Assembly (NCBI GenBank): GCA_963745035.1
Contig: CAVUVW010000017.1
Span: forward strand, 288,001 to 352,000
DNA from: an uncultured delta proteobacterium
GTDB lineage: Bacteria; Desulfobacterota; Binatia; UBA9968
DNA: 64,000 nt
Direction: 5' to 3'
The position numbers and the translations under genes are program-made. The notes under the pieces were generated by a model. The model saw only the letters and a program-made list of their open reading frames with translations. It made no database searches and was not told where the DNA came from. How positions within the stretch are numbered: the stretch's first letter is position 1; every line of letters starts with the position of its first letter. Of the stretch, positions 1-64,000 are shown piece after piece.

Positions 1-923
1 TGGCGCTTCAGTTTCGGCAAACCGAGATGGCGTTCCGCCCAAAAGCGATTGATCGAATATTCGTGGTCGATCTGTTCGTAAAAGTACGGCAGCCAGCCGA
101 CGTTGTTCTCCGCCCAGTAGATTTGCAGCTTCGGAAATCGATCGAAAACTCCCGAGACCACCAATTGACTCGCTTCGACGGAGCCCGAGTGGTGCGGTCC
201 CTGGCGCGCGAAGCGCTGCACGAAATCCGTCGGCGGCCGCGCTTCGCCCGTCGGCTCCTTGGGATATTTGAAAAGCCGGGTCTCGCGCGAGCCGACTTTG
301 GTTGGAAACGAAGTGTGCACGATGATCGGCATTTCCAAGTCCAGCGCCGTCGCCCAAAAACGATCGTCCTCGGCTGACGGAAAACTCTGTCCGCTTGGGA
401 ACGTGCTCAGCCAGACCGCCTTCAGGCCCATGCGCTTGCAGCGCTCCATTTCGGCAACATCTTCCTCCGCACCGATGTTGGGCAGAACGGCGACGCCGAT
501 CAGACGGTCGCGATCGACGGCGCAATACTCCTCCGCGAAATAATCGTTGAATCCTTGAATGACGGCGATGAACGCCGCCTTGTCGCGGATCGCGGGGTTG
601 CGCACGTCGAGCGCGAACAAAACTTCGGCGTCGATGTCGTCCTGGTCCTGCTCGCGGAGTCTCTGCTCGGCTGAACCGCATCCCGGTGTCGTGTCAAAAT
701 CGAAAACCGTCGGGTCAAAACTTTCCGGCGGCCTGCCGGCGTAAAGACTGGTGCCGCCGTAAACCAACGGTCGACCTTCCATGAGTAGAGCGTCGTGGCC
801 GTTCGCCAGTTTGATGCGCCGCGGCGCGCGGTCACGATACTGCTTCGGCACGCGGTGCGTCCACTGCTCGGGCGGCGATTCGAAATGACTGTCGGCGGAA
901 ATGTAGCGATAATTCCTCGCCAT
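1..923 (-). CDS. Amidohydrolase_2 family metal-dependent hydrolase (3' end runs off the window)
   Basis: Read by hand; absent from the ORF track because it has no stop inside the window. ATG at 923 after AAGGAG. MARNYRYISADSHFESPP...GFNDYFAEEYC...PIIVHTSF...SGVFDRFPKLQIYWAENNVGWLP, the typical amidohydrolase_2 motifs. Confidence 0.9.
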   Translation of the reverse strand, partial: MARNYRYISADSHFESPPEQWTHRVPKQYRDRAPRRIKLANGHDALLMEGRPLVYGGTSLYAGRPPESFDPTVFDFDTTPGCGSAEQRLREQDQDDIDAEVLFALDVRNPAIRDKAAFIAVIQGFNDYFAEEYCAVDRDRLIGVAVLPNIGAEEDVAEMERCKRMGLKAVWLSTFPSGQSFPSAEDDRFWATALDLEMPIIVHTSFPTKVGSRETRLFKYPKEPTGEARPPTDFVQRFARQGPHHSGSVEASQLVVSGVFDRFPKLQIYWAENNVGWLPYFYEQIDHEYSINRFWAERHLGLPKLKR

Positions 924-976
924 CGATGCTCCTTGCTCTTAAGGCCAAGCTGACGGTGCCGACCTCGCTCTGCCAG

Positions 977-2113
977 CTAAACTTTGCCTTCTCGTTCTCT
1001 ATTTACGCGCGCCATGAATTTCGGTGAAAATTCGCTCAGGCGCTCGTCGGTCATGCGTCCGCTGCGCATCATGTAGTCGTAAGCGAGCTCCCACGGCTGC
1101 AACCGCATCTTTTCGGGTAGACGCTCGTACCAGAACGAGCTGGCGTTGGCGGCGGCGACAATTTTTTCCACGATCGGCCGGCGCTCACTTTCGAACGCTG
1201 CAAGTGCGCCTGGCACATCGGCGCCCGTTTCGCCGAAAGCGCGGTCGAGCGCGATAGCGTCTTCGAAGGCAAGGCGGGTGCCTGAGCCGATGGAAAAATG
1301 CACCGTGCGCAGCGCATCGCCGAGCAAAACGGCATGATCGACGTGCCAGCGGCGCGTCGTGACGAGCGGAAACTGGCGCCATATCGATTTGTTCGACAGC
1401 AGCGAATGACCGTTCAAATCCGGCGCAAATACGCGCTCGCAGTACCGTTGGCTTTCTTCATCGCCCATGCGGTCGAGGCCTGCGCGCCGCCAGGTCCCTT
1501 CATCGCATTCGACGACGAAGGTGCTCATGGTTGGGCTGTGGCGGTAATGGTGCGCGACGAACGAGCCATGCTCGTTGGCTCGGAAGGTCAAGCTCAGACA
1601 CTCGAAAATTTGTCGGGTGCCGTACCAGGCGAAACGATTGGTCAGCCATTGGAGCTCCGGCGCGAAATCTTGCTCGAATGCCCGCCGCACGAAGGAATTG
1701 GCGCCGTCGGCGCCTACTAGAAGATCACAGTCTCTCACCTCATCGAGCGTCGAGATCAGCCGCTGATATTCGACTTGTACTCCGCCTTTGGCGCAGAGCT
1801 CCTGAAGGAATTGGTTGAGCTCGAGGCGGCCGATGGCGGAGAATCCGTTGCCGTCGATATCGACGCGCTCGTCGCGGTGCACGATACGCTGCATCGGCCA
1901 CGACTCCAGGCGCGAGATAAGTTGTTCGTGTAAATCCGGCACATCGCGCTCGAGAAATGCGAGCGCGTTCAGCGAAAACACCACACCGAAACCGAAGGTG
2001 GCGTCCGGTGGGTTCTGCTCAAACACGTTGACGCGCCACTCCGCAAAGCGCCGCTTGATCAGCAGGGCGAAGAGTAAACCAGCCGGACCGGCACCAATGA
2101 CGTTGATTTTCAC
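977..2113 (-). CDS. FAD-dependent monooxygenase, resembling the N-terminal domain of salicylyl-CoA 5-hydroxylase / anthraniloyl-CoA monooxygenase
   Basis: GAGPAG Rossmann motif, TFGFGVVFS, LLVGADGANS and LLGDALRTVHFSIGSGTRLAFEDA. Confidence 0.85.
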   Translation of the reverse strand: MKINVIGAGPAGLLFALLIKRRFAEWRVNVFEQNPPDATFGFGVVFSLNALAFLERDVPDLHEQLISRLESWPMQRIVHRDERVDIDGNGFSAIGRLELNQFLQELCAKGGVQVEYQRLISTLDEVRDCDLLVGADGANSFVRRAFEQDFAPELQWLTNRFAWYGTRQIFECLSLTFRANEHGSFVAHHYRHSPTMSTFVVECDEGTWRRAGLDRMGDEESQRYCERVFAPDLNGHSLLSNKSIWRQFPLVTTRRWHVDHAVLLGDALRTVHFSIGSGTRLAFEDAIALDRAFGETGADVPGALAAFESERRPIVEKIVAAANASSFWYERLPEKMRLQPWELAYDYMMRSGRMTDERLSEFSPKFMARVNREREGKV

Positions 2114-2125
2114 AAAGGCAAAATC

Positions 2126-2201
2126 GGAGTGGTGGAGTGAGGGAGTATTGGAGTGCTGGGTCAGGAAACATTACTCCATTACTCCACCACTCCAGTACTC
2201 C
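2126..2201. repeat. Palindromic element of 4+4 tandem octamers (GGAGTNNT ... ANNACTCC)
   Basis: GGAGTGGT GGAGTGAG GGAGTATT GGAGTGCT, a spacer, then TTACTCC ATTACTCC ACCACTCC AGTACTCC. A second copy lies at 4318-4392. Confidence 0.9.
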
Positions 2202-2207
2202 AGTCTT

Positions 2208-3210
2208 TCACTTTCCGTTGCCGTAAAGCTTCTTCACAAAGCCGCTCGCCTCGATCTCCTTTAATAAGCGCGGGTCGACGAATTCCTTCGGGTCGGCGCT
2301 TTTGACGCGCGGATTGGTTTCGCTCACCTGCGTGATGCCGAGCTTCATGTCTTCGACTGTCGGATAAGGAATCCTTTCGAATGCATCCGCATAGACGCGC
2401 TGGGTTTCCTCGAGCATCGCCCGGTCCGTCGTCTTAGTGTATTTTCCGATAACCTTCATCGTGAACGCGGGATCCGTTTTGAATCGATGCACCGCTTCGA
2501 TGTGGGCTTCGAGGAATTTACGAATGGCGGACTCTTGCGTGCGCAGCAATTTTTGCGTCACGATGACGGAAGAAAGGGGATACCGATATCCCGCTTTATT
2601 GTAATCGACCAGCACGCGGAAACCCGCGGCCTGAGCGTGCAGCACGGCGGGAAAGCCGAACGTGCCGCCTTCGATTTGACCGGCCTTGAGCCCAGCCACC
2701 GTTTCCGGCAGCCCGCCCATCTGCCGGATCATCACATCCTTATCCGGCACGAGCCCGTTTTGGCGCAGGAATATTCGCGTGAAAAAATCCGTGACCGTTC
2801 CGACGCGCGTAACCCCGATGCTCTTGCCGCGCATGTCCTCGACCCGCTGGATTTGCGGCTGCGCCACCGTAAAGACGATCACGCGGTTGACCGGAATCGC
2901 GACGTAAACGGTATCCGCTCCGGCGAGCCTCGCATCCACGCCGGCCGGGCCGCCGATCGCTGCCACATCGATGCTGCCACCGACTAATGTCTGAACCGCG
3001 CGCGATCCCGCCGCGATATAGACAAGCTCGACGTCGAGGCCGTGCTTTTGAAAAATTCCCGCTTCTTTGGCGATCCAAGGAATTGAAAACGCCGCCGTCA
3101 CAGCCGCGTAAGCGACGCGGAGTTTTTGCGGCGCTTCGCCGGCGTCTGACGATACCGGGATGTGAACACAGAACGAGAAGAAATGTTTAACTGGCCCGGA
3201 AACATTGCAC
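2208..3210 (-). CDS. SsuA/NMT1(THI5)-like ABC-type substrate-binding protein (signal peptide region frameshifted)
   Basis: ORF 2208..3101 extends upstream as ...APQKLRVAYAAVTAAFSIPWIAKEAGIFQKHGLDVEL. A likely GTG start lies near 3210 after AAGGAAAGAGG; the start is approximate. Confidence 0.85.
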
Positions 3211-3310
3211 GTCGATATCCTCTTTCCTTAACACCGAGCATCAAAGCGGCGAAATCATCTTCGATTCCTCCCACGAACATCGACTTGATCATCCGAACTT
3301 GCGAAACGGC

Positions 3311-4297
3311 TCACACATGATCGACGTCGCCCCCGTCTTCCGGATCCGTATCGATGAATAACTCGTCAATGGACATCGCTTTCTTTGTCAAACCCTGTTG
3401 ATGGCAGTAGCGAATAGCTGTTTCGAGATTCTTTCGATTTGCCTCACTGAGACCGTATGCCCACGGGTCGGGCCCGAGAATCTTTCGCTCCTCCTCATAT
3501 TCCGTTCTGACCCATGCGAGCGGCGTGATTCTCGGATTGGCGAGCCGCTTGTAGGCGATGTTCTTCGCTTTCTCGAAGGCCTTCACCAGACTGACCGCCG
3601 CCCACGGATACTTATCGGCGATCTCCTGTTTCATCACCGTCACGTGCATGATCGGGAAGATGCCGGTCTGTTGAAAATATTCGCGCTCGACTGATTTGTA
3701 GTCGGAAAATAGCCGCGCAACCCGCTTATCGCCGTGAACTATCGGCTCGGGAATGTAGGGGTTGATCATCGCTGGGATCTCGCCCTCGGCAAGCATCGTA
3801 TCCATCGACTTGCCGGCGGGAATCATCTCGATCTTCAACCCCGGTGGGGGCGTGAACGGCACGTCTTCGCTGCGATCCACGACCCAAGTGATCTCTTTGT
3901 GCGGCACGCCGTAATGCTCTTCGAAAATGCCGCGCAGCCAGATATTCCCTGCGGGCTGAAAGTTGGTGCCGCCAACGCGCTTGCCGATCAGATCCTTCGG
4001 CGTCTTGATGCCGGCGCTGACGTTCACGAACGCGAAGCCATGGCGAAAACGACGGTGCAAAAATACCGGGATCGCCGCCAGCGGATCGCCGTGATCGCGC
4101 GACATCAAATATCCGCCGATGTTGAACTCACAGACGTCGAATTCCTGATTGCGCGCCATGCGCCAATGACGCTCGCGCGGCCCGTGGCCGGTCAAAACGA
4201 CGAGTTCCAGGCCGTCCGCCTCGACCGAGCCTTCCTTCAGCGCGCGAATGATTTCGTAATCACCCACGGCAACGGATAAACGAATCTTCGTAGCCAT
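3311..4297 (-). CDS. 4,5-dihydroxyphthalate decarboxylase-like protein (PBP2 fold)
   Basis: LSVAVGDYE, EFDVCEF, AIPVFLHRRFRHG, YFQQTGIFPIMH and DPWAYGL...NRKNLE...QQGL are characteristic of this family. No signal peptide. Confidence 0.8.
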   Translation of the reverse strand: MATKIRLSVAVGDYEIIRALKEGSVEADGLELVVLTGHGPRERHWRMARNQEFDVCEFNIGGYLMSRDHGDPLAAIPVFLHRRFRHGFAFVNVSAGIKTPKDLIGKRVGGTNFQPAGNIWLRGIFEEHYGVPHKEITWVVDRSEDVPFTPPPGLKIEMIPAGKSMDTMLAEGEIPAMINPYIPEPIVHGDKRVARLFSDYKSVEREYFQQTGIFPIMHVTVMKQEIADKYPWAAVSLVKAFEKAKNIAYKRLANPRITPLAWVRTEYEEERKILGPDPWAYGLSEANRKNLETAIRYCHQQGLTKKAMSIDELFIDTDPEDGGDVDHV

Positions 4298-4317
4298 GCC
4301 GCTCTCCCGTTATGAAT

Positions 4318-4392
4318 GGAGTGATGGAGTATTGGAGTACTGGAGTATTGTTTCCGACCCATCACTCCAACACTCCAATACTCCATCACTCC
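4318..4392. repeat. Palindromic octamer-tandem element (second copy)
   Basis: GGAGTGAT GGAGTATT GGAGTACT GGAGTATT ... ATCACTCC AACACTCC AATACTCC ATCACTCC. Confidence 0.9.
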
Positions 4393-4397
4393 ACTCT

Positions 4398-5391
4398 TCA
4401 GTTTCCATACAGTTTCTGCACGAAGCCTTCTTTTTCGATCTCGTCGATCAAACTCATGTCGACAAAGTCGGCGGGATTTTTCTGGCCGGCTTCGATCGAG
4501 GTGGAGAATATTTTTGATGCCTTCCAGCTCCGTACGAGGCGATCGAGCCAAGCGCTTGGCGAAAAACTCGTGAGTCCCCTCGACGGCTTCGCTGTCCGTG
4601 ATCTGCAGGTGTTTCCTGAGAATCTTGAGACTGCCTTCTTTGTTGGTCTTGACGTAATGCATACCTTCGATCTGCCCCTTGATGAAACCTTTGATGGCGG
4701 CGCGATTTTGCTTGAGGTAGGAGCGCGTCACGATGTTCGAAGTATTGGTGTAAAAGCCGAAGTCGCCGATATCGGCCAGCACGTTCATGCCCATTTTGCG
4801 CGCCTGATAGATTTCCGGGTAAGACTGTACGGTCGCATCGACTTTTTTCGTCATCAGCGCCGCCATGCGCGCCGAGGTTCCACCCGTCTGAAGCATCTTG
4901 ATATCGCTCGGTTGCATCTTCCACGCCTTCACCGCCATCAGAATGGCCGCGTCGTTGGAGCCGCCGAAGCGGTTGATGCCGATGACCTTGCCGCGCAGTT
5001 GCTGTGGTTCTTTGATTTCGGGACGGGAGATGAGCAGCATCGGCAGCTTGTTTTCCAGGGTCGCGACGATCACCACCGGCGCGCCCTGGTTTGCGCCGAT
5101 CACTGCCGAAGAGGCCGCCGTCTGGGTCAACTGCAAGCTGCCGCCGAGCAGAGCTTGGATATTCGGCGAGCCCGCTTGGATCAGAATAATTTCCAGATCG
5201 ACGCCGTATTTCTTGCTGAAGCCCAACTCCTTGTTCACCCAAAGCGGCAACTGATAACCGGCGGTGCCGCCGTAGCTGACGCGAAACGGGTAGGCTCGGC
5301 CGTCCAACGCCGGCGTCGCCGATCCGATGAAGACTATCAAAGCGGCAAATAAAGCCGGCCAAGTTCGCTTCGATCGCTCAAGAACGCTCAT
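4398..5391 (-). CDS. SsuA/NMT1-like substrate-binding protein (frameshift near 4500)
   Basis: Signal peptide, LPLWVNKELGFSKKYGVDLE and LRGKVIGINRFGG. The true C-terminus (DFVDMSLIDEIEKEGFVQKLYGN*) is in another frame and ends at 4398. Confidence 0.85.
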
Positions 5392-5415
5392 AGCTCCTCC
5401 TCCAGGAGAATCAGA

Positions 5416-6355
5416 CTAGCCCGAATTCTCGCAGGCAAAACGCGGAAAGAGCTTCGCCGCGTTGCATTCCTCCACAGCCGCTCGGGCTGAAGTATCAAAA
5501 CCGTCGTAATGTTCCCAATGATCGACTTCTTCGCGCAATCGATCGCCGTAGACAAACGGCAAGTCGGATCCCCAGAGGATATGCGACGGATCGGCGAGTT
5601 CCTGCAAAGAACGAAGCGCAAACGCCGAAGTCGTACTGGCGATCTCGTAGTATAGCGAGCGCAGGGTCGGAATCACGTTGGTCACGCCTTTGGCGCCGCG
5701 ATGCCCTTCCATCATCGCGATCCTTTGCGCGAGAAAAGGTACGGCGCCTCCGCCGTGAGCGACGATAAGACGAATATTGGGGCAGCGTTTAAGCGATGCC
5801 GGAATAGATGAGGTTGACGATAGCTCGCGTGGTGTCGAAGACGTACTCGACGACGAAAGGCGGCGCATGCAAGCGCGTGTGCTCCGGCGCTTCGCAGTGG
5901 GTTGGATGAATGAACACCACCGCATTTCGGCGGTTGAGCTCATCGAAAACCGGATCGAAACGCGGATCGCCCAGATAATGGTCGTTGACGCTCGAAAAAA
6001 GCCCGATGCCGTCGAGACGCAGAACGTCGAGCGCATAAGAAATTTCCGCGAGCGCGCCATCGACATCGGGCAAGGGTAGAAGGGCGAAAGAGCCGAAGCG
6101 CGTGCGATGGTCATGAAGCCGTTGCGCCTGAAATTCGTTGCACGCCCGCGCGACTTCACGCAGGCGCTGCATGTTTTTCAAGAGCACGCGCGGGGTGAGC
6201 GAAGTGATCGCGGCGCGAATATGCCAGTCATCCATCGAGCGGAGCTGCTCTTCGACGTCCGGTGGCCTGATCGGCATAGCATCGTCGGCAAACTCCGGCG
6301 GCACCACATGGTGGTGCACGTCGATGCGCCAGTTGCCCGTTCGCGCTGAATTCAT
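5416..6355 (-). CDS. Amidohydrolase_2 family (ACMSD / aromatic-acid decarboxylase-like), frameshift near 5795
   Basis: RIDVHHHVVP, RACNEFQA, VVFIHPT, VFDTTRAIVNL in ORF 5789..6502 joined to PNIRLIVAHGGG...ILWGSDLPF in ORF 5416..6159. Confidence 0.85.
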
Positions 6356-6561
6356 TCGAACTTTCCGTCCGCGCGGCCAAGCTATTGGAAAGCCGCCACG
6401 GCTGTCAATATGCCCATCAGAATGGAGCGCGATATTCGACGCCGATGGTATGGACATCTTTCCTGGCTTGAGGTATTCGGGGCGAGGCGTCGTACTCACC
6501 AACCAGCGATGGCCTGAAGGGCGTTCAACCGGCGCACCACAGGCACAGAAGGAGGCACGCG

Positions 6562-7572
6562 ATGGCGGCTTTTCCGAAGCTCGGTGTGTTGATCGGCACT
6601 CTCCTCGCTCTGTCGAGCGGTTTCAACAGGGAAGGCGCGGCGCAAACGTCCACGCTCACTGCCTTCTATACTGCGCCGGTGGTTTCGATGGCGCCCATGT
6701 GGATCGCCAAAGAAGCCGGCTTCTTCAAGAAACAAGGCTTGGATTTGAAGTTGGTCTTCATCGCCTCGGGTCCGCTGGGCACGACTTCGATCCTGTCAGG
6801 CGATGTCGATGTCGGAGTGATCGGCGGTTTTGCGCCGATCCGAGCGATTGCCGGAGGCGCGAAGAACCTGGTCATGATCGGGCAAACCAAAAACCGCATG
6901 ACCGGCGCCATTGTCGGCAAGAAAGAACTCTCCAATGTCGAGGACCTCAAAGGAAAACGTCTGGGCATCGATCGCGTCGGTTCCAATCCAGACATGTTTA
7001 CCCAGGCTGCCCTGGCGCGATTCAACATGGATCCGCTGAAGGATCTCAACTACATTCAGCTCGGCAGCATCGGCCAGGGCATTCCCGCGCTCAAAGCCGG
7101 GACCATCGATGCCCTGACCACCGGCGCGCCGCACGATCTTTTCGCCCAACGTTTGGGTTTCAAGGTCATCTTGGACATCACCGCGCTGAAAATTCCTTTC
7201 GCGGCGACCGTTCTTTTGTCCGCGCGCAACACCGTGGAACGCAAACAAGCCGATCTTGCGAAATTCATGCGCGCGTATGCCGAAGGGATGCATTACTTTC
7301 TCACTAACCCGGAAGGGACGAATCAAATCGTCGCCAAGTACACCAAGGTTGAAGACCGCGAAGTGAACGCCTATGCGATCGACTCCGAGTCCAGGGCGGT
7401 AGAGCGAACCTTGCAAGTGGATCCCAAGGGCATCGAGCTCATTCTGAATCTGATCAGCAAGGCCGTGCCTCAGGCGGCATCGGCCAAAGCACAAGACTTT
7501 TACGATCCGCGCTTCTTTACCGACTTGCGCGACAGCGGCTTTCTCAAGCGCCTGTGGGGAGAAAAGTTATGA
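6562..7572 (+). CDS. SsuA/NMT1-like substrate-binding protein
   Basis: GGAGG RBS, signal peptide, PMWIAKEAGFFKKQGLDLKLV and DLKGKRLGI. Confidence 0.9.
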   Translation: MAAFPKLGVLIGTLLALSSGFNREGAAQTSTLTAFYTAPVVSMAPMWIAKEAGFFKKQGLDLKLVFIASGPLGTTSILSGDVDVGVIGGFAPIRAIAGGAKNLVMIGQTKNRMTGAIVGKKELSNVEDLKGKRLGIDRVGSNPDMFTQAALARFNMDPLKDLNYIQLGSIGQGIPALKAGTIDALTTGAPHDLFAQRLGFKVILDITALKIPFAATVLLSARNTVERKQADLAKFMRAYAEGMHYFLTNPEGTNQIVAKYTKVEDREVNAYAIDSESRAVERTLQVDPKGIELILNLISKAVPQAASAKAQDFYDPRFFTDLRDSGFLKRLWGEKL

Positions 7573-7662
7573 GAGACGGCACCGAGGAGTCGTTCTCGAT
7601 CGCAACGCGGCTTGGAAACTCGGCTATAGAAACACCGTCACCATCCATCGGAAGGATTCCTT

Positions 7663-8715
7663 ATGTTCAAGAAAGGTAGCTGCGGCGCGTTTATCGCCGT
7701 CGCTTTTCTGCATTGCTTAGCCTTTGGCTTTTCCTTCGCCCAGGAGCCTTACTTCAAAGGCAAGACGATTAGAATCATCGCCGGGTTTCCCGGCGGCGGC
7801 GGTGTGGACGCCGAGTCTCGGATGCTCGCGCGCTTCTTACCGGCGCATATTCCGGGGAACCCGGCGATCATTGTGCAAAACATGCCCGGCGCCGGCGGCA
7901 CCGTTGCGAGCAACTGGTTCGAACAATTCGCCAAGCCCGATGGTCTCACCCTTCATTACACCAGCACCACGAGCATCAACCAGCAAGCGATGGGGGTCAA
8001 AGAGGCCAAGCACGATCTCCGCCACTGGCCGGTGGTCGGCAGCGTTCGCCGCGGCACCTCGGTGGCGCTGATCCGGAAACCAAGTCTCAGTCGCCTTACC
8101 GGTTCAGGGGAACCGCTCAAAGTCGGCGTTCGGTCGGGAGACGAGAGTTGGAACGGAATCTTCCTCTGGGGAGCAGAGTTTCTCAAATGGAACGTGCGCT
8201 GGGTTCAGGGCTATCCCGGCGGTGGAGAAATCCAGCTCGCCTTCGAAAGAAACGAAACGGACATCTATCCGACCGCCACCCTGCCCGTGCTGCGCAAGTT
8301 CGTCGGCCAAGGATATCATCCGTTCGTGCAGCAAGGCATGTTGACCGGGGCAGGCTCGTTCCAGCGGCGATCAGAGTATCCGGAAGTTCCCGTGTTCGAG
8401 GACGTGGCGAAAGATCAACGGCTCAGCGGCGTGCCGTGGCAGGCCTATACGATTTGGGCGGGCTCGGACAGCGTCGGTAGGCCCCTGCACGCGGCGCCCA
8501 AAACGCCTGCGGAGATACTGCGCGCATTGCGAGACGCTTTCGCTCAGATGCGAGAAGGCGCGGAGTTCAAGGCCGAAGCGAAAAGAGTGAGCGGCGAGGA
8601 TGTGCAGCTCCTCTTGGGCGACGAAGCGGAACAACTTCTCAAACAGATTTTGGTTGTCTCTCCCGCAATCCAGGATTTCACCAACGGCCTGATGAAGAAG
8701 TACTTGGGCCGGTAA
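7663..8715 (+). CDS. Tripartite tricarboxylate transporter substrate-binding protein (TctC/Bug family)
   Basis: YFKGKTIRIIAGFPGGGGVD...HIPGNPAIIVQNMPGAGG...AKPDGLTL. Confidence 0.85.
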   Translation: MFKKGSCGAFIAVAFLHCLAFGFSFAQEPYFKGKTIRIIAGFPGGGGVDAESRMLARFLPAHIPGNPAIIVQNMPGAGGTVASNWFEQFAKPDGLTLHYTSTTSINQQAMGVKEAKHDLRHWPVVGSVRRGTSVALIRKPSLSRLTGSGEPLKVGVRSGDESWNGIFLWGAEFLKWNVRWVQGYPGGGEIQLAFERNETDIYPTATLPVLRKFVGQGYHPFVQQGMLTGAGSFQRRSEYPEVPVFEDVAKDQRLSGVPWQAYTIWAGSDSVGRPLHAAPKTPAEILRALRDAFAQMREGAEFKAEAKRVSGEDVQLLLGDEAEQLLKQILVVSPAIQDFTNGLMKKYLGR

Positions 8716-8753
8716 AAGCGGTAAGCGTACGCGTCGTGTCGCGGCACAACGCT

Positions 8754-9710
8754 CTAGCGCACAGATTTTTGCACGAAGCTGAAATCGAAAACTTGGCTTG
8801 GCGAAACCTCTTTGGCTGCGCCGGGCAGGCTTTTCTGGGTGAATTCGATGGCGCCTTTCATCCAGCTCTCGTCGGTCGAGCCGTCGACGGACAGGCGGGT
8901 CAAATAGAGGTCGTACAGTTGCTCGATCAGCGCCGGATCTTTGATTCCCAAATACGGCGGCATCATTTTCAGCATCTCGGCGCGATTCTGCCGAGAGAAT
9001 TGCAAAGCTTTGATCGTACCTTTCACGAAAGAGAGTACCTCGCCGGGATTGCTCCTGATCTTTTCGTCGGTAACGCCGATCCCTCCGTTAGGATACGTCG
9101 CCATGTAGTCGCCGGTGTAGGCGATGCGATTGAAGCCCTCGCGCAGCAGCATGAACGGCCGCGGCGGAGTCATTAGGGCGGCGGCAACGCGCCCGGCGCG
9201 CAGCGCGAGCGCCGACTCTTCCTGCCCACCGACGATGATCAATGTGACATCCTTATTCGGAACCAGACCGTTTTTTTGCAGGATCAACTGCGTCATCAGA
9301 TCGTTGGACCCGCCGCGGGAAGAAATGCCGATGATTTTTCCCTTTAGTTCCTGGACCGACTTGATCGCCGGCTGGGACATCAGGTCGAACTGCGGCTTCG
9401 CCGAAGAAATAAACACGAGCTTGACGGGCAGCCCGCGCACTGCAGCCGCGATCGTCGATCCGGACGCCGAAGTATAATCGACCGAGCCGCCTAGGAGCGC
9501 CTGCATGCCGACCGCGCCGCGAATGAGGATCGTTTCGACGTCGAGCCCTTCCTCCCGCCAAAAGCCTTTGAGCTGAGCGACTTTGAACGGCAGCTCGGAG
9601 ATGGAAATCGCGCTGGTGGAAAATCTAACTTTCTTCAATTGTGCCGGCGCGGCAGACACGCCGAAGAGCAAAATGAGAATCACGACAAAAAGGAAAGTCT
9701 TGCTTAGCAT
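8754..9710 (-). CDS. SsuA/NMT1-like substrate-binding protein
   Basis: ATG at 9710 after AGGAG, signal peptide, KGFWREEGLDVE and ELKGKIIGISSRGG. Confidence 0.9.
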   Translation of the reverse strand: MLSKTFLFVVILILLFGVSAAPAQLKKVRFSTSAISISELPFKVAQLKGFWREEGLDVETILIRGAVGMQALLGGSVDYTSASGSTIAAAVRGLPVKLVFISSAKPQFDLMSQPAIKSVQELKGKIIGISSRGGSNDLMTQLILQKNGLVPNKDVTLIIVGGQEESALALRAGRVAAALMTPPRPFMLLREGFNRIAYTGDYMATYPNGGIGVTDEKIRSNPGEVLSFVKGTIKALQFSRQNRAEMLKMMPPYLGIKDPALIEQLYDLYLTRLSVDGSTDESWMKGAIEFTQKSLPGAAKEVSPSQVFDFSFVQKSVR

Positions 9711-9788
9711 ATCGACTCCTTTGAATGGCGAAGGAATGTTTACCACAGAGTGAGATCGCGGCAAACGGCCCCGAAGAAAGAAAAGGAG

Positions 9789-9881
9789 ATTTCACCGCAG
9801 AGACACGGAGTTCGCAGAGTTCGGAGTAAATTACTAGTCAATGACTCTTACTCGGCGCCCTCAGCGCCTCTGTGGTGAAAT
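9789..9881. repeat. REP-like inverted repeat (ATTTCACCGCAGAG ... CTCTGTGGTGAAAT)
   Basis: 14-bp near-perfect terminal inverted repeat with internal ~9-mer GAG/CTC units. Related to the outer element at 22413-22646. Confidence 0.8.
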
Positions 9882-9965
9882 TTCCTAGTCCGGCTTCCCC
9901 ATCGGCTTGACGGGCCGTTCACGTGGCTGTTAGTGTTCGCTCCACTGAGCTGATTTCGAGAGGAG

Positions 9966-10397
9966 ATGCTCATGGCTGACGCGCATATTCTAAGAATCGA
10001 TTCGCTGCCGGTAGTCGATCGCGGCAATGGCATCCGAACGACTCCGCTGGTTACAAAAGAGCTCGGCGCCGAGCACATCACGACCGGAATCACTCGCTTT
10101 CCGGCCGGCGCCAAAGTGCCGATGCATTCTCATAACTGCGCCGAGCAGGTGACAATCCTCGAGGGGGAAGCCGAAGCTGAATTCGACGGCGAGCGCCATC
10201 GTCTGCACGCGTACGACACGACGCTCATCCCAGCGAACAAGCCGCACCGCTTTGTGAATGTCGGTACGACGCCGCTGGCGATTCTATGGATCTATACTTC
10301 TTCGGAAGTGACCCGAACATTTGCCGAAACCGGTGAGACCGTCGCTCACCTTTCCGAGCGCGATCTCGCGACTCCTCTGTCTCCTAAGGAAAGATAA
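9966..10397 (+). CDS. Cupin domain protein
   Basis: GAGGAG RBS; metal-binding motifs PMHSHNCAEQVTILEG and IPANKPHRFVN. Confidence 0.9.
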   Translation: MLMADAHILRIDSLPVVDRGNGIRTTPLVTKELGAEHITTGITRFPAGAKVPMHSHNCAEQVTILEGEAEAEFDGERHRLHAYDTTLIPANKPHRFVNVGTTPLAILWIYTSSEVTRTFAETGETVAHLSERDLATPLSPKER

Positions 10398-10405
10398 AAA
10401 TCCCG

Positions 10406-10422
10406 GGAGCGATTTTCGCTCC
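10406..10422. terminator. Short hairpin between convergent genes (possible terminator)
   Basis: GGAGCG-ATTTT-CGCTCC between the stops of the cupin and the substrate-binding protein. Confidence 0.35.
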
Positions 10423-10433
10423 GCGCCCGCTGG

Positions 10434-11447
10434 TCAGTTTCGTTTCATCGCCTCTTGCACGTATCCCGACTTTTCCAGCCGGTCGATGAATGAACTGTCG
10501 ACCAGCTCGGCGGCTTTGAGCTTGCCCATGCGCGGATTCATCCGCAGCAGCGCGTCGATCATGTTTTGCACGCCGGCCAAAGGTACGTTAGGGCTTTTGG
10601 TTTTGGCGTGCATTTCCAAGGTCGCATCGTACATGATCTGAACGCTTTGCGGCGTGCTCAGCTTCAAGCGCCGGGCGAGCACGTTCTTGACCACCTTCTC
10701 GTTGGCTGGATTCGGCAGGAAAGCGAGGCCGTCGATGGTGCCCTTGAGAAACGCTTCGATTTGCTGCGGACTCTCTTTGACGAAACGCCGCGAACCAACC
10801 AGCACCGTGTTGAGATAAGGAACATCGGCTTTGGTCAGATCGGCCATGACTGTGAGCCCTTTCTCTTTCGCCGCCTGCCCGAAACCCGGCTCTAACGGCG
10901 TCGCATCGATCCGGCCGCTGGCGAGCGCCGCTACGCGATCGGGCTGGGTTCCGACCTGCATGATGGCGATCTTATCTCGCACCGGGTCCAACCCGAGCGA
11001 TTGCAGCGCAACTTCGGCCGCCAGGTGGCTGCCCGAGCCGAACGTGCTGATGGCAACACGCTTACCCTTGAGATCGGCGGGCTGGCGCACCTGAGGTAGA
11101 ACCCAAAACTGATAAGGGAGAATATGAATCGTGCCGGCAAGAATGACGAGATCGGCTCCGCCCGACACGGCGCCCGCCGTCGGGCCCACACTGGTGGAAG
11201 CCAATTTAGCTTCGCCGGCGACCAGTGCCTGCGACGTCACCGAGCCGCTGCTTATGAAAACGGAAGAAACGTCGAGCCCATGTTTCTTATAAAAGCCTTG
11301 GTCCTCGCCGACCCACAAGCTCGCGTGCGTGGATATGAGTCCGGCGTATGCGACCAAAACTTTTCTTGAATCTTGCGCCCCCGCGTGAAAAGCGAGGGCG
11401 CCGACGAATAGGACAGCCAACAAAGCTCCGAGCATTTTCTTTTGCAT
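10434..11447 (-). CDS. SsuA/NMT1-like substrate-binding protein
   Basis: GAGGAG RBS, signal peptide, LWVGEDQGFYKKHGLDV and DLKGKRVAISTFGSGS. Confidence 0.9.
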   Translation of the reverse strand: MQKKMLGALLAVLFVGALAFHAGAQDSRKVLVAYAGLISTHASLWVGEDQGFYKKHGLDVSSVFISSGSVTSQALVAGEAKLASTSVGPTAGAVSGGADLVILAGTIHILPYQFWVLPQVRQPADLKGKRVAISTFGSGSHLAAEVALQSLGLDPVRDKIAIMQVGTQPDRVAALASGRIDATPLEPGFGQAAKEKGLTVMADLTKADVPYLNTVLVGSRRFVKESPQQIEAFLKGTIDGLAFLPNPANEKVVKNVLARRLKLSTPQSVQIMYDATLEMHAKTKSPNVPLAGVQNMIDALLRMNPRMGKLKAAELVDSSFIDRLEKSGYVQEAMKRN

Positions 11448-11621
11448 CTGAGCTCCTCTTTGTCGATGGAAGTACTCGGCCTCGATACGCCCTCGCGTCT
11501 ACCGTGATTACTCCCGACACATGCAGCAACGATCGTGATAGCCGCCGACGATCCATCACATGTCTCATCGAACCAATCCATAGAAGGTGCGCGGTACTAG
11601 CCCGCTGAAGAAACCGTCTTG

Positions 11622-11747
11622 CAGGCTGCTCAAAAAGATCCAGAGGCGAGGCGCGCGATAAATCGTCGAGCGGAGGCGTACATCGGCAGTACGTTGACGC
11701 GAGGCGATTGAGCGCAACGAAGCCTATGGGTCTTTTTCAGCAGCCTG
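11622..11747. mobile_element. MITE-like element, 126 bp, with 21-bp terminal inverted repeats
   Basis: CAGGCTGCTCAAAAAGATCCA ... TGGGTCTTTTTCAGCAGCCTG (2 mismatches). No coding capacity; it abuts the TAA stop at 11748-11750. Confidence 0.7.
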
Positions 11748-12522
11748 TTAATCCCAAATTCCTTCCGGCAGCGGCAGTCCGGCAAGATCGTCGGCGGCGA
11801 GCCTGCCGTCGGGCTCGATGCCGAAGCGCTCGAGGACGGCGATCATCTGCCGCGCATGCTGCGCCGAGTGCCAGGTTGAGCGCTCCAAAAGCTGATGCAT
11901 CGGCGGTGTGCCGTAGAATGTCTTGATCTTTTGCCGGCATGATTTGTCCGCGAGCCCGCCCCACCAGGTCTCGATGCGCGCGATAACGCCGTCGCCGTAC
12001 GTCGCGATTTCCGCGCCGGTGACGCAGCTTCCCTCCGCGGGCGGCACGTTGGCATTGTTGGTCTGGTATTCGACATCATCGATGGCGGTTTCGAGAAACG
12101 CCTCGCCGATGCGGAAGATGTGATGGCTTAAAAGCCGGATCGAGCGGTCGCGATTTTCAATCGCGCGCTGCGCAAACTGGGGGTTAGGAATCTGCCGGAC
12201 ATAGCGCTGCGCGGCGCGCAGCACCGTGATCCATTTTGCAGACCAGCACCGCCGGAGGAAGCGGACTGTGTCCGCTCCCTTGCAAACCGACGAATTCGGC
12301 GACGTCCTCCATGTTCTGGCAGAAGATGAACTGGCCGTCCTTTGCCAGCACCGGCACGCTCTGTGCGCCGAGGCTGAGCAACTGTTCTCGTCCCCCGGAA
12401 TCGTTCAGAACGTCGATCGTGTTGAAGTCCACGCCTTTTTTCGAAAGAAACTCTTTCGTTCTAAGGCAGCTGCTTCAACCGGGTTGGGTGAACAGAACGA
12501 ACTTGTCGCCGGCGATCTCCAT
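11748..12522 (-). CDS. Putative selenoprotein: glutaredoxin/NrdH-like UxxC domain fused to a DinB/YfiT-like domain (~257 aa; Sec at codon 16; one extra base near 12235)
   Basis: ATG at 12522 after GGGGG: MEIAGDKFVLFTQPG-TGA(12477-12475)-SSCLRTKEFLSKKGVDFNTIDV...QSVPVL, in frame with track ORF 12184..12432. After a +1 indel it continues as WITVLRAAQRY...LLSHHIF...WHSAQHARQM (track ORF 11748..12224). A SECIS-like hairpin follows the TGA. Confidence 0.85.
12433..12467 (-). promoter_or_regulatory. Bacterial SECIS-like hairpin of the Grx-DinB gene
   Basis: mRNA GCCUU-AGAA-CGAAAG-AGUUU-CUUUCG-AAAA-AAGGC: two helices and a 4x4 internal loop. The apical loop starts 22 nt after the UGA. Confidence 0.8.
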
Positions 12523-12659
12523 CGTCGCGCCCCCGCGATGACCCACTAAACTGCGCGGAACCTATCAACCGTCACGGAAGGTGTCAATCAAGATCATGCG
12601 ATGGCACCCATCGCTTTTTCTCTTTCTCGCGCCTGTTGTCTCGCGCCTCACTCCTAATG

Positions 12660-13660
12660 CTATTTATCAAACGCGCCGCTTTTCTGGAGCTCGACCAGAT
12701 ACCGCCGGTCGATCATATCGGCCGGTTTGATCGCCTTGGCGCGCGGATCGACCGGCGCGATTTCATCGAGCGAAGCCTGAAGCGCCGCGTCGGCGATTTC
12801 GAGCCGGCGCTCCAGTGCGGGAATCTCCGATTGATACGCCGCGTCCAGAATCTTGGTGTCGTTGATGCGCAGATACTTGCCGAGCACCTTGTAGACAAAC
12901 GGCTTGTCCGTGTGGAGAATTCTTGCCGACTCCGCCATGACGCGCATGAATCTGCCGATCACCGGGCCGCGCTTGTTGATCATGGAACGAAGAGTCACGA
13001 ATTGCGTCGCGCCGTAGGGAATGCGCATCTCCGGCCCGTTGATTACATAACGAAAGCCGCGCGATACCGCCGCCGAGTCGCCAGGCGCAACCAGACCAGC
13101 GGCATCGACACTGCCGGCCACTAACGCCGCCAGCGTCTCCGGCCCGCCGCCGGTTTGGATCGTTTGAATATCCTTGCTGGCATCCATGCCCAATCGTTTG
13201 AGCGCCTGTATAGTAAAATAATGAGTATTGCCGCCAAAGCGGCCTACGGCGACCTTCTTGCCTTTGAGATCCTCGGGACGCTTGATGTCGGGCTTGCCGA
13301 GAATGCTGTGAGTCAAAATATTTTTTACGCCGCCGATAAAAACCAAATCGGTAAAGCCCTGAACATAAGCGCGCACATTGCCGACCGCGCCCGTAACGCC
13401 AATCTCGGCATCACCGTTCAATGTCGCGGCGGTGGCGACGGGTGACGACGGAATAAACACGAGACGAAAATCCAGATCGTACTTTTTGAAGAGCCCGGCT
13501 TCCTGAGCGATCCACGGCATCGACTGAGACATGACCTGCGCCGAGTGCAGGCCGATCAGGCGATCCGCCGCGAGCAAACCATTCGGAAAAGAAGAATCCA
13601 TCCGATGAGCGCGGCCGCGGGAGCCAATTGGCGAAGCAAACTGCCTAGCTGAGTGCGCAT
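12660..13660 (-). CDS. SsuA/NMT1-like substrate-binding protein (frameshift in the signal peptide near 13600)
   Basis: ATG at 13660 after GGAGAGG; PWIAQEAGLFKKYDLD and DLKGKKVAVGRFGG. Confidence 0.85.
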
Positions 13661-13685
13661 AGCCCTCTCCTCTGCTGGTCTTGAG

Positions 13686-15335
13686 TCAACCGATCTCTTC
13701 GAACTTGAGCCGCTTGGCAATTTTTTCCGTCAGGTCTTTTTTCGACACCTTGCCGAACGGCGACAACGGAAACTCCTCCACGATCTCCAACCGCTCGGGC
13801 AGTTTGTGTTTGGCGATTTCCTGCGCCACCAAGAATGCGACAAGCTCCGGCAAGCTTAGCGATGCGCCGGCCCGCAGAATCACGTAGGCGCACATGCGCT
13901 CGCCGAGAACCGGATCCGGCATCGGCACGCAAGCGACGTTTTCGACCGCGGCATGGCCGAGAATCAGATTTTCGATTTCCTCGGCGCTGATCTTCTCGCC
14001 GCCGCGGTTGATCAAATCTTTCCTGCGTCCCTCGACCATGTAATTTCCCGACGGGTGCAGCCGCATCAAATCGCCCGTGCGATAGAAGCCGTCCGTGGTA
14101 AAGGCGCGCGCATTGTATTCGGGCGCGCCGAAATAGCCGCGCAGCGTGTACGGCCCGCGCGCCAGCAACTCGCCGACTTCGCCGGGCGCCACCTCGTTGT
14201 CGTCGTCGTCGACGAGCCGCGCTTCATCGTCAGGGCTGAGCGGCCTGCCGACGGTCTCCATCCGCACATCTTCCGGATCATCGAGGCGCACGAACATGAG
14301 CATGCCCTCCGCCATGCCGAAATTTTCCTGCACGGTCACGCTTGGAATCAATTCCTTGGTTCGCCGTCGGACCTCGGGCTGAAGCCGCTGACCGCCGCTC
14401 TGAATCACGCGCAGCGAGGAGAGATCGTATTTCGTGATCAGCGGATCGTTGATCCAGCGGATGAGCAGCGCCGGCACAACCGCCACGTGCGTGACCCGAT
14501 GCCGCTCGATCAGGGCGAAAACATCCGCGCTCCGGGTCGAATTCGACAGCACGAATTTGCCGCCGTGCAAAAGATAGCCCTGCAAGCCCGGACAGGCGAG
14601 CGGCAGGTTGTGCGCCAGTGGCAAAACGTCGAGAAAAATTTCTTCGGCGCCCACGCCAGTCACCGCCGAGGCGATCTTGGAGTTGTAGAGATAGTCGTTG
14701 TGCGAACGCGGGATGAGCTTGGGAATGCCGGTCGTGCCGCCGGAAAGTTGAAATACCGCCGGATCCTCGGGATCGATGAGAATTTTTTGGAGGTCATTCA
14801 CCGAGCGCCGGGCAGGCCGCTCGATCAAGTCGCCGAGCGAGAGAAAACCCGCCGGCGCGTCGCCCAAAATCACGCAGAAACGCACCGAGCGTTGGGCGGC
14901 GCGAATTCTTCTCACCGTCTCGCGATAGTCGAAATCCTTGGAGCGATCCAAGGTCACGCACGCCGCCGCTCCGGAAAGCTCGGCAAACTGGCTCATCTCG
15001 CGATGTCGATGGGACGGCAGCGCCAGGATCGGAATGCACGCGATCTTTTGCAGCGCGAAGTAGAGATAGACAAACTCGGCGACATTGGGGAGCTGCACGA
15101 CGACGCGATCACCCGGCTCGAATCCTTCGTCGAGCAGATTCAGCGCCAAGCGGGTGGCGCGCTCGTCGAGTTGAGCGTAGGTGACGGCCCGCTCGCCGTC
15201 GATCAGCGCGACTCGCCCGGCATGGCGGCGGAATACCGGATCGAAACTGTCGCGCAGCGATCGATCCTCCCAGTAGCCCTTGGCGCGATAGCGCGCGGCA
15301 AACTCGGGAGGAAATCGTACCACGCCGTCTAACAT
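13686..15335 (-). CDS. Aryl-acid adenylating enzyme (EntE/DhbE, salicylate-AMP or aryl-CoA ligase family)
   Basis: MLDGVVRFPPEFAARYRAKGYWED, FQLSGGTTGIPKLIPRSHNDY, PLAHNLPLACPG, NFGMAEG, RGPYTLRGY, FYRTGD and INRGGEKI. Confidence 0.9.
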   Translation of the reverse strand: MLDGVVRFPPEFAARYRAKGYWEDRSLRDSFDPVFRRHAGRVALIDGERAVTYAQLDERATRLALNLLDEGFEPGDRVVVQLPNVAEFVYLYFALQKIACIPILALPSHRHREMSQFAELSGAAACVTLDRSKDFDYRETVRRIRAAQRSVRFCVILGDAPAGFLSLGDLIERPARRSVNDLQKILIDPEDPAVFQLSGGTTGIPKLIPRSHNDYLYNSKIASAVTGVGAEEIFLDVLPLAHNLPLACPGLQGYLLHGGKFVLSNSTRSADVFALIERHRVTHVAVVPALLIRWINDPLITKYDLSSLRVIQSGGQRLQPEVRRRTKELIPSVTVQENFGMAEGMLMFVRLDDPEDVRMETVGRPLSPDDEARLVDDDDNEVAPGEVGELLARGPYTLRGYFGAPEYNARAFTTDGFYRTGDLMRLHPSGNYMVEGRRKDLINRGGEKISAEEIENLILGHAAVENVACVPMPDPVLGERMCAYVILRAGASLSLPELVAFLVAQEIAKHKLPERLEIVEEFPLSPFGKVSKKDLTEKIAKRLKFEEIG

Positions 15336-15355
15336 GCCGAAACCTTCATCCAACT

Positions 15356-15415
15356 CGAAGATGGAGAATGGAGGATGGAAGATAGCAATCCTCGATCCTC
15401 GATCGTCAATCCTCG
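15356..15415. repeat. Palindromic element of 4+4 tandem heptamers (GAGGATG ... GATCCTC)
   Basis: GAAGATG GAGAATG GAGGATG GAAGATA followed by AATCCTC GATCCTC GATCGTC AATCCTC. Confidence 0.8.
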
Positions 15416-15429
15416 ACTCACTCTTAAAA

Positions 15430-16194
15430 TCACGTTGTGCTCGAAAACCCGCCGTCGACGATGATGATCTCACCAGTCACGAAACGGTTGTGCAAAATAA
15501 GGCTGAGCATGCTGTCGGCGACATCGTCCTCCGTGCAGCAGCGCTTGAGCGGCGTATACTTGGCGCGGCGCGCCATCAAGCCGTCATAGTTTCCCGCCAG
15601 CGTGCGTTTCATCCACTCGCCTTCGATCCAGCCGGGAGCGACGGCGTTGACGCGAATTTTCGGGCCGAGGGCGTTCGCCAGCGTCTTCGTCAGATTCGCA
15701 ACCGCCGCCTTGCTGGCAGCGTACGGCAAAGGCTGCGCGCTCGGGCGCAGCCCGGCGATGCTGCACGTGTTGACGATGCAGCCGTTGGGCGATTTTCCGA
15801 GAAGCGGGACCGCCGCGCGCGTGACGAGAAAAACTCCGAGCACATTCACCGAGAAAACCCGGTTCCATGCTTCGACGGTCATCTCTTCGAAATTCGCCGG
15901 CGGCACATCGACCGTCGCGCCGGCGTTGTTGATCAGCGCGTCGAGCCGGCCGAATTCCTTCTCCACCGCCGCGAGCATCGCACGCACGCCGTCGTCGTCG
16001 CTCACGTCGCAGCGATAAAGAAACGCCCTCGCTCCCGCCGTCTCCACTTCGCGCGCAGTCATCTTCGCCGCGTCTTCGCTCCGGCTGTAGTTAACGACGA
16101 CGTTATAGCCGTTCTTCGCGAGAGCGATCGCTGCGCTGCGACCGATGCCGGTGGATGCGCCGGTGACGAGGGCCGCGGGTTTGGGGTCGTTCAT
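15430..16194 (-). CDS. Short-chain dehydrogenase/reductase (FabG-like)
   Basis: VTGASTGIG, INNAG, YAASK and VNAVAPG. Confidence 0.92.
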   Translation of the reverse strand: MNDPKPAALVTGASTGIGRSAAIALAKNGYNVVVNYSRSEDAAKMTAREVETAGARAFLYRCDVSDDDGVRAMLAAVEKEFGRLDALINNAGATVDVPPANFEEMTVEAWNRVFSVNVLGVFLVTRAAVPLLGKSPNGCIVNTCSIAGLRPSAQPLPYAASKAAVANLTKTLANALGPKIRVNAVAPGWIEGEWMKRTLAGNYDGLMARRAKYTPLKRCCTEDDVADSMLSLILHNRFVTGEIIIVDGGFSSTT

Positions 16195-16214
16195 CGATGC
16201 AGCTCCGAGCGTGA

Positions 16215-17207
16215 TTACGGCAGGTTTAGCAGCTTCGCCGCGTTACGGCGCTCGATTTTGGCGCGATCGCTTGATGAGAGGCCTACTTTATCGAGTTGGG
16301 GGATGGTGTAGCCGAGACCGATTTCAGGCGGCGAAATCGGGTAGTCGCCGCCGAGCACGATCCGATCGGCCGTCATGCAATCGAGCGCGCAGCGAATCGC
16401 GGAGGCGTCCGCGGTATGAGTGTCAACATAGAAGGCTTGGCAGTACTCCACGACGCGCCTCTGTAGATAGTCAGGTAGAGGCTTTTTCTCCTGCTCATAG
16501 ACGCGCCGCTCGAAAAAAAACTGTTGATCGAATCGCCCCATCGTAAACGGCAAAAAGCCGCCGAGCTGGCAGAACACGAACTTCACTCCCCACCAGCGGT
16601 CGAAAACATTGGCGGTGATCATCTTGATCAGACAAAGCATATCGTCGAGCAGAAACCCGACGCCGCTGTTGAGATAGCGATTGTTGAGTCCGAGAGCTTG
16701 CTGCCATGCCGCCGGCACCTGGCCGGGGTGGACCCAAAGTGGCATGTTCCACGCCTTGGCGCGTTCGAAGATCGGCTCGTAAACCGGATCGTCGAGGGCA
16801 CGACCGTCGAGATTGGTCGAGAGAGAGATGCCGAAAAGCCCGAGTTTCTCCACCGCGCGGTCGAGCTCTTTTAGCGCCCCTTCACCGCCCATGGGATCCA
16901 CCGCCGCCGCGGGAATGAAACGATTGGGCGCGATGCGCGCCGCTTCGGCGATGTAGTCGTTGACCATCTTGACGACTTCATCCATCGGCAGCTTGCGCGC
17001 GCGCGCCGCCGGCACGAGCAGGTTGCCGTAGTTGATCACTTCCTTTTCGACGCCGAAGCGGTCCATCAAAACGAGATGCTTTTCCAGCGAGCTGAAGCCT
17101 TCGTCGGCGTAGAGGCTGCGCCCGAGATAGCTGCCGGCGGCAAATTCCCGCAGTGCATCGAGAATGGTCGGCGGCAAGCAGTGCGCGTGGCAATCGATCA
17201 AGTCCAT
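16215..17207 (-). CDS. Amidohydrolase_2 family protein (ACMSD-like)
   Basis: IDCHAHC, VNDYIAEAA, PLWVHP, LGGDYP and IERRNAAKLL. Confidence 0.85.
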   Translation of the reverse strand: MDLIDCHAHCLPPTILDALREFAAGSYLGRSLYADEGFSSLEKHLVLMDRFGVEKEVINYGNLLVPAARARKLPMDEVVKMVNDYIAEAARIAPNRFIPAAAVDPMGGEGALKELDRAVEKLGLFGISLSTNLDGRALDDPVYEPIFERAKAWNMPLWVHPGQVPAAWQQALGLNNRYLNSGVGFLLDDMLCLIKMITANVFDRWWGVKFVFCQLGGFLPFTMGRFDQQFFFERRVYEQEKKPLPDYLQRRVVEYCQAFYVDTHTADASAIRCALDCMTADRIVLGGDYPISPPEIGLGYTIPQLDKVGLSSSDRAKIERRNAAKLLNLP

Positions 17208-17314
17208 CTTAGCTCCGGCTAACTTGTCTTGTCGGCGAAAAAACTAACACCGCGCCGTCCGATCTGTCAATCAAACCAGCACACCTGTTAACGCTCTGCG
17301 CTGAGTTTACAGTC

Positions 17315-17347
17315 GTCGTTCCGGCATGCTCTCGGCGGGAACCCCGG
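17315..17347 (+). repeat. Degenerate half-copy of the GTCATTCCCGC...GCGGGAATCCAG REP element
   Basis: GTCGTTCCGGCATGCTCTCGGCGGGAACCCCGG aligns with the minus-strand arm of 30633-30710. Confidence 0.55.
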
Positions 17348-17375
17348 CGAGATCCGAATGCGTCTTCGCTGGACA

Positions 17376-17696
17376 CTAGAAAAATCGGGAGAGAACCAGA
17401 ACCAACACTGCCCCGGCGATCATTCCGGTCACCGCGCTTTTGGTTTTGTAGGCGATCAAAATGGTGAGCGCCAACGCGATCGAGCGCCGTGGCGCCGCGG
17501 TGGTATCGATGCTCGCGCCCGACATGAACAGCGTGACCGAGATGATGCTGCAGATGAAACCGTAAGAAAGATAACGGAGCCAGCGATTCCAAGCCTCGGG
17601 AAATTTTTCGCCGACGAAAAACATCTGCGGCGCAGCGCGCACGGCGAAAGCCAGCAGTCCAATGATAAAAATTATCTGGAGGCGCGTAATTTCCAT
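17376..17696 (-). CDS. azlD: AzlD-like small membrane subunit (branched-chain amino acid exporter)
   Basis: 106-aa hydrophobic protein overlapping the end of azlC. Confidence 0.7.
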   Translation of the reverse strand: MEITRLQIIFIIGLLAFAVRAAPQMFFVGEKFPEAWNRWLRYLSYGFICSIISVTLFMSGASIDTTAAPRRSIALALTILIAYKTKSAVTGMIAGAVLVLVLSRFF

Positions 17697-18418
17697 TCTT
17701 CGAGTGCCCACCCCACCGTCGCAACCAGGATCGCCGTAACCAGCCAACCCCATCCCGGGCTCAGCGCCATGCCGGGGAGAGCCGCGATCAAGCTGCCGAG
17801 GCAAATCAGCGGCATCGCCCTGCCTTTCATCTCCACTACCAGCAAACCGGCGAAATAGCCGGGCAGAATGAATTTGAGCGCCTCATCGAAGCCCGGCGGA
17901 AAGCCGAAAGCAGCGAGAAACCCCGCCGCGGTACCGGCCACCCAGACCACAAAGCTGGTCAGCCCGACGCCGAGAAAAAACGCCAGATTACCCCGACCGT
18001 CCACGCTTTGCCGTTCTGTCTCGTTCGCACCAACGGCATTCTGCTCTTTCTGGAACCGCATGTAAGGCACGATGAAGCTGCTCGCGCTGACGACGTGCGC
18101 CGCGAGCAGCAAGTGCGGGCGTTTCGCGCCGCGAAAAAACGGCGCCAGCGCCGTGCTCATGGGGAGGAAGCGCAGGTTCATGAGGAAACCGGCAATCAGC
18201 ACTTGCAGCGCGGACTTTCCTTCCGCCAACGGGGCAAGTACGGCAAATTGCGCCGGCCCCGAGTACACCCAGGCGGACATGAGAATCACTTCTTCGAGGG
18301 AGAGTCCGTGATCTTGCGCGGCGATGCCCCAGGCAAGCGAGGACGGAACAAAAGCGATCCAAATCGGAATCGCCGCCTTCATTCCCTGGCGGAATCGTGC
18401 GGAGAAAGCCATCCCCAC
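17672..18418 (-). CDS. azlC: AzlC family amino acid export permease
   Basis: FRQGMKAAIPI, MSAWVYSGPAQF and LMNLRFLPMS. Confidence 0.85.
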   Translation of the reverse strand: MGMAFSARFRQGMKAAIPIWIAFVPSSLAWGIAAQDHGLSLEEVILMSAWVYSGPAQFAVLAPLAEGKSALQVLIAGFLMNLRFLPMSTALAPFFRGAKRPHLLLAAHVVSASSFIVPYMRFQKEQNAVGANETERQSVDGRGNLAFFLGVGLTSFVVWVAGTAAGFLAAFGFPPGFDEALKFILPGYFAGLLVVEMKGRAMPLICLGSLIAALPGMALSPGWGWLVTAILVATVGWALEEWKLRASR

Positions 18419-18571
18419 CGATTAACGAAGCGGCAGAGAAAGATCAATGAACGCAGGATCTACCAGGACGTGATTTATGAGCTTGCGCAAGCCGACGGAG
18501 AATGGGAAGGCGTGCCTTGCCCTTTCGATCAAAACTTTCGGGCGCTTCCTGCCTTCGTGGTGAGTACCGTT

Positions 18572-19567
18572 CTAACTCTTGTAGCCCAGCTCTTTGGCTA
18601 CTTCCCGGGCGATGCGCGCATCCGTGATTTCCTCGAAGGAAATTTTCTTGCCGGTGAATTGGCCGAGGAGCTGCAACGATTTCACGATCTGTTCCATCCC
18701 CTCCCGGCTCGGCACGCCGTTACCCGAGGCGCTGCGGGTATTGTCGGCGAACATTTCCTCGGCTACTTCGCGGTCGACTTTTATCGTGCGCATGATCAAA
18801 TCGATCGCTTTTTCTTTCGATTGCAGCAAGCTTCTCTTGGCGGTTTGCAGCGAGCGAATCACGCGCTTCAACTCGCTCGTGCGATTCTGTATGGCGGCAT
18901 TGGAAGCAGTAAGACCGCCGAGCGGCATCTGTACGTGCTGATCGATTTCGAGGAGCGGGCGAAATCCCTTTTTCTTGGCATGATAGTTCAACGGCGAATT
19001 CAACTGGGCGGCTTCGATGGTGCCGTTTTCCAATCCGCTCATGAGCTGCGGCGCGCCCAGAGCGACAATGGTGAAGTCTTTGTAATTTTCGCCGACAGCT
19101 TCCAGAGCGATACGCAAAGCGACGTCCGACGTGCCACCCAGCCCGGTAAGACCGATGCGCTTGCCACGCAGTTCTTTCAGCGATTTGAACTCCGGCCGCG
19201 CCAGAACCGTATAGATCAGGGACTCCGAAGCGAACCACACGGCTTTGGAAGGCAACCCCCTCAGCGTTGCCGCCACCGAGTTGGGCCCGACGCCGGCGAC
19301 GTAGTGAATATCGCCGCTCGCCAATGCCGAATTGGCCGCCTGCGAGCGCATCTGAATAGTCTCGACGTCAAGGCCGTTCTGTTCGAAGATCTTCCATTGC
19401 TGCGCGGCAAACAGGGCCAGGCAGCAGATGGAAATGTTGGGATAAGAAATGCGAATCTTGGTTTTGGCTTCCTGGGCGGATACGAACTTTGCGGAAGCGA
19501 CAGAGATAAAAAATACAATCGTGATCGCTGCAACGATGAACGTCGCGCATCGAATATTCTTCGCCAT
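18572..19567 (-). CDS. SsuA/NMT1-like substrate-binding protein
   Basis: GGAGG RBS, signal peptide, IFEQNGLDVE and ELRGKRIGLTGLGG. Confidence 0.9.
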   Translation of the reverse strand: MAKNIRCATFIVAAITIVFFISVASAKFVSAQEAKTKIRISYPNISICCLALFAAQQWKIFEQNGLDVETIQMRSQAANSALASGDIHYVAGVGPNSVAATLRGLPSKAVWFASESLIYTVLARPEFKSLKELRGKRIGLTGLGGTSDVALRIALEAVGENYKDFTIVALGAPQLMSGLENGTIEAAQLNSPLNYHAKKKGFRPLLEIDQHVQMPLGGLTASNAAIQNRTSELKRVIRSLQTAKRSLLQSKEKAIDLIMRTIKVDREVAEEMFADNTRSASGNGVPSREGMEQIVKSLQLLGQFTGKKISFEEITDARIAREVAKELGYKS

Positions 19568-19690
19568 GACGGCCTCCAAATCTCCCGAGTATTTCGACGG
19601 GCACCCACCGTGTGTCGGTTACTATTCCCTCTCTACTACCGTCACCCTTCCTTCTTCCGCGAGCGGCCGAGAGGGTAATATAAGTCCAGG

Positions 19691-21478
19691 TCAGCCATTT
19701 AGAGTAGCTCGGCTCGCTTGGCGCAATTCTTTCGTCGCTGCGGTATCCAGCTCGAATCTCCGCCCGCTTTGGCGGATCGCAACGCCGTAATCACGTCGCG
19801 CCGCCTCCGACGACACGTAGCCGGAGCGCACATCCGCGAGCACGCGTTCAGGGTCACGCTCCAAAGGCGATCCAAAACCGCCGCCGCCACCGACCTCGAC
19901 GAGAAAGCCGTCTTCGACCTCGAGCGCTACATGGCCGATAGTTTTCCCGGTTGGAAGTCTCTGCACCGATCCATCCTTGCGCACGATGCTGAAGCGGTTG
20001 GCGAGCGCATCCTTCCCGCCATGCAGTCCCCAGGGCGCGCACAGGGTCCGCTCCATTGCGGATTGCACGCTGCCCGGCGCGCGCATGCGCACTTCCTGGG
20101 CCACGCCGAGACCACCGCGAAATTTTCCCGCGCCGCCGGAATCTTGGCGCAATTTTCGATAGGCGATGAACACCGGGCCTTTGCCTTCCCCCGCTTCCAC
20201 CGGAGTATTGTGCGTGTCGCCGTCGTTGATGCAGAACGTGGCGTTCTGGCCATCGCGATCGTGCAGCGCGCCCCAACCACCGCCCGATAACGTCTGAGGA
20301 AAATGAAATGTCCTACCGGTCCTGGGATCCAAGCCGAAAGTGCGCGGAGCGGCAAGATCAGCATGGTGGCCAGCCAAAACATTCTCCGGGCAGGCCGATG
20401 CGAGAGCTTTGAAAATCGTGTCCGCCACTGTCATCGGCACAGTCATCCACGTGCGCACCGGCGCCGGTTTGGTCGCGCTCACGACCCGGCCCGGCGGCAG
20501 GACCACTTTCAACGGCCGAAACGAACCTTCGTTGATCGGCAAGAATAGCGGCGTCGTCAAAAACTTGAACGCGACCTCGGATGCCGACCGCCCCGCCGTA
20601 GAACCGGAATTGTAAGGACCCGCCACTTGCGGGCTCACACCGCTCAAATCCACCGTCATCTCGCCGCCGCTGACCTCGACTCTCACTTTGATTGGAATGT
20701 TCTTGCCGAGATTGACACCGTCATCGTCCATGAACGACTCGGCTTCATAGACGCCGTCGGGAATTTTTTCCACCGCGGCGCGCGCGAGCTTCTCGCTTTG
20801 CGCGAAGATCAGCCGCACGCTCTCTTTAAAAGTCGTCGAACCATAGCGCTGCAGCAGCTGTGTCAGGCGCCGCTCTCCTGTCCGGATCGCCGCGAGCTGG
20901 GCGCGAAAATCGCCCATGGCGAATTCCGGCAAGCGGCAATTGCTGCGAATGATCGCGGTAAGCTCGGCGTCCTGTTTGCCGTCCTTGAAGATCTTCACGA
21001 ACGGCATCTGCAGACCTTCGGAAAAAATATCCCGAGTCACTGCGCCGAGCACGCCGCCGACGTCCTGCCAGTGCCCCATGGACGAGGCGAAGGCGACCAA
21101 TTCGCCATCATGGTAAATCGGCAGGGTGAAAATCATGTGGTTCAGGTGGCTGCCCATGACCTGGGGATCGTTGGTGAGGAGAATGTCGCCGGGAAAGATG
21201 TTTTCCTTGCCCCAATGCTCGAGCTTGGCCTTGATCGCGTCGGAAAGACCTCGAATGAACATCGGCAAACCAAGGCCGATGGAGATCGTGTTGCCGTCGG
21301 CGTCGAACAAGCCGACGGTGAAATCCTCCGCCTCGTAGATGATCATGTTGTAGGCGGTGCGCATGAGATTGGTCTTCATCTCGTCGGTGATCGCCACGAC
21401 GGTGCTGCGAATCACCTCCGCTGTGAAAGCATCCACGGTGGCTTCGCCCCGCTCGGCATTGCAAATTTCAGACTTCAT
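19691..21478 (-). CDS. Hydantoinase B / oxoprolinase subunit (paralogue 2, intact)
   Basis: LMRTAYNMIIYEAEDF, PGDILLTNDP..GSHLNH, GHWQDVGG, NTPVE and DSGGAGKFRGGLG. Confidence 0.92.
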   Translation of the reverse strand: MKSEICNAERGEATVDAFTAEVIRSTVVAITDEMKTNLMRTAYNMIIYEAEDFTVGLFDADGNTISIGLGLPMFIRGLSDAIKAKLEHWGKENIFPGDILLTNDPQVMGSHLNHMIFTLPIYHDGELVAFASSMGHWQDVGGVLGAVTRDIFSEGLQMPFVKIFKDGKQDAELTAIIRSNCRLPEFAMGDFRAQLAAIRTGERRLTQLLQRYGSTTFKESVRLIFAQSEKLARAAVEKIPDGVYEAESFMDDDGVNLGKNIPIKVRVEVSGGEMTVDLSGVSPQVAGPYNSGSTAGRSASEVAFKFLTTPLFLPINEGSFRPLKVVLPPGRVVSATKPAPVRTWMTVPMTVADTIFKALASACPENVLAGHHADLAAPRTFGLDPRTGRTFHFPQTLSGGGWGALHDRDGQNATFCINDGDTHNTPVEAGEGKGPVFIAYRKLRQDSGGAGKFRGGLGVAQEVRMRAPGSVQSAMERTLCAPWGLHGGKDALANRFSIVRKDGSVQRLPTGKTIGHVALEVEDGFLVEVGGGGGFGSPLERDPERVLADVRSGYVSSEAARRDYGVAIRQSGRRFELDTAATKELRQASRATLNG

Positions 21479-21500
21479 CTTCACGGCTCACCGTTCTTGG

Positions 21501-21548
21501 AAACGGCTTGAACGATTTGAACTTTTTGAACAGCTTGAACCTTTTAAC
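21501..21548. repeat. Tandem 9-mer (TTGAACNNN) array
   Basis: AAACGGC TTGAACGAT TTGAACTTT TTGAACAGC TTGAACCTT. A near-identical copy lies at 24446-24485. Confidence 0.85.
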
Positions 21549-22383
21549 CCTTCGCGTGGATTCCCTCGCCGGTCAGATAGTCGTACAGATTGGCGACGTT
21601 CAGCTGCATCACCCGCGGCGACATACCGTCCTGGCCGACGTCCATCGGGTACCGATCGGTCAAAGCCGTAAGATTCGCGACGCACTCTTCTTTATTCATC
21701 CCGCGCTCGATGCCGCCGCGCACATAGTCGACCCACTCGCGAACGAACGAGCCTTGTTCGTCCAAGTAGCGCTTGTCGCACACCGGCCCGTGGCCCGGAA
21801 CAAACGTGTCCTCGCGAAGAGCGCGCAAGGATTCGAGCGCCTTCAACCAATGATCCGGATTGGCCTCTTGGAGCCAAGTCTGCACTTTGCAAAAAATATT
21901 GTCGCTGGTAAAAACCACGCCTTCTTCTTCGACAATGACGGCGGCCTGATAGGGCGTATGCCCAGGCATGTGGATCATGCGAAACGTGTGGTTGCCGACG
22001 TGCAAGGTCATCTCGCTGTCAAAAGTGATCACCGGCACGTTGGCTTTGTAGTTTTCCAGCAGAGCCGGCTCATCGGGACCAAACGAACCGACCCGCGCGC
22101 AGTGTGCGGCCAGATCAGTGCCGAGGATTCGCGTTCTGACACCCTGCTGCGCCACGACGGGCACGTCGAAAAACGCATTGCCGGTCCAGTGATCGCCGTG
22201 AGGCTCGGTGTTGATGATGTAGCGCAACCGCCCGCGCCGCTCGATCTCCCCTTTCAAGCGCATGGCGTCGCTCGGCTTGTGCGGCGTATCGATAAGTACA
22301 ATTCCGTCCGACGTCGCCACGATGCCGTGGTTGGCGCCCTTCAGCTCGGTCTCGACGAAGACATTGGCTGTGAGCTGCTTCAT
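21544..22383 (-). CDS. MBL-fold metallo-hydrolase (cyclase-like)
   Basis: INTEPHGDHWTGN, PGHTP and VPGHGPV. Confidence 0.9.
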   Translation of the reverse strand: MKQLTANVFVETELKGANHGIVATSDGIVLIDTPHKPSDAMRLKGEIERRGRLRYIINTEPHGDHWTGNAFFDVPVVAQQGVRTRILGTDLAAHCARVGSFGPDEPALLENYKANVPVITFDSEMTLHVGNHTFRMIHMPGHTPYQAAVIVEEEGVVFTSDNIFCKVQTWLQEANPDHWLKALESLRALREDTFVPGHGPVCDKRYLDEQGSFVREWVDYVRGGIERGMNKEECVANLTALTDRYPMDVGQDGMSPRVMQLNVANLYDYLTGEGIHAKG

Positions 22384-22412
22384 GCGTCACCTTATTTGAG
22401 AACTGTAAGTCT

Positions 22413-22646
22413 TTTCACCACGAAGCGCACGAAGGCCACGAAGGATTCAGCACATACATTTTTTAGCTTCGTGCTCTTCGTGTGCTCCTTCGAAAATAAC
22501 AGATAGAGAAAGATTTCTCACTTCGTTCGAAATGACGGATGCGGCGTGCGCCTAATTGTCATTTCGAGCGGATGCGAGAAATCGTTCCCGATGCTTTTTC
22601 CTTATCTGTGCGTGAGCGTAAGCTCATGAATCACTTCGTGGTGAAA
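22413..22646. repeat. Nested composite of inverted repeats
   Basis: Outer TTTCACCACGAAG ... CTTCGTGGTGAAA with CACGAAG/CTTCGTG units; middle ACAGATAG ... TTATCTGT; inner GATTTCTCACTTCGTTCGAAATGAC ... GTCATTTCGAGCGGATGCGAGAAATC (22512-22583). Confidence 0.8.
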
Positions 22647-22658
22647 TGTGACTTACCT

Positions 22659-24434
22659 TCACTGCGCTCGACTTCGCCGCAGCTCCGCCGTCGCATCCAC
22701 ATCCAACTCGAAACGTCGCCCCTGCTGCCGAATCACCACGCCATAATCGCGCCGCGCCGCTTCCAGCGACACGTAACCCGCGCGCACGTCGGCGAGCACG
22801 CGCTCGGCGGCGCGCTCGAGCGGATTCCAAAACCCGCCGCCGCCTGCCGTTTCGATCAAGAATGCGTCGCCAGCGTCGATCTCCGTCGGTTTGATTTTGC
22901 CTGAGGGAAATTTTTCCACCTCGCCATCTTTGCGCCGGATGGTGATGCGATTCGCCAGAGCGTCCTTGCCTCCGTGCAACCCCCATGGCGCGCAGATCGT
23001 GCGCTCCACGTGGGCATGGATCGTCGCCGTCCGGCGCATGCGCACTTCGTTGGCCACGCCCAGGCCGCCGCGAAATTTTCCCGCGCCGCCGGAATCCTGG
23101 CGCAGAGTTCGCCGCTCGACGATGATCGGGCTCTTCGCTTCCGTCGCTTCCACCGGCGAGTTGTGCGTGTCGCCGTCGTTCAAACAAACCGTTGCGCTCA
23201 TGCCGTCTTCATCGTGTTTCGCGCCCCAACCCCCGCCCGGATGGCCGATATGCGACCAGAAAAACCGGCCCGTCTGCGCATCGAAACCGTGCGGATTGAC
23301 CGTGCACAGGTCGGCATAATGACCGGCGATCGTTCGGTCCGGACAGGCCGGGGCCAGCGCCCTGAAAAATCGTATCGCATACGGTCATCGGCACGGTCAT
23401 CCAGACGCGCACCGGCGCCGGCTTGACCGCGCTCACGACACGGCCCGGCGGAAGAATGATGTTGAGGGGCCGAAACGAACCGTCGTTGATCGGCAATAAC
23501 AGCGGCGCGGTGATGCACTTGAAGACCAGCTCCGCAGCCGAGCGCCCCGCGGTAATCCCGGAATTGTAAAATCCGGCGACCTGCGGGCTCACGCCCGAGA
23601 GATCGATCGTCATCTTGTCGCCGGCGACTTCGACCCGAACTTTGATCGGGATGTGCTTGCCGAGATTGACGCCGTCGTCGTCCATGAACGACTCGGCCTC
23701 GTAAACGCCGTCAGGAATCTTCTCTACCGCCGCGCGCGCGAATCTTTCGCTCTGCTCGTACACCAGCCGGATACTTTGCTTGAACGCCTCGTTGCCGTAG
23801 CGTTGAGCAAATGCAGCAAGCGCCGCTCGCCGGTCCGAATCGAGGCCAGCTGCGCGCGCATATCGCCCATCGCTCGCTCCGGCACGCGCACGTTGGCGCT
23901 TAATGATCGCCGTAAGCTCCGGGATTTTCTTTGCCGGCCCGGAAAGATTTTTACGAACGGCAGCTGCAGGCCTTCGGAAAAAATATCGCGGGTGACGCCG
24001 CCAAGCTGTCCGCCTACGTCCTGCCAGTGCGCCATGGAAGAGGAAAACGCCACCAGCTCGCCGTCGTTGAAAATCGGCAGGGTAAAGATCATGTGATTCA
24101 AATGGCTGCCCATGGTGTAGCTGTCGTTGGTCAGCAGGATGTCGCCGGGCTCGATGTTTTCCTTGCCCCAAAACGCGATCTTCGCCTTGATCGCATCCGA
24201 CAGGCCGCGGATGAACATCGGCAACCCCAAGCCGATCGAGATCGTATTGCCGTCGGCGTCGAAAAGACCGACGGTGAAATCTTCCGCCTCGTAGATAATC
24301 GTATGATACGCCGTGCGCATGAGGTTGGTCTTCATCTCGCCGGTGATTGCCACAATCGCGCTGCGAATCACCTCCGCGGTAAAGGCATCCACTTTTTCCT
24401 CGCTGCGCTCGGAATTGCCAATTTCAGATCTCAT
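22659..24434 (-). CDS. Hydantoinase B / oxoprolinase subunit (paralogue 1, several indels)
   Basis: Fragments 23724..24434, 23209..24171 and 22659..23201 are colinear with, and very similar to, 19691..21478. Confidence 0.85.
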
Positions 24435-24445
24435 ATCTCACAGCT

Positions 24446-24485
24446 AAACGGCTTGAACGATTTGAACCTTTTGAACGGCTTGAAC
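24446..24485. repeat. Tandem 9-mer (TTGAACNNN) array, second copy
   Basis: AAACGGC TTGAACGAT TTGAACCTT TTGAACGGC TTGAAC. Confidence 0.85.
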
Positions 24486-24493
24486 GCGCGCAA

Positions 24494-26553
24494 TTACTGC
24501 GCGCTTCCGAGTTGCATCATCAAATGGCCGAACTCATTGACCGTCACGGTGTCTCCGGGCTCGACCACGGTCGTCGAGGCGACTTCTTCGATGATCGCCG
24601 GGCCGGCGATGACATTGCCCTGCAAGCAGCTTGGCGCGGTCGTATACCGGCGCTTCGAGCGCTCCGGCGCCTTCGAAAAGCACTGTGCGAACGCCGCGCC
24701 GCGCGCTTGCCGGCGGTGTCTTCTCGCCCTGGGCGATTTGCGCGAACTGCGGTTTTCCCAACCGTCCGATCGCGGAGACGCGCAGGCTCACGATGTCGGC
24801 GGACTCCTCCGGCGCGCTGTGGCTGTAGCGCAGATCGTGAGCCTCGTCGAACAGCCGCTTGATCTCGGCCCGCGCCGACTCATCGCCGGCATTGGCCGGC
24901 ATGCGCACCGCCACCGCGTGCTCCTGGCCGACGTAGCGCATATCCGCGGCGCGCTCGAAAACGATTCGGTCCGGCGGAATGCCGGATGCCTCCAATGCCT
25001 GCCGGCCTTCATCCTCGAGTTTTTTGAATTGATCCTCCAACTGGAACATTTCCAGATCGTCCATGCGCTCGAAAAGCGTTTGCACGTAGTCGCGGCGCAG
25101 ATCGGCCATAAGCATGCCGAGCGCGGAAAAATGGCCGGGCGCGTTGGGAATGATAATCTTCGAAATCGACAATTCCTTGGCCACCGAGGCGGCGTGCAGC
25201 GGTCCGCCGCCGCCATAGGCGACCAACGTAAAATCGCGCGGATCGAGGCCGCGCTCGAGGGTCACATGACGCACCGCGTTGGCCATCGCCGCGGTGGCGA
25301 CTTGCAGCATGCCGGCGGCCGCCCGTTCTAGATTCACGGCCAGCGGCTGCGCTAGTTTCTCGCTTAAAGCTTTCTCCGCGGCGCGGCGATCGAGACGCAT
25401 TTCGCCGCCGAGAAAACTCTCGGGCGAAAGCCGCCCGAGAATAACATTGGCGTCCGTCACCGTCGGCTCCGTGCCGCCGCGTCCATAGCTCGCCGGTCCC
25501 GGCTCCGCGCCGGCGCTGCGCGGGCCGACGTGTAAACCGCCGCCTTCGTCGAGCCATGCGATGCTGCCGCCGCCGGTGCCGACTTCGACGATGTCGAGCA
25601 CGGGAATTCGAATGGCGAGTCCCTCGTTGTAGCCGCCGATGAAATAGTCGGGCGAGAGGCTTGGCTCGCCGCGCCGGATCACACTAGCCTTGGCGGTCGT
25701 GCCGCCCATGTCGAAAGCGATGGCGGCGTCGACGTCGAGCATTTCGCAGAGCGCCATGGTGCCGACCACGCCGCCCGCCGGTCCGGACTCCATCATCTGA
25801 ATGCATTGACGCCGCGCCATCTCCACGTCGGACAAGCCGCCGTTGGACTGCATGATCATCAAATTGCCGGCGAAGCGGTGATCGCGCAGGCGGCGCTCGA
25901 GATCGCCGAGGTATTGGCTCACCTTCGGCCCGACGTAGGCGTTGGCGGCGACGGTCGAAGTCCGCTCGTACTCGCGGTACTCGCGCGACAGCTCATGGGA
26001 GGCGCTGAGAAACAGCTTGGGCTCGGTCTCCCGCAGGATCTCGCACATGCGGATCTCATGCTCGGGCGCGCGATAGGAATGCAGAAACAGCACCGCCACC
26101 GCTTCGAAGCCCTCTTCCTTTATGATGCGCGCCACTTCGCGGGCTTCCTCTTCATCAAAAGGCGTGCGCACCGATCCATCGGCGAGCATGCGCTCGGTGA
26201 CTTCGAAGATGTTCTCCCGCGGCACGAGCGGCCGGTGCTTGCGAAAGCGCGGATTGAAAGACTCCGGCCGATTGATCCGGCCGATCTCGTAGACATCGCG
26301 AAATCCTTTGGTCGTGATCAGCGCCGTTTTGGCTCCTTGACGCTCGATGATCGAGTTGATGACCACCGTCGAGCCGTGAATCAAACTGGAAACTTCGCCG
26401 AAGCGGACCGCTGGCTTTCGTGAGACCTTCCAAGACGCCGCGCGCCAGCTCCGCCGGCGTCGACAACGCTTTGGCCAACGCCAACGAGCCGTTGGCTTCG
26501 TCAAAAACCACCACGTCGGTAAATGTTCCGCCGATGTCGACTGCTACCCGCAA
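24494..26553 (-). CDS. Hydantoinase A / oxoprolinase ATP-binding subunit (indels near 26405 and 24625)
   Basis: MRVAVDIGGTFTD, TTKGFRDVYEIGR, ESGPAGG, DMGGTTAK, GPRSAGAEPGPASYGRGG and the C-terminal GPAIIEE. Confidence 0.9.
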
Positions 26554-26682
26554 TTATCTTCTCTCCGCTCAGAATGTCAAATTACAGAGTTCAAATGTTC
26601 AAGTGTTGGAGCGCTCGAAACATTGATCCGAAACCGTATGAACATCTGACGACTTGAAATCTGACACATCGCGATGTCCATC

Positions 26683-27048
26683 TCATCCGCATCTGTGGTT
26701 GGCGAGATATTCGCTAAGCCACTTGTTCCAGGCCTCGTCGATCCTGCGAATCGCGCTCAATTGCGGATCTTCGGTCCGTTCTGTTTCGACGATCGTCGCC
26801 ACGCGCAAATCGACCCCGGCAAGATGCGGATCGGCGCAGAAATGATCGCGTACCATCACCGTGCCGCTGCTCTCCAATTGCCACAGCGCGCGATCCGCCG
26901 CCGTACGGTCGATGCTGGATTTTTCCAGGGATGCGTACAGCTCCGTCATAAAACGAGCTTTGGCATTGCGGCTGCGCAATAGCGTGGTGACCGCATCGCG
27001 AGCGGCCTTGTCGATTGAAGAGCTTCCGGATTCCGAGGTGTGACCCAT
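26683..27048 (-). CDS. Hypothetical protein (~121 aa) with Cys/His motifs (DHFCADPHL, NHRCG)
   Basis: Clean ORF filling the gap between hydantoinase A and selA, with protein-like composition. No family recognised. Confidence 0.65.
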   Translation of the reverse strand: MGHTSESGSSSIDKAARDAVTTLLRSRNAKARFMTELYASLEKSSIDRTAADRALWQLESSGTVMVRDHFCADPHLAGVDLRVATIVETERTEDPQLSAIRRIDEAWNKWLSEYLANHRCG

Positions 27049-27214
27049 TTCAGTCCGCGCGTGCGAGCGCACTGCACTGAACTCTTAATGAACCCTCCGG
27101 ACCTTGTCAAACAATCATCGGAGCCGCTGGCAGTCTTTCGCAAGCAGACCTTCATTCTCACGCGATGAATCGAAAGTTGAATTTACTGGTTCCGTGTGCA
27201 AGGCTTTGCTCCTC

Positions 27215-28616
<1,402 letters not shown>

Positions 28617-28632
28617 CGGACGTAAGCTTTCC

Positions 28633-28665
28633 AATCCAAAATCCGAAAATCGAAAATCCAAAATT
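28633..28665. repeat. Tandem heptamer (AAAATCC/AAAATCG) array
   Basis: AATCC AAAATCCG AAAATCG AAAATCC AAAATT between selA and selB. Confidence 0.8.
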
Positions 28666-28670
28666 GAATC

Positions 28671-30708
<2,038 letters not shown>

Positions 30709-30788
30709 CGGAGTCCGGACGCAGCAAGCTGAGGAGTCAAACCGCCCGCATTGAAAACCGCTGCTTATAGATTTACAGTTGGCGAGTC

Positions 30789-31844
30789 ATGCTTTTGAAA
30801 ACGAGAAAAGCCGTGCGGCTGACGCAAGAGGTCAAGGCCGCGGGTTGAGCCGCCAAGCTCGGCCCAGCCGACCTCGTGCAAGTTTTGCACGGCCTGCCCA
30901 AGTTTAACCATCCCGACATGCTGGTCGGCACCGAAACCGCCGACGATGCCGGGGTGTATCGACTGCGCCCCGACCTCGCCATCGTCAACACCGTGGATTT
31001 TTTCACGCCCATCGTCGACGACCCCTACATTTTTGGTCAGATCTCGGCGGCCAATTCGTTGAGCGACGTCTACGCGATGGGGGGCGAGCCCAAAACCTGC
31101 ATGAACATCGTCTGCTTTCCCAAAGGCAAGATGGACATCGAAATTCTCGGTGAGATCTTGAAAGGCGGCGCCGAGAAGGTCAAAGAAAGCGGCGCGGTGG
31201 TGATCGGCGGTCACAGCATCATCGATGAAGAAATCAAGTTCGGCATGGCCGTGACCGGCGTGATTCATCCTGACAAGATCTTCCGCAATGTCGGCGTTCA
31301 GGAAGGCGATGTACTGATCCTGACTAAACCGCTGGGCACCGGAATCATTACGACCGCGCTCAAAAAGGGCAAAGCTTCGGAAGAAAGTGTCGCGGAAGCC
31401 GTCAAATCGATGACGACTCTCAACGCCGCCGCGTCCGCCGTAGCGCGCAAGCATCCCGTACATGCCTGCTCCGATGTCACTGGTTTTGGCATTCTCGGTC
31501 ACTCTCTGGAAATGGCGAGCGGCAGCGGCGTGACCTTGGTCATCGAATCGGCCAAGCTGCCGCTGCTCCGCGGCGCGCCGCGCCTGGCCGAAAAGGGCTA
31601 CGTCACCGGCGGTTGCAAACGGAATCAGGATTATTTGTCGGACAAGATGGTCATCGACAAAGGGCTGCGAGAAGGACTCGTTCAAGTGGCGCTCGATCCG
31701 CAAACCTCGGGCGGCTTGTTGATCGCCGTCGCCAAACGCCACGCCGCCAAGCTGCTCGACGATCTGCGCGGCGCCGGCGTCGCTCACGCCGCCGAAGTCG
31801 GCTACGCCACCGCGCTGCAAAAACCCTGGGTTCGCCTTGCCTAA
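30789..31844 (+). CDS. selD: Selenide, water dikinase, selenocysteine-containing form (Sec at codon 20; 351 aa)
   Basis: ATG 30789 MLLKTRKAVRLTQEVKAAG-TGA(30846-30848)-AAKLGPADLVQVL, in frame with track ORF 30876..31844 (DDAGVY, TVDFFTPIVDDP, ANSLSDVYAMGG, DVTGFG, DPQTSGGLL). The TGA falls at the catalytic G-[C/U]-x-x-K position. Confidence 0.95.
30875..30891 (+). promoter_or_regulatory. Bacterial SECIS-like hairpin of selD
   Basis: CGUGCA-AGUUU-UGCACG, a perfect stem. The loop starts 32 nt after the UGA. Confidence 0.75.
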
Positions 31845-31920
31845 GGGCCACCTTCCCATTCAATTTCTCCGTCGCGCTCTCGATCGCTTCCGACACTCTC
31901 AATCTGAAACCCGCAGGAAT

Positions 31921-31937
31921 TTGGCTTATTCTTTGCT
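31921..31937 (+). promoter_or_regulatory. Candidate sigma54 (-24/-12) promoter upstream of malQ
   Basis: TTGGCTTATTCTTTGCT: GG-N10-GC with TGGC and TTGCT in consensus positions. Confidence 0.5.
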
Positions 31938-31951
31938 AAAGTATTTTCAAC

Positions 31952-34055
31952 ATGCCGGCACCGGACTCGCTGCAAAGCCTCGCGCGCCTTTACAATCTGC
32001 AAACAGCCTACTTTGACGGACTCGGACACCTGCGCAAAGCGCCGCCGGAAGCGATTCTGAGAGTTCTCAAGTCGCTCGGCGCCGAGCTGGAGTCTTTGGC
32101 GGATGTCACCGCCGCGCTGCGCGCGCGCCGCCAAGCGCTTTGGCAGCGGGTCATCGAGCCGATCACGGTCGCATGGCAAGACAGGCCGTTCCAGATAAAG
32201 CTGCGGCTGCCGGTCCGCTGGGCGGAAGCACCGGTCGCCGGCGAAATCCGCCTCGAAAACGGCGCCGCCATCGATTGCGTGTGGAAAGAGATCAAGACCG
32301 CTTTGCCGATCATCCGCGACGTCGAAAGCGCGCGCTATACAGTCCGCAGCCTGGTTTTAGCGGCGCCGCCGCCGCTCGGCTATCACGAGCTTCATCTTCG
32401 AGTCGGCGATCTCGATCTCCGATCGCAGGTTCTTTCCGCGCCCTATCGGGCCTACGCTCCGCGTGAGTCGGCGAAGCGCTGGGGCGTTTTCTGCCCGCTC
32501 TACGCGCTTCATTCCGCACGCAGTTGGGGCGCGGGAGATTTTTCCGACTTGGCCGAGCTTGCGCGGCAGAGCGGCGCGCTGGGCGCTCAGGCGGTGGCCA
32601 CCCTGCCGATGCTTGCCGGTTTTTTTGACGAGCCGTTCAATCCGAGTCCCTACGCGCCGGTGAGCCGGCTTTTCTGGAATGAATTTTATCTCGACGTCGC
32701 GAGCATTCCCGAGTTCGCCGAATGCGCGGCGGCGCGCGCGCTCGCCGGCTCGGAGGAATTTCGCGGCGAGCTTGATCGCGCGCGCGCCCAGCCCCTGATC
32801 GATTACCGCCGAATCACTGCGCTCAAGCGCAAAGTTACCGAGCCAATGCTCGCCTATCTTTGTTCATCGTCTTCCGCGCGCCGGGAGAGCTTCGAAAAGT
32901 TCGTCGCTGCCCGGCCCGCTCTTCAGGATTACGCCGCCTTTCGCGCCAAAACCGAGCGCGAGCGGAAAATTTGGTCCCACTGGTCCGAGCCGGAGCGCGG
33001 TGGAGCTTTGAGGCCGGACGGCTACGACGATGCCGCGCGGCGCTATCATCTGTACGTTCAGTGGCTTTGCGACGAGCAGATGGGTCGGCTAGGCAACGAG
33101 ACCAAAGCGAACAGCGCCGCGCTCTACCTCGACTTTCCGCTCGGCGTCAATCGCGACGGCTACGATGTTTGGCGCCATCGAGATTTATTCGCGTTGGAAG
33201 CGTCCGGAGGCGCGCCCCCCGACGGGCTTTTCGTCAAAGGTCAAAACTGGGGATTTCCGCCGCAACATCCGGGCACTGTCCGGCGCCAGGGTTACCGCTA
33301 TTACCGGGAGTGCCTGCGTCACCACATGGCTCACGCCTCGATGCTGCGGATCGACCACGTGATGGGCTTGCATCGCGTTTTTTGGGTGCCCGACGGCTTC
33401 AGCGCCGCCGAAGGTCTTTACGTCCACCATCGCGCCGAAGAGCACTACGCGGTCTTGAGCTTGGAATCTCATCGTTGCCGGGTGCAAATCGTCGGTGAGA
33501 ATCTCGGCACGGTGCCGGACTATGTGAATCACGCTCTGGCGAGCCATGGAATCCTCGGCATGCACGTAGGTCAATTCGGTGTGAGCGCCGAGCCCGAGCA
33601 CGTGCTCGATCCTGCGCCACCGAATACCGTGGCGAGCCTCAACACCCATGACACGCCGACGTTCATGAGCTTTTGGACCGGCGCCGATATCGACGATCGA
33701 CTCGATCTCGGCTCGATCGGTTCAGAGCAGGCGGCGCAGGAACGCGGCTACCGCGCGGCCCAACGCGACGCGCTCATCGGCCATTTTGGCGTCGCCGCCG
33801 CGTCCGCCGATGATGCCGCCGCCGCGGTTCTCCGGGCGTGGCTACAGTTTCTTGCAGATTGCCCCGTAGAATTTTTGCTCATCAATCTGGAAGATCTCTG
33901 GCTCGAAACCGCTGCCGCAAAATGTCCCCGGCACCTGGCAGGAGCGCCCCAACTGGCAGCGCAAAGCCCGCTTCAGCCTCGAAGAGCTCCGCGCCCTGCC
34001 CGAGTTCGCCGACCTGCTGAGAAGAATCGGCGACATCCGCCGCGCGATCGGGTAA
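31952..34055 (+). CDS. malQ: 4-alpha-glucanotransferase (GH77), indel near 33911
   Basis: WGVFCPLYAL..SWGAGDFSDL, PSPYAPVSRLFWNE, GAPPD..GQNWGFPP, LRIDHVMG, GENLGTVP and NTHDTPT. The true tail QNVPGTWQERPNWQRK ends at 34055. Confidence 0.93.
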
Positions 34056-34154
34056 AATCGCGGCAACGCAGTCGTTTCCGCAAACGCTCTGCGCGCTTGG
34101 CGCACGGATGCTGCGCGCCGATGGTGCGAACCCCACGATTCGAGTTTAGGCGCA

Positions 34155-35615
34155 ATGAAGATCGCCATGATCGCCTCAGAGGCCACTCCCTTCGCCAAGA
34201 CCGGCGGCTTGGCCGACGTGATCGGAACTTTGAGCGCCGCCTTGGCGCGGCTCGGCCACGAGCTCTACATCATCACACCGGCCTATCGCTCGACCTTGCA
34301 AGGTAACTTTGCGCTGCGGGAAAGCGCTATCGACAATTCGCTGCCGCGCGCCGGCGGGCAAGAAGCGACGATTCTCGAAAGCTCGCGCGGCAACGCTGTC
34401 GACGCATACCTGATTCGCGCCGACGGCTATTTCGATCGCGACTTTCTCTACGGCACGCCGGCCGGAGACTATCCGGACAACGCCGAACGATTTATTTTTT
34501 TTAGCCGCGCCGCCCTCGAGATCCTGCGCCGCCGGCCGGTCGACGTCGTGCATTGTCATGATTGGCAGGCCGCGTTGGCGGCGGTTTTCTTGAGAGCCGA
34601 GCCGGCGCGCTACCCCGAAATCGCTGCTGCGTCAATCGTGTTTACGATTCACAATATCGGCTTTCAGGGCGTCTTTCCCTCCTCCGTCTGGCCGCTGCTC
34701 GATCTCGACCCGAGCTATTTCACGCCGCCGTTTCTCGAATATTATGGCAACGTCAATTTTCTCAAAGGCGGCCTGATCTTTGCCGACAAGATCACCACCG
34801 TGAGCCCCTCGTACGCGCAAGAAATCCTGACCGCCGAACAAGGCTTCGGCCTCGAAGGGGTTTTGCGCGAGCGCGCCGCCGATCTGGTCGGTATTCTCAA
34901 CGGCGTCGACTATCACTACTGGAACCCGTGGACCGATCCGTTTCTGCCATGCCATTACGGCGAAAACAGCTTGGCGGTAAAGCGCGACTGCAAGGCGTCG
35001 CTGCAGCGCGCCGTCGGCCTGCCGGAGCTGAGCAGAGTGCCGCTGATCGCGATGATTTCCCGTTTGACCCCGCAGAAGGGCTTCGACCTCGTCGAAGCGA
35101 TCTTCGGCTCTTTGATGGAGCGCGATTTGCAAATTGTCCTGCTTGGCAGCGGCGAGCCGCGCTTCGAGAATTTTTTCCGCGCCGCCGCGGCGCGCTTCCC
35201 CGACCGCGTCGCCGTGGAGATCGGCTTCAACGAGTCGTTGGCACATCGGATCGAGGCGGGGGCGGATCTGTTTTTGATGCCTTCGCTTTACGAGCCGTGC
35301 GGCCTCAATCAGATGTTCAGCCTGAAATATGGCACGATTCCCATTGTGCGCGCCATCGGCGGCTTGAAAGATACGGTGGAGGATTACGATGCCGCGGCCG
35401 GGACCGGCACCGGGTTTGTGTTCGAACCCTATGACAGCCGCGCTTTGCTCGCCGCCATCGATCGCGCTCTCGCGGCTTTCGCCGAAGAGCAGGCCTGGAC
35501 CGCGCTCCGGCGCCGCGCCATGGCGATGGATTTTTCCTGGGAGCGCTCCGCCAAGGTCTACGCCAACTTGTATCGGCAACTTTCACTTCAAGGAGAGATC
35601 AAAAGAGGCCCATGA
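34155..35615 (+). CDS. glgA: Glycogen synthase
   Basis: PFAKTGGLADV, HCHDWQ, FTIHNIGFQG and MPSLYEPCGLNQ. Confidence 0.95.
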   Translation: MKIAMIASEATPFAKTGGLADVIGTLSAALARLGHELYIITPAYRSTLQGNFALRESAIDNSLPRAGGQEATILESSRGNAVDAYLIRADGYFDRDFLYGTPAGDYPDNAERFIFFSRAALEILRRRPVDVVHCHDWQAALAAVFLRAEPARYPEIAAASIVFTIHNIGFQGVFPSSVWPLLDLDPSYFTPPFLEYYGNVNFLKGGLIFADKITTVSPSYAQEILTAEQGFGLEGVLRERAADLVGILNGVDYHYWNPWTDPFLPCHYGENSLAVKRDCKASLQRAVGLPELSRVPLIAMISRLTPQKGFDLVEAIFGSLMERDLQIVLLGSGEPRFENFFRAAAARFPDRVAVEIGFNESLAHRIEAGADLFLMPSLYEPCGLNQMFSLKYGTIPIVRAIGGLKDTVEDYDAAAGTGTGFVFEPYDSRALLAAIDRALAAFAEEQAWTALRRRAMAMDFSWERSAKVYANLYRQLSLQGEIKRGP

Positions 35616-36863
35616 TGTATGTCCTCGGCGTCGTACTTGCGGGCGGTCGAGGCGAGCGCCTCTATCCCCTGACCGAGCACCGGGCCAAACCCGCGGTGCC
35701 GTTCGGCGGCAGGTATCGCATCATCGATTTCGTGCTGTCGAACTTTGTCAATTCCGGCATCCTGTCGATCTATGTTTTGACCCAATTCAGAGCCCAGTCG
35801 CTGCTCGAGCACCTGGACCGGGGCTGGCGCACGACCGATTTCCTCGGCGAGCACTTCGTCACGCCCGTGCCGGCGCAGATGCGCTCCGGGACGGAATGGT
35901 ATCAGGGCACCGCCGACTCGGTGTACCAGAACTCTTATCTGCTCCAGCGCCACAGTCCGAAGCTCGTCGCCGTGTTTGGCGCCGATCATATCTATCGCAT
36001 GAACGTGCGCCAGATGATCGACGAGCACCAGAAAAAATCGGCCGCTGTGACGGTCGCGGCGCTGCCGGTCAAGATCGAAGAAGCCTCGCAGTTCGGTGTG
36101 ATGTCGGTGGACGCCGATTGGCGCATCATCGGCTTCGACGAAAAGCCCAAGCACGCCAAATCGATTCCCGGCGAGCCCAATCTATGCGCTGGTGTCGATG
36201 GGCAATTATCTGTTCAACAACGAGGTTCTGATCGACGCCCTCGACGCCGACGCGGTCAATGACGCGAGCACCCATGATTTCGGCCGCGATATCCTGCCGA
36301 CGTTGATCGCCAGCCACGCCGTCTATGCGTACGATTTTCGCAAGAACCACGTGCCGATTCCGTCCAAAGGCGAAGAGCCGAGCTATTGGCGCGATCTCGG
36401 AACCCTGGACGCCTACTACGCTGCGAGCATGGATCTCTGCTCCATCGATCCGTCGTTCAATCTGTACAATCGCAGCTGGCCAATCCGCACGGTGGGCTAC
36501 GCCGATCCGCCGGCTAAATTCGTTTTTGACTGGAACGATCGCCAGGGCATGGCCGTCAACTCGGTGGTCGCCGAAGGCACGATCATCAGCGGCAGCCACG
36601 TGAACAACTGCGTGGTCGGACGCAACGTGCGCGTGCACAGCTTCAGCCGGATTGAAAACTCCGTCGTCATGGATTGGGTGGAGATCGGCCGCAACTGCCG
36701 CATCCGCAACGCCATCATCGACAAAGCCAACGTCATTCCGTCGGGGACCGAGATCGGCTACAACGCCGCCAAGGATCGCGAGCGCTACACGGTCTCGCCC
36801 AACGGCGTGATCGTATTGCCGCGCGGCCCGCGCAAGACGACTTGGGTCATGACCAATCCGTGA
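35612..36863 (+). CDS. glgC: Glucose-1-phosphate adenylyltransferase (indel near 36180)
   Basis: LAGGRGERLYPLT.HRAKPAVPFGG, WYQGTADSVYQN, ADHIYRM, SMGNYLF and HDFGRDILP. Confidence 0.95.
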
Positions 36864-36937
36864 GTAGTGAGCAGTGAAGAGTTAGGAGAAAATCGGGGAT
36901 GACGCACGCCTCACGCCTCATTTCTCAGTCCTCACTC
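36860..36937. repeat. Palindromic heptamer-tandem element (GTGAGNA ... CTCACGC)
   Basis: GTGAGTA GTGAGCA GTGAAGA ... GCACGC CTCACGC CTCATTT CTCAGTC CTCACTC. Confidence 0.7.
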
Positions 36938-36947
36938 GATTCATAGC

Positions 36948-39365
36948 ATGAATCGCTACATTTGCATTCACGGCCATTTCTACCAGCCGCCGCGGGAGAA
37001 TCCCTGGCTCGAAGCCATCGAGCTGCAAGATTCCGCGGCGCCGTATCATGACTGGAACGAGCGCATCACCCGAGAGTCCTACGCGCCCAATGCGGTCGCG
37101 CGGATTCTCGACGAGCGGGGATCCATCGTCAAGCTCGTCAACAACTACGCCCGGATGAGCTTCAACTTCGGACCCACTCTGCTGAGCTGGCTCGAAACCA
37201 AGGCACCGGAAGTCTACGGCGCGATCCTTGAAGGCGACCGCCGGAGCCTGGAGAATTTTTCCGGCCACGGCTCCGCTTTGGCGCAGGTTTACAATCATGT
37301 GATCATGCCGCTCGCCAACCACCGTGACCGGGTTACTCAGATACGTTGGGGCCTGCGCGACTTCGAATATCGCTTCCAGCGCGTCGCCGAGGGAATGTGG
37401 CTGCCGGAGACCGCCGTGGATGTGGAATCGCTGGAGCTGCTCGCCCAGTTCGGCATGCGCTTCGTCATCCTGGCGCCGCACCAAGCCGGACGGCTGCGGC
37501 GCATCGGCGAAAGCGCCTGGCGCGACGCCGCAAGCGCCCTCGATGCGACGATGCCCTACCGCCAGCCTCTGCCGTCGGGCCGTTCGATCGCGATATTTTT
37601 CTATGACGGCGCGATTTCCCGCGCGGTCGCCTTCGAGGGCCTGCTGTCGAGCGGCGAGCGCTTGATCACGCGCTTGACCGGCGCGTTTTCGGCCGCGAGC
37701 GACCGGCCGCAGCTCGCGCATATCGCCACCGACGGCGAATCCTACGGCCATCATCATCGCTTCGGCGACATGGCGCTCGCCTACGCCCTCGAGCAAATCG
37801 AAGCGCGCGGCCTGGCGCGCCTGACCAATTACGGCGAGTACCTGGCGCAACATCCGCCGACCCATGAAGTCGAGATCATCGAGAAAAGCTCCTGGAGCTG
37901 CGCCCACGGCATCGAGCGGTGGTGGAGCAATTGCGGCTGCAACTCCGGCGCCCATCCCGCCTGGAGCCAGCAGTGGCGCACGCCGCTGCGCGATGCGCTC
38001 GACTGGCTGCGCGACCAGGTCGCGCCGGCGTGGGAGCGCAAGGCGCGCGAGCTTTTGCGCGACCCATGGGCGGCGCGCGACGATTACATCGACGTCGTGC
38101 TCGATCGTTCGGAAACAAATATCGAGGGCTTCTTCGCGCGCCACGCGGCGCACGCGCTGAGCGCCGAGGAAACCGCCACTGCGCTCGAGCTGCTCGAGCT
38201 CCAGCGCAACGCCATGCTCATGTACACGAGCTGCGGCTGGTTTTTCGACGACCTGGCCGGCATCGAGACCGTTCAAGTCCTGCAATACGCCGGGCGGGCG
38301 GCGCAGCTCGCGCAGGATCTCCTGGGCGACTCGCTGGAGACAAGCTTCGCCCGCCGTTTGGCGGCGGCGCGGAGCAACGTGCCGGAAGAAGGCGACGGCG
38401 CGCGCGTCTACGACCGGCGCGTGCGCACCGCCAAGGTCGATTGGCCCAAGCTCGCCGCCGACTACGCCTTACGCAATTTGCTCGACGATTTCCCCGAGCG
38501 CAAGGCCATCTACTGCTACGACGTCACCCTGGAAGACCATGAAGTATTCCAAGCCGGCCGCGCCAAGCTCGGTGTCGGCCGGATCGAGCTGCGTTCCCGC
38601 ATCACCCTGCGCTCGGAGCGCCTGACCTTCGCCGCGATTCATCTGGGCGATCACAACATGAGCGCCGGCGTGGCGCAGCGGATGAACGATCAGGCGTATA
38701 AGAAAGTCGTCGCCGCCATCGCCGAGCCCTTCGCCCGCGCTGATTTAACCGCGGCGCTGCGCGAGATCGAGCGGCGTCTGGGCGGCGCCCACTATTCCCT
38801 GCACTCGCTGTTTCGCGACGAGCAGAGAGAAGTGTTGAGAAAGATTTTGGCGACCAACCTCCAGGAAGCCGAGTCGCTGTATCGGCAAATCTACGAGCCG
38901 CGCGCGCCGCTGATGCGCCTGATCACCGATCTCGGCGTTCCGCTGCCGAAGGGCTTTTCCGCCGCCGCCGATTTCGTCTTGAACCACCAGCTACGCGCGG
39001 CACTGGAACAAACACCGATCGAGTTGCATCGCGTTGTGGAGCTTTTGCAGTCAGCCCGCCTCGAAGGCGTGACCTTGGATACAGCGAGCTTGGAATTTCC
39101 CTACCGCCGATCCCTCGAGCGCGCCGCCGAAGCCTTTGCAAGCGAACCGTCGCTCGCCTCACTGGAAAAGGTCGCCGAGGCTGCCGGCGCGCTTACCCAC
39201 CTGCCGTTCCACGTCGATCTCTGGAAGGTGCAGAATCTCTTTTATCGGCTTTTGCAAGACCGCTATCCACAGCAGAAGAGCTTGCGCGCAACCGACGAGA
39301 GCGCGCGCCGTTGGGTAGAGCGCTTTGAAGACCTCTGCCGCCTACTGCGCGTCAACGTGCCTTAA
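36948..39365 (+). CDS. Glycoside hydrolase family 57 protein with DUF3536
   Basis: CIHGHFYQPPRENPW, SFNFGPTLLSW, GMWLPETAVD, ATDGESYGHH and MYTSCGWFFDD. Confidence 0.92.
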   Translation: MNRYICIHGHFYQPPRENPWLEAIELQDSAAPYHDWNERITRESYAPNAVARILDERGSIVKLVNNYARMSFNFGPTLLSWLETKAPEVYGAILEGDRRSLENFSGHGSALAQVYNHVIMPLANHRDRVTQIRWGLRDFEYRFQRVAEGMWLPETAVDVESLELLAQFGMRFVILAPHQAGRLRRIGESAWRDAASALDATMPYRQPLPSGRSIAIFFYDGAISRAVAFEGLLSSGERLITRLTGAFSAASDRPQLAHIATDGESYGHHHRFGDMALAYALEQIEARGLARLTNYGEYLAQHPPTHEVEIIEKSSWSCAHGIERWWSNCGCNSGAHPAWSQQWRTPLRDALDWLRDQVAPAWERKARELLRDPWAARDDYIDVVLDRSETNIEGFFARHAAHALSAEETATALELLELQRNAMLMYTSCGWFFDDLAGIETVQVLQYAGRAAQLAQDLLGDSLETSFARRLAAARSNVPEEGDGARVYDRRVRTAKVDWPKLAADYALRNLLDDFPERKAIYCYDVTLEDHEVFQAGRAKLGVGRIELRSRITLRSERLTFAAIHLGDHNMSAGVAQRMNDQAYKKVVAAIAEPFARADLTAALREIERRLGGAHYSLHSLFRDEQREVLRKILATNLQEAESLYRQIYEPRAPLMRLITDLGVPLPKGFSAAADFVLNHQLRAALEQTPIELHRVVELLQSARLEGVTLDTASLEFPYRRSLERAAEAFASEPSLASLEKVAEAAGALTHLPFHVDLWKVQNLFYRLLQDRYPQQKSLRATDESARRWVERFEDLCRLLRVNVP

Positions 39366-39390
39366 GAGCCGAGGATTTCCCGTATGCCGT

Positions 39391-42300
39391 TTAAGGCTTG
39401 GAAGTTAGAATCGGTTCGAGACAGCCGGTATCGAGCGGCTTTTCGAGAAAATGATCGAACGCGGCGCTGCGCGGATCATCGCTATCCAAATAACCGCTCA
39501 AGCCGATGAACCTCGCTCCATTGACGCTATCGAGCTCCTTGAGGCGCTGTAGCAGCTCGTAGCCGTTGATATCGGGCAGCCGGATGTCGAGAAAAAAGAC
39601 GTCAGGACGAAAATCCTGCGCCATCGCGAGCGCCGACGCGCCGTCGTGCGCCGCGCGCACTTCATAGCCGCGCTTCTCCAGAAAGGCGCTCAAAAATTTG
39701 CAGGCGTTGTAACTGTCGTCGACCAGAAGCACTTTGATTTTGCCGCCGTTTGCCTTCACGGCGGTCCGGCCATTGTCGGCGTGCAGGGCCACGCACTGAA
39801 CCAGGTTCCGCCGATCGATCGGCTTGGTCAAGTAATCGTCGCATCCGGCCTGAAGGCATTTCTCGCGGTCGCCCACCATCGCACCCGCGGTCAGGGCGAT
39901 GATCGGCAGTTGTAAACCCTTGGCGCGCAGGATTCGCGCGACCTCGTAGCCGTCCATTCCAGGCATGTGAATATCGAGAATCATCGCGTGGAACGGATCG
40001 GACGCACTGGCCGCCTCAATCGCCTCGATGGCGCTTTCGCCGTCGGCCGCGGTCTCCGGGCGCCCGCCGGCTTCGCATATATACCGGCTCACCAGATAGC
40101 AGATCTCCTCGCGATCATCGACGACCAGCACACGCCGATCGTCCAGGCTCCCCTCGCCCGGCTGCGCCGCGCGCGCCTCGGGCAGATTTCTCTTTTTCCG
40201 CGGCAATGCCTCCACCGTCCCGATCGGCACGGCCACTCGAAAGACGCTTCCCTTGCCGAGCTCGCTTTCAAAAGATATCTCGCCGCCCAGCATCTCCACG
40301 AGCCTCTTGGTAATGGTCAAGCCCAAGCCGGTGCCGCCATACTCGCGGGTGCTGGTCGTGTCCGCCTGGGTGAAGGGTTGAAACAGAATCTGCTGGTGCT
40401 CCGGCGCGATGCCGATGCCGGTGTCGACCACCTCGATGCGCAGGAGATCACCGCTTATTTTAACCACCATTTCGACCCGACCGCGCTCGGTGAATTTTAT
40501 CGCGTTGCTCACGAGATTGATGAGGATTTGCCGCAGCCGTGTGCGATCGGTCTGGATACGCTCCGGCAGCGCGCTCTCGTAGCGCAAACTCAAGGACAGT
40601 TTCTTCTGCGCCGCGCGCATGTCCATCAACGCTTGAATCTCAGCGAGCAGCGCATGGACGGACACGTCTTCGATGTTGAGGACCAGCTTGCCGGCTTCGA
40701 TCTTGGATAGATCGAGAATGTCGTTGACGATCTCGATCAAATAATCGCCGCTTTCCTTGATGGTCTTCAGGCACTCGATATCCTCGGGATCTTTTAGCTT
40801 GTCGAGCAAGATGTCGGCGTAGCCCATGATGCCGGTGAGCGGGCTGCGGATCTCATGGCTCATGTTGGCGAGGAATTCATCCTTGCGCTGGCCCAGTTCT
40901 TTCAACGCCTGCTGCGACTCGTAGATGTCGGTAATGTCCGGCGAGCTGCCGATGTACCCGGTCAGGTTGCCGCCGCGCTCGAAAATCGGCGCGCCGCGGG
41001 CTTCCAGCCATCGCCACTCCCCATCGCGGCGCCGCACCCGCACCCGTTCATGAAACGGCTGGCGTTCTCGCAAAGCGGCCATAAACGCTTCGTCGTACCG
41101 GTCCCGGTCCTCGAGATGAACAATTTGGCGCCAGTCGAAACTTGGAACGTCTTCGATGCCAATCCCCAAAAACTCGAGATAAGCGCGATTGATGAACTTC
41201 AGACTGCCTGCCGCGTCGGTCAGCCAGATTATGTTCGGCGAGCTGTCGGCCATACTACGAAAACGCTGCTCGCTCTGCCGCAAAGCGTCCTCGGCCTGTT
41301 TCCGGCTGGTGATGTCTGTGACCAGCACAACCAGACCGACGACATTACCGCGCGCATCGCGGTGAGGAGTATAAAGCGCATGGATCCAGCGCGTGCCGCC
41401 CGCCCTGTATTTGACTTCCGCCTCATACTCGACCGTCTCACCGGAAAGACCAGCCTCGATATGCGGCCCTACGGTTTTCCAGGCCTCCTCTCCCAAGACT
41501 TCCCGCACGGGCTTGCCGACAATTTCTTCCTGCGGAAGGCCAAACCAGACCGTATAGCCCCGGTTGCAGCTCCGGTAGCGTGATCGCTGCCGATGTATGA
41601 AATCAGCGCAGGAACAGTGCTGTTGAGCATCTCCAAATGTTCCTCGCTCTTTCGCAATTTTTCTTCGGCCAGTTTTCGGTCGGTGATGTCGCGGGCGATT
41701 TTGATACACCAATAATCCGGCGCTTGCGTGTCAACGATCGGAGAAACAGTCAATGAGATGTCCAGCAATGTCCCGTCTTTCCGGCGTCGCACGGTCTCGT
41801 AGTGCTCGATACGCTCGCCACGCCGGATACGTTCGAGGATGCCCGGCTCCTCGTCGAGCCGGTCGGCCGGGATGAGAATGCTCAGCGGCTGCCCGATCGC
41901 CTCTTCGGCGGTGTAGCCGAAGAGGCGCTCCGCGGCCCGGTTCCAACTTATGATCACGCCGTTAAGGTCCTTGCTGATGATCGCGTCGTCGGAGGAATCG
42001 ACGATCGCCGCCAGCCTGGCGCGCTCTTGCTCGGAACGCTTGCGCTCGGTGATATCGCGAGTGAAGCAGCGGGTGTGGATGAACTTGCCGTCCTCGAAAA
42101 ACGCGCTGGAATTGACGAGCACATGACGAATCGAGCCATCTTTGCAGCGCATGCGCGTCTCGCAATCGATCACCCTCTCCCCGACTCAGGCGGGTAAGCA
42201 TGTCCTCGATCAGCGCAGCATCAACGTGGAACTCAGCAATGGAATGGCCGATGTATTCTTCTGGCCTGTATCCGAGCAGATCCAATTCGGTCTGGTTCGC

Positions 42301-44206
42301 CCACAAAATAGTGCCAGCCGAACTGACGCGGTGAAGGCCGACGCTGGCGTTCTCGACGAAATCGCGCAGTTCGACCTCGCTCGAGCGGATCTTCTCTGTG
42401 GCTTCCTTGCGAACCCGGGCTATCGCGAGATGCGCGCCGACGTGGGCCACCAACTCGCGGGCGCTGAACGGTTTAACCAGGTAATCATCCGCACCGGCCT
42501 CCAGGCCCTCGATGCGGCTCTCCTCCCCGGCCCTGGCCGAGAGCAGGATGATCGGGATCTCGCGCAGTTGCGGATCGGCGCGCAGCTCGATCAGTAAGCC
42601 AAAGCCGTCCAGCCTGGGCATCATGATGTCGCTGAGCACCGAGATCCGGCGGCTTGGCGCGGGCTGCCTCCAGAGCGGCCTGCCCGTCGCCGACGGCCTG
42701 CACGTCGAAATGCCGGCCCAGCAAACGGCTGACGTACGCGCGCATGTCGCCGTTATCATCAGCCCAGAGAATGCGCGCACGGCGGCCGTGGGGCTGAACT
42801 GCGATGGACAGGCGATCGGAAGCTGCTAATCCGGAGGAGAACGTCTCCTCGCTTGCTTCCTCCCGGTGATCGTCCGGAAGCCACCGAAGGGCCTCCTCCA
42901 CAAATGCCGACGAATCGATCCCGGCCGCCGCCGGCTCCGAAGGGCTGCCGATGCGCTGTGGATCGAGATGCGCGGTCCCCAAGCGGGATCGTGACGGTAA
43001 ACCTGCTCCCCTCACCCAACGCACTGTCCACCTGCACCGTCCCACCGTGCAGTTTTACGAGCTCGTGCACGAGCGCCAAGCCGATGCCCGTCCCTTCGTG
43101 GGTTCGCGCCGCGGCTGTGCTCGACGCGATGAAAGCGCTCGAACATCTGCGGCAATTCCTCGACCGGAATGCCGACGCCGGTGTCGCGCACGGTCAGAGT
43201 GACGCATCCCGGAGTGGCGAGTGATGAGGGGTGTGTGGCGCGAGGCTCTTCCTTCCTTTCACTCGACACTCGACACTCATCACTTCTTCCCAGACTTACT
43301 TCGATTTCGCCGTCCAGTGTGAACTTGAACGCGTTGCTCGAAAGGTTGAGGACGATCTTCTCCCACATATCCCGATCGACGTATACCGGCTCGCCGAGCG
43401 GCGGGCAGTCCACCACCAAGCGCAAGCCGCGCCTTTTCGCAAGCAGAGCGAAAATTGCTCGCAAGTTCCGCCGTGAAGGTGCCCAGACTCGGTTGGCTGG
43501 TACGAAGCCTGAAGGCGCCCGGCCTCGATGCGGGAGAAATCGAGCATGGTGTTGACAAGCTTGAGGAGCCGCAGGGCGTTTCGGTGGGAGACGCGCAATT
43601 GATCGGCTGCAGCAGAGGGGGGGACGCCGCAGGCGTCGGCCAGCGCATCCTCCAGCGGCCCGAGCATCAGAGTTAACGGTGTGCGGAACTCGTGGCTGAC
43701 GTTGGCGAAGAACTTGGTCTTGAGGCGGTCCAATTCCTGTAAGGCGCTCATTGAGAACCCGCAATTCCTGGGCCTGCCGGGTTACCTGCTCTTCGGCCAA
43801 CTTCTGTTCGGTGACGTCGGTGTTCGTGCCGAACCACTGGACGAAGTTGCCTTGCTCGTCGCGGATCGGCATGGCGCGGGAGAGGAACTAGCGGTACTGG
43901 CCGTCCTTGCCGCGCAGCGGAAACGTGTCTTCCCACGGCTCGCCGGTTTGGCCCGCACGCTGGACGCGCGCGACCACGCGCTCGACGTGATCAGGATGCT
44001 GCACCTTCGTCCAGTCCCATCCCTTCATTTCCTCGAACGATAAGCCCGGTGTAGTCGAGCCAGCGCTGGTTGTACCACGTGACGTTGCCCAGTAAGTCGC
44101 ACGTCCAGGCGAGTTGGGACATGTTGTCGGCGAGCATGCGGAAGCGCTCTTCGCTCTCGCGCAGCGCCGCTTCGGCGGGTTCTTTGTCAGATGAAACCGT
44201 CGTCAT
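39391..44206 (-). CDS. Giant cytoplasmic hybrid histidine kinase (PAS-HisKA-HATPase-REC-4xPAS-HisKA-HATPase-REC-REC), with many indels and one internal TAG
   Basis: Colinear fragments: PAS (44206-43790), [23 protein letters not shown] / DTGVGI, REC (DIMMPRLDG...YLVKPF), further PAS domains, [20 protein letters not shown] and two REC domains. May be a pseudogene. Confidence 0.75.
43212..43284. repeat. Palindromic heptamer element inserted in frame in the HATPase domain
   Basis: GAGTGGC GAGTGAT GAGGGGT GTGTGGC ... TCACTCG ACACTCG ACACTCA TCACT. Translates as [25 protein letters not shown] between GEIEVSLG and [10 protein letters not shown]. Confidence 0.75.
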
Positions 44207-44399
44207 ATTCGAATTGAGTGCAGTTCAGGAAAGTCCCGCCGCGTCGATCATGATAAGCGAAATGCCTTTGGCAGTGACCTCCACCCTACGATTCTATTAT
44301 AGATCGGGCGCGCTTCAAGCTGGGTCGAAAATTTATTTCTTCAAGGCTGCCCCGTCGTCCTCTCCCTATCCGCTTGTTCTTCCCATTTCCTTGTCTGCT

Positions 44400-44827
44400 C
44401 TACCGCGCATACTCCAGCCACTGCCATTTAAAAGCTTTGGCCAGAGCCTCAAGCTGCTCGGCAGTCGGCGGTTTGACCAGATAAGAGTTCGCCCCAGCGA
44501 GTAACACCGGCTCAAGTCGCTCGCTTCGTTGGAAGACGTGAGCACGATAACGATCAGCGATTCGAATTGCTTTTGGCGGCGAATCCAGGCAAGCAGCTCG
44601 TGGCCGTAAATAAATGGCAGTTTGAGATCGAGAAAAACCACCGCCGGGATCGGATAGCTGTCGCGGTCCGCGAATTTGCCGGCGCCCGAGAGATAATCGA
44701 TCGCCTCCTGGCCCGTCTCCACGACGATCACGGGATTGGCGATGCGTGCGCCCTGGAGCGCGCGCTGCATCAAGAACACGTCGTCTTTGTTGTCCTCGAC
44801 TAACAGTACCGTTCGACTATTCGTCAT
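44400..44827 (-). CDS. Single-domain response regulator (Rcp-like), indel near 44490
   Basis: LLVEDNKDD, FLDLKLP and VLTSSNE. The true tail NSYLVKPP...WLEYAR* ends at 44400. Confidence 0.88.
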
Positions 44828-47024
44828 GGCTCTCACCGTTAAGAATCAGCCAGAAGCGGCTCCCTTTGCCTAGCTGGGATTCCACTCCCGCTTCTCCGTT
44901 CATGCGCTGCACGGCTTTGCGCACTATCGCAAGACCTATTCCCGTGCCGCTATACTTCTCGTCGGGAAAAACCCGCCCGAAGATTTGGAAGATACGCTCA
45001 TGATGCGCCGCAGCGATGCCGATACCGTTGTCCTCGAACCAGACGCGAACTTTGCCGTCCAGCCGTTCGCTGCGAATGAGGATCACCGGCGCAACCCCTT
45101 CCTGGACAAATTTGACCGCGTTGCTCAGTAGGTTGGTTATGCATTGAATCAGATAGGCCTCATGACCCAGCACTCGCTCCAGCGGTTTCTGGACGACAAT
45201 GCGCGCTTGCGGCTCCTGAAACTCTGGATTGGTGGACAAAATATCTTCGATGAGCCTTTCCAAATCTGTGGGGCTCAATTGGATCTGCTCTTTCGCCACT
45301 CTGCTGTAAGTGAGCACGTCCTTGATCAGAGAATCCAGGCGATGCGCGGATCGCGCAATCCGATCGAGCCAATGCATCGCTTCGCCATCGAGGCGTCCGT
45401 GATAATCGGTCAAGAGAGCTTTCGCATAGCCTTCCATCGCTCGCAGCGGCGCCCGCATGTCGTGTGAAACGCTATACGAGAATGCTTCCAGCTCGCCTAT
45501 GGTTTCCTCCAGCTTGACGGTTCGCTCGTGCACCTGTCGCTCCAGCTCCGCCTGAAACGCCTTGCGCTCGCTGATGTCGATGGTCGTGCCGCTCAAACGA
45601 GTCGCTTCGCCGTTTTCGAATACGACTTGGCCGCGCGCCTCGATCCAGCGCTCGACGCCATCTTCGATGCCGATCACGCGAAAATCGGCCTGATACTGGC
45701 CGCCGCCGCTCGGGTCGAGGGCAGCCTTCAGCGCCGTTCTCAATTTCACGCGATCTTCGGGATGCAATCCCTGCCGGAAAATCTCGGCGGTAATTTGCCT
45801 TCCCGACGAAATGCCCCAGTGTGCCCGCTCCCTCCCGTCCCAGATAATCTCGTTGGTCCGCAGATACCACTCGTGGACCCCAATGTTGCCGGATCTCAGC
45901 GCCAGTTGCAGTCGGGCGGTAATCCGCTCCTTTTCATCCGATTGCTCTTTGAGCAAACGATTAGCCGCTACAAAAGCTTCGCGCACAGCCTCCACTTCCG
46001 AGATGCGGCTCGATGAAACATCCACCGCCGGGTTTTTGCCAGACCCCAGTTCTCGAGCCATCATCGCCAGAGAGCCGATCGATGCCGCGGTGCGGCTGCT
46101 CAACACCCACGCGATCAAAAGACTCAGAGCTAACAAACCGCCGCCAAAAAAGATCAAGTAAAGCATTGAGCGCCGTAAGGTCGTGTCGACAACGTCGGCC
46201 GGAATCCCCAACGCTACCGACCAGCCGCTGAACGAGGAGCGGCTATAGGGCGTGTACACCTCCCACCCTTCCACGGTGGTCCCTTGGAACCAGCCCTCGG
46301 ATGACCGATCCAGAGCGGCGCGCAGGCTTTCCGATGCGAGCCGGCCGACGTTGCGCTCCGGTTCTATCGTTCGCGAGACAAATTTTCGGTTGCCGTCGAG
46401 AACCACGGCGATCCAGTTCGGCGGCAGTCTCTGGGGCGATAGCAACTCATCGATGGTTCGTGGATCGATCACTGCGGTTAGCACATACTTAACGACCCCA
46501 TTTCTGATCACCGGCGCGCGTATGCGGAAATCGTACTTCTGTGTAAGTTCGCCGAAGATGAGATCACCGACCGTCGGGCGTTGTGTCTTTAACACCTGAT
46601 CAAAGCTCGGTTTTTCCGCGATGGCGCCAAGCGGAGTGCCGGGACGCCGGAGCAAATTGATGACTTGCTGGCCGGAGGGCAGAGCCAAGTTCATCGTCAG
46701 CCATCCCGGCTGGGTTTTGAGGACCCGTGCGGCTTCGTCGTGAAAACCGGGCAGATCTCCGCTGTCGAGATAGCGTGAACTGGCCAGGGCTTGGAGGGTG
46801 CTCATGGAGCTTCTTACCTCGGCATCGACTGCGGTCAACAGAGCGCGCGTGCGTTCGGTCGCGCCGCGCTGGAAAACGGCGCGTTCGTTGCGCGCGGAGA
46901 GAACCACCATGACGACGGCGAAGGCGAGTAGCGGCACGAACGCCACCACGACGAGGAGGACCAGATGCGAGCGAAGAGAATCCGGACGCAATCTGCGACG
47001 AAACTTATTCACTATCGCACGCAT
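44817..47024 (-). CDS. Membrane sensor histidine kinase (Cache-PAS-HisKA-HATPase)
   Basis: Two transmembrane helices flanking a periplasmic domain; FSYSVSHDMRAPL, NLLSNAVKF, DNGIGI and GTGIGLA. Confidence 0.92.
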   Translation of the reverse strand: MRAIVNKFRRRLRPDSLRSHLVLLVVVAFVPLLAFAVVMVVLSARNERAVFQRGATERTRALLTAVDAEVRSSMSTLQALASSRYLDSGDLPGFHDEAARVLKTQPGWLTMNLALPSGQQVINLLRRPGTPLGAIAEKPSFDQVLKTQRPTVGDLIFGELTQKYDFRIRAPVIRNGVVKYVLTAVIDPRTIDELLSPQRLPPNWIAVVLDGNRKFVSRTIEPERNVGRLASESLRAALDRSSEGWFQGTTVEGWEVYTPYSRSSFSGWSVALGIPADVVDTTLRRSMLYLIFFGGGLLALSLLIAWVLSSRTAASIGSLAMMARELGSGKNPAVDVSSSRISEVEAVREAFVAANRLLKEQSDEKERITARLQLALRSGNIGVHEWYLRTNEIIWDGRERAHWGISSGRQITAEIFRQGLHPEDRVKLRTALKAALDPSGGGQYQADFRVIGIEDGVERWIEARGQVVFENGEATRLSGTTIDISERKAFQAELERQVHERTVKLEETIGELEAFSYSVSHDMRAPLRAMEGYAKALLTDYHGRLDGEAMHWLDRIARSAHRLDSLIKDVLTYSRVAKEQIQLSPTDLERLIEDILSTNPEFQEPQARIVVQKPLERVLGHEAYLIQCITNLLSNAVKFVQEGVAPVILIRSERLDGKVRVWFEDNGIGIAAAHHERIFQIFGRVFPDEKYSGTGIGLAIVRKAVQRMNGEAGVESQLGKGSRFWLILNGESHDE

Positions 47025-47090
47025 CTGGTAATCGCCTGAAATCCGATGAGTTACTAATCGCGGGCCACGATCGGGATCGCTGTCATGACA

Positions 47091-47534
47091 TCAGGTCTCG
47101 TCGAAGTGATTGTATTCGAGCCAGTACCATTTGAAGGACCTGGCGAGATCCTCAAGCTGCTCCGGGGTCGGCGGTTTGACCAAGTAGGAGTTGGCGCCCA
47201 GGGCGTAGCAGCGGCTGAGATCGCTGGGTTCGTTGGAAGACGTAAGCACGATTACGACCAGGGAATCCAGTTCTTTCCGGCGCCGAATCCATGCCAGGAC
47301 GTCGTGCCCCGATACGTACGGCAATTTTAGATCGAGAAACACCACCGCCGGCATCGGATAGCTGTTCCGGTCGGCAAATTTGCCCGTGCCACTCAAATAG
47401 TCCAGCACTTCTTGGCCGTCCTCCACGACATAGAGCTCGTTCACCACGTGAGCGGCCTTGAGCGCTCGCTTCATCAAGAACACATCGTCTTCGTTATCCT
47501 CGACCAGGAGTAACGCGCGATTCGTCGTTGTCAT
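47091..47534 (-). CDS. Single-domain response regulator, paralogue of 44400..44827
   Basis: LLVEDNEDD, FLDLKLP, VLTSSNE and NSYLVKP. Confidence 0.92.
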   Translation of the reverse strand: MTTTNRALLLVEDNEDDVFLMKRALKAAHVVNELYVVEDGQEVLDYLSGTGKFADRNSYPMPAVVFLDLKLPYVSGHDVLAWIRRRKELDSLVVIVLTSSNEPSDLSRCYALGANSYLVKPPTPEQLEDLARSFKWYWLEYNHFDET

Positions 47535-47982
47535 GTTTCTCCTCGTTCAGTAACGACCAGAAACGACTCCCTTGGTTTGCCTCCGACTCGACCTCCACCT
47601 CGCCGCTCATGCGCTGCGCGGCTTTCCGGACAACCGCCAAACCTATTCCTGTTCCGCCGTATTTTTTCTCCGGGTGGACTTGGCCAAATATCTGAAAAAC
47701 GCGCTCGTGATGCACCGGCTCGATGCCGATGCCGTTGTCCTCGACGAGGCGCTCGGGCCGCCCTGAGACTGTGGTGATCTCAAGATCGAAAAGCTCCTCG
47801 AAGGCGAGTTTTTTGAGCGCGCCGACGTCGCTCGTCGTTTGACTGCCGGTCTGCGCCGTGACGTTTTCCACGAAGAGTGAGAGGAGCGCCGCCGTAATGG
47901 CGACGCCCGTATGTCGCCACACATTCTGCCGCGTCGTCCCGAGTTTCTGTTTTGCTGATGATTTTGGTGTGGCAGGACTCAT
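47494..47982 (-). pseudogene. Chimeric remnant: TonB-dependent receptor N-terminus fused to the C-terminal half of a HATPase domain
   Basis: Signal peptide and LKKLAFEELFDLEITTVSGRPERL joined directly to VEDNGIGI...YGGTGIGLAVVRKAAQRMSGEVEVES..GSRFW. Confidence 0.7.
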
Positions 47983-48403
47983 GGGATACCTCGAGCCGCC
48001 GATGCAAACAAATACATTCCAATACCCACGACAGAAGATTGTGTCAATTCAGAAACTTGTCCGGGTAAAAAAATCGCGTGCTTGGAATCAGGCGGGCATC
48101 AACATGTCGCGTATTCAGGACATAGCTAAAAGGGATCTGCCATTTCATGCATCAAAGTCATGAGCAGATCGCCCGGAACTAAAGCTGGCGCGAGCGGATG
48201 CGTGAGGATTGCGGTGGCTCCCGTTAAGGCCGAGCATGGGCAAATCAGAAGCGTTCTGTCACGGGATGAACAAGGACAAAAAATGCGCCCAGTCGTTTCC
48301 GTGTTCTCAGCGAAAGACCACGGAACCCGAAAAAACTGTGAGTTGACGTTGGAGGGAACGTTTAAAACCAGGAATCGTGCTTACTGGCAAGCAGCGCGCT
48401 GAT

Positions 48404-49819
48404 TCAGGCGGATTTTTTGAAATCCGCCACGCGGATCTCGTGCTTTTTCAGCAGGTCGTAGAAATCGGCCCGGTATTTTCCGGCGATCTCGGCGGCGCGG
48501 GTGGCTTTGCCATCGCACATTTGCAGCAGCCGGATAAGATAGGCTTTTTCGAACTCCGCCCGCGCCTCTTTGAGAGTCTTGAACGAGCCCGGGGTGGTGG
48601 GCAGGAGCTGGGTCTGAATCGCCTCATCCGTCGACGCCACGCCGTTGCTACTTCTCGTTTGCAGAACCAGATCGTCGGTGATGACGTCTTTCTGCGTCAT
48701 TGTAACGGCGTATTCGAGCGCGTTTTCCAGCTCGCGCACGTTTCCCGGCCAATCATGCTGCATGAGCTTGTGCATCGCTTTGGGCGAGAGTCCCTTGATC
48801 GGTTTTTTCATCTGCTGGGAGATTTTCTTGAGGAGATGGTCTACCAGATAAGGAATATCTTCGGGACGATCTTTGAGCGGCGGCAGAATAATCGGGATGA
48901 CATGAATGCGATAAAACAGATCCTCGCGAAAGTTGCTCTTTTTGACTTCTTCGATCAAATCTTTCTTGGTCGCCACGACTACTCTTACGTCCACTGATAC
49001 CGGCTTCTCGCTCCCCACCGGATAAAATTGCCGCTCTTCCAGCGCGCGCAGCAATTTTACCTGGATGGACAACGGCATATCGCCGATCTCGTCCAGGAAG
49101 AGGGTGCCCTCGTGTGCCTGCGTAAACAGACCCTTGGTGCTGCGCACCGCTCCGGTGAACGCACCCTTTTCATGGCCGAATAGCTCGCTTTCCAGCAAAG
49201 TCTCCGGAATCGCGGCGCAATTGATCGCGATGAAAGGCTTGTCCTTGCGGTCGCTTGCCAGATGGATCGCCTTGGCGATGAGTTCCTTGCCGGTGCCGCT
49301 TTCGCCGTGGATGTAAACCGTGGAATCGGACTTGGCAATGCGGCTGACGGCTTCGAGCAGGCCTTGCATCTTATCGCTCTTGGCGACGATGTTGGCAAAA
49401 TCGTATTTTTCCTTGAGCAGGCCGCGAAGCCGCTGGTTTTCCGTGGCGAGTTGGCGGTTTTGCAGAGCCCTACCGATCTGCAGCACGAGCTCGCGCGGAT
49501 CAAAAGGCTTGGTCAAATAGGTGTAGGCGCCGCGCTTCATCGCCTCGACCGCACCCTCGACGCTGGCATGGCCCGTCAGGATGATCACCGGCATTTCGGC
49601 GTTGATTTCATGCAGTTTTTCCATCAACGCCATGCCGTCCTGGTCGGCGAGCCGCAGGTCGACGATCGCCAGATCAAAAACCCCTTCGCGCGCGGCCGCC
49701 AGCGCCGGTTCGTCGCTGACGGCTGTGAACACGCCGTACCCCGCTCCTTCGAGTCTCGCCCTGGCTAGCTCGAGCAGGTTCTTGTCGTCGTCGACGACCA
49801 AAATTTTCGCGGCAGCCAT
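48404..49819 (-). CDS. Sigma54-dependent response regulator (NtrC family, GlrR/QseF-like C-terminus)
   Basis: REC domain, GESGTGKE, ELFGHEKGAFTGA, WPGNVRELEN and HTH KEARAEFEKAYL...AAEIAGKYRADFYDLLKKH. Confidence 0.93.
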   Translation of the reverse strand: MAAAKILVVDDDKNLLELARARLEGAGYGVFTAVSDEPALAAAREGVFDLAIVDLRLADQDGMALMEKLHEINAEMPVIILTGHASVEGAVEAMKRGAYTYLTKPFDPRELVLQIGRALQNRQLATENQRLRGLLKEKYDFANIVAKSDKMQGLLEAVSRIAKSDSTVYIHGESGTGKELIAKAIHLASDRKDKPFIAINCAAIPETLLESELFGHEKGAFTGAVRSTKGLFTQAHEGTLFLDEIGDMPLSIQVKLLRALEERQFYPVGSEKPVSVDVRVVVATKKDLIEEVKKSNFREDLFYRIHVIPIILPPLKDRPEDIPYLVDHLLKKISQQMKKPIKGLSPKAMHKLMQHDWPGNVRELENALEYAVTMTQKDVITDDLVLQTRSSNGVASTDEAIQTQLLPTTPGSFKTLKEARAEFEKAYLIRLLQMCDGKATRAAEIAGKYRADFYDLLKKHEIRVADFKKSA

Positions 49820-50190
49820 TGGTACCCCTTCTATTCCTTTCTATTGGTTCCTACGCAAGTTCACAACCCCGCGCTTGACGGGAAGTCGCATCGCCCCCGA
49901 GAGGTCCAATTTGCCTTTCGTTGTTCTGTGACAGCCGCCCTGAGACCGCCGATAGCGCCAAAACGTTCAGACATTTGTCCGATCCGCCCGCAGGCTCGCA
50001 ACGGACGCTACGCTATGCCAGGCAGTGCCTGACATGTCCCCCGATTGGAAATCTCTGATTCGCCTCTGGACGATTGCGCGCTCCACGAAAAATTGGGGTA
50101 TCCGTTTGCCAGCGACGACGCTGCCGATCCTTTGCCGAATCGACTTCCGTGAGGTCTCACGCCGAGTTTATTCTCGCCTCGCAAGTTATA

Positions 50191-50205
50191 ACAAGCTGCG
50201 TGCCA
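50191..50205 (-). promoter_or_regulatory. Candidate sigma54 promoter (imperfect -12)
   Basis: Minus strand TGGCACGCAGCTTGT: perfect -24 box, with GT in place of GC at -12. Confidence 0.4.
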
Positions 50206-50278
50206 ATCTGCGGCACTGGTTAATCTATTGTTTTTTCGAGGACGCCGCGAGAATCGGACAGTTGAAAAATTTATTTTT

Positions 50279-50295
50279 GTAGGATTTTTTCCTAC
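50279..50295. promoter_or_regulatory. Palindromic operator / enhancer candidate
   Basis: GTAGGA-TTTTT-TCCTAC, about 75-90 bp upstream of the candidate -24 box, in an AT-rich tract. Confidence 0.45.
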
Positions 50296-50569
50296 GTGAA
50301 GGGATTTCCCTAGCCTCGGCGCTTGCAATCGACAGTTTCTTCGCGGCAGTGACTCATTCGACTTCTGTTTTCCGGCTTTGCGGTTCTCATGCGCCTTTTT
50401 ACTTTTGTCTTTTCGCTTTGCCTTTCTTCACTTTCCCGCGGCTTGCTTCTCGCCGCTTACGGTGCGACAAAGAAACGAACGTTTGCGCACAACCAGTCGA
50501 TAGGTTTGACTAACGGCCGCCGCGCCGGTTGCGCTGGATGACTTCGCGGAGATTTGCCGAAAGGCGGTT

Positions 50570-51751
50570 ATGTTCGCGCCCTTTTTAAATATCAGTTTCC
50601 CGGATGTCATCGATATTCTCGTCGTCGCGGTCCTGCTGTATACGGCCACGGCGTTTCTCAAGCAGACCCGCGCCGCGTTTATCATTCGCGGCATATTTAT
50701 CCTCGCGGCGATCTACATCCTGGCGCGCTATCTCGACCTCCAGTTGACCGCTTGGCTGTTCCAAGGCTTCTTCGCGATCTTCTTGATCATCATCGTCGTG
50801 ATTTTTCAAGAAGAGCTGCGCCAGATCTTCGAGCGTATCGCGGTTTGGAGCTTGGCGCGGAAAAGCGGGCGGCCCCTGGGCTCGAGCACCAGCGATATCC
50901 TGGTCGGCGCGGTGTCGGACTTGGCCAAGGAGAAAATCGGCGCGCTGATCGTCGTTCAGGGCAAAGATCCGATCGCGCGCCACGTGATGGGCGGCATCGA
51001 GATCGAAGGCAAGATCAGCGAGCCGCTGCTGAAGAGCATCTTCGATCCTCATTCGCCGGGTCACGACGGCGCGGTGATCGTGGAGAACGACCGCATCTCG
51101 CTCTTTGCCGCGCATCTGCCGCTGTCCAAGGATTTTCAGCAGTTGGCCAACGTCGGCACGCGCCATAGCGCCGCGCTCGGCATGGCCGAGCTCAGCGACG
51201 CGATTTGCATCGCGGTTTCCGAGGAGCGCGGCACGATCTCGGTGGCCCGAGCGGGGCGGCTCCGGCCGGTCAACAACATCCAACAGTTGAGCCTGTTGCT
51301 CCAGGCGTTTTTGCAGGAGAAATATCCGTCGAGCCCGCGCGGTTTATTGTCGGTCTCGCTGGTGCGCGAGAACTGGCTGGCCAAACTGGTCACGTTCTCA
51401 CTGGCCGTAGGACTTTGGTATGTTTTGGTTCCCGGCTCGAGCACCACCGAGGTAACCTACAACCTGCCGGTGCAGGTGCAGAACCTGCCGCCCGACTTCC
51501 GGGTCGAGGATATCCAACCGCCCGCCGTGACCGCGACCTTCACCGGACCAAAGCGCGCTTTTTACTTTTTCGATCCGAACAGGCTCCGGGTCGAAGTCGA
51601 TCTATCCTCCGCCGAGATCGGCCGAAAAACGTTGCGCATCTCCGAGCAAAACATCCGCCATCCGCCCACCCTCACGCTCCAGCAGCTTAATCCGACCACC
51701 TTGCGCGTCTCGGTGCGCAAGGTGTCGCAGGAGCAGATCAACAAAGGCTAG
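50570..51751 (+). CDS. Diadenylate cyclase (CdaA/DisA_N) fused to a transmembrane helix and a YbbR-like domain
   Basis: Three N-terminal transmembrane helices, VIFQEELR, KIGALIV, SPGHDGAVI and GTRHSAALG. Then ENWLAKLVTFSLAVGLW and a beta-rich YbbR-like tail. Confidence 0.88.
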   Translation: MFAPFLNISFPDVIDILVVAVLLYTATAFLKQTRAAFIIRGIFILAAIYILARYLDLQLTAWLFQGFFAIFLIIIVVIFQEELRQIFERIAVWSLARKSGRPLGSSTSDILVGAVSDLAKEKIGALIVVQGKDPIARHVMGGIEIEGKISEPLLKSIFDPHSPGHDGAVIVENDRISLFAAHLPLSKDFQQLANVGTRHSAALGMAELSDAICIAVSEERGTISVARAGRLRPVNNIQQLSLLLQAFLQEKYPSSPRGLLSVSLVRENWLAKLVTFSLAVGLWYVLVPGSSTTEVTYNLPVQVQNLPPDFRVEDIQPPAVTATFTGPKRAFYFFDPNRLRVEVDLSSAEIGRKTLRISEQNIRHPPTLTLQQLNPTTLRVSVRKVSQEQINKG

Positions 51752-51797
51752 CCCGGATTATTCGCAGAAACTCGATCCAAAAAGAATACTGCAGCGC

Positions 51798-55152
<3,355 letters not shown>

Positions 55153-55156
55153 CGCA

Positions 55157-57163
55157 TCACATAAAATAATCGAAGTCCTGCTCGCGCCGGATACGCCGGC
55201 GCAGGCGTAAAATATGCGCCGGCGCGGTTTGCGGATCGAGCTGGACGAAATTTCTTTCGCCGTGCCACACAAAGCGCGCGCCGCTCAGCAGATCGTGCGC
55301 CTGATACGACTCCAGGGGATCGATACCGAAGCTCTCCGTGGGAATTTTCACCCAGCCGGATTGGACGTGGTGCGGATCGAGGTTCACCGCCACCGCGATC
55401 ACGTTGCCGCCGTCCTCCGAGTATTTGGTGTAGCAAAGAATCTGCTCGTTATCGACCTCATGAAAACGCAGGCGGCGATCGCTCTGCAGCGCCGGGTTTT
55501 CTTTGCGGATCTGATTCACCCGAGCAATGAGGTCCTTCAGGCTATCGGGGCTTTCGCGGTTCCATGACCGGATCTCGTACTTCTCCGAGTTCAAGTATTC
55601 TTCGCTGCCCGGCTCGCGCGGGCTATTCTCCATGAGCTCGAAGGCCGGACCGTAGATGCCGTAGCTCGCGCCCAAGGTCGCGGCGAGGATGAGCCGCACT
55701 ATGAAGGCCGGGCGACCGCCGAATTGGAGATACTCGCTCAAGATATCCGGAGTGTTGGGCCACAGGTTGGGACGAAAATACTCCCGTCCCTCGCCTTCGG
55801 TCAGCTCGCGGAAGTAGCGCGTGATCTCGTCCTTGGTGTTGCGCCAGGTGAAGTAGGTGTACGACTGAGTAAAGCCCAGCTTGGCGAGCTCGTGCATCAC
55901 CTTCGGGCGGGTAAACGCTTCGGCGAGAAAAATCGTCTCGGGATGATTTTTTTTGACGTCGCCAATCAGCCACTGCCAGAACGCCATCGGCTTGGTGTGC
56001 GGATTGTCCACGCGAAAAATTCGGATACCCTGGTCGATCCAAAACTCGACCACGCTCAGCAGCTCCCGCCACAGTTCGCGCCACTGCGCCGAGCCGAAGT
56101 CCAGCGGATAAATGTCTTCGTATTTCTTCGGCGGATTTTCGGCGTATTGAATCGAGCCGTCCGGGCGAACGCGAAACCACCCCGGATGCTCTTTTACGTA
56201 GGGATGATCGGGACTGCATTGGAAGGCCAGATCGAGAGCGACCTCGACGTCTAGGGCCTCCGCTTGCTGGACGAATTTTTTGAAATCCGCCAATGTTCCG
56301 AGTTCAGGATGGATCGCTTTATGACCACCTTCCTTGGCGCCGATCGCCCACGGACTGCCGGGATCATCCGCGGTGCTCATCACCGCATTGTTCTTGCCCT
56401 TGCGATGGCTGCGGCCGATCGGATGGATCGGCGGCAAATAAAGCACGTCGAAGCCCATCGCGGCGACATAGGGTAGGATTTTTTCGCAGTCTTTAAATGT
56501 GCCGTGCCGCTGCGGTTGGGCGGCCCACGAGCGCGGGAACATCTCGTACCACGAGCTGAAACGCGCTTTTTCACGATCGACGACAATCACTAAGTCTTGG
56601 GCGTACTTCGTCGCCGACGTCCGGTCGGGGTAACGCTCCACCGCGCGCGCCAAGTCGTCGGCAAGCGCCAATGCGAGCCGGTCTGCTAGGCTTCGGCTGG
56701 GGTCACGCAGGCTGGCAACGCGCTCAGCGAGTTCCTTGCCTTGCGTGCCGGCGCGCTTGGCGGCTGCCTCGATCAGCAGCGCACCGGACAGCAAGTCCAA
56801 TTCGCCGTGGACCTGGGCGGCGACTTTTTTCTCCAGGTCGCGGCGCCAAGACTTGAAAGGATCGAGCCAGGCGATGATCGAATAGACATAGCGCCCGAGC
56901 TCCGCGGCGACAAAGCTGCCGCGCCAGCGGTCGTTCACCAACGCCGTCATCGGCGCTTCGCTCCATTTCTCATCCTGCTCGCGCCGAAACAACAGCGCGC
57001 TGGAAATCGCTTCGTGGCCGTCCACGAAAATATCGGCTTCCACCGTCACGGTATCGCCCCGGGTGCGCTTCGCCGGAAATTGCCCGCCATCGATCTCCGG
57101 CGTAACGCCCTCGATCACGACGCGACGGTTGAGATCAGGCGATGGATTGGCCGCTCGCCGCAT
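55157..57163 (-). CDS. glgE: Alpha-1,4-glucan:maltose-1-phosphate maltosyltransferase
   Basis: WYEMFPRS, LYLPPIHPIG, QCSPDHP, YAENPPKKYEDIYP, FRVDNPHTKP, LAEAFTRP and PNTPDIL. Confidence 0.95.
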   Translation of the reverse strand: MRRAANPSPDLNRRVVIEGVTPEIDGGQFPAKRTRGDTVTVEADIFVDGHEAISSALLFRREQDEKWSEAPMTALVNDRWRGSFVAAELGRYVYSIIAWLDPFKSWRRDLEKKVAAQVHGELDLLSGALLIEAAAKRAGTQGKELAERVASLRDPSRSLADRLALALADDLARAVERYPDRTSATKYAQDLVIVVDREKARFSSWYEMFPRSWAAQPQRHGTFKDCEKILPYVAAMGFDVLYLPPIHPIGRSHRKGKNNAVMSTADDPGSPWAIGAKEGGHKAIHPELGTLADFKKFVQQAEALDVEVALDLAFQCSPDHPYVKEHPGWFRVRPDGSIQYAENPPKKYEDIYPLDFGSAQWRELWRELLSVVEFWIDQGIRIFRVDNPHTKPMAFWQWLIGDVKKNHPETIFLAEAFTRPKVMHELAKLGFTQSYTYFTWRNTKDEITRYFRELTEGEGREYFRPNLWPNTPDILSEYLQFGGRPAFIVRLILAATLGASYGIYGPAFELMENSPREPGSEEYLNSEKYEIRSWNRESPDSLKDLIARVNQIRKENPALQSDRRLRFHEVDNEQILCYTKYSEDGGNVIAVAVNLDPHHVQSGWVKIPTESFGIDPLESYQAHDLLSGARFVWHGERNFVQLDPQTAPAHILRLRRRIRREQDFDYFM

Positions 57164-59991
57164 GAGCGCTCTCCTCGGCCGCCGGCCGAGCGCCGGCGCG
57201 CGCTTCTTGAATCAGCAAAGCCACGGGAAAATGTTGAAAAACCTTTGCGAGGGGCAAGAGATTCCCTGCCGCTTCGATGAGCTCACCGCTGACCACATCG
57301 CGCCAATACTCGGGCGCTTCCGGAGACAGACGGAGCGTGCTCGATTCCCAGAATTCCGCCAACGGCATACCGCCGCGAAACACCGTTGCGCCGATCAAGC
57401 GCGGCACGATCGTGATGGCCCAGGAGCCATTCGAACGCCGGGCAAAAGCGCAGACCCGGTCTTTCATCGCGCCTTCGGCCTGCAGCGGCAGATATTCCCC
57501 CTCGACGAAAAGCGCGGCGGACTCCCGGCGCGCGGTCAACAGTTTGTAGCTGAGGTAAAGTTTGATCCGGCCGTCCTGCCAGCGCGCGAGCAAATCTCTC
57601 AGCAAAGCAATGCGATCCCGCGCTTCGGCGGTCTTAAGGTCCGCGAGCTGACGGCGCCGCTCGGCAAAGTCCACCGGTCGGCGGTTGTCCGGATCGACGA
57701 AGCTCAAATCCCAAAACTCCGTGCCCTGATAGGTATCCGGCACTCCGGGAGCGGTCATTTTCAACAACGTCTGCGCCAGAGAAAGCAACATGCCGCTGTG
57801 AGCTACGCTTTCGGCGAACGGCACGAAATCGGCCAGGAACCGATTGTCATCGCCGGGCCGCAAGATCGCCTCGGCAAAATCGATAAAGCCCTTTTCGTAA
57901 TCCTCGTCGGGCTTGAGCCATTCGGTGTGGACCTTGGCCTCGCGCACCGCCTTTACGAGGTAGGCTTTCAGACGCTCGATAAATTCCCCGTCATGCGCGC
58001 CGGCGGCGGGATAGGCGCCGAGCAGAGTTTGATAGAGAAAGTACTCGTCGTTGCGGTCGGGAACCTCCCCGCCGCGGATCTTGGCCTTGTGCGAACGGTT
58101 AATTCTGACCCAGTTTTTCAGCCGCTCTTCCCACTCGCGCGGCAATTCCGACAAGACAGTGATCCGCGCGCGCGCGTCTTCGCCGCGCTTGGTGTCGTGG
58201 GTCGCCGTGGCGTTCATCGCGTGCGGCCAGCGCCGGCGGCGCCGGTTGAAATCGTGAAATTCATCGACCGTCACGCCGAACCGATCCGGGTCGCCGCCGA
58301 CGTCATTGAGCGACACCAGGCGGTTATAGACGTACAAGGTCGTGTCCTCGAAACCCTTCGCCATCAGCGGCCCGGTGAGCTGCTGGAAGCGCATGACGAA
58401 ATGAATCCAATGATTTTTTTCCTCCTCGCTCTGGTGCTCGCTGAAATCGAGCAGCAAAAATCGTCTGATGAAATTGAGCTCGAGCAGCAATCCGGCATTG
58501 CCCGCTTTGGCGCGCTCGACGGCGGTGCTCAGCCAATGCCGGTCTTGGGCGCTGCAATGGCCGGGGCTGACATAGCTTCGGTAAACCGGAAAATAGGCCA
58601 GTACTTCGACCAGCGCTCGCTTGAGACCGTAGAGGGTCACGTCGGCGGCGTGGCGGTCGCGGCTCGACACGCTTCTCAGCAGAAAGGCCAGGCCTTCGAT
58701 ATCGCCCGCCATGTACTTGCCGATGATCAGCCGTTTTTTTTCGACCATGAGCATGCGCGGCAGGACGTGTGAGGCCGGTGAACCGCTCGTAGATCTGGCT
58801 GAACAGCCGGCGCTGTTCGCGCGCGCGCAGAAAATCCCGTTTACGTAATTGAGAAACTCGTAGCCGGTGCTTCCCTGCACCGGCCATTCGGTCGGCAGAT
58901 CTTCGTCGAAGGCGAGAATTTTTTCCACGATCAGGTAAGATGTCGGGAAGATCCCGCCGCAGCCGCATGAGATAGCCGAGCGGATCGTACAGGCCGTCGA
59001 CGTGATCGATCCGCAGGCCGGTGAATTTGCCTTCGCCGCAAGCTTGAGCACCAGCGCGTGGGTATGGCGGTAAACCCGCTCCTCTTCCATGCGCAGCGAG
59101 ATCAGCTCGTTGATGTTGAAGAATCTCCGATAGTCGAGCTCTTCGGCGGCGACTTTCCAAAACGACAGCCGATACCATTGCTGCGACAGCAGACGATCGA
59201 GCTGGTTGAAGCTTTCCGGCTCGCCCTGGATGCCGTTGAACCGCGCCACATTGTCGTCGAGGTGGCGGCGGATCGCCTCGTTGCCGCTGTAGAGCTCCCA
59301 GAGAATGCGTTTGACGAAAACGATCTGGTCGGCGCGCTCGGCGCGCGTCCTGTCTGGGCGCGATGTTTTTCAGCGCGTAGAGCACGCCCAGGAGCTTGAT
59401 GTAGTCGAGATGATCGGCGCCGATCCGCCTTCTGAGCGCCGGCAGATTGTCGGTCAGGACCTCGCTGTAGGCTTCGATGTTGACCGGCAAGGTCAGCGAA
59501 AAATAGACGATGTGCAGGCCACGTTCATCGTAGCGCAGACTGATTTCGCCGTTCTCCAGGCACTCGCCGTAGAAGCGGCCCAGGAACGGCGCGAGCACCT
59601 TCCCTTTCATGCTCTCATAGGGATGATTCCATTGAATGTCGAAGAAGTCGGCGTAGGGCGAAGCCGGACCGTTCTCAAGCACGTCCATGAGCAGCCGGTT
59701 CTGCGAATCGTAGGCCATGTGATTGGGCACGATGTCTTGCAGCCAGCCGAGCCCGGCGCCGCTGCGCCGAAGCGACCAGCGCCTCGAACTCCTCGACGGT
59801 GCCGAGCTCAGGGTTGAGCCGGTTCGGATCGACGACGTCGTAACCGTGCTGGCTTCCCGGCCGCGCATGAAAGATCGGCGAGGCGTAGATGTCGGTGATG
59901 CCGAGGTCGCGCAGATAATCGATCACGGCCTGGGCCTGAGCGAAGCCGAAATCCGGCGTGAACTGCAGCCGGTAAGTTGCCCCGGGAATTC

Positions 59992-59995
<4 letters not shown>
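57135..59995 (-). CDS. treY: Malto-oligosyltrehalose synthase (several indels)
   Basis: [65 protein letters not shown] and [11 protein letters not shown] across three frames. Confidence 0.92.
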
Positions 59996-62234
<2,239 letters not shown>

Positions 62235-62238
<4 letters not shown>

Positions 62239-64000
62239 GCTCGATTCTCCTGCTGAAAAAGCACAGCGGCGTACGCGCCGAGCGCAATCGATATTTTTTT
62301 CCCGCCGTCAACGCCGCCGGGGCTTTCGCTCCCCGTGCCGCCCCAGCGAGACTCGGTCGAATCGAATACCTTACGCCAGCGTCCCGGCGCGAGAGGAATA
62401 TCCACCTTGTGCCGCCCACCGTCGAGGTTCGCCAGCATGAGCACCCGATCATTTTCCCAATGGCGCTCGACTGCGAGTACTTTTTCTTTGGAGTAATCCG
62501 TTACAGTGGTGGCGTTTTTCTCCGCGCGCGCCAGCGCCGGCAGGGATTTTCGCAGGCGCATCAGCTCGCGATAAAATTCCAGCAACGTTTTATGCTCGCC
62601 GCCGGCACGCAAATCGTGGCGCAGCTTGGCGCTCAAGAAAGTCGCCTCGTCCTGCGGGTCGGGAACCTCGCCCTGCCACTGAAACGAGGCGAACTCCTCG
62701 CGCCGGCCGCGGCGCACCGCAGCGATCAGCTCGGGATCGGAATGGCTGACGAAGTAGGGAAACGGCGCTTTCTCGCCGTATTCTTCGCCCATGAACAAAA
62801 GCGGCACGAAGGGCGAGAGGATGACCAGAGAGGCCGCAAGCTTGAGCTGCTCGAGCGAAAGCGTCTCGCTCAACCGATCGCCGCGCATGCGGTTGCCGAT
62901 CTGATCGTGGTTCTGTGAAAACACCACGAACTTGCGCGCGGCGATATCCGCCGACGGGCTGCCATGCCGGCGTTTGCGGAACGGCGAATACTCGCCGGTG
63001 TAGATGAAGCCTTCGCGATAGGCTTTGGCGAGCTGACTGAATTCGCCGTAGTCTTCGTAGTAGCCGGCGCGCTCGCCGGTAAGCAAGGTGCGCAGAGCAT
63101 GATGGAAATCGTCGTTCCACTGGCCGTCCAAGCCGTAGCCGCCGCGCTCGCGCGGGCGCAGCAAGCGCACGTCGTTGTCGGCGCTTTCGGCGATCAGCAG
63201 CATGCGCCGCCCCGAGCGTTCCGCGGCGCCCTCGACCGCGCCCGTGAGATCCTCGAGAAACGTGATCGGCGAGTGGTCGAGAATGGCGTGGACCGCGTCG
63301 AGGCGGAGCGCGTCGATCCGGCAATCGCCGAGCCAGTAGAGCGCGTTCTCGATGAAAAATTCCCGCACCTGGTCGCTGTAAGCGCCGTCGAAATTGAGCG
63401 CCGGCCCCCAGGGCGACTGATAGCGGTCGGTGAAGTACGGCCCAAAGTCGCCGAGATAGTTACCTTCGGGACCGAGATGGTTGTAGACGACGTCGAGCAC
63501 GACCGCGAGACCCCGCCGGTGGCAGGCGTCGACCAATTTTTTTAAGCCGGCGGGGCCACCGTAGGCGTGGTGCGCCGCGAACGGATAAACGCCGTCATAG
63601 CCCCAGTTGCGCGCGCCCGGAAACTCGGCCACCGGCATGAGCTCGACCGCGGTGATGCCCAGATCGGCGAGATGATCGAGATGAGGAATAACCGCCTCGA
63701 AAGTTCCCTCCGGCGTGAAGGCACCGATGTGAAGCTCGTAGATGACGTAGTCGTCGAGCGCCGGGCCGGACCACTGCGGATCGTCCCAGGAAAATTGCTC
63801 GTCGACTATCGCCGACGGGCCGTGAACGCCTTGCGGCTGCGAGCGTGAAGTCGGGTCGGCGCGCTCGCTTTCCGGTCCAAGGCGGTAGCGGTACAGATCA
63901 CCCGGCGCCACGCCCTCGACGATCGCCTCGTGATAGCCGTGCCCGCTCTTTTCGAGTGGAATGAGCCTATCGGTGCCGAGCAGGCGCACGCCGACCGGCG
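62235..64000 (-). CDS. treZ: Malto-oligosyltrehalose trehalohydrolase (5' end outside the window)
   Basis: [60 protein letters not shown] and LLFMGEEY. Confidence 0.93.

Follow-up and report, generated by a model that had tools for sequence, protein, structure and literature searches.

A widespread, unannotated glutaredoxin-DinB gene of soil bacteria that very probably encodes a selenoprotein

A genuine gene without annotation, widespread among soil bacteria, lies on the minus strand of the window, by which is meant the whole 64,000-nucleotide stretch of Binatia DNA analysed here. In one chain, its product joins an N-terminal glutaredoxin/NrdH-like domain with a U-S-S-C motif to a C-terminal DinB/YfiT bundle with three invariant histidines; hence the working name Grx-DinB. 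The locus very probably encodes a selenoprotein of about 257 residues and belongs to a large, hitherto unannotated family, which numbers 3219 proteins at E <= 0.001 and forms 233 clusters (50% identity) at E <= 1e-30. Sequencing runs with near-identical DNA are labelled as soil, rhizosphere, plant and winery metagenomes.

The gene and its two domains

To obtain the full chain, an in-frame TGA must be read as selenocysteine (U, Sec) and a single surplus base passed over. Frame A, with TGA as U, translates as MEIAGDKFVLFTQPG-U-SSC-LRTKEFL...QSVPVL, and past the shift the +1 frame continues as ...KWITVLRAAQ...SHHIF...WHSAQHARQ... to its TAA at 11750-11748. On re-reading the window, every sequence element named by the original prediction was found where it had been placed. 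The features of the gene, all on the minus strand, are as follows:

11748..12522, minus strand: Grx-DinB gene, about 257 codons with TGA as Sec and one extra base skipped
12522, minus strand: ATG start of frame A, from the ORF reading
12475..12477, minus strand: TGA, predicted to encode Sec as residue 16, which opens the U-S-S-C motif (12466-12477)
12325..12498, minus strand: glutaredoxin/NrdH-like thioredoxin-fold domain, residues 9-66, from Pfam PF00462, a PDB profile match and fold comparison
12346-12360, minus strand: cis-Pro motif SVPVL, within the glutaredoxin/NrdH-like domain
12442..12458, minus strand: SECIS core hairpin CGAAAGA-GUU-UCUUUCG with a 7-bp stem; GUU loop at 12449-12451, extended fold at 12423-12477
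12234..12241, minus strand: extra-base site, +1 frameshift, where the homologue P0002 has VLVSKW; placed from metagenome contigs and tblastn
12184..12186, minus strand: TAA that closes frame A, reached 17 junk codons past the shift
11751..12233, minus strand: DinB/YfiT-like four-helix-bundle domain in the +1 frame, from a weak Pfam DinB_2 match and fold comparison
12120-12122 (second His of SHHIF), 11868-11870 and 11856-11858 (WHSAQH), minus strand: invariant His codons
11750-11748, minus strand: gene-terminal TAA in the +1 frame

The N-terminal domain scores 53.9 bits (E 2.1e-14) with Pfam Glutaredoxin PF00462, whose cut-off is 22.9, and its best match in a PDB profile search is the clostridial cGrx1 structure 7c10 (E 1.6e-15). 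A structure model of the protein (pLDDT 93.8, pTM 0.90) gives this domain a beta-alpha-beta-alpha-beta-beta-alpha order of secondary structure and a fold close to that of BC3987, with Z 13.5 and an rmsd of 1.6 over 77 aligned residues. Both U16-x-x-C19, the first residue of which is Sec in TGA forms, and P57 are invariant in a 32-sequence alignment.

For the C-terminal domain, sequence similarity to DinB S-transferases is marginal: DinB_2 gives 16.3 bits (E 0.014) for the window copy and 17.1 for P0122 against a Pfam cut-off of 24.8, and the PDB profile search matched no DinB protein. The distant homologue P0123 lies above the cut-offs of both DinB_2 (31.7 vs 24.8) and DinB (28.8 vs 23). Fold comparison aligns 144/144 residues with DR0053, a DinB/YfiT protein, at Z 15.9 and an rmsd of 2.4, followed by six further DinB-like or putative metal-binding or metal-dependent entries (Z 13.5-14.9, rmsd 2.7-3.5, 143-149 residues aligned), all above the level of Z ~13 below which helical bundles call for caution. 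H134 sits in an early helix, the last long helix carries H218 and H222 as an H-x3-H pair, and all three are invariant in the 32 sequences, down to 27% identity. The predicted union of a redoxin with a DinB/YfiT-type domain carrying a three-histidine set is borne out as a single chain, and the homologues are single-chain likewise.

The interrupted reading frame in the window

A single surplus base near 12239 interrupts the frame of this gene in the window. Near-identical metagenome contigs omit 12239 (run X1) or 12241 (run X3), either of which mends the frame; these two bridging contigs otherwise differ from the window by 5 and 3 letters, and in runs X2 and X9 no contig spans the shift site. 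P0002, with 99% identity over its aligned part, is in one frame, 13/14 fetched homologues run through, and homologues across the site are all in one frame except one, which is broken elsewhere. In tblastn searches with three relatives, the frame switches at 12234..12241. The original prediction had carried the chain across one extra base; that base is present, but homologues and contigs mark it as private to this assembly and not as a feature of the gene. It plays no part in the mechanism, and is probably an assembly indel, otherwise a recent inactivating mutation.

The genome has a full Sec set of selA, selB, selD and tRNA-Sec, of which selB is frameshifted in the assembly. The tRNA-Sec gene (76.7 bits) shares the contig but falls beyond the window; the other three are in the window:

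27264..28577, plus strand: selA, TIGR00474, 592 bits, above cut-off
28671..30567, plus strand: selB, TIGR00475, 346.9 bits over positions 2-383, with 448-580 in another frame; frameshift near 30075
30789..31844, plus strand: selD with its own in-frame TGA, TIGR00476, 384.6 bits, one TGA inside

If the selB break were real, the cell would be unable to insert Sec. The strongest competing explanation, which we consider unlikely, builds on this: the selenoprotein family is real, but the copy here is a true pseudogene and, together with the selB break, marks a lineage losing selenocysteine use. Two of the three frameshifts in the window do fall in Sec-related genes, and each of the three consists of one surplus base that lies in no long homopolymer, unlike classic long-read error. 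Some 16 kb of housekeeping genes elsewhere are unbroken, with rpoB, rpoC and three uvrA-type genes intact on other contigs, so the assembly is not riddled with indels; nor does any contig or read correct the window version in its own sample, for which no source run was found (a sequencing-run search returned no run with the whole stretch, the best word share being 0.62). Against a pseudogene stands the third frameshift, at ~33900 in an unrelated malQ-like gene; together with that in selB, it makes assembly indels the likelier cause. Besides the shift, the Grx-DinB gene is undamaged and close to its intact homologue, selA and selD appear intact and tRNA-Sec is present, and a free-living organism with a 7.4-Mb genome would not be expected to have three pseudogenes within 64 kb. 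A GC3-phase scan of the window flagged the gene's own break and that in selB, and was too noisy for counting frameshifts; the malQ-like frameshift was spotted by eye and then confirmed.

It is very improbable that the extra base is instead a programmed +1 ribosomal frameshift controlling how much two-domain protein is made. In favour of this, the region around the shift is open in both frames and the downstream one encodes a conserved domain, but a programmed site would be expected to be conserved, the shift is absent in 13/13 fetched site-spanning proteins, in further translated loci and in the two near-identical contigs, and in CUG GUC UGC AAA AUG we could see neither a shifty stop nor a known type of slippery motif.

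The UGA codon, its hairpin and the selenium machinery

On comparative sequence evidence, the TGA at 12477-12475 very probably encodes selenocysteine: across aligned homologues, codon 16 is a conserved UGA that interchanges with Cys. Among 80 genome_contigs loci compared, TGA occupies the same codon in 79/79 that are informative (the 80th is interrupted by a contig end), which is more than chance. All 14 full-length same-genus matches have a 241-aa open frame starting directly past the TGA, and the 15 codons upstream of it are conserved in frame (FVLFTQPG) across loci. U is kept even in a distant copy of 27% identity from a different family of the order, where the motif is RPG-U-FTC. As TGA serves as an ordinary stop in several homologues, the genetic code is not reassigned. 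Contigs from four metagenome studies cover positions 12475-12477, and they hold no variant letter.

Full-length single-chain homologues with Cys aligned to the TGA, which the original prediction had named as support, are indeed found. P0156, P0170, P0181, P0182 and P0186 (262-278 aa) read QPG/APG-C-SSC. In a sample of 301 genomes from the order of G041, labelled Burkholderiales, the 50 near-full-length matches listed comprise 40 with one TGA and 10 without, and 10/10 of the no-stop copies have TGC/TGT at the Sec-codon site. More broadly, CxxC occurs in 54/150 best cluster representatives (40 by script, 14 by eye). A quick tree (SH-aLRT) places 90/91 Sec forms in one clade (support 81), with the Binatia-type copies as one clade (support 98) nested within it; the tree is rooted at midpoint only, and so no donor and no direction between Sec and Cys is claimed. 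The same-genus, selA-relative and Burkholderiales counts, and locus L007, take in the unpublished genomes G005 and G250, on which no conclusion depends. The conserved TGA and the aligned Cys support the predicted hidden selenoprotein, in which Sec would lead the UxxC motif of a thioredoxin fold, and the homologue, codon and chain-architecture comparisons gave none of the contrary outcomes that had been named (reads with TGC/TGT at this codon, homologues lacking both Cys and Sec, or the two domains consistently as separate genes).

Bacterial SECIS elements are described in the available text of PMC1088965 as stem-loops just 3' of the UGA whose apical loop is small and contains G. A SECIS-like hairpin had been predicted after the TGA, and one is present: its 17 nt begin 16 nt past the TGA, there is a G in the small apical GUU loop, and all 7 core-stem pairs form in 81/81 distinct sequences, where one A-to-G change retains a G-U pair. 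The core is likewise unchanged in TGA forms from MAGs labelled as different phyla. An invariant core stem offers no covariation, and synonymous-site entropy and the contrast with Cys forms were used in its place. Over 76 distinct genes, the codon entropies of K-E-F-L-S are 0.1, 0, 0, 0 and 0 bits, against 0.18-2.24 bits for the remaining conserved degenerate codons. The hairpin is missing from 10/10 Cys forms, in which those codons vary freely whilst encoding K-E-F/Y-L in nine and K-E-Y-M in one. With core-stem synonymous sites frozen in TGA forms and the hairpin lost in Cys forms, the constraint on the hairpin is tied to the TGA. The fold of the 55 nt starting at the TGA has an energy of -18.4 kcal/mol (z -2.55), which was equalled in 4/200 shuffles; the lower stem is weakly supported, its individual pairs forming in 18 to 80 of 81 sequences. 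At a permissive threshold, Rfam matched no family in 11400-12800, and evidently bacterial SECIS elements of this sort have no Rfam model that fires here. SelB with Sec-tRNA would bind the hairpin and insert Sec at the UGA.

The presence of selA follows the TGA forms, as the original prediction had suggested for Sec machinery in general: it is above cut-off in 19/20 gene-bearing relatives and in 5/5 differently labelled TGA-form genomes, and in 1/10 Cys-form genomes. Physical proximity to selABD, also put forward, holds in the window, where selA lies 14.7 kb from the gene, but not in same-genus relatives, which carry the gene and selA on different contigs.

That the TGA is a plain stop, separating a leader peptide and a truncated redoxin from a DinB protein, is highly improbable: public gene callers do annotate only the post-TGA part, as proteins of 200-238 aa, some named 'DinB family protein, partial' or 'glutaredoxin family protein, partial', but these calls begin at many differing internal codons and remove the redoxin active site, the pre-TGA codons are kept in frame, Cys forms translate as one chain, and the hairpin constraint is linked to the TGA.

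Relatives, context and possible chemistry

The glutaredoxin family (PF00462, UxxC) is placed among known prokaryotic selenoprotein families in the available text of a 2026 review (PMC13188914). Clostridial Grx1 (dithiol form cGrx1, 7c10) likewise has a thioredoxin fold and a UxxC motif with Sec first, at the start of helix 1; the fold similarity is Z 12.3 with an rmsd of 1.7 over 75 residues, and an in-ORF bacterial SECIS is common to both. Sec-Grx proteins are stand-alone, of ~80 residues, whereas here the redoxin is fused into a chain of 257 residues, as its N-terminal third. The glutathione-site motif of classical glutaredoxins is GG-x-DD; Grx-DinB differs from Sec-Grx in having F-C/G-Q-N-x-E-D at that position, and its active site is U-S-S-C.

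The Uxx-star families and HUGP/GUXX-star (NF045501) likewise have a Sec glutaredoxin-like active site, and one of them is also a fusion. Uxx-star-type proteins, as their names suggest, end soon after U, whereas here 241 residues follow it. No curated NCBIfam model scored above cut-off for the window protein or two full-length homologues, the scores over cut-offs being 39.6/66 for NF041212, 25.2/100 for NF041211, 19/72 for NF041114, 24.5/97 for NF047338 and 24.4/325 for NF045501. The omega, lambda and Xi classes are Cys-type cytosolic GSTs, which share the layout logic of an N-terminal thioredoxin-fold nucleophile domain followed by an all-helical domain; the likeness is one of analogy and not of membership. 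Assignment to the canonical GSTs was considered and rejected, as Foldseek GST matches have a whole-chain rmsd of 10-17 A and the DinB bundle replaces the GST C-domain.

DinB/YfiT thiol S-transferases, as given in the available text of PMC4360819, include B. subtilis YfiT, S. aureus BstA and the M. tuberculosis mycothiol S-transferase, the last with a structure containing mycothiol and Zn2+ (8f5v). The fold comparisons give Z 13.4 and an rmsd of 3.4 over 159 aligned residues for YfiT, Z 13.1 and 3.7 over 142 for the mycothiol S-transferase, and Z 9.8 and 3.8 over 135 for BstA. DinB/YfiT members are not known to carry a redoxin fusion or Sec; Grx-DinB has the fusion and a predicted Sec. Literature searches found no description of a Grx-DinB fusion as a selenoprotein, though tables of selenoprotein databases such as BSepDB (PMC13326102) could list the family. 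The term 'DinB' is absent from the available text of the review PMC13188914 and of the deep-Sep paper PMC12013277, and nothing relevant was found in the literature on selenoprotein with Binatia, selenocysteine with DinB, or DinB with glutaredoxin fusion.

A catabolic or detoxification role had been read from the neighbouring genes; this reading finds little support in a context that is not conserved. The neighbours in the window are NMT1 binding proteins, an AMP-ligase, an SDR and an amidohydrolase; in three same-genus genomes, over ~80 kb each, only the Grx-DinB gene is common with the window. As neighbours differ between lineages, the context fixes no substrate. In Burkholderiales-labelled genomes the gene lies between mnmA (tRNA 2-thiouridylase) and selA-selB on one strand, upstream of selA-selB and often ~20-370 nt from selA. 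MmgE/PrpD offers a further lead: it is fused to the protein in P0296 and is the direct neighbour of the gene in one Binatia subclade.

Judged from its fold, the protein may cleave conjugates or transfer thiols. By analogy with the bacillithiol and mycothiol S-transferases, the three histidines could bind a divalent metal and so activate a thiol of low molecular weight; the redoxin selenolate might then attack the mixed disulfide or conjugate so formed, which Cys19 would resolve, making the enzyme a thiol-dependent transferase/reductase. This chemistry is offered tentatively. A bolder and rather improbable proposal is that the Grx-DinB selenoprotein is an accessory part of the selenium-utilisation trait and not merely another redox enzyme: reactive selenium (selenide, glutathione or persulfide-type carriers) would be handled at the His3 metal site with a Sec/Cys relay, and Grx-DinB would feed or protect SelD and SelA. 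If true, this would make it a new 'sel' gene travelling with the Sec machinery, and the selA-selB adjacency in Burkholderiales-labelled genomes provides a testable lead to selenium handling.

The practical consequences are several. Firstly, a 'frameshift' in a metagenome-assembled genome is to be compared with relatives before it is interpreted. Secondly, database entries lack the active site, as gene calling in public databases truncates these proteins at the position of Sec; once the family is recognised, thousands of entries would be corrected and the bacterial selenoproteome would gain a new domain architecture. The 17-nt SECIS core, unusually clean and free of variation, can be used directly as a search query. 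Finally, a Sec-redoxin with a DinB metal/thiol domain joins two detoxification chemistries that are known separately only.

One gene in two frames

The grx-dinB locus occupies two frames of the minus strand, listed here with the other recoded or broken genes of the window.

12522, minus strand: ATG of the N-terminal frame, reading MEIAGDKFVLFTQPG, TGA (12477-12475), SSCLRTKEFLSKKG...QSVPVL
12186-12184, minus strand: TAA ending the N-terminal frame, preceded by junk sequence
about 12240 to TAA 11750-11748, minus strand: +1 frame with the C-terminal part, reading KWITVLRAAQRYVRQ...NRDRSIRLLSHHIFRIGEAFLE...FYGTPPMHQLLERSTWHSAQHARQ...GIWD
about 30060-30080, plus strand: frame break in selB (28671-30567), one extra base after ...PGMDMEEL, with the C-terminal winged-helix domains in the next frame
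30789-31844, plus strand: selD, with an in-frame TGA within KAAG-U-AAKLG
about 33895-33915: frame break in a malQ-like gene (start 31952) near ...NLEDL, with the conserved tail KPLPQNVPGTWQERPNWQRK / PQNVPGTWQERPNWQRK in the next frame

When both frames, the TGA, the stops and the glutaredoxin domain were re-read, the sequence description of the original prediction was borne out in every detail. The +1 frame is open over the same region as the N-terminal frame. Pfam identifies a glutaredoxin domain in the first part (E 2.1e-14; 53.9 bits, cut-off 22.9) and, in the second, only a weak DinB_2 match below cut-off (E 0.014); no NCBIfam model reached its cut-off for the protein, the curated 'Uxx-star' selenoprotein families included.

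A homologue search with the C-terminal part returned 3219 proteins at E <= 0.001 out of 3825 candidates. Fourteen of the best 120 were fetched, and all 13 that span the shift site cross it without a break, upholding the proposed single redoxin-DinB chain; the closest of them, with 99% identity across the aligned stretch, has PLPPAVLVSKWITVLRAAQ there. Among 41 related genomes 20 carry a match, and the full-length matches (14 of 14) each lie in one frame. Alignment with proteins of three relatives (tblastn) places the window's frame switch at 12232-12239. Contigs from four public metagenome runs, belonging to four studies, were compared with the region; only two bridge the shift site, and in both the frame is restored, in one by the lack of 12239 (V-S-K-W) and in the other by the lack of 12241 together with a substitution at 12238 (V-E-K-W). 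Judged from these homologous sequences, the locus is one gene, not two, and the predicted extra base is present in the window's assembly but private to it.

The shift is probably an assembly indel. Two further single-base frame breaks lie within the window, both in conserved genes (selB and the malQ-like 4-alpha-glucanotransferase); elsewhere in the assembly, on other contigs, rpoB, rpoC and three genes of the uvrA type are intact. That the base is instead a real, recent mutation seems rather unlikely; the source reads were not found among public sequencing runs (best share of words 0.62). A programmed frameshift is ruled out, since the shift site is not conserved among homologues. The frameshift is a flaw of the assembly or the strain, not family biology.

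Selenocysteine at the TGA codon

With each species represented by a single genome, a scan matched 226 stretches and gave 203 relatives; the best 80 loci, overlapping partly with the 41 related genomes, were examined; their source MAGs are labelled Candidatus Binatia, Deltaproteobacteria, Burkholderiales, Betaproteobacteria and a few others. TGA occupies the Sec codon in 79, the remaining locus ending at a contig end, and U recurs in a copy only 27% identical (RPG-U-FTC). As had been predicted, Cys aligns with the TGA in full-length single-chain homologues: database proteins of 262-278 aa read QPG/APG-C-SSCLRTKEFL. In the order of G041, a genome labelled Burkholderiales, 40 of 301 sampled genomes have a match; among 50 near-full-length matches, 40 contain one TGA and 10 none, and all ten stop-free matches have TGC or TGT at the Sec codon. 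TGA is also the normal stop codon of several homologues, and therefore the code is not reassigned.

Several TGA-containing paralogues can occur per genome, with up to four matches (G207, G250 and G112 in the order-level sample). Two loci of one genome (L017 and L085, G018) run out of frame for about 35 codons after ...KEFLSRK and then return, which points to a pair of compensating indels or to a further flaw of assembly. In P0376, a family representative, S-T-S-S replaces C/U-x-x-C, so that both redox residues are lost.

Sixteen bases past the TGA begins CGAAAGAGUUUCUUUCG, the SECIS hairpin, with a 7-bp stem and a GUU loop. Each of the 81 distinct sequences compared forms all seven pairs, and the fold energy of the window's own 55 nt is -18.4 kcal/mol (z -2.55). 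As the hairpin core never varies, covariation is uninformative and codon usage was measured instead. Across 76 distinct genes the hairpin codons K-E-F-L-S have entropies of 0.1, 0, 0, 0 and 0 bits, against 0.18-2.24 bits for all other conserved degenerate codons. Nine of ten Cys forms keep the K-E-F/Y-L residues (the tenth has K-E-Y-M) with varied codons, and none of the ten has the hairpin, which is kept in all four more distant TGA paralogues; the constraint thus follows the TGA rather than the protein.

The source genome carries selA, selB, selD and tRNA-Sec, and the in-frame TGA of selD marks it as a selenoprotein form of selenophosphate synthetase. The anticipated link between TGA forms and Sec machinery also emerged: selA scored above cut-off in 19 of 20 relatives with the gene (all but a 670-contig assembly) and in 5/5 differently labelled TGA-form genomes, whereas only 1/10 Cys-form genomes reached it. 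Since selA is present in 38 of 41 genomes of the window's own order, the count from that order does not discriminate. Sequence analysis could not make the selenoprotein call any firmer.

Domain structure and proposed chemistry

A confident structure model built from 32 sequences (pLDDT 93.8, pTM 0.90) resolves two domains.

Structural matches of the modelled domains (Z; rmsd, with aligned residues)
N-terminal, residues ~5-81: thioredoxin-like BC3987, 13.5; 1.6 over 77
N-terminal, residues ~5-81: clostridial cGrx1, 12.3; 1.7 over 75
N-terminal, residues ~5-81: NrdH redoxins, 10.7-11.6; 1.9-2.4 over 73-75
C-terminal, residues ~86-245: DinB/YfiT DR0053, 15.9; 2.4 over 144 of 144
C-terminal, residues ~86-245: YfiT, 13.4; 3.4 over 159
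C-terminal, residues ~86-245: mycothiol-dependent maleylpyruvate isomerase, 13.1; 3.2 over 160
C-terminal, residues ~86-245: M. tuberculosis mycothiol S-transferase (with mycothiol and Zn2+), 13.1; 3.7 over 142
C-terminal, residues ~86-245: DinB domains of OvsA and EgtB, 10.4-11.7; 3.8-3.9 over 133-141

A sequence profile supports the N-terminal assignment (PDB 7c10, E 1.6e-15); for the C-terminal domain the profile matched no PDB DinB protein, and Foldseek supports the DinB assignment. GSTs are matched by Foldseek only at rmsd above 10 Å, a likeness in architecture only. Invariant residues across the 32 sequences include P14, G15, U/C16, C19, K23, E24, F25, L26 and P57 in the redoxin domain and R124, H134, H218, H222, R224 and Q225 in the bundle, where H134, lying early, and the H-x3-H of the last long helix form the pattern expected for a putative DinB metal site. 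The gene combines a recoded UGA and its SECIS with a two-domain chain, in which a Sec-x-x-Cys redox centre is joined to a helical bundle with the His3 set.

DinB-family enzymes are S-transferases using bacillithiol, mycothiol or glutathione (PMC4360819). By analogy, the bundle probably binds a divalent metal, along with a low-molecular-weight thiol or its conjugate. The selenolate would then attack this bound species at its sulfur (or selenium), leaving a selenenyl-sulfide for Cys19 to resolve. An enzymatic role of this kind is plausible, and this particular chemistry is offered tentatively, as a doubtful first reading. The specific catabolic step originally suggested finds no support in the window's gene neighbourhood (NMT1-type binding proteins, AMP-ligase, SDR, amidohydrolase, AzlC and hydantoinase B), as same-genus relatives lack these neighbours; the neighbourhood does not sharpen the chemistry.

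Family and genomic setting

In a full HMMER scan over 1.84 billion cluster representatives, 830 representatives scored E <= 1e-10, and 233 reached E <= 1e-30. The 150 best were inspected at the active site: CxxC is present in 54 (40 identified by script and 14 by eye) and SxxS in one. All others lack part of the N-terminus, as would be expected if gene calling halts at the Sec codon or the contig is cut; names given to such entries are 'DinB family protein, partial', 'glutaredoxin family protein, partial' or 'hypothetical protein'. Glutaredoxins with Sec are already recognised as a selenoprotein family (PMC13188914, PMC1088965); the literature searched yielded no DinB-type selenoprotein or Grx-DinB selenoprotein fusion, though supplementary tables, outside the search, might list one. 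The finding is real, and on these grounds it is rated as ordinary bacterial Sec decoding within a new, abundant two-domain architecture.

A 126-nt element (11622-11747) abuts the grx-dinB stop codon, with terminal inverted repeats of 26 nt (88% complementary) and 28 matches in the genome, 18 near full length (over 110 of 141 query bases); it resembles a dispersed repeat of the MITE or REP kind. Soil metagenome contigs stack on 11700-11761, their depths adding up to thousands.

Directly after the Sec form, one Binatia subclade has an MmgE/PrpD-family gene (13 loci: L010, L012-L016, L059, L063, L064, L069, L071, L072 and L075, taken as 7 genomes, one of them with the gene on the opposite strand), and P0296, a 721-aa Cys-form representative, has an MmgE/PrpD domain fused N-terminally to Grx-DinB. 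In loci L074-L122, from MAGs labelled Burkholderiales or Betaproteobacteria, the order is mnmA, grx-dinB, selA, selB on one strand. Within 99 loci examined over 3-kb flanks only, some of them cut, mnmA lies upstream in 38; downstream, the gene's own strand carries selA in 25 loci and selB in 18, and every one of these cases belongs to L074-L122; judged by alignment offsets, selA starts within about 370 nt of the grx-dinB stop in 14. This conserved position beside selA-selB in Burkholderiales-labelled genomes is the most interesting lead.
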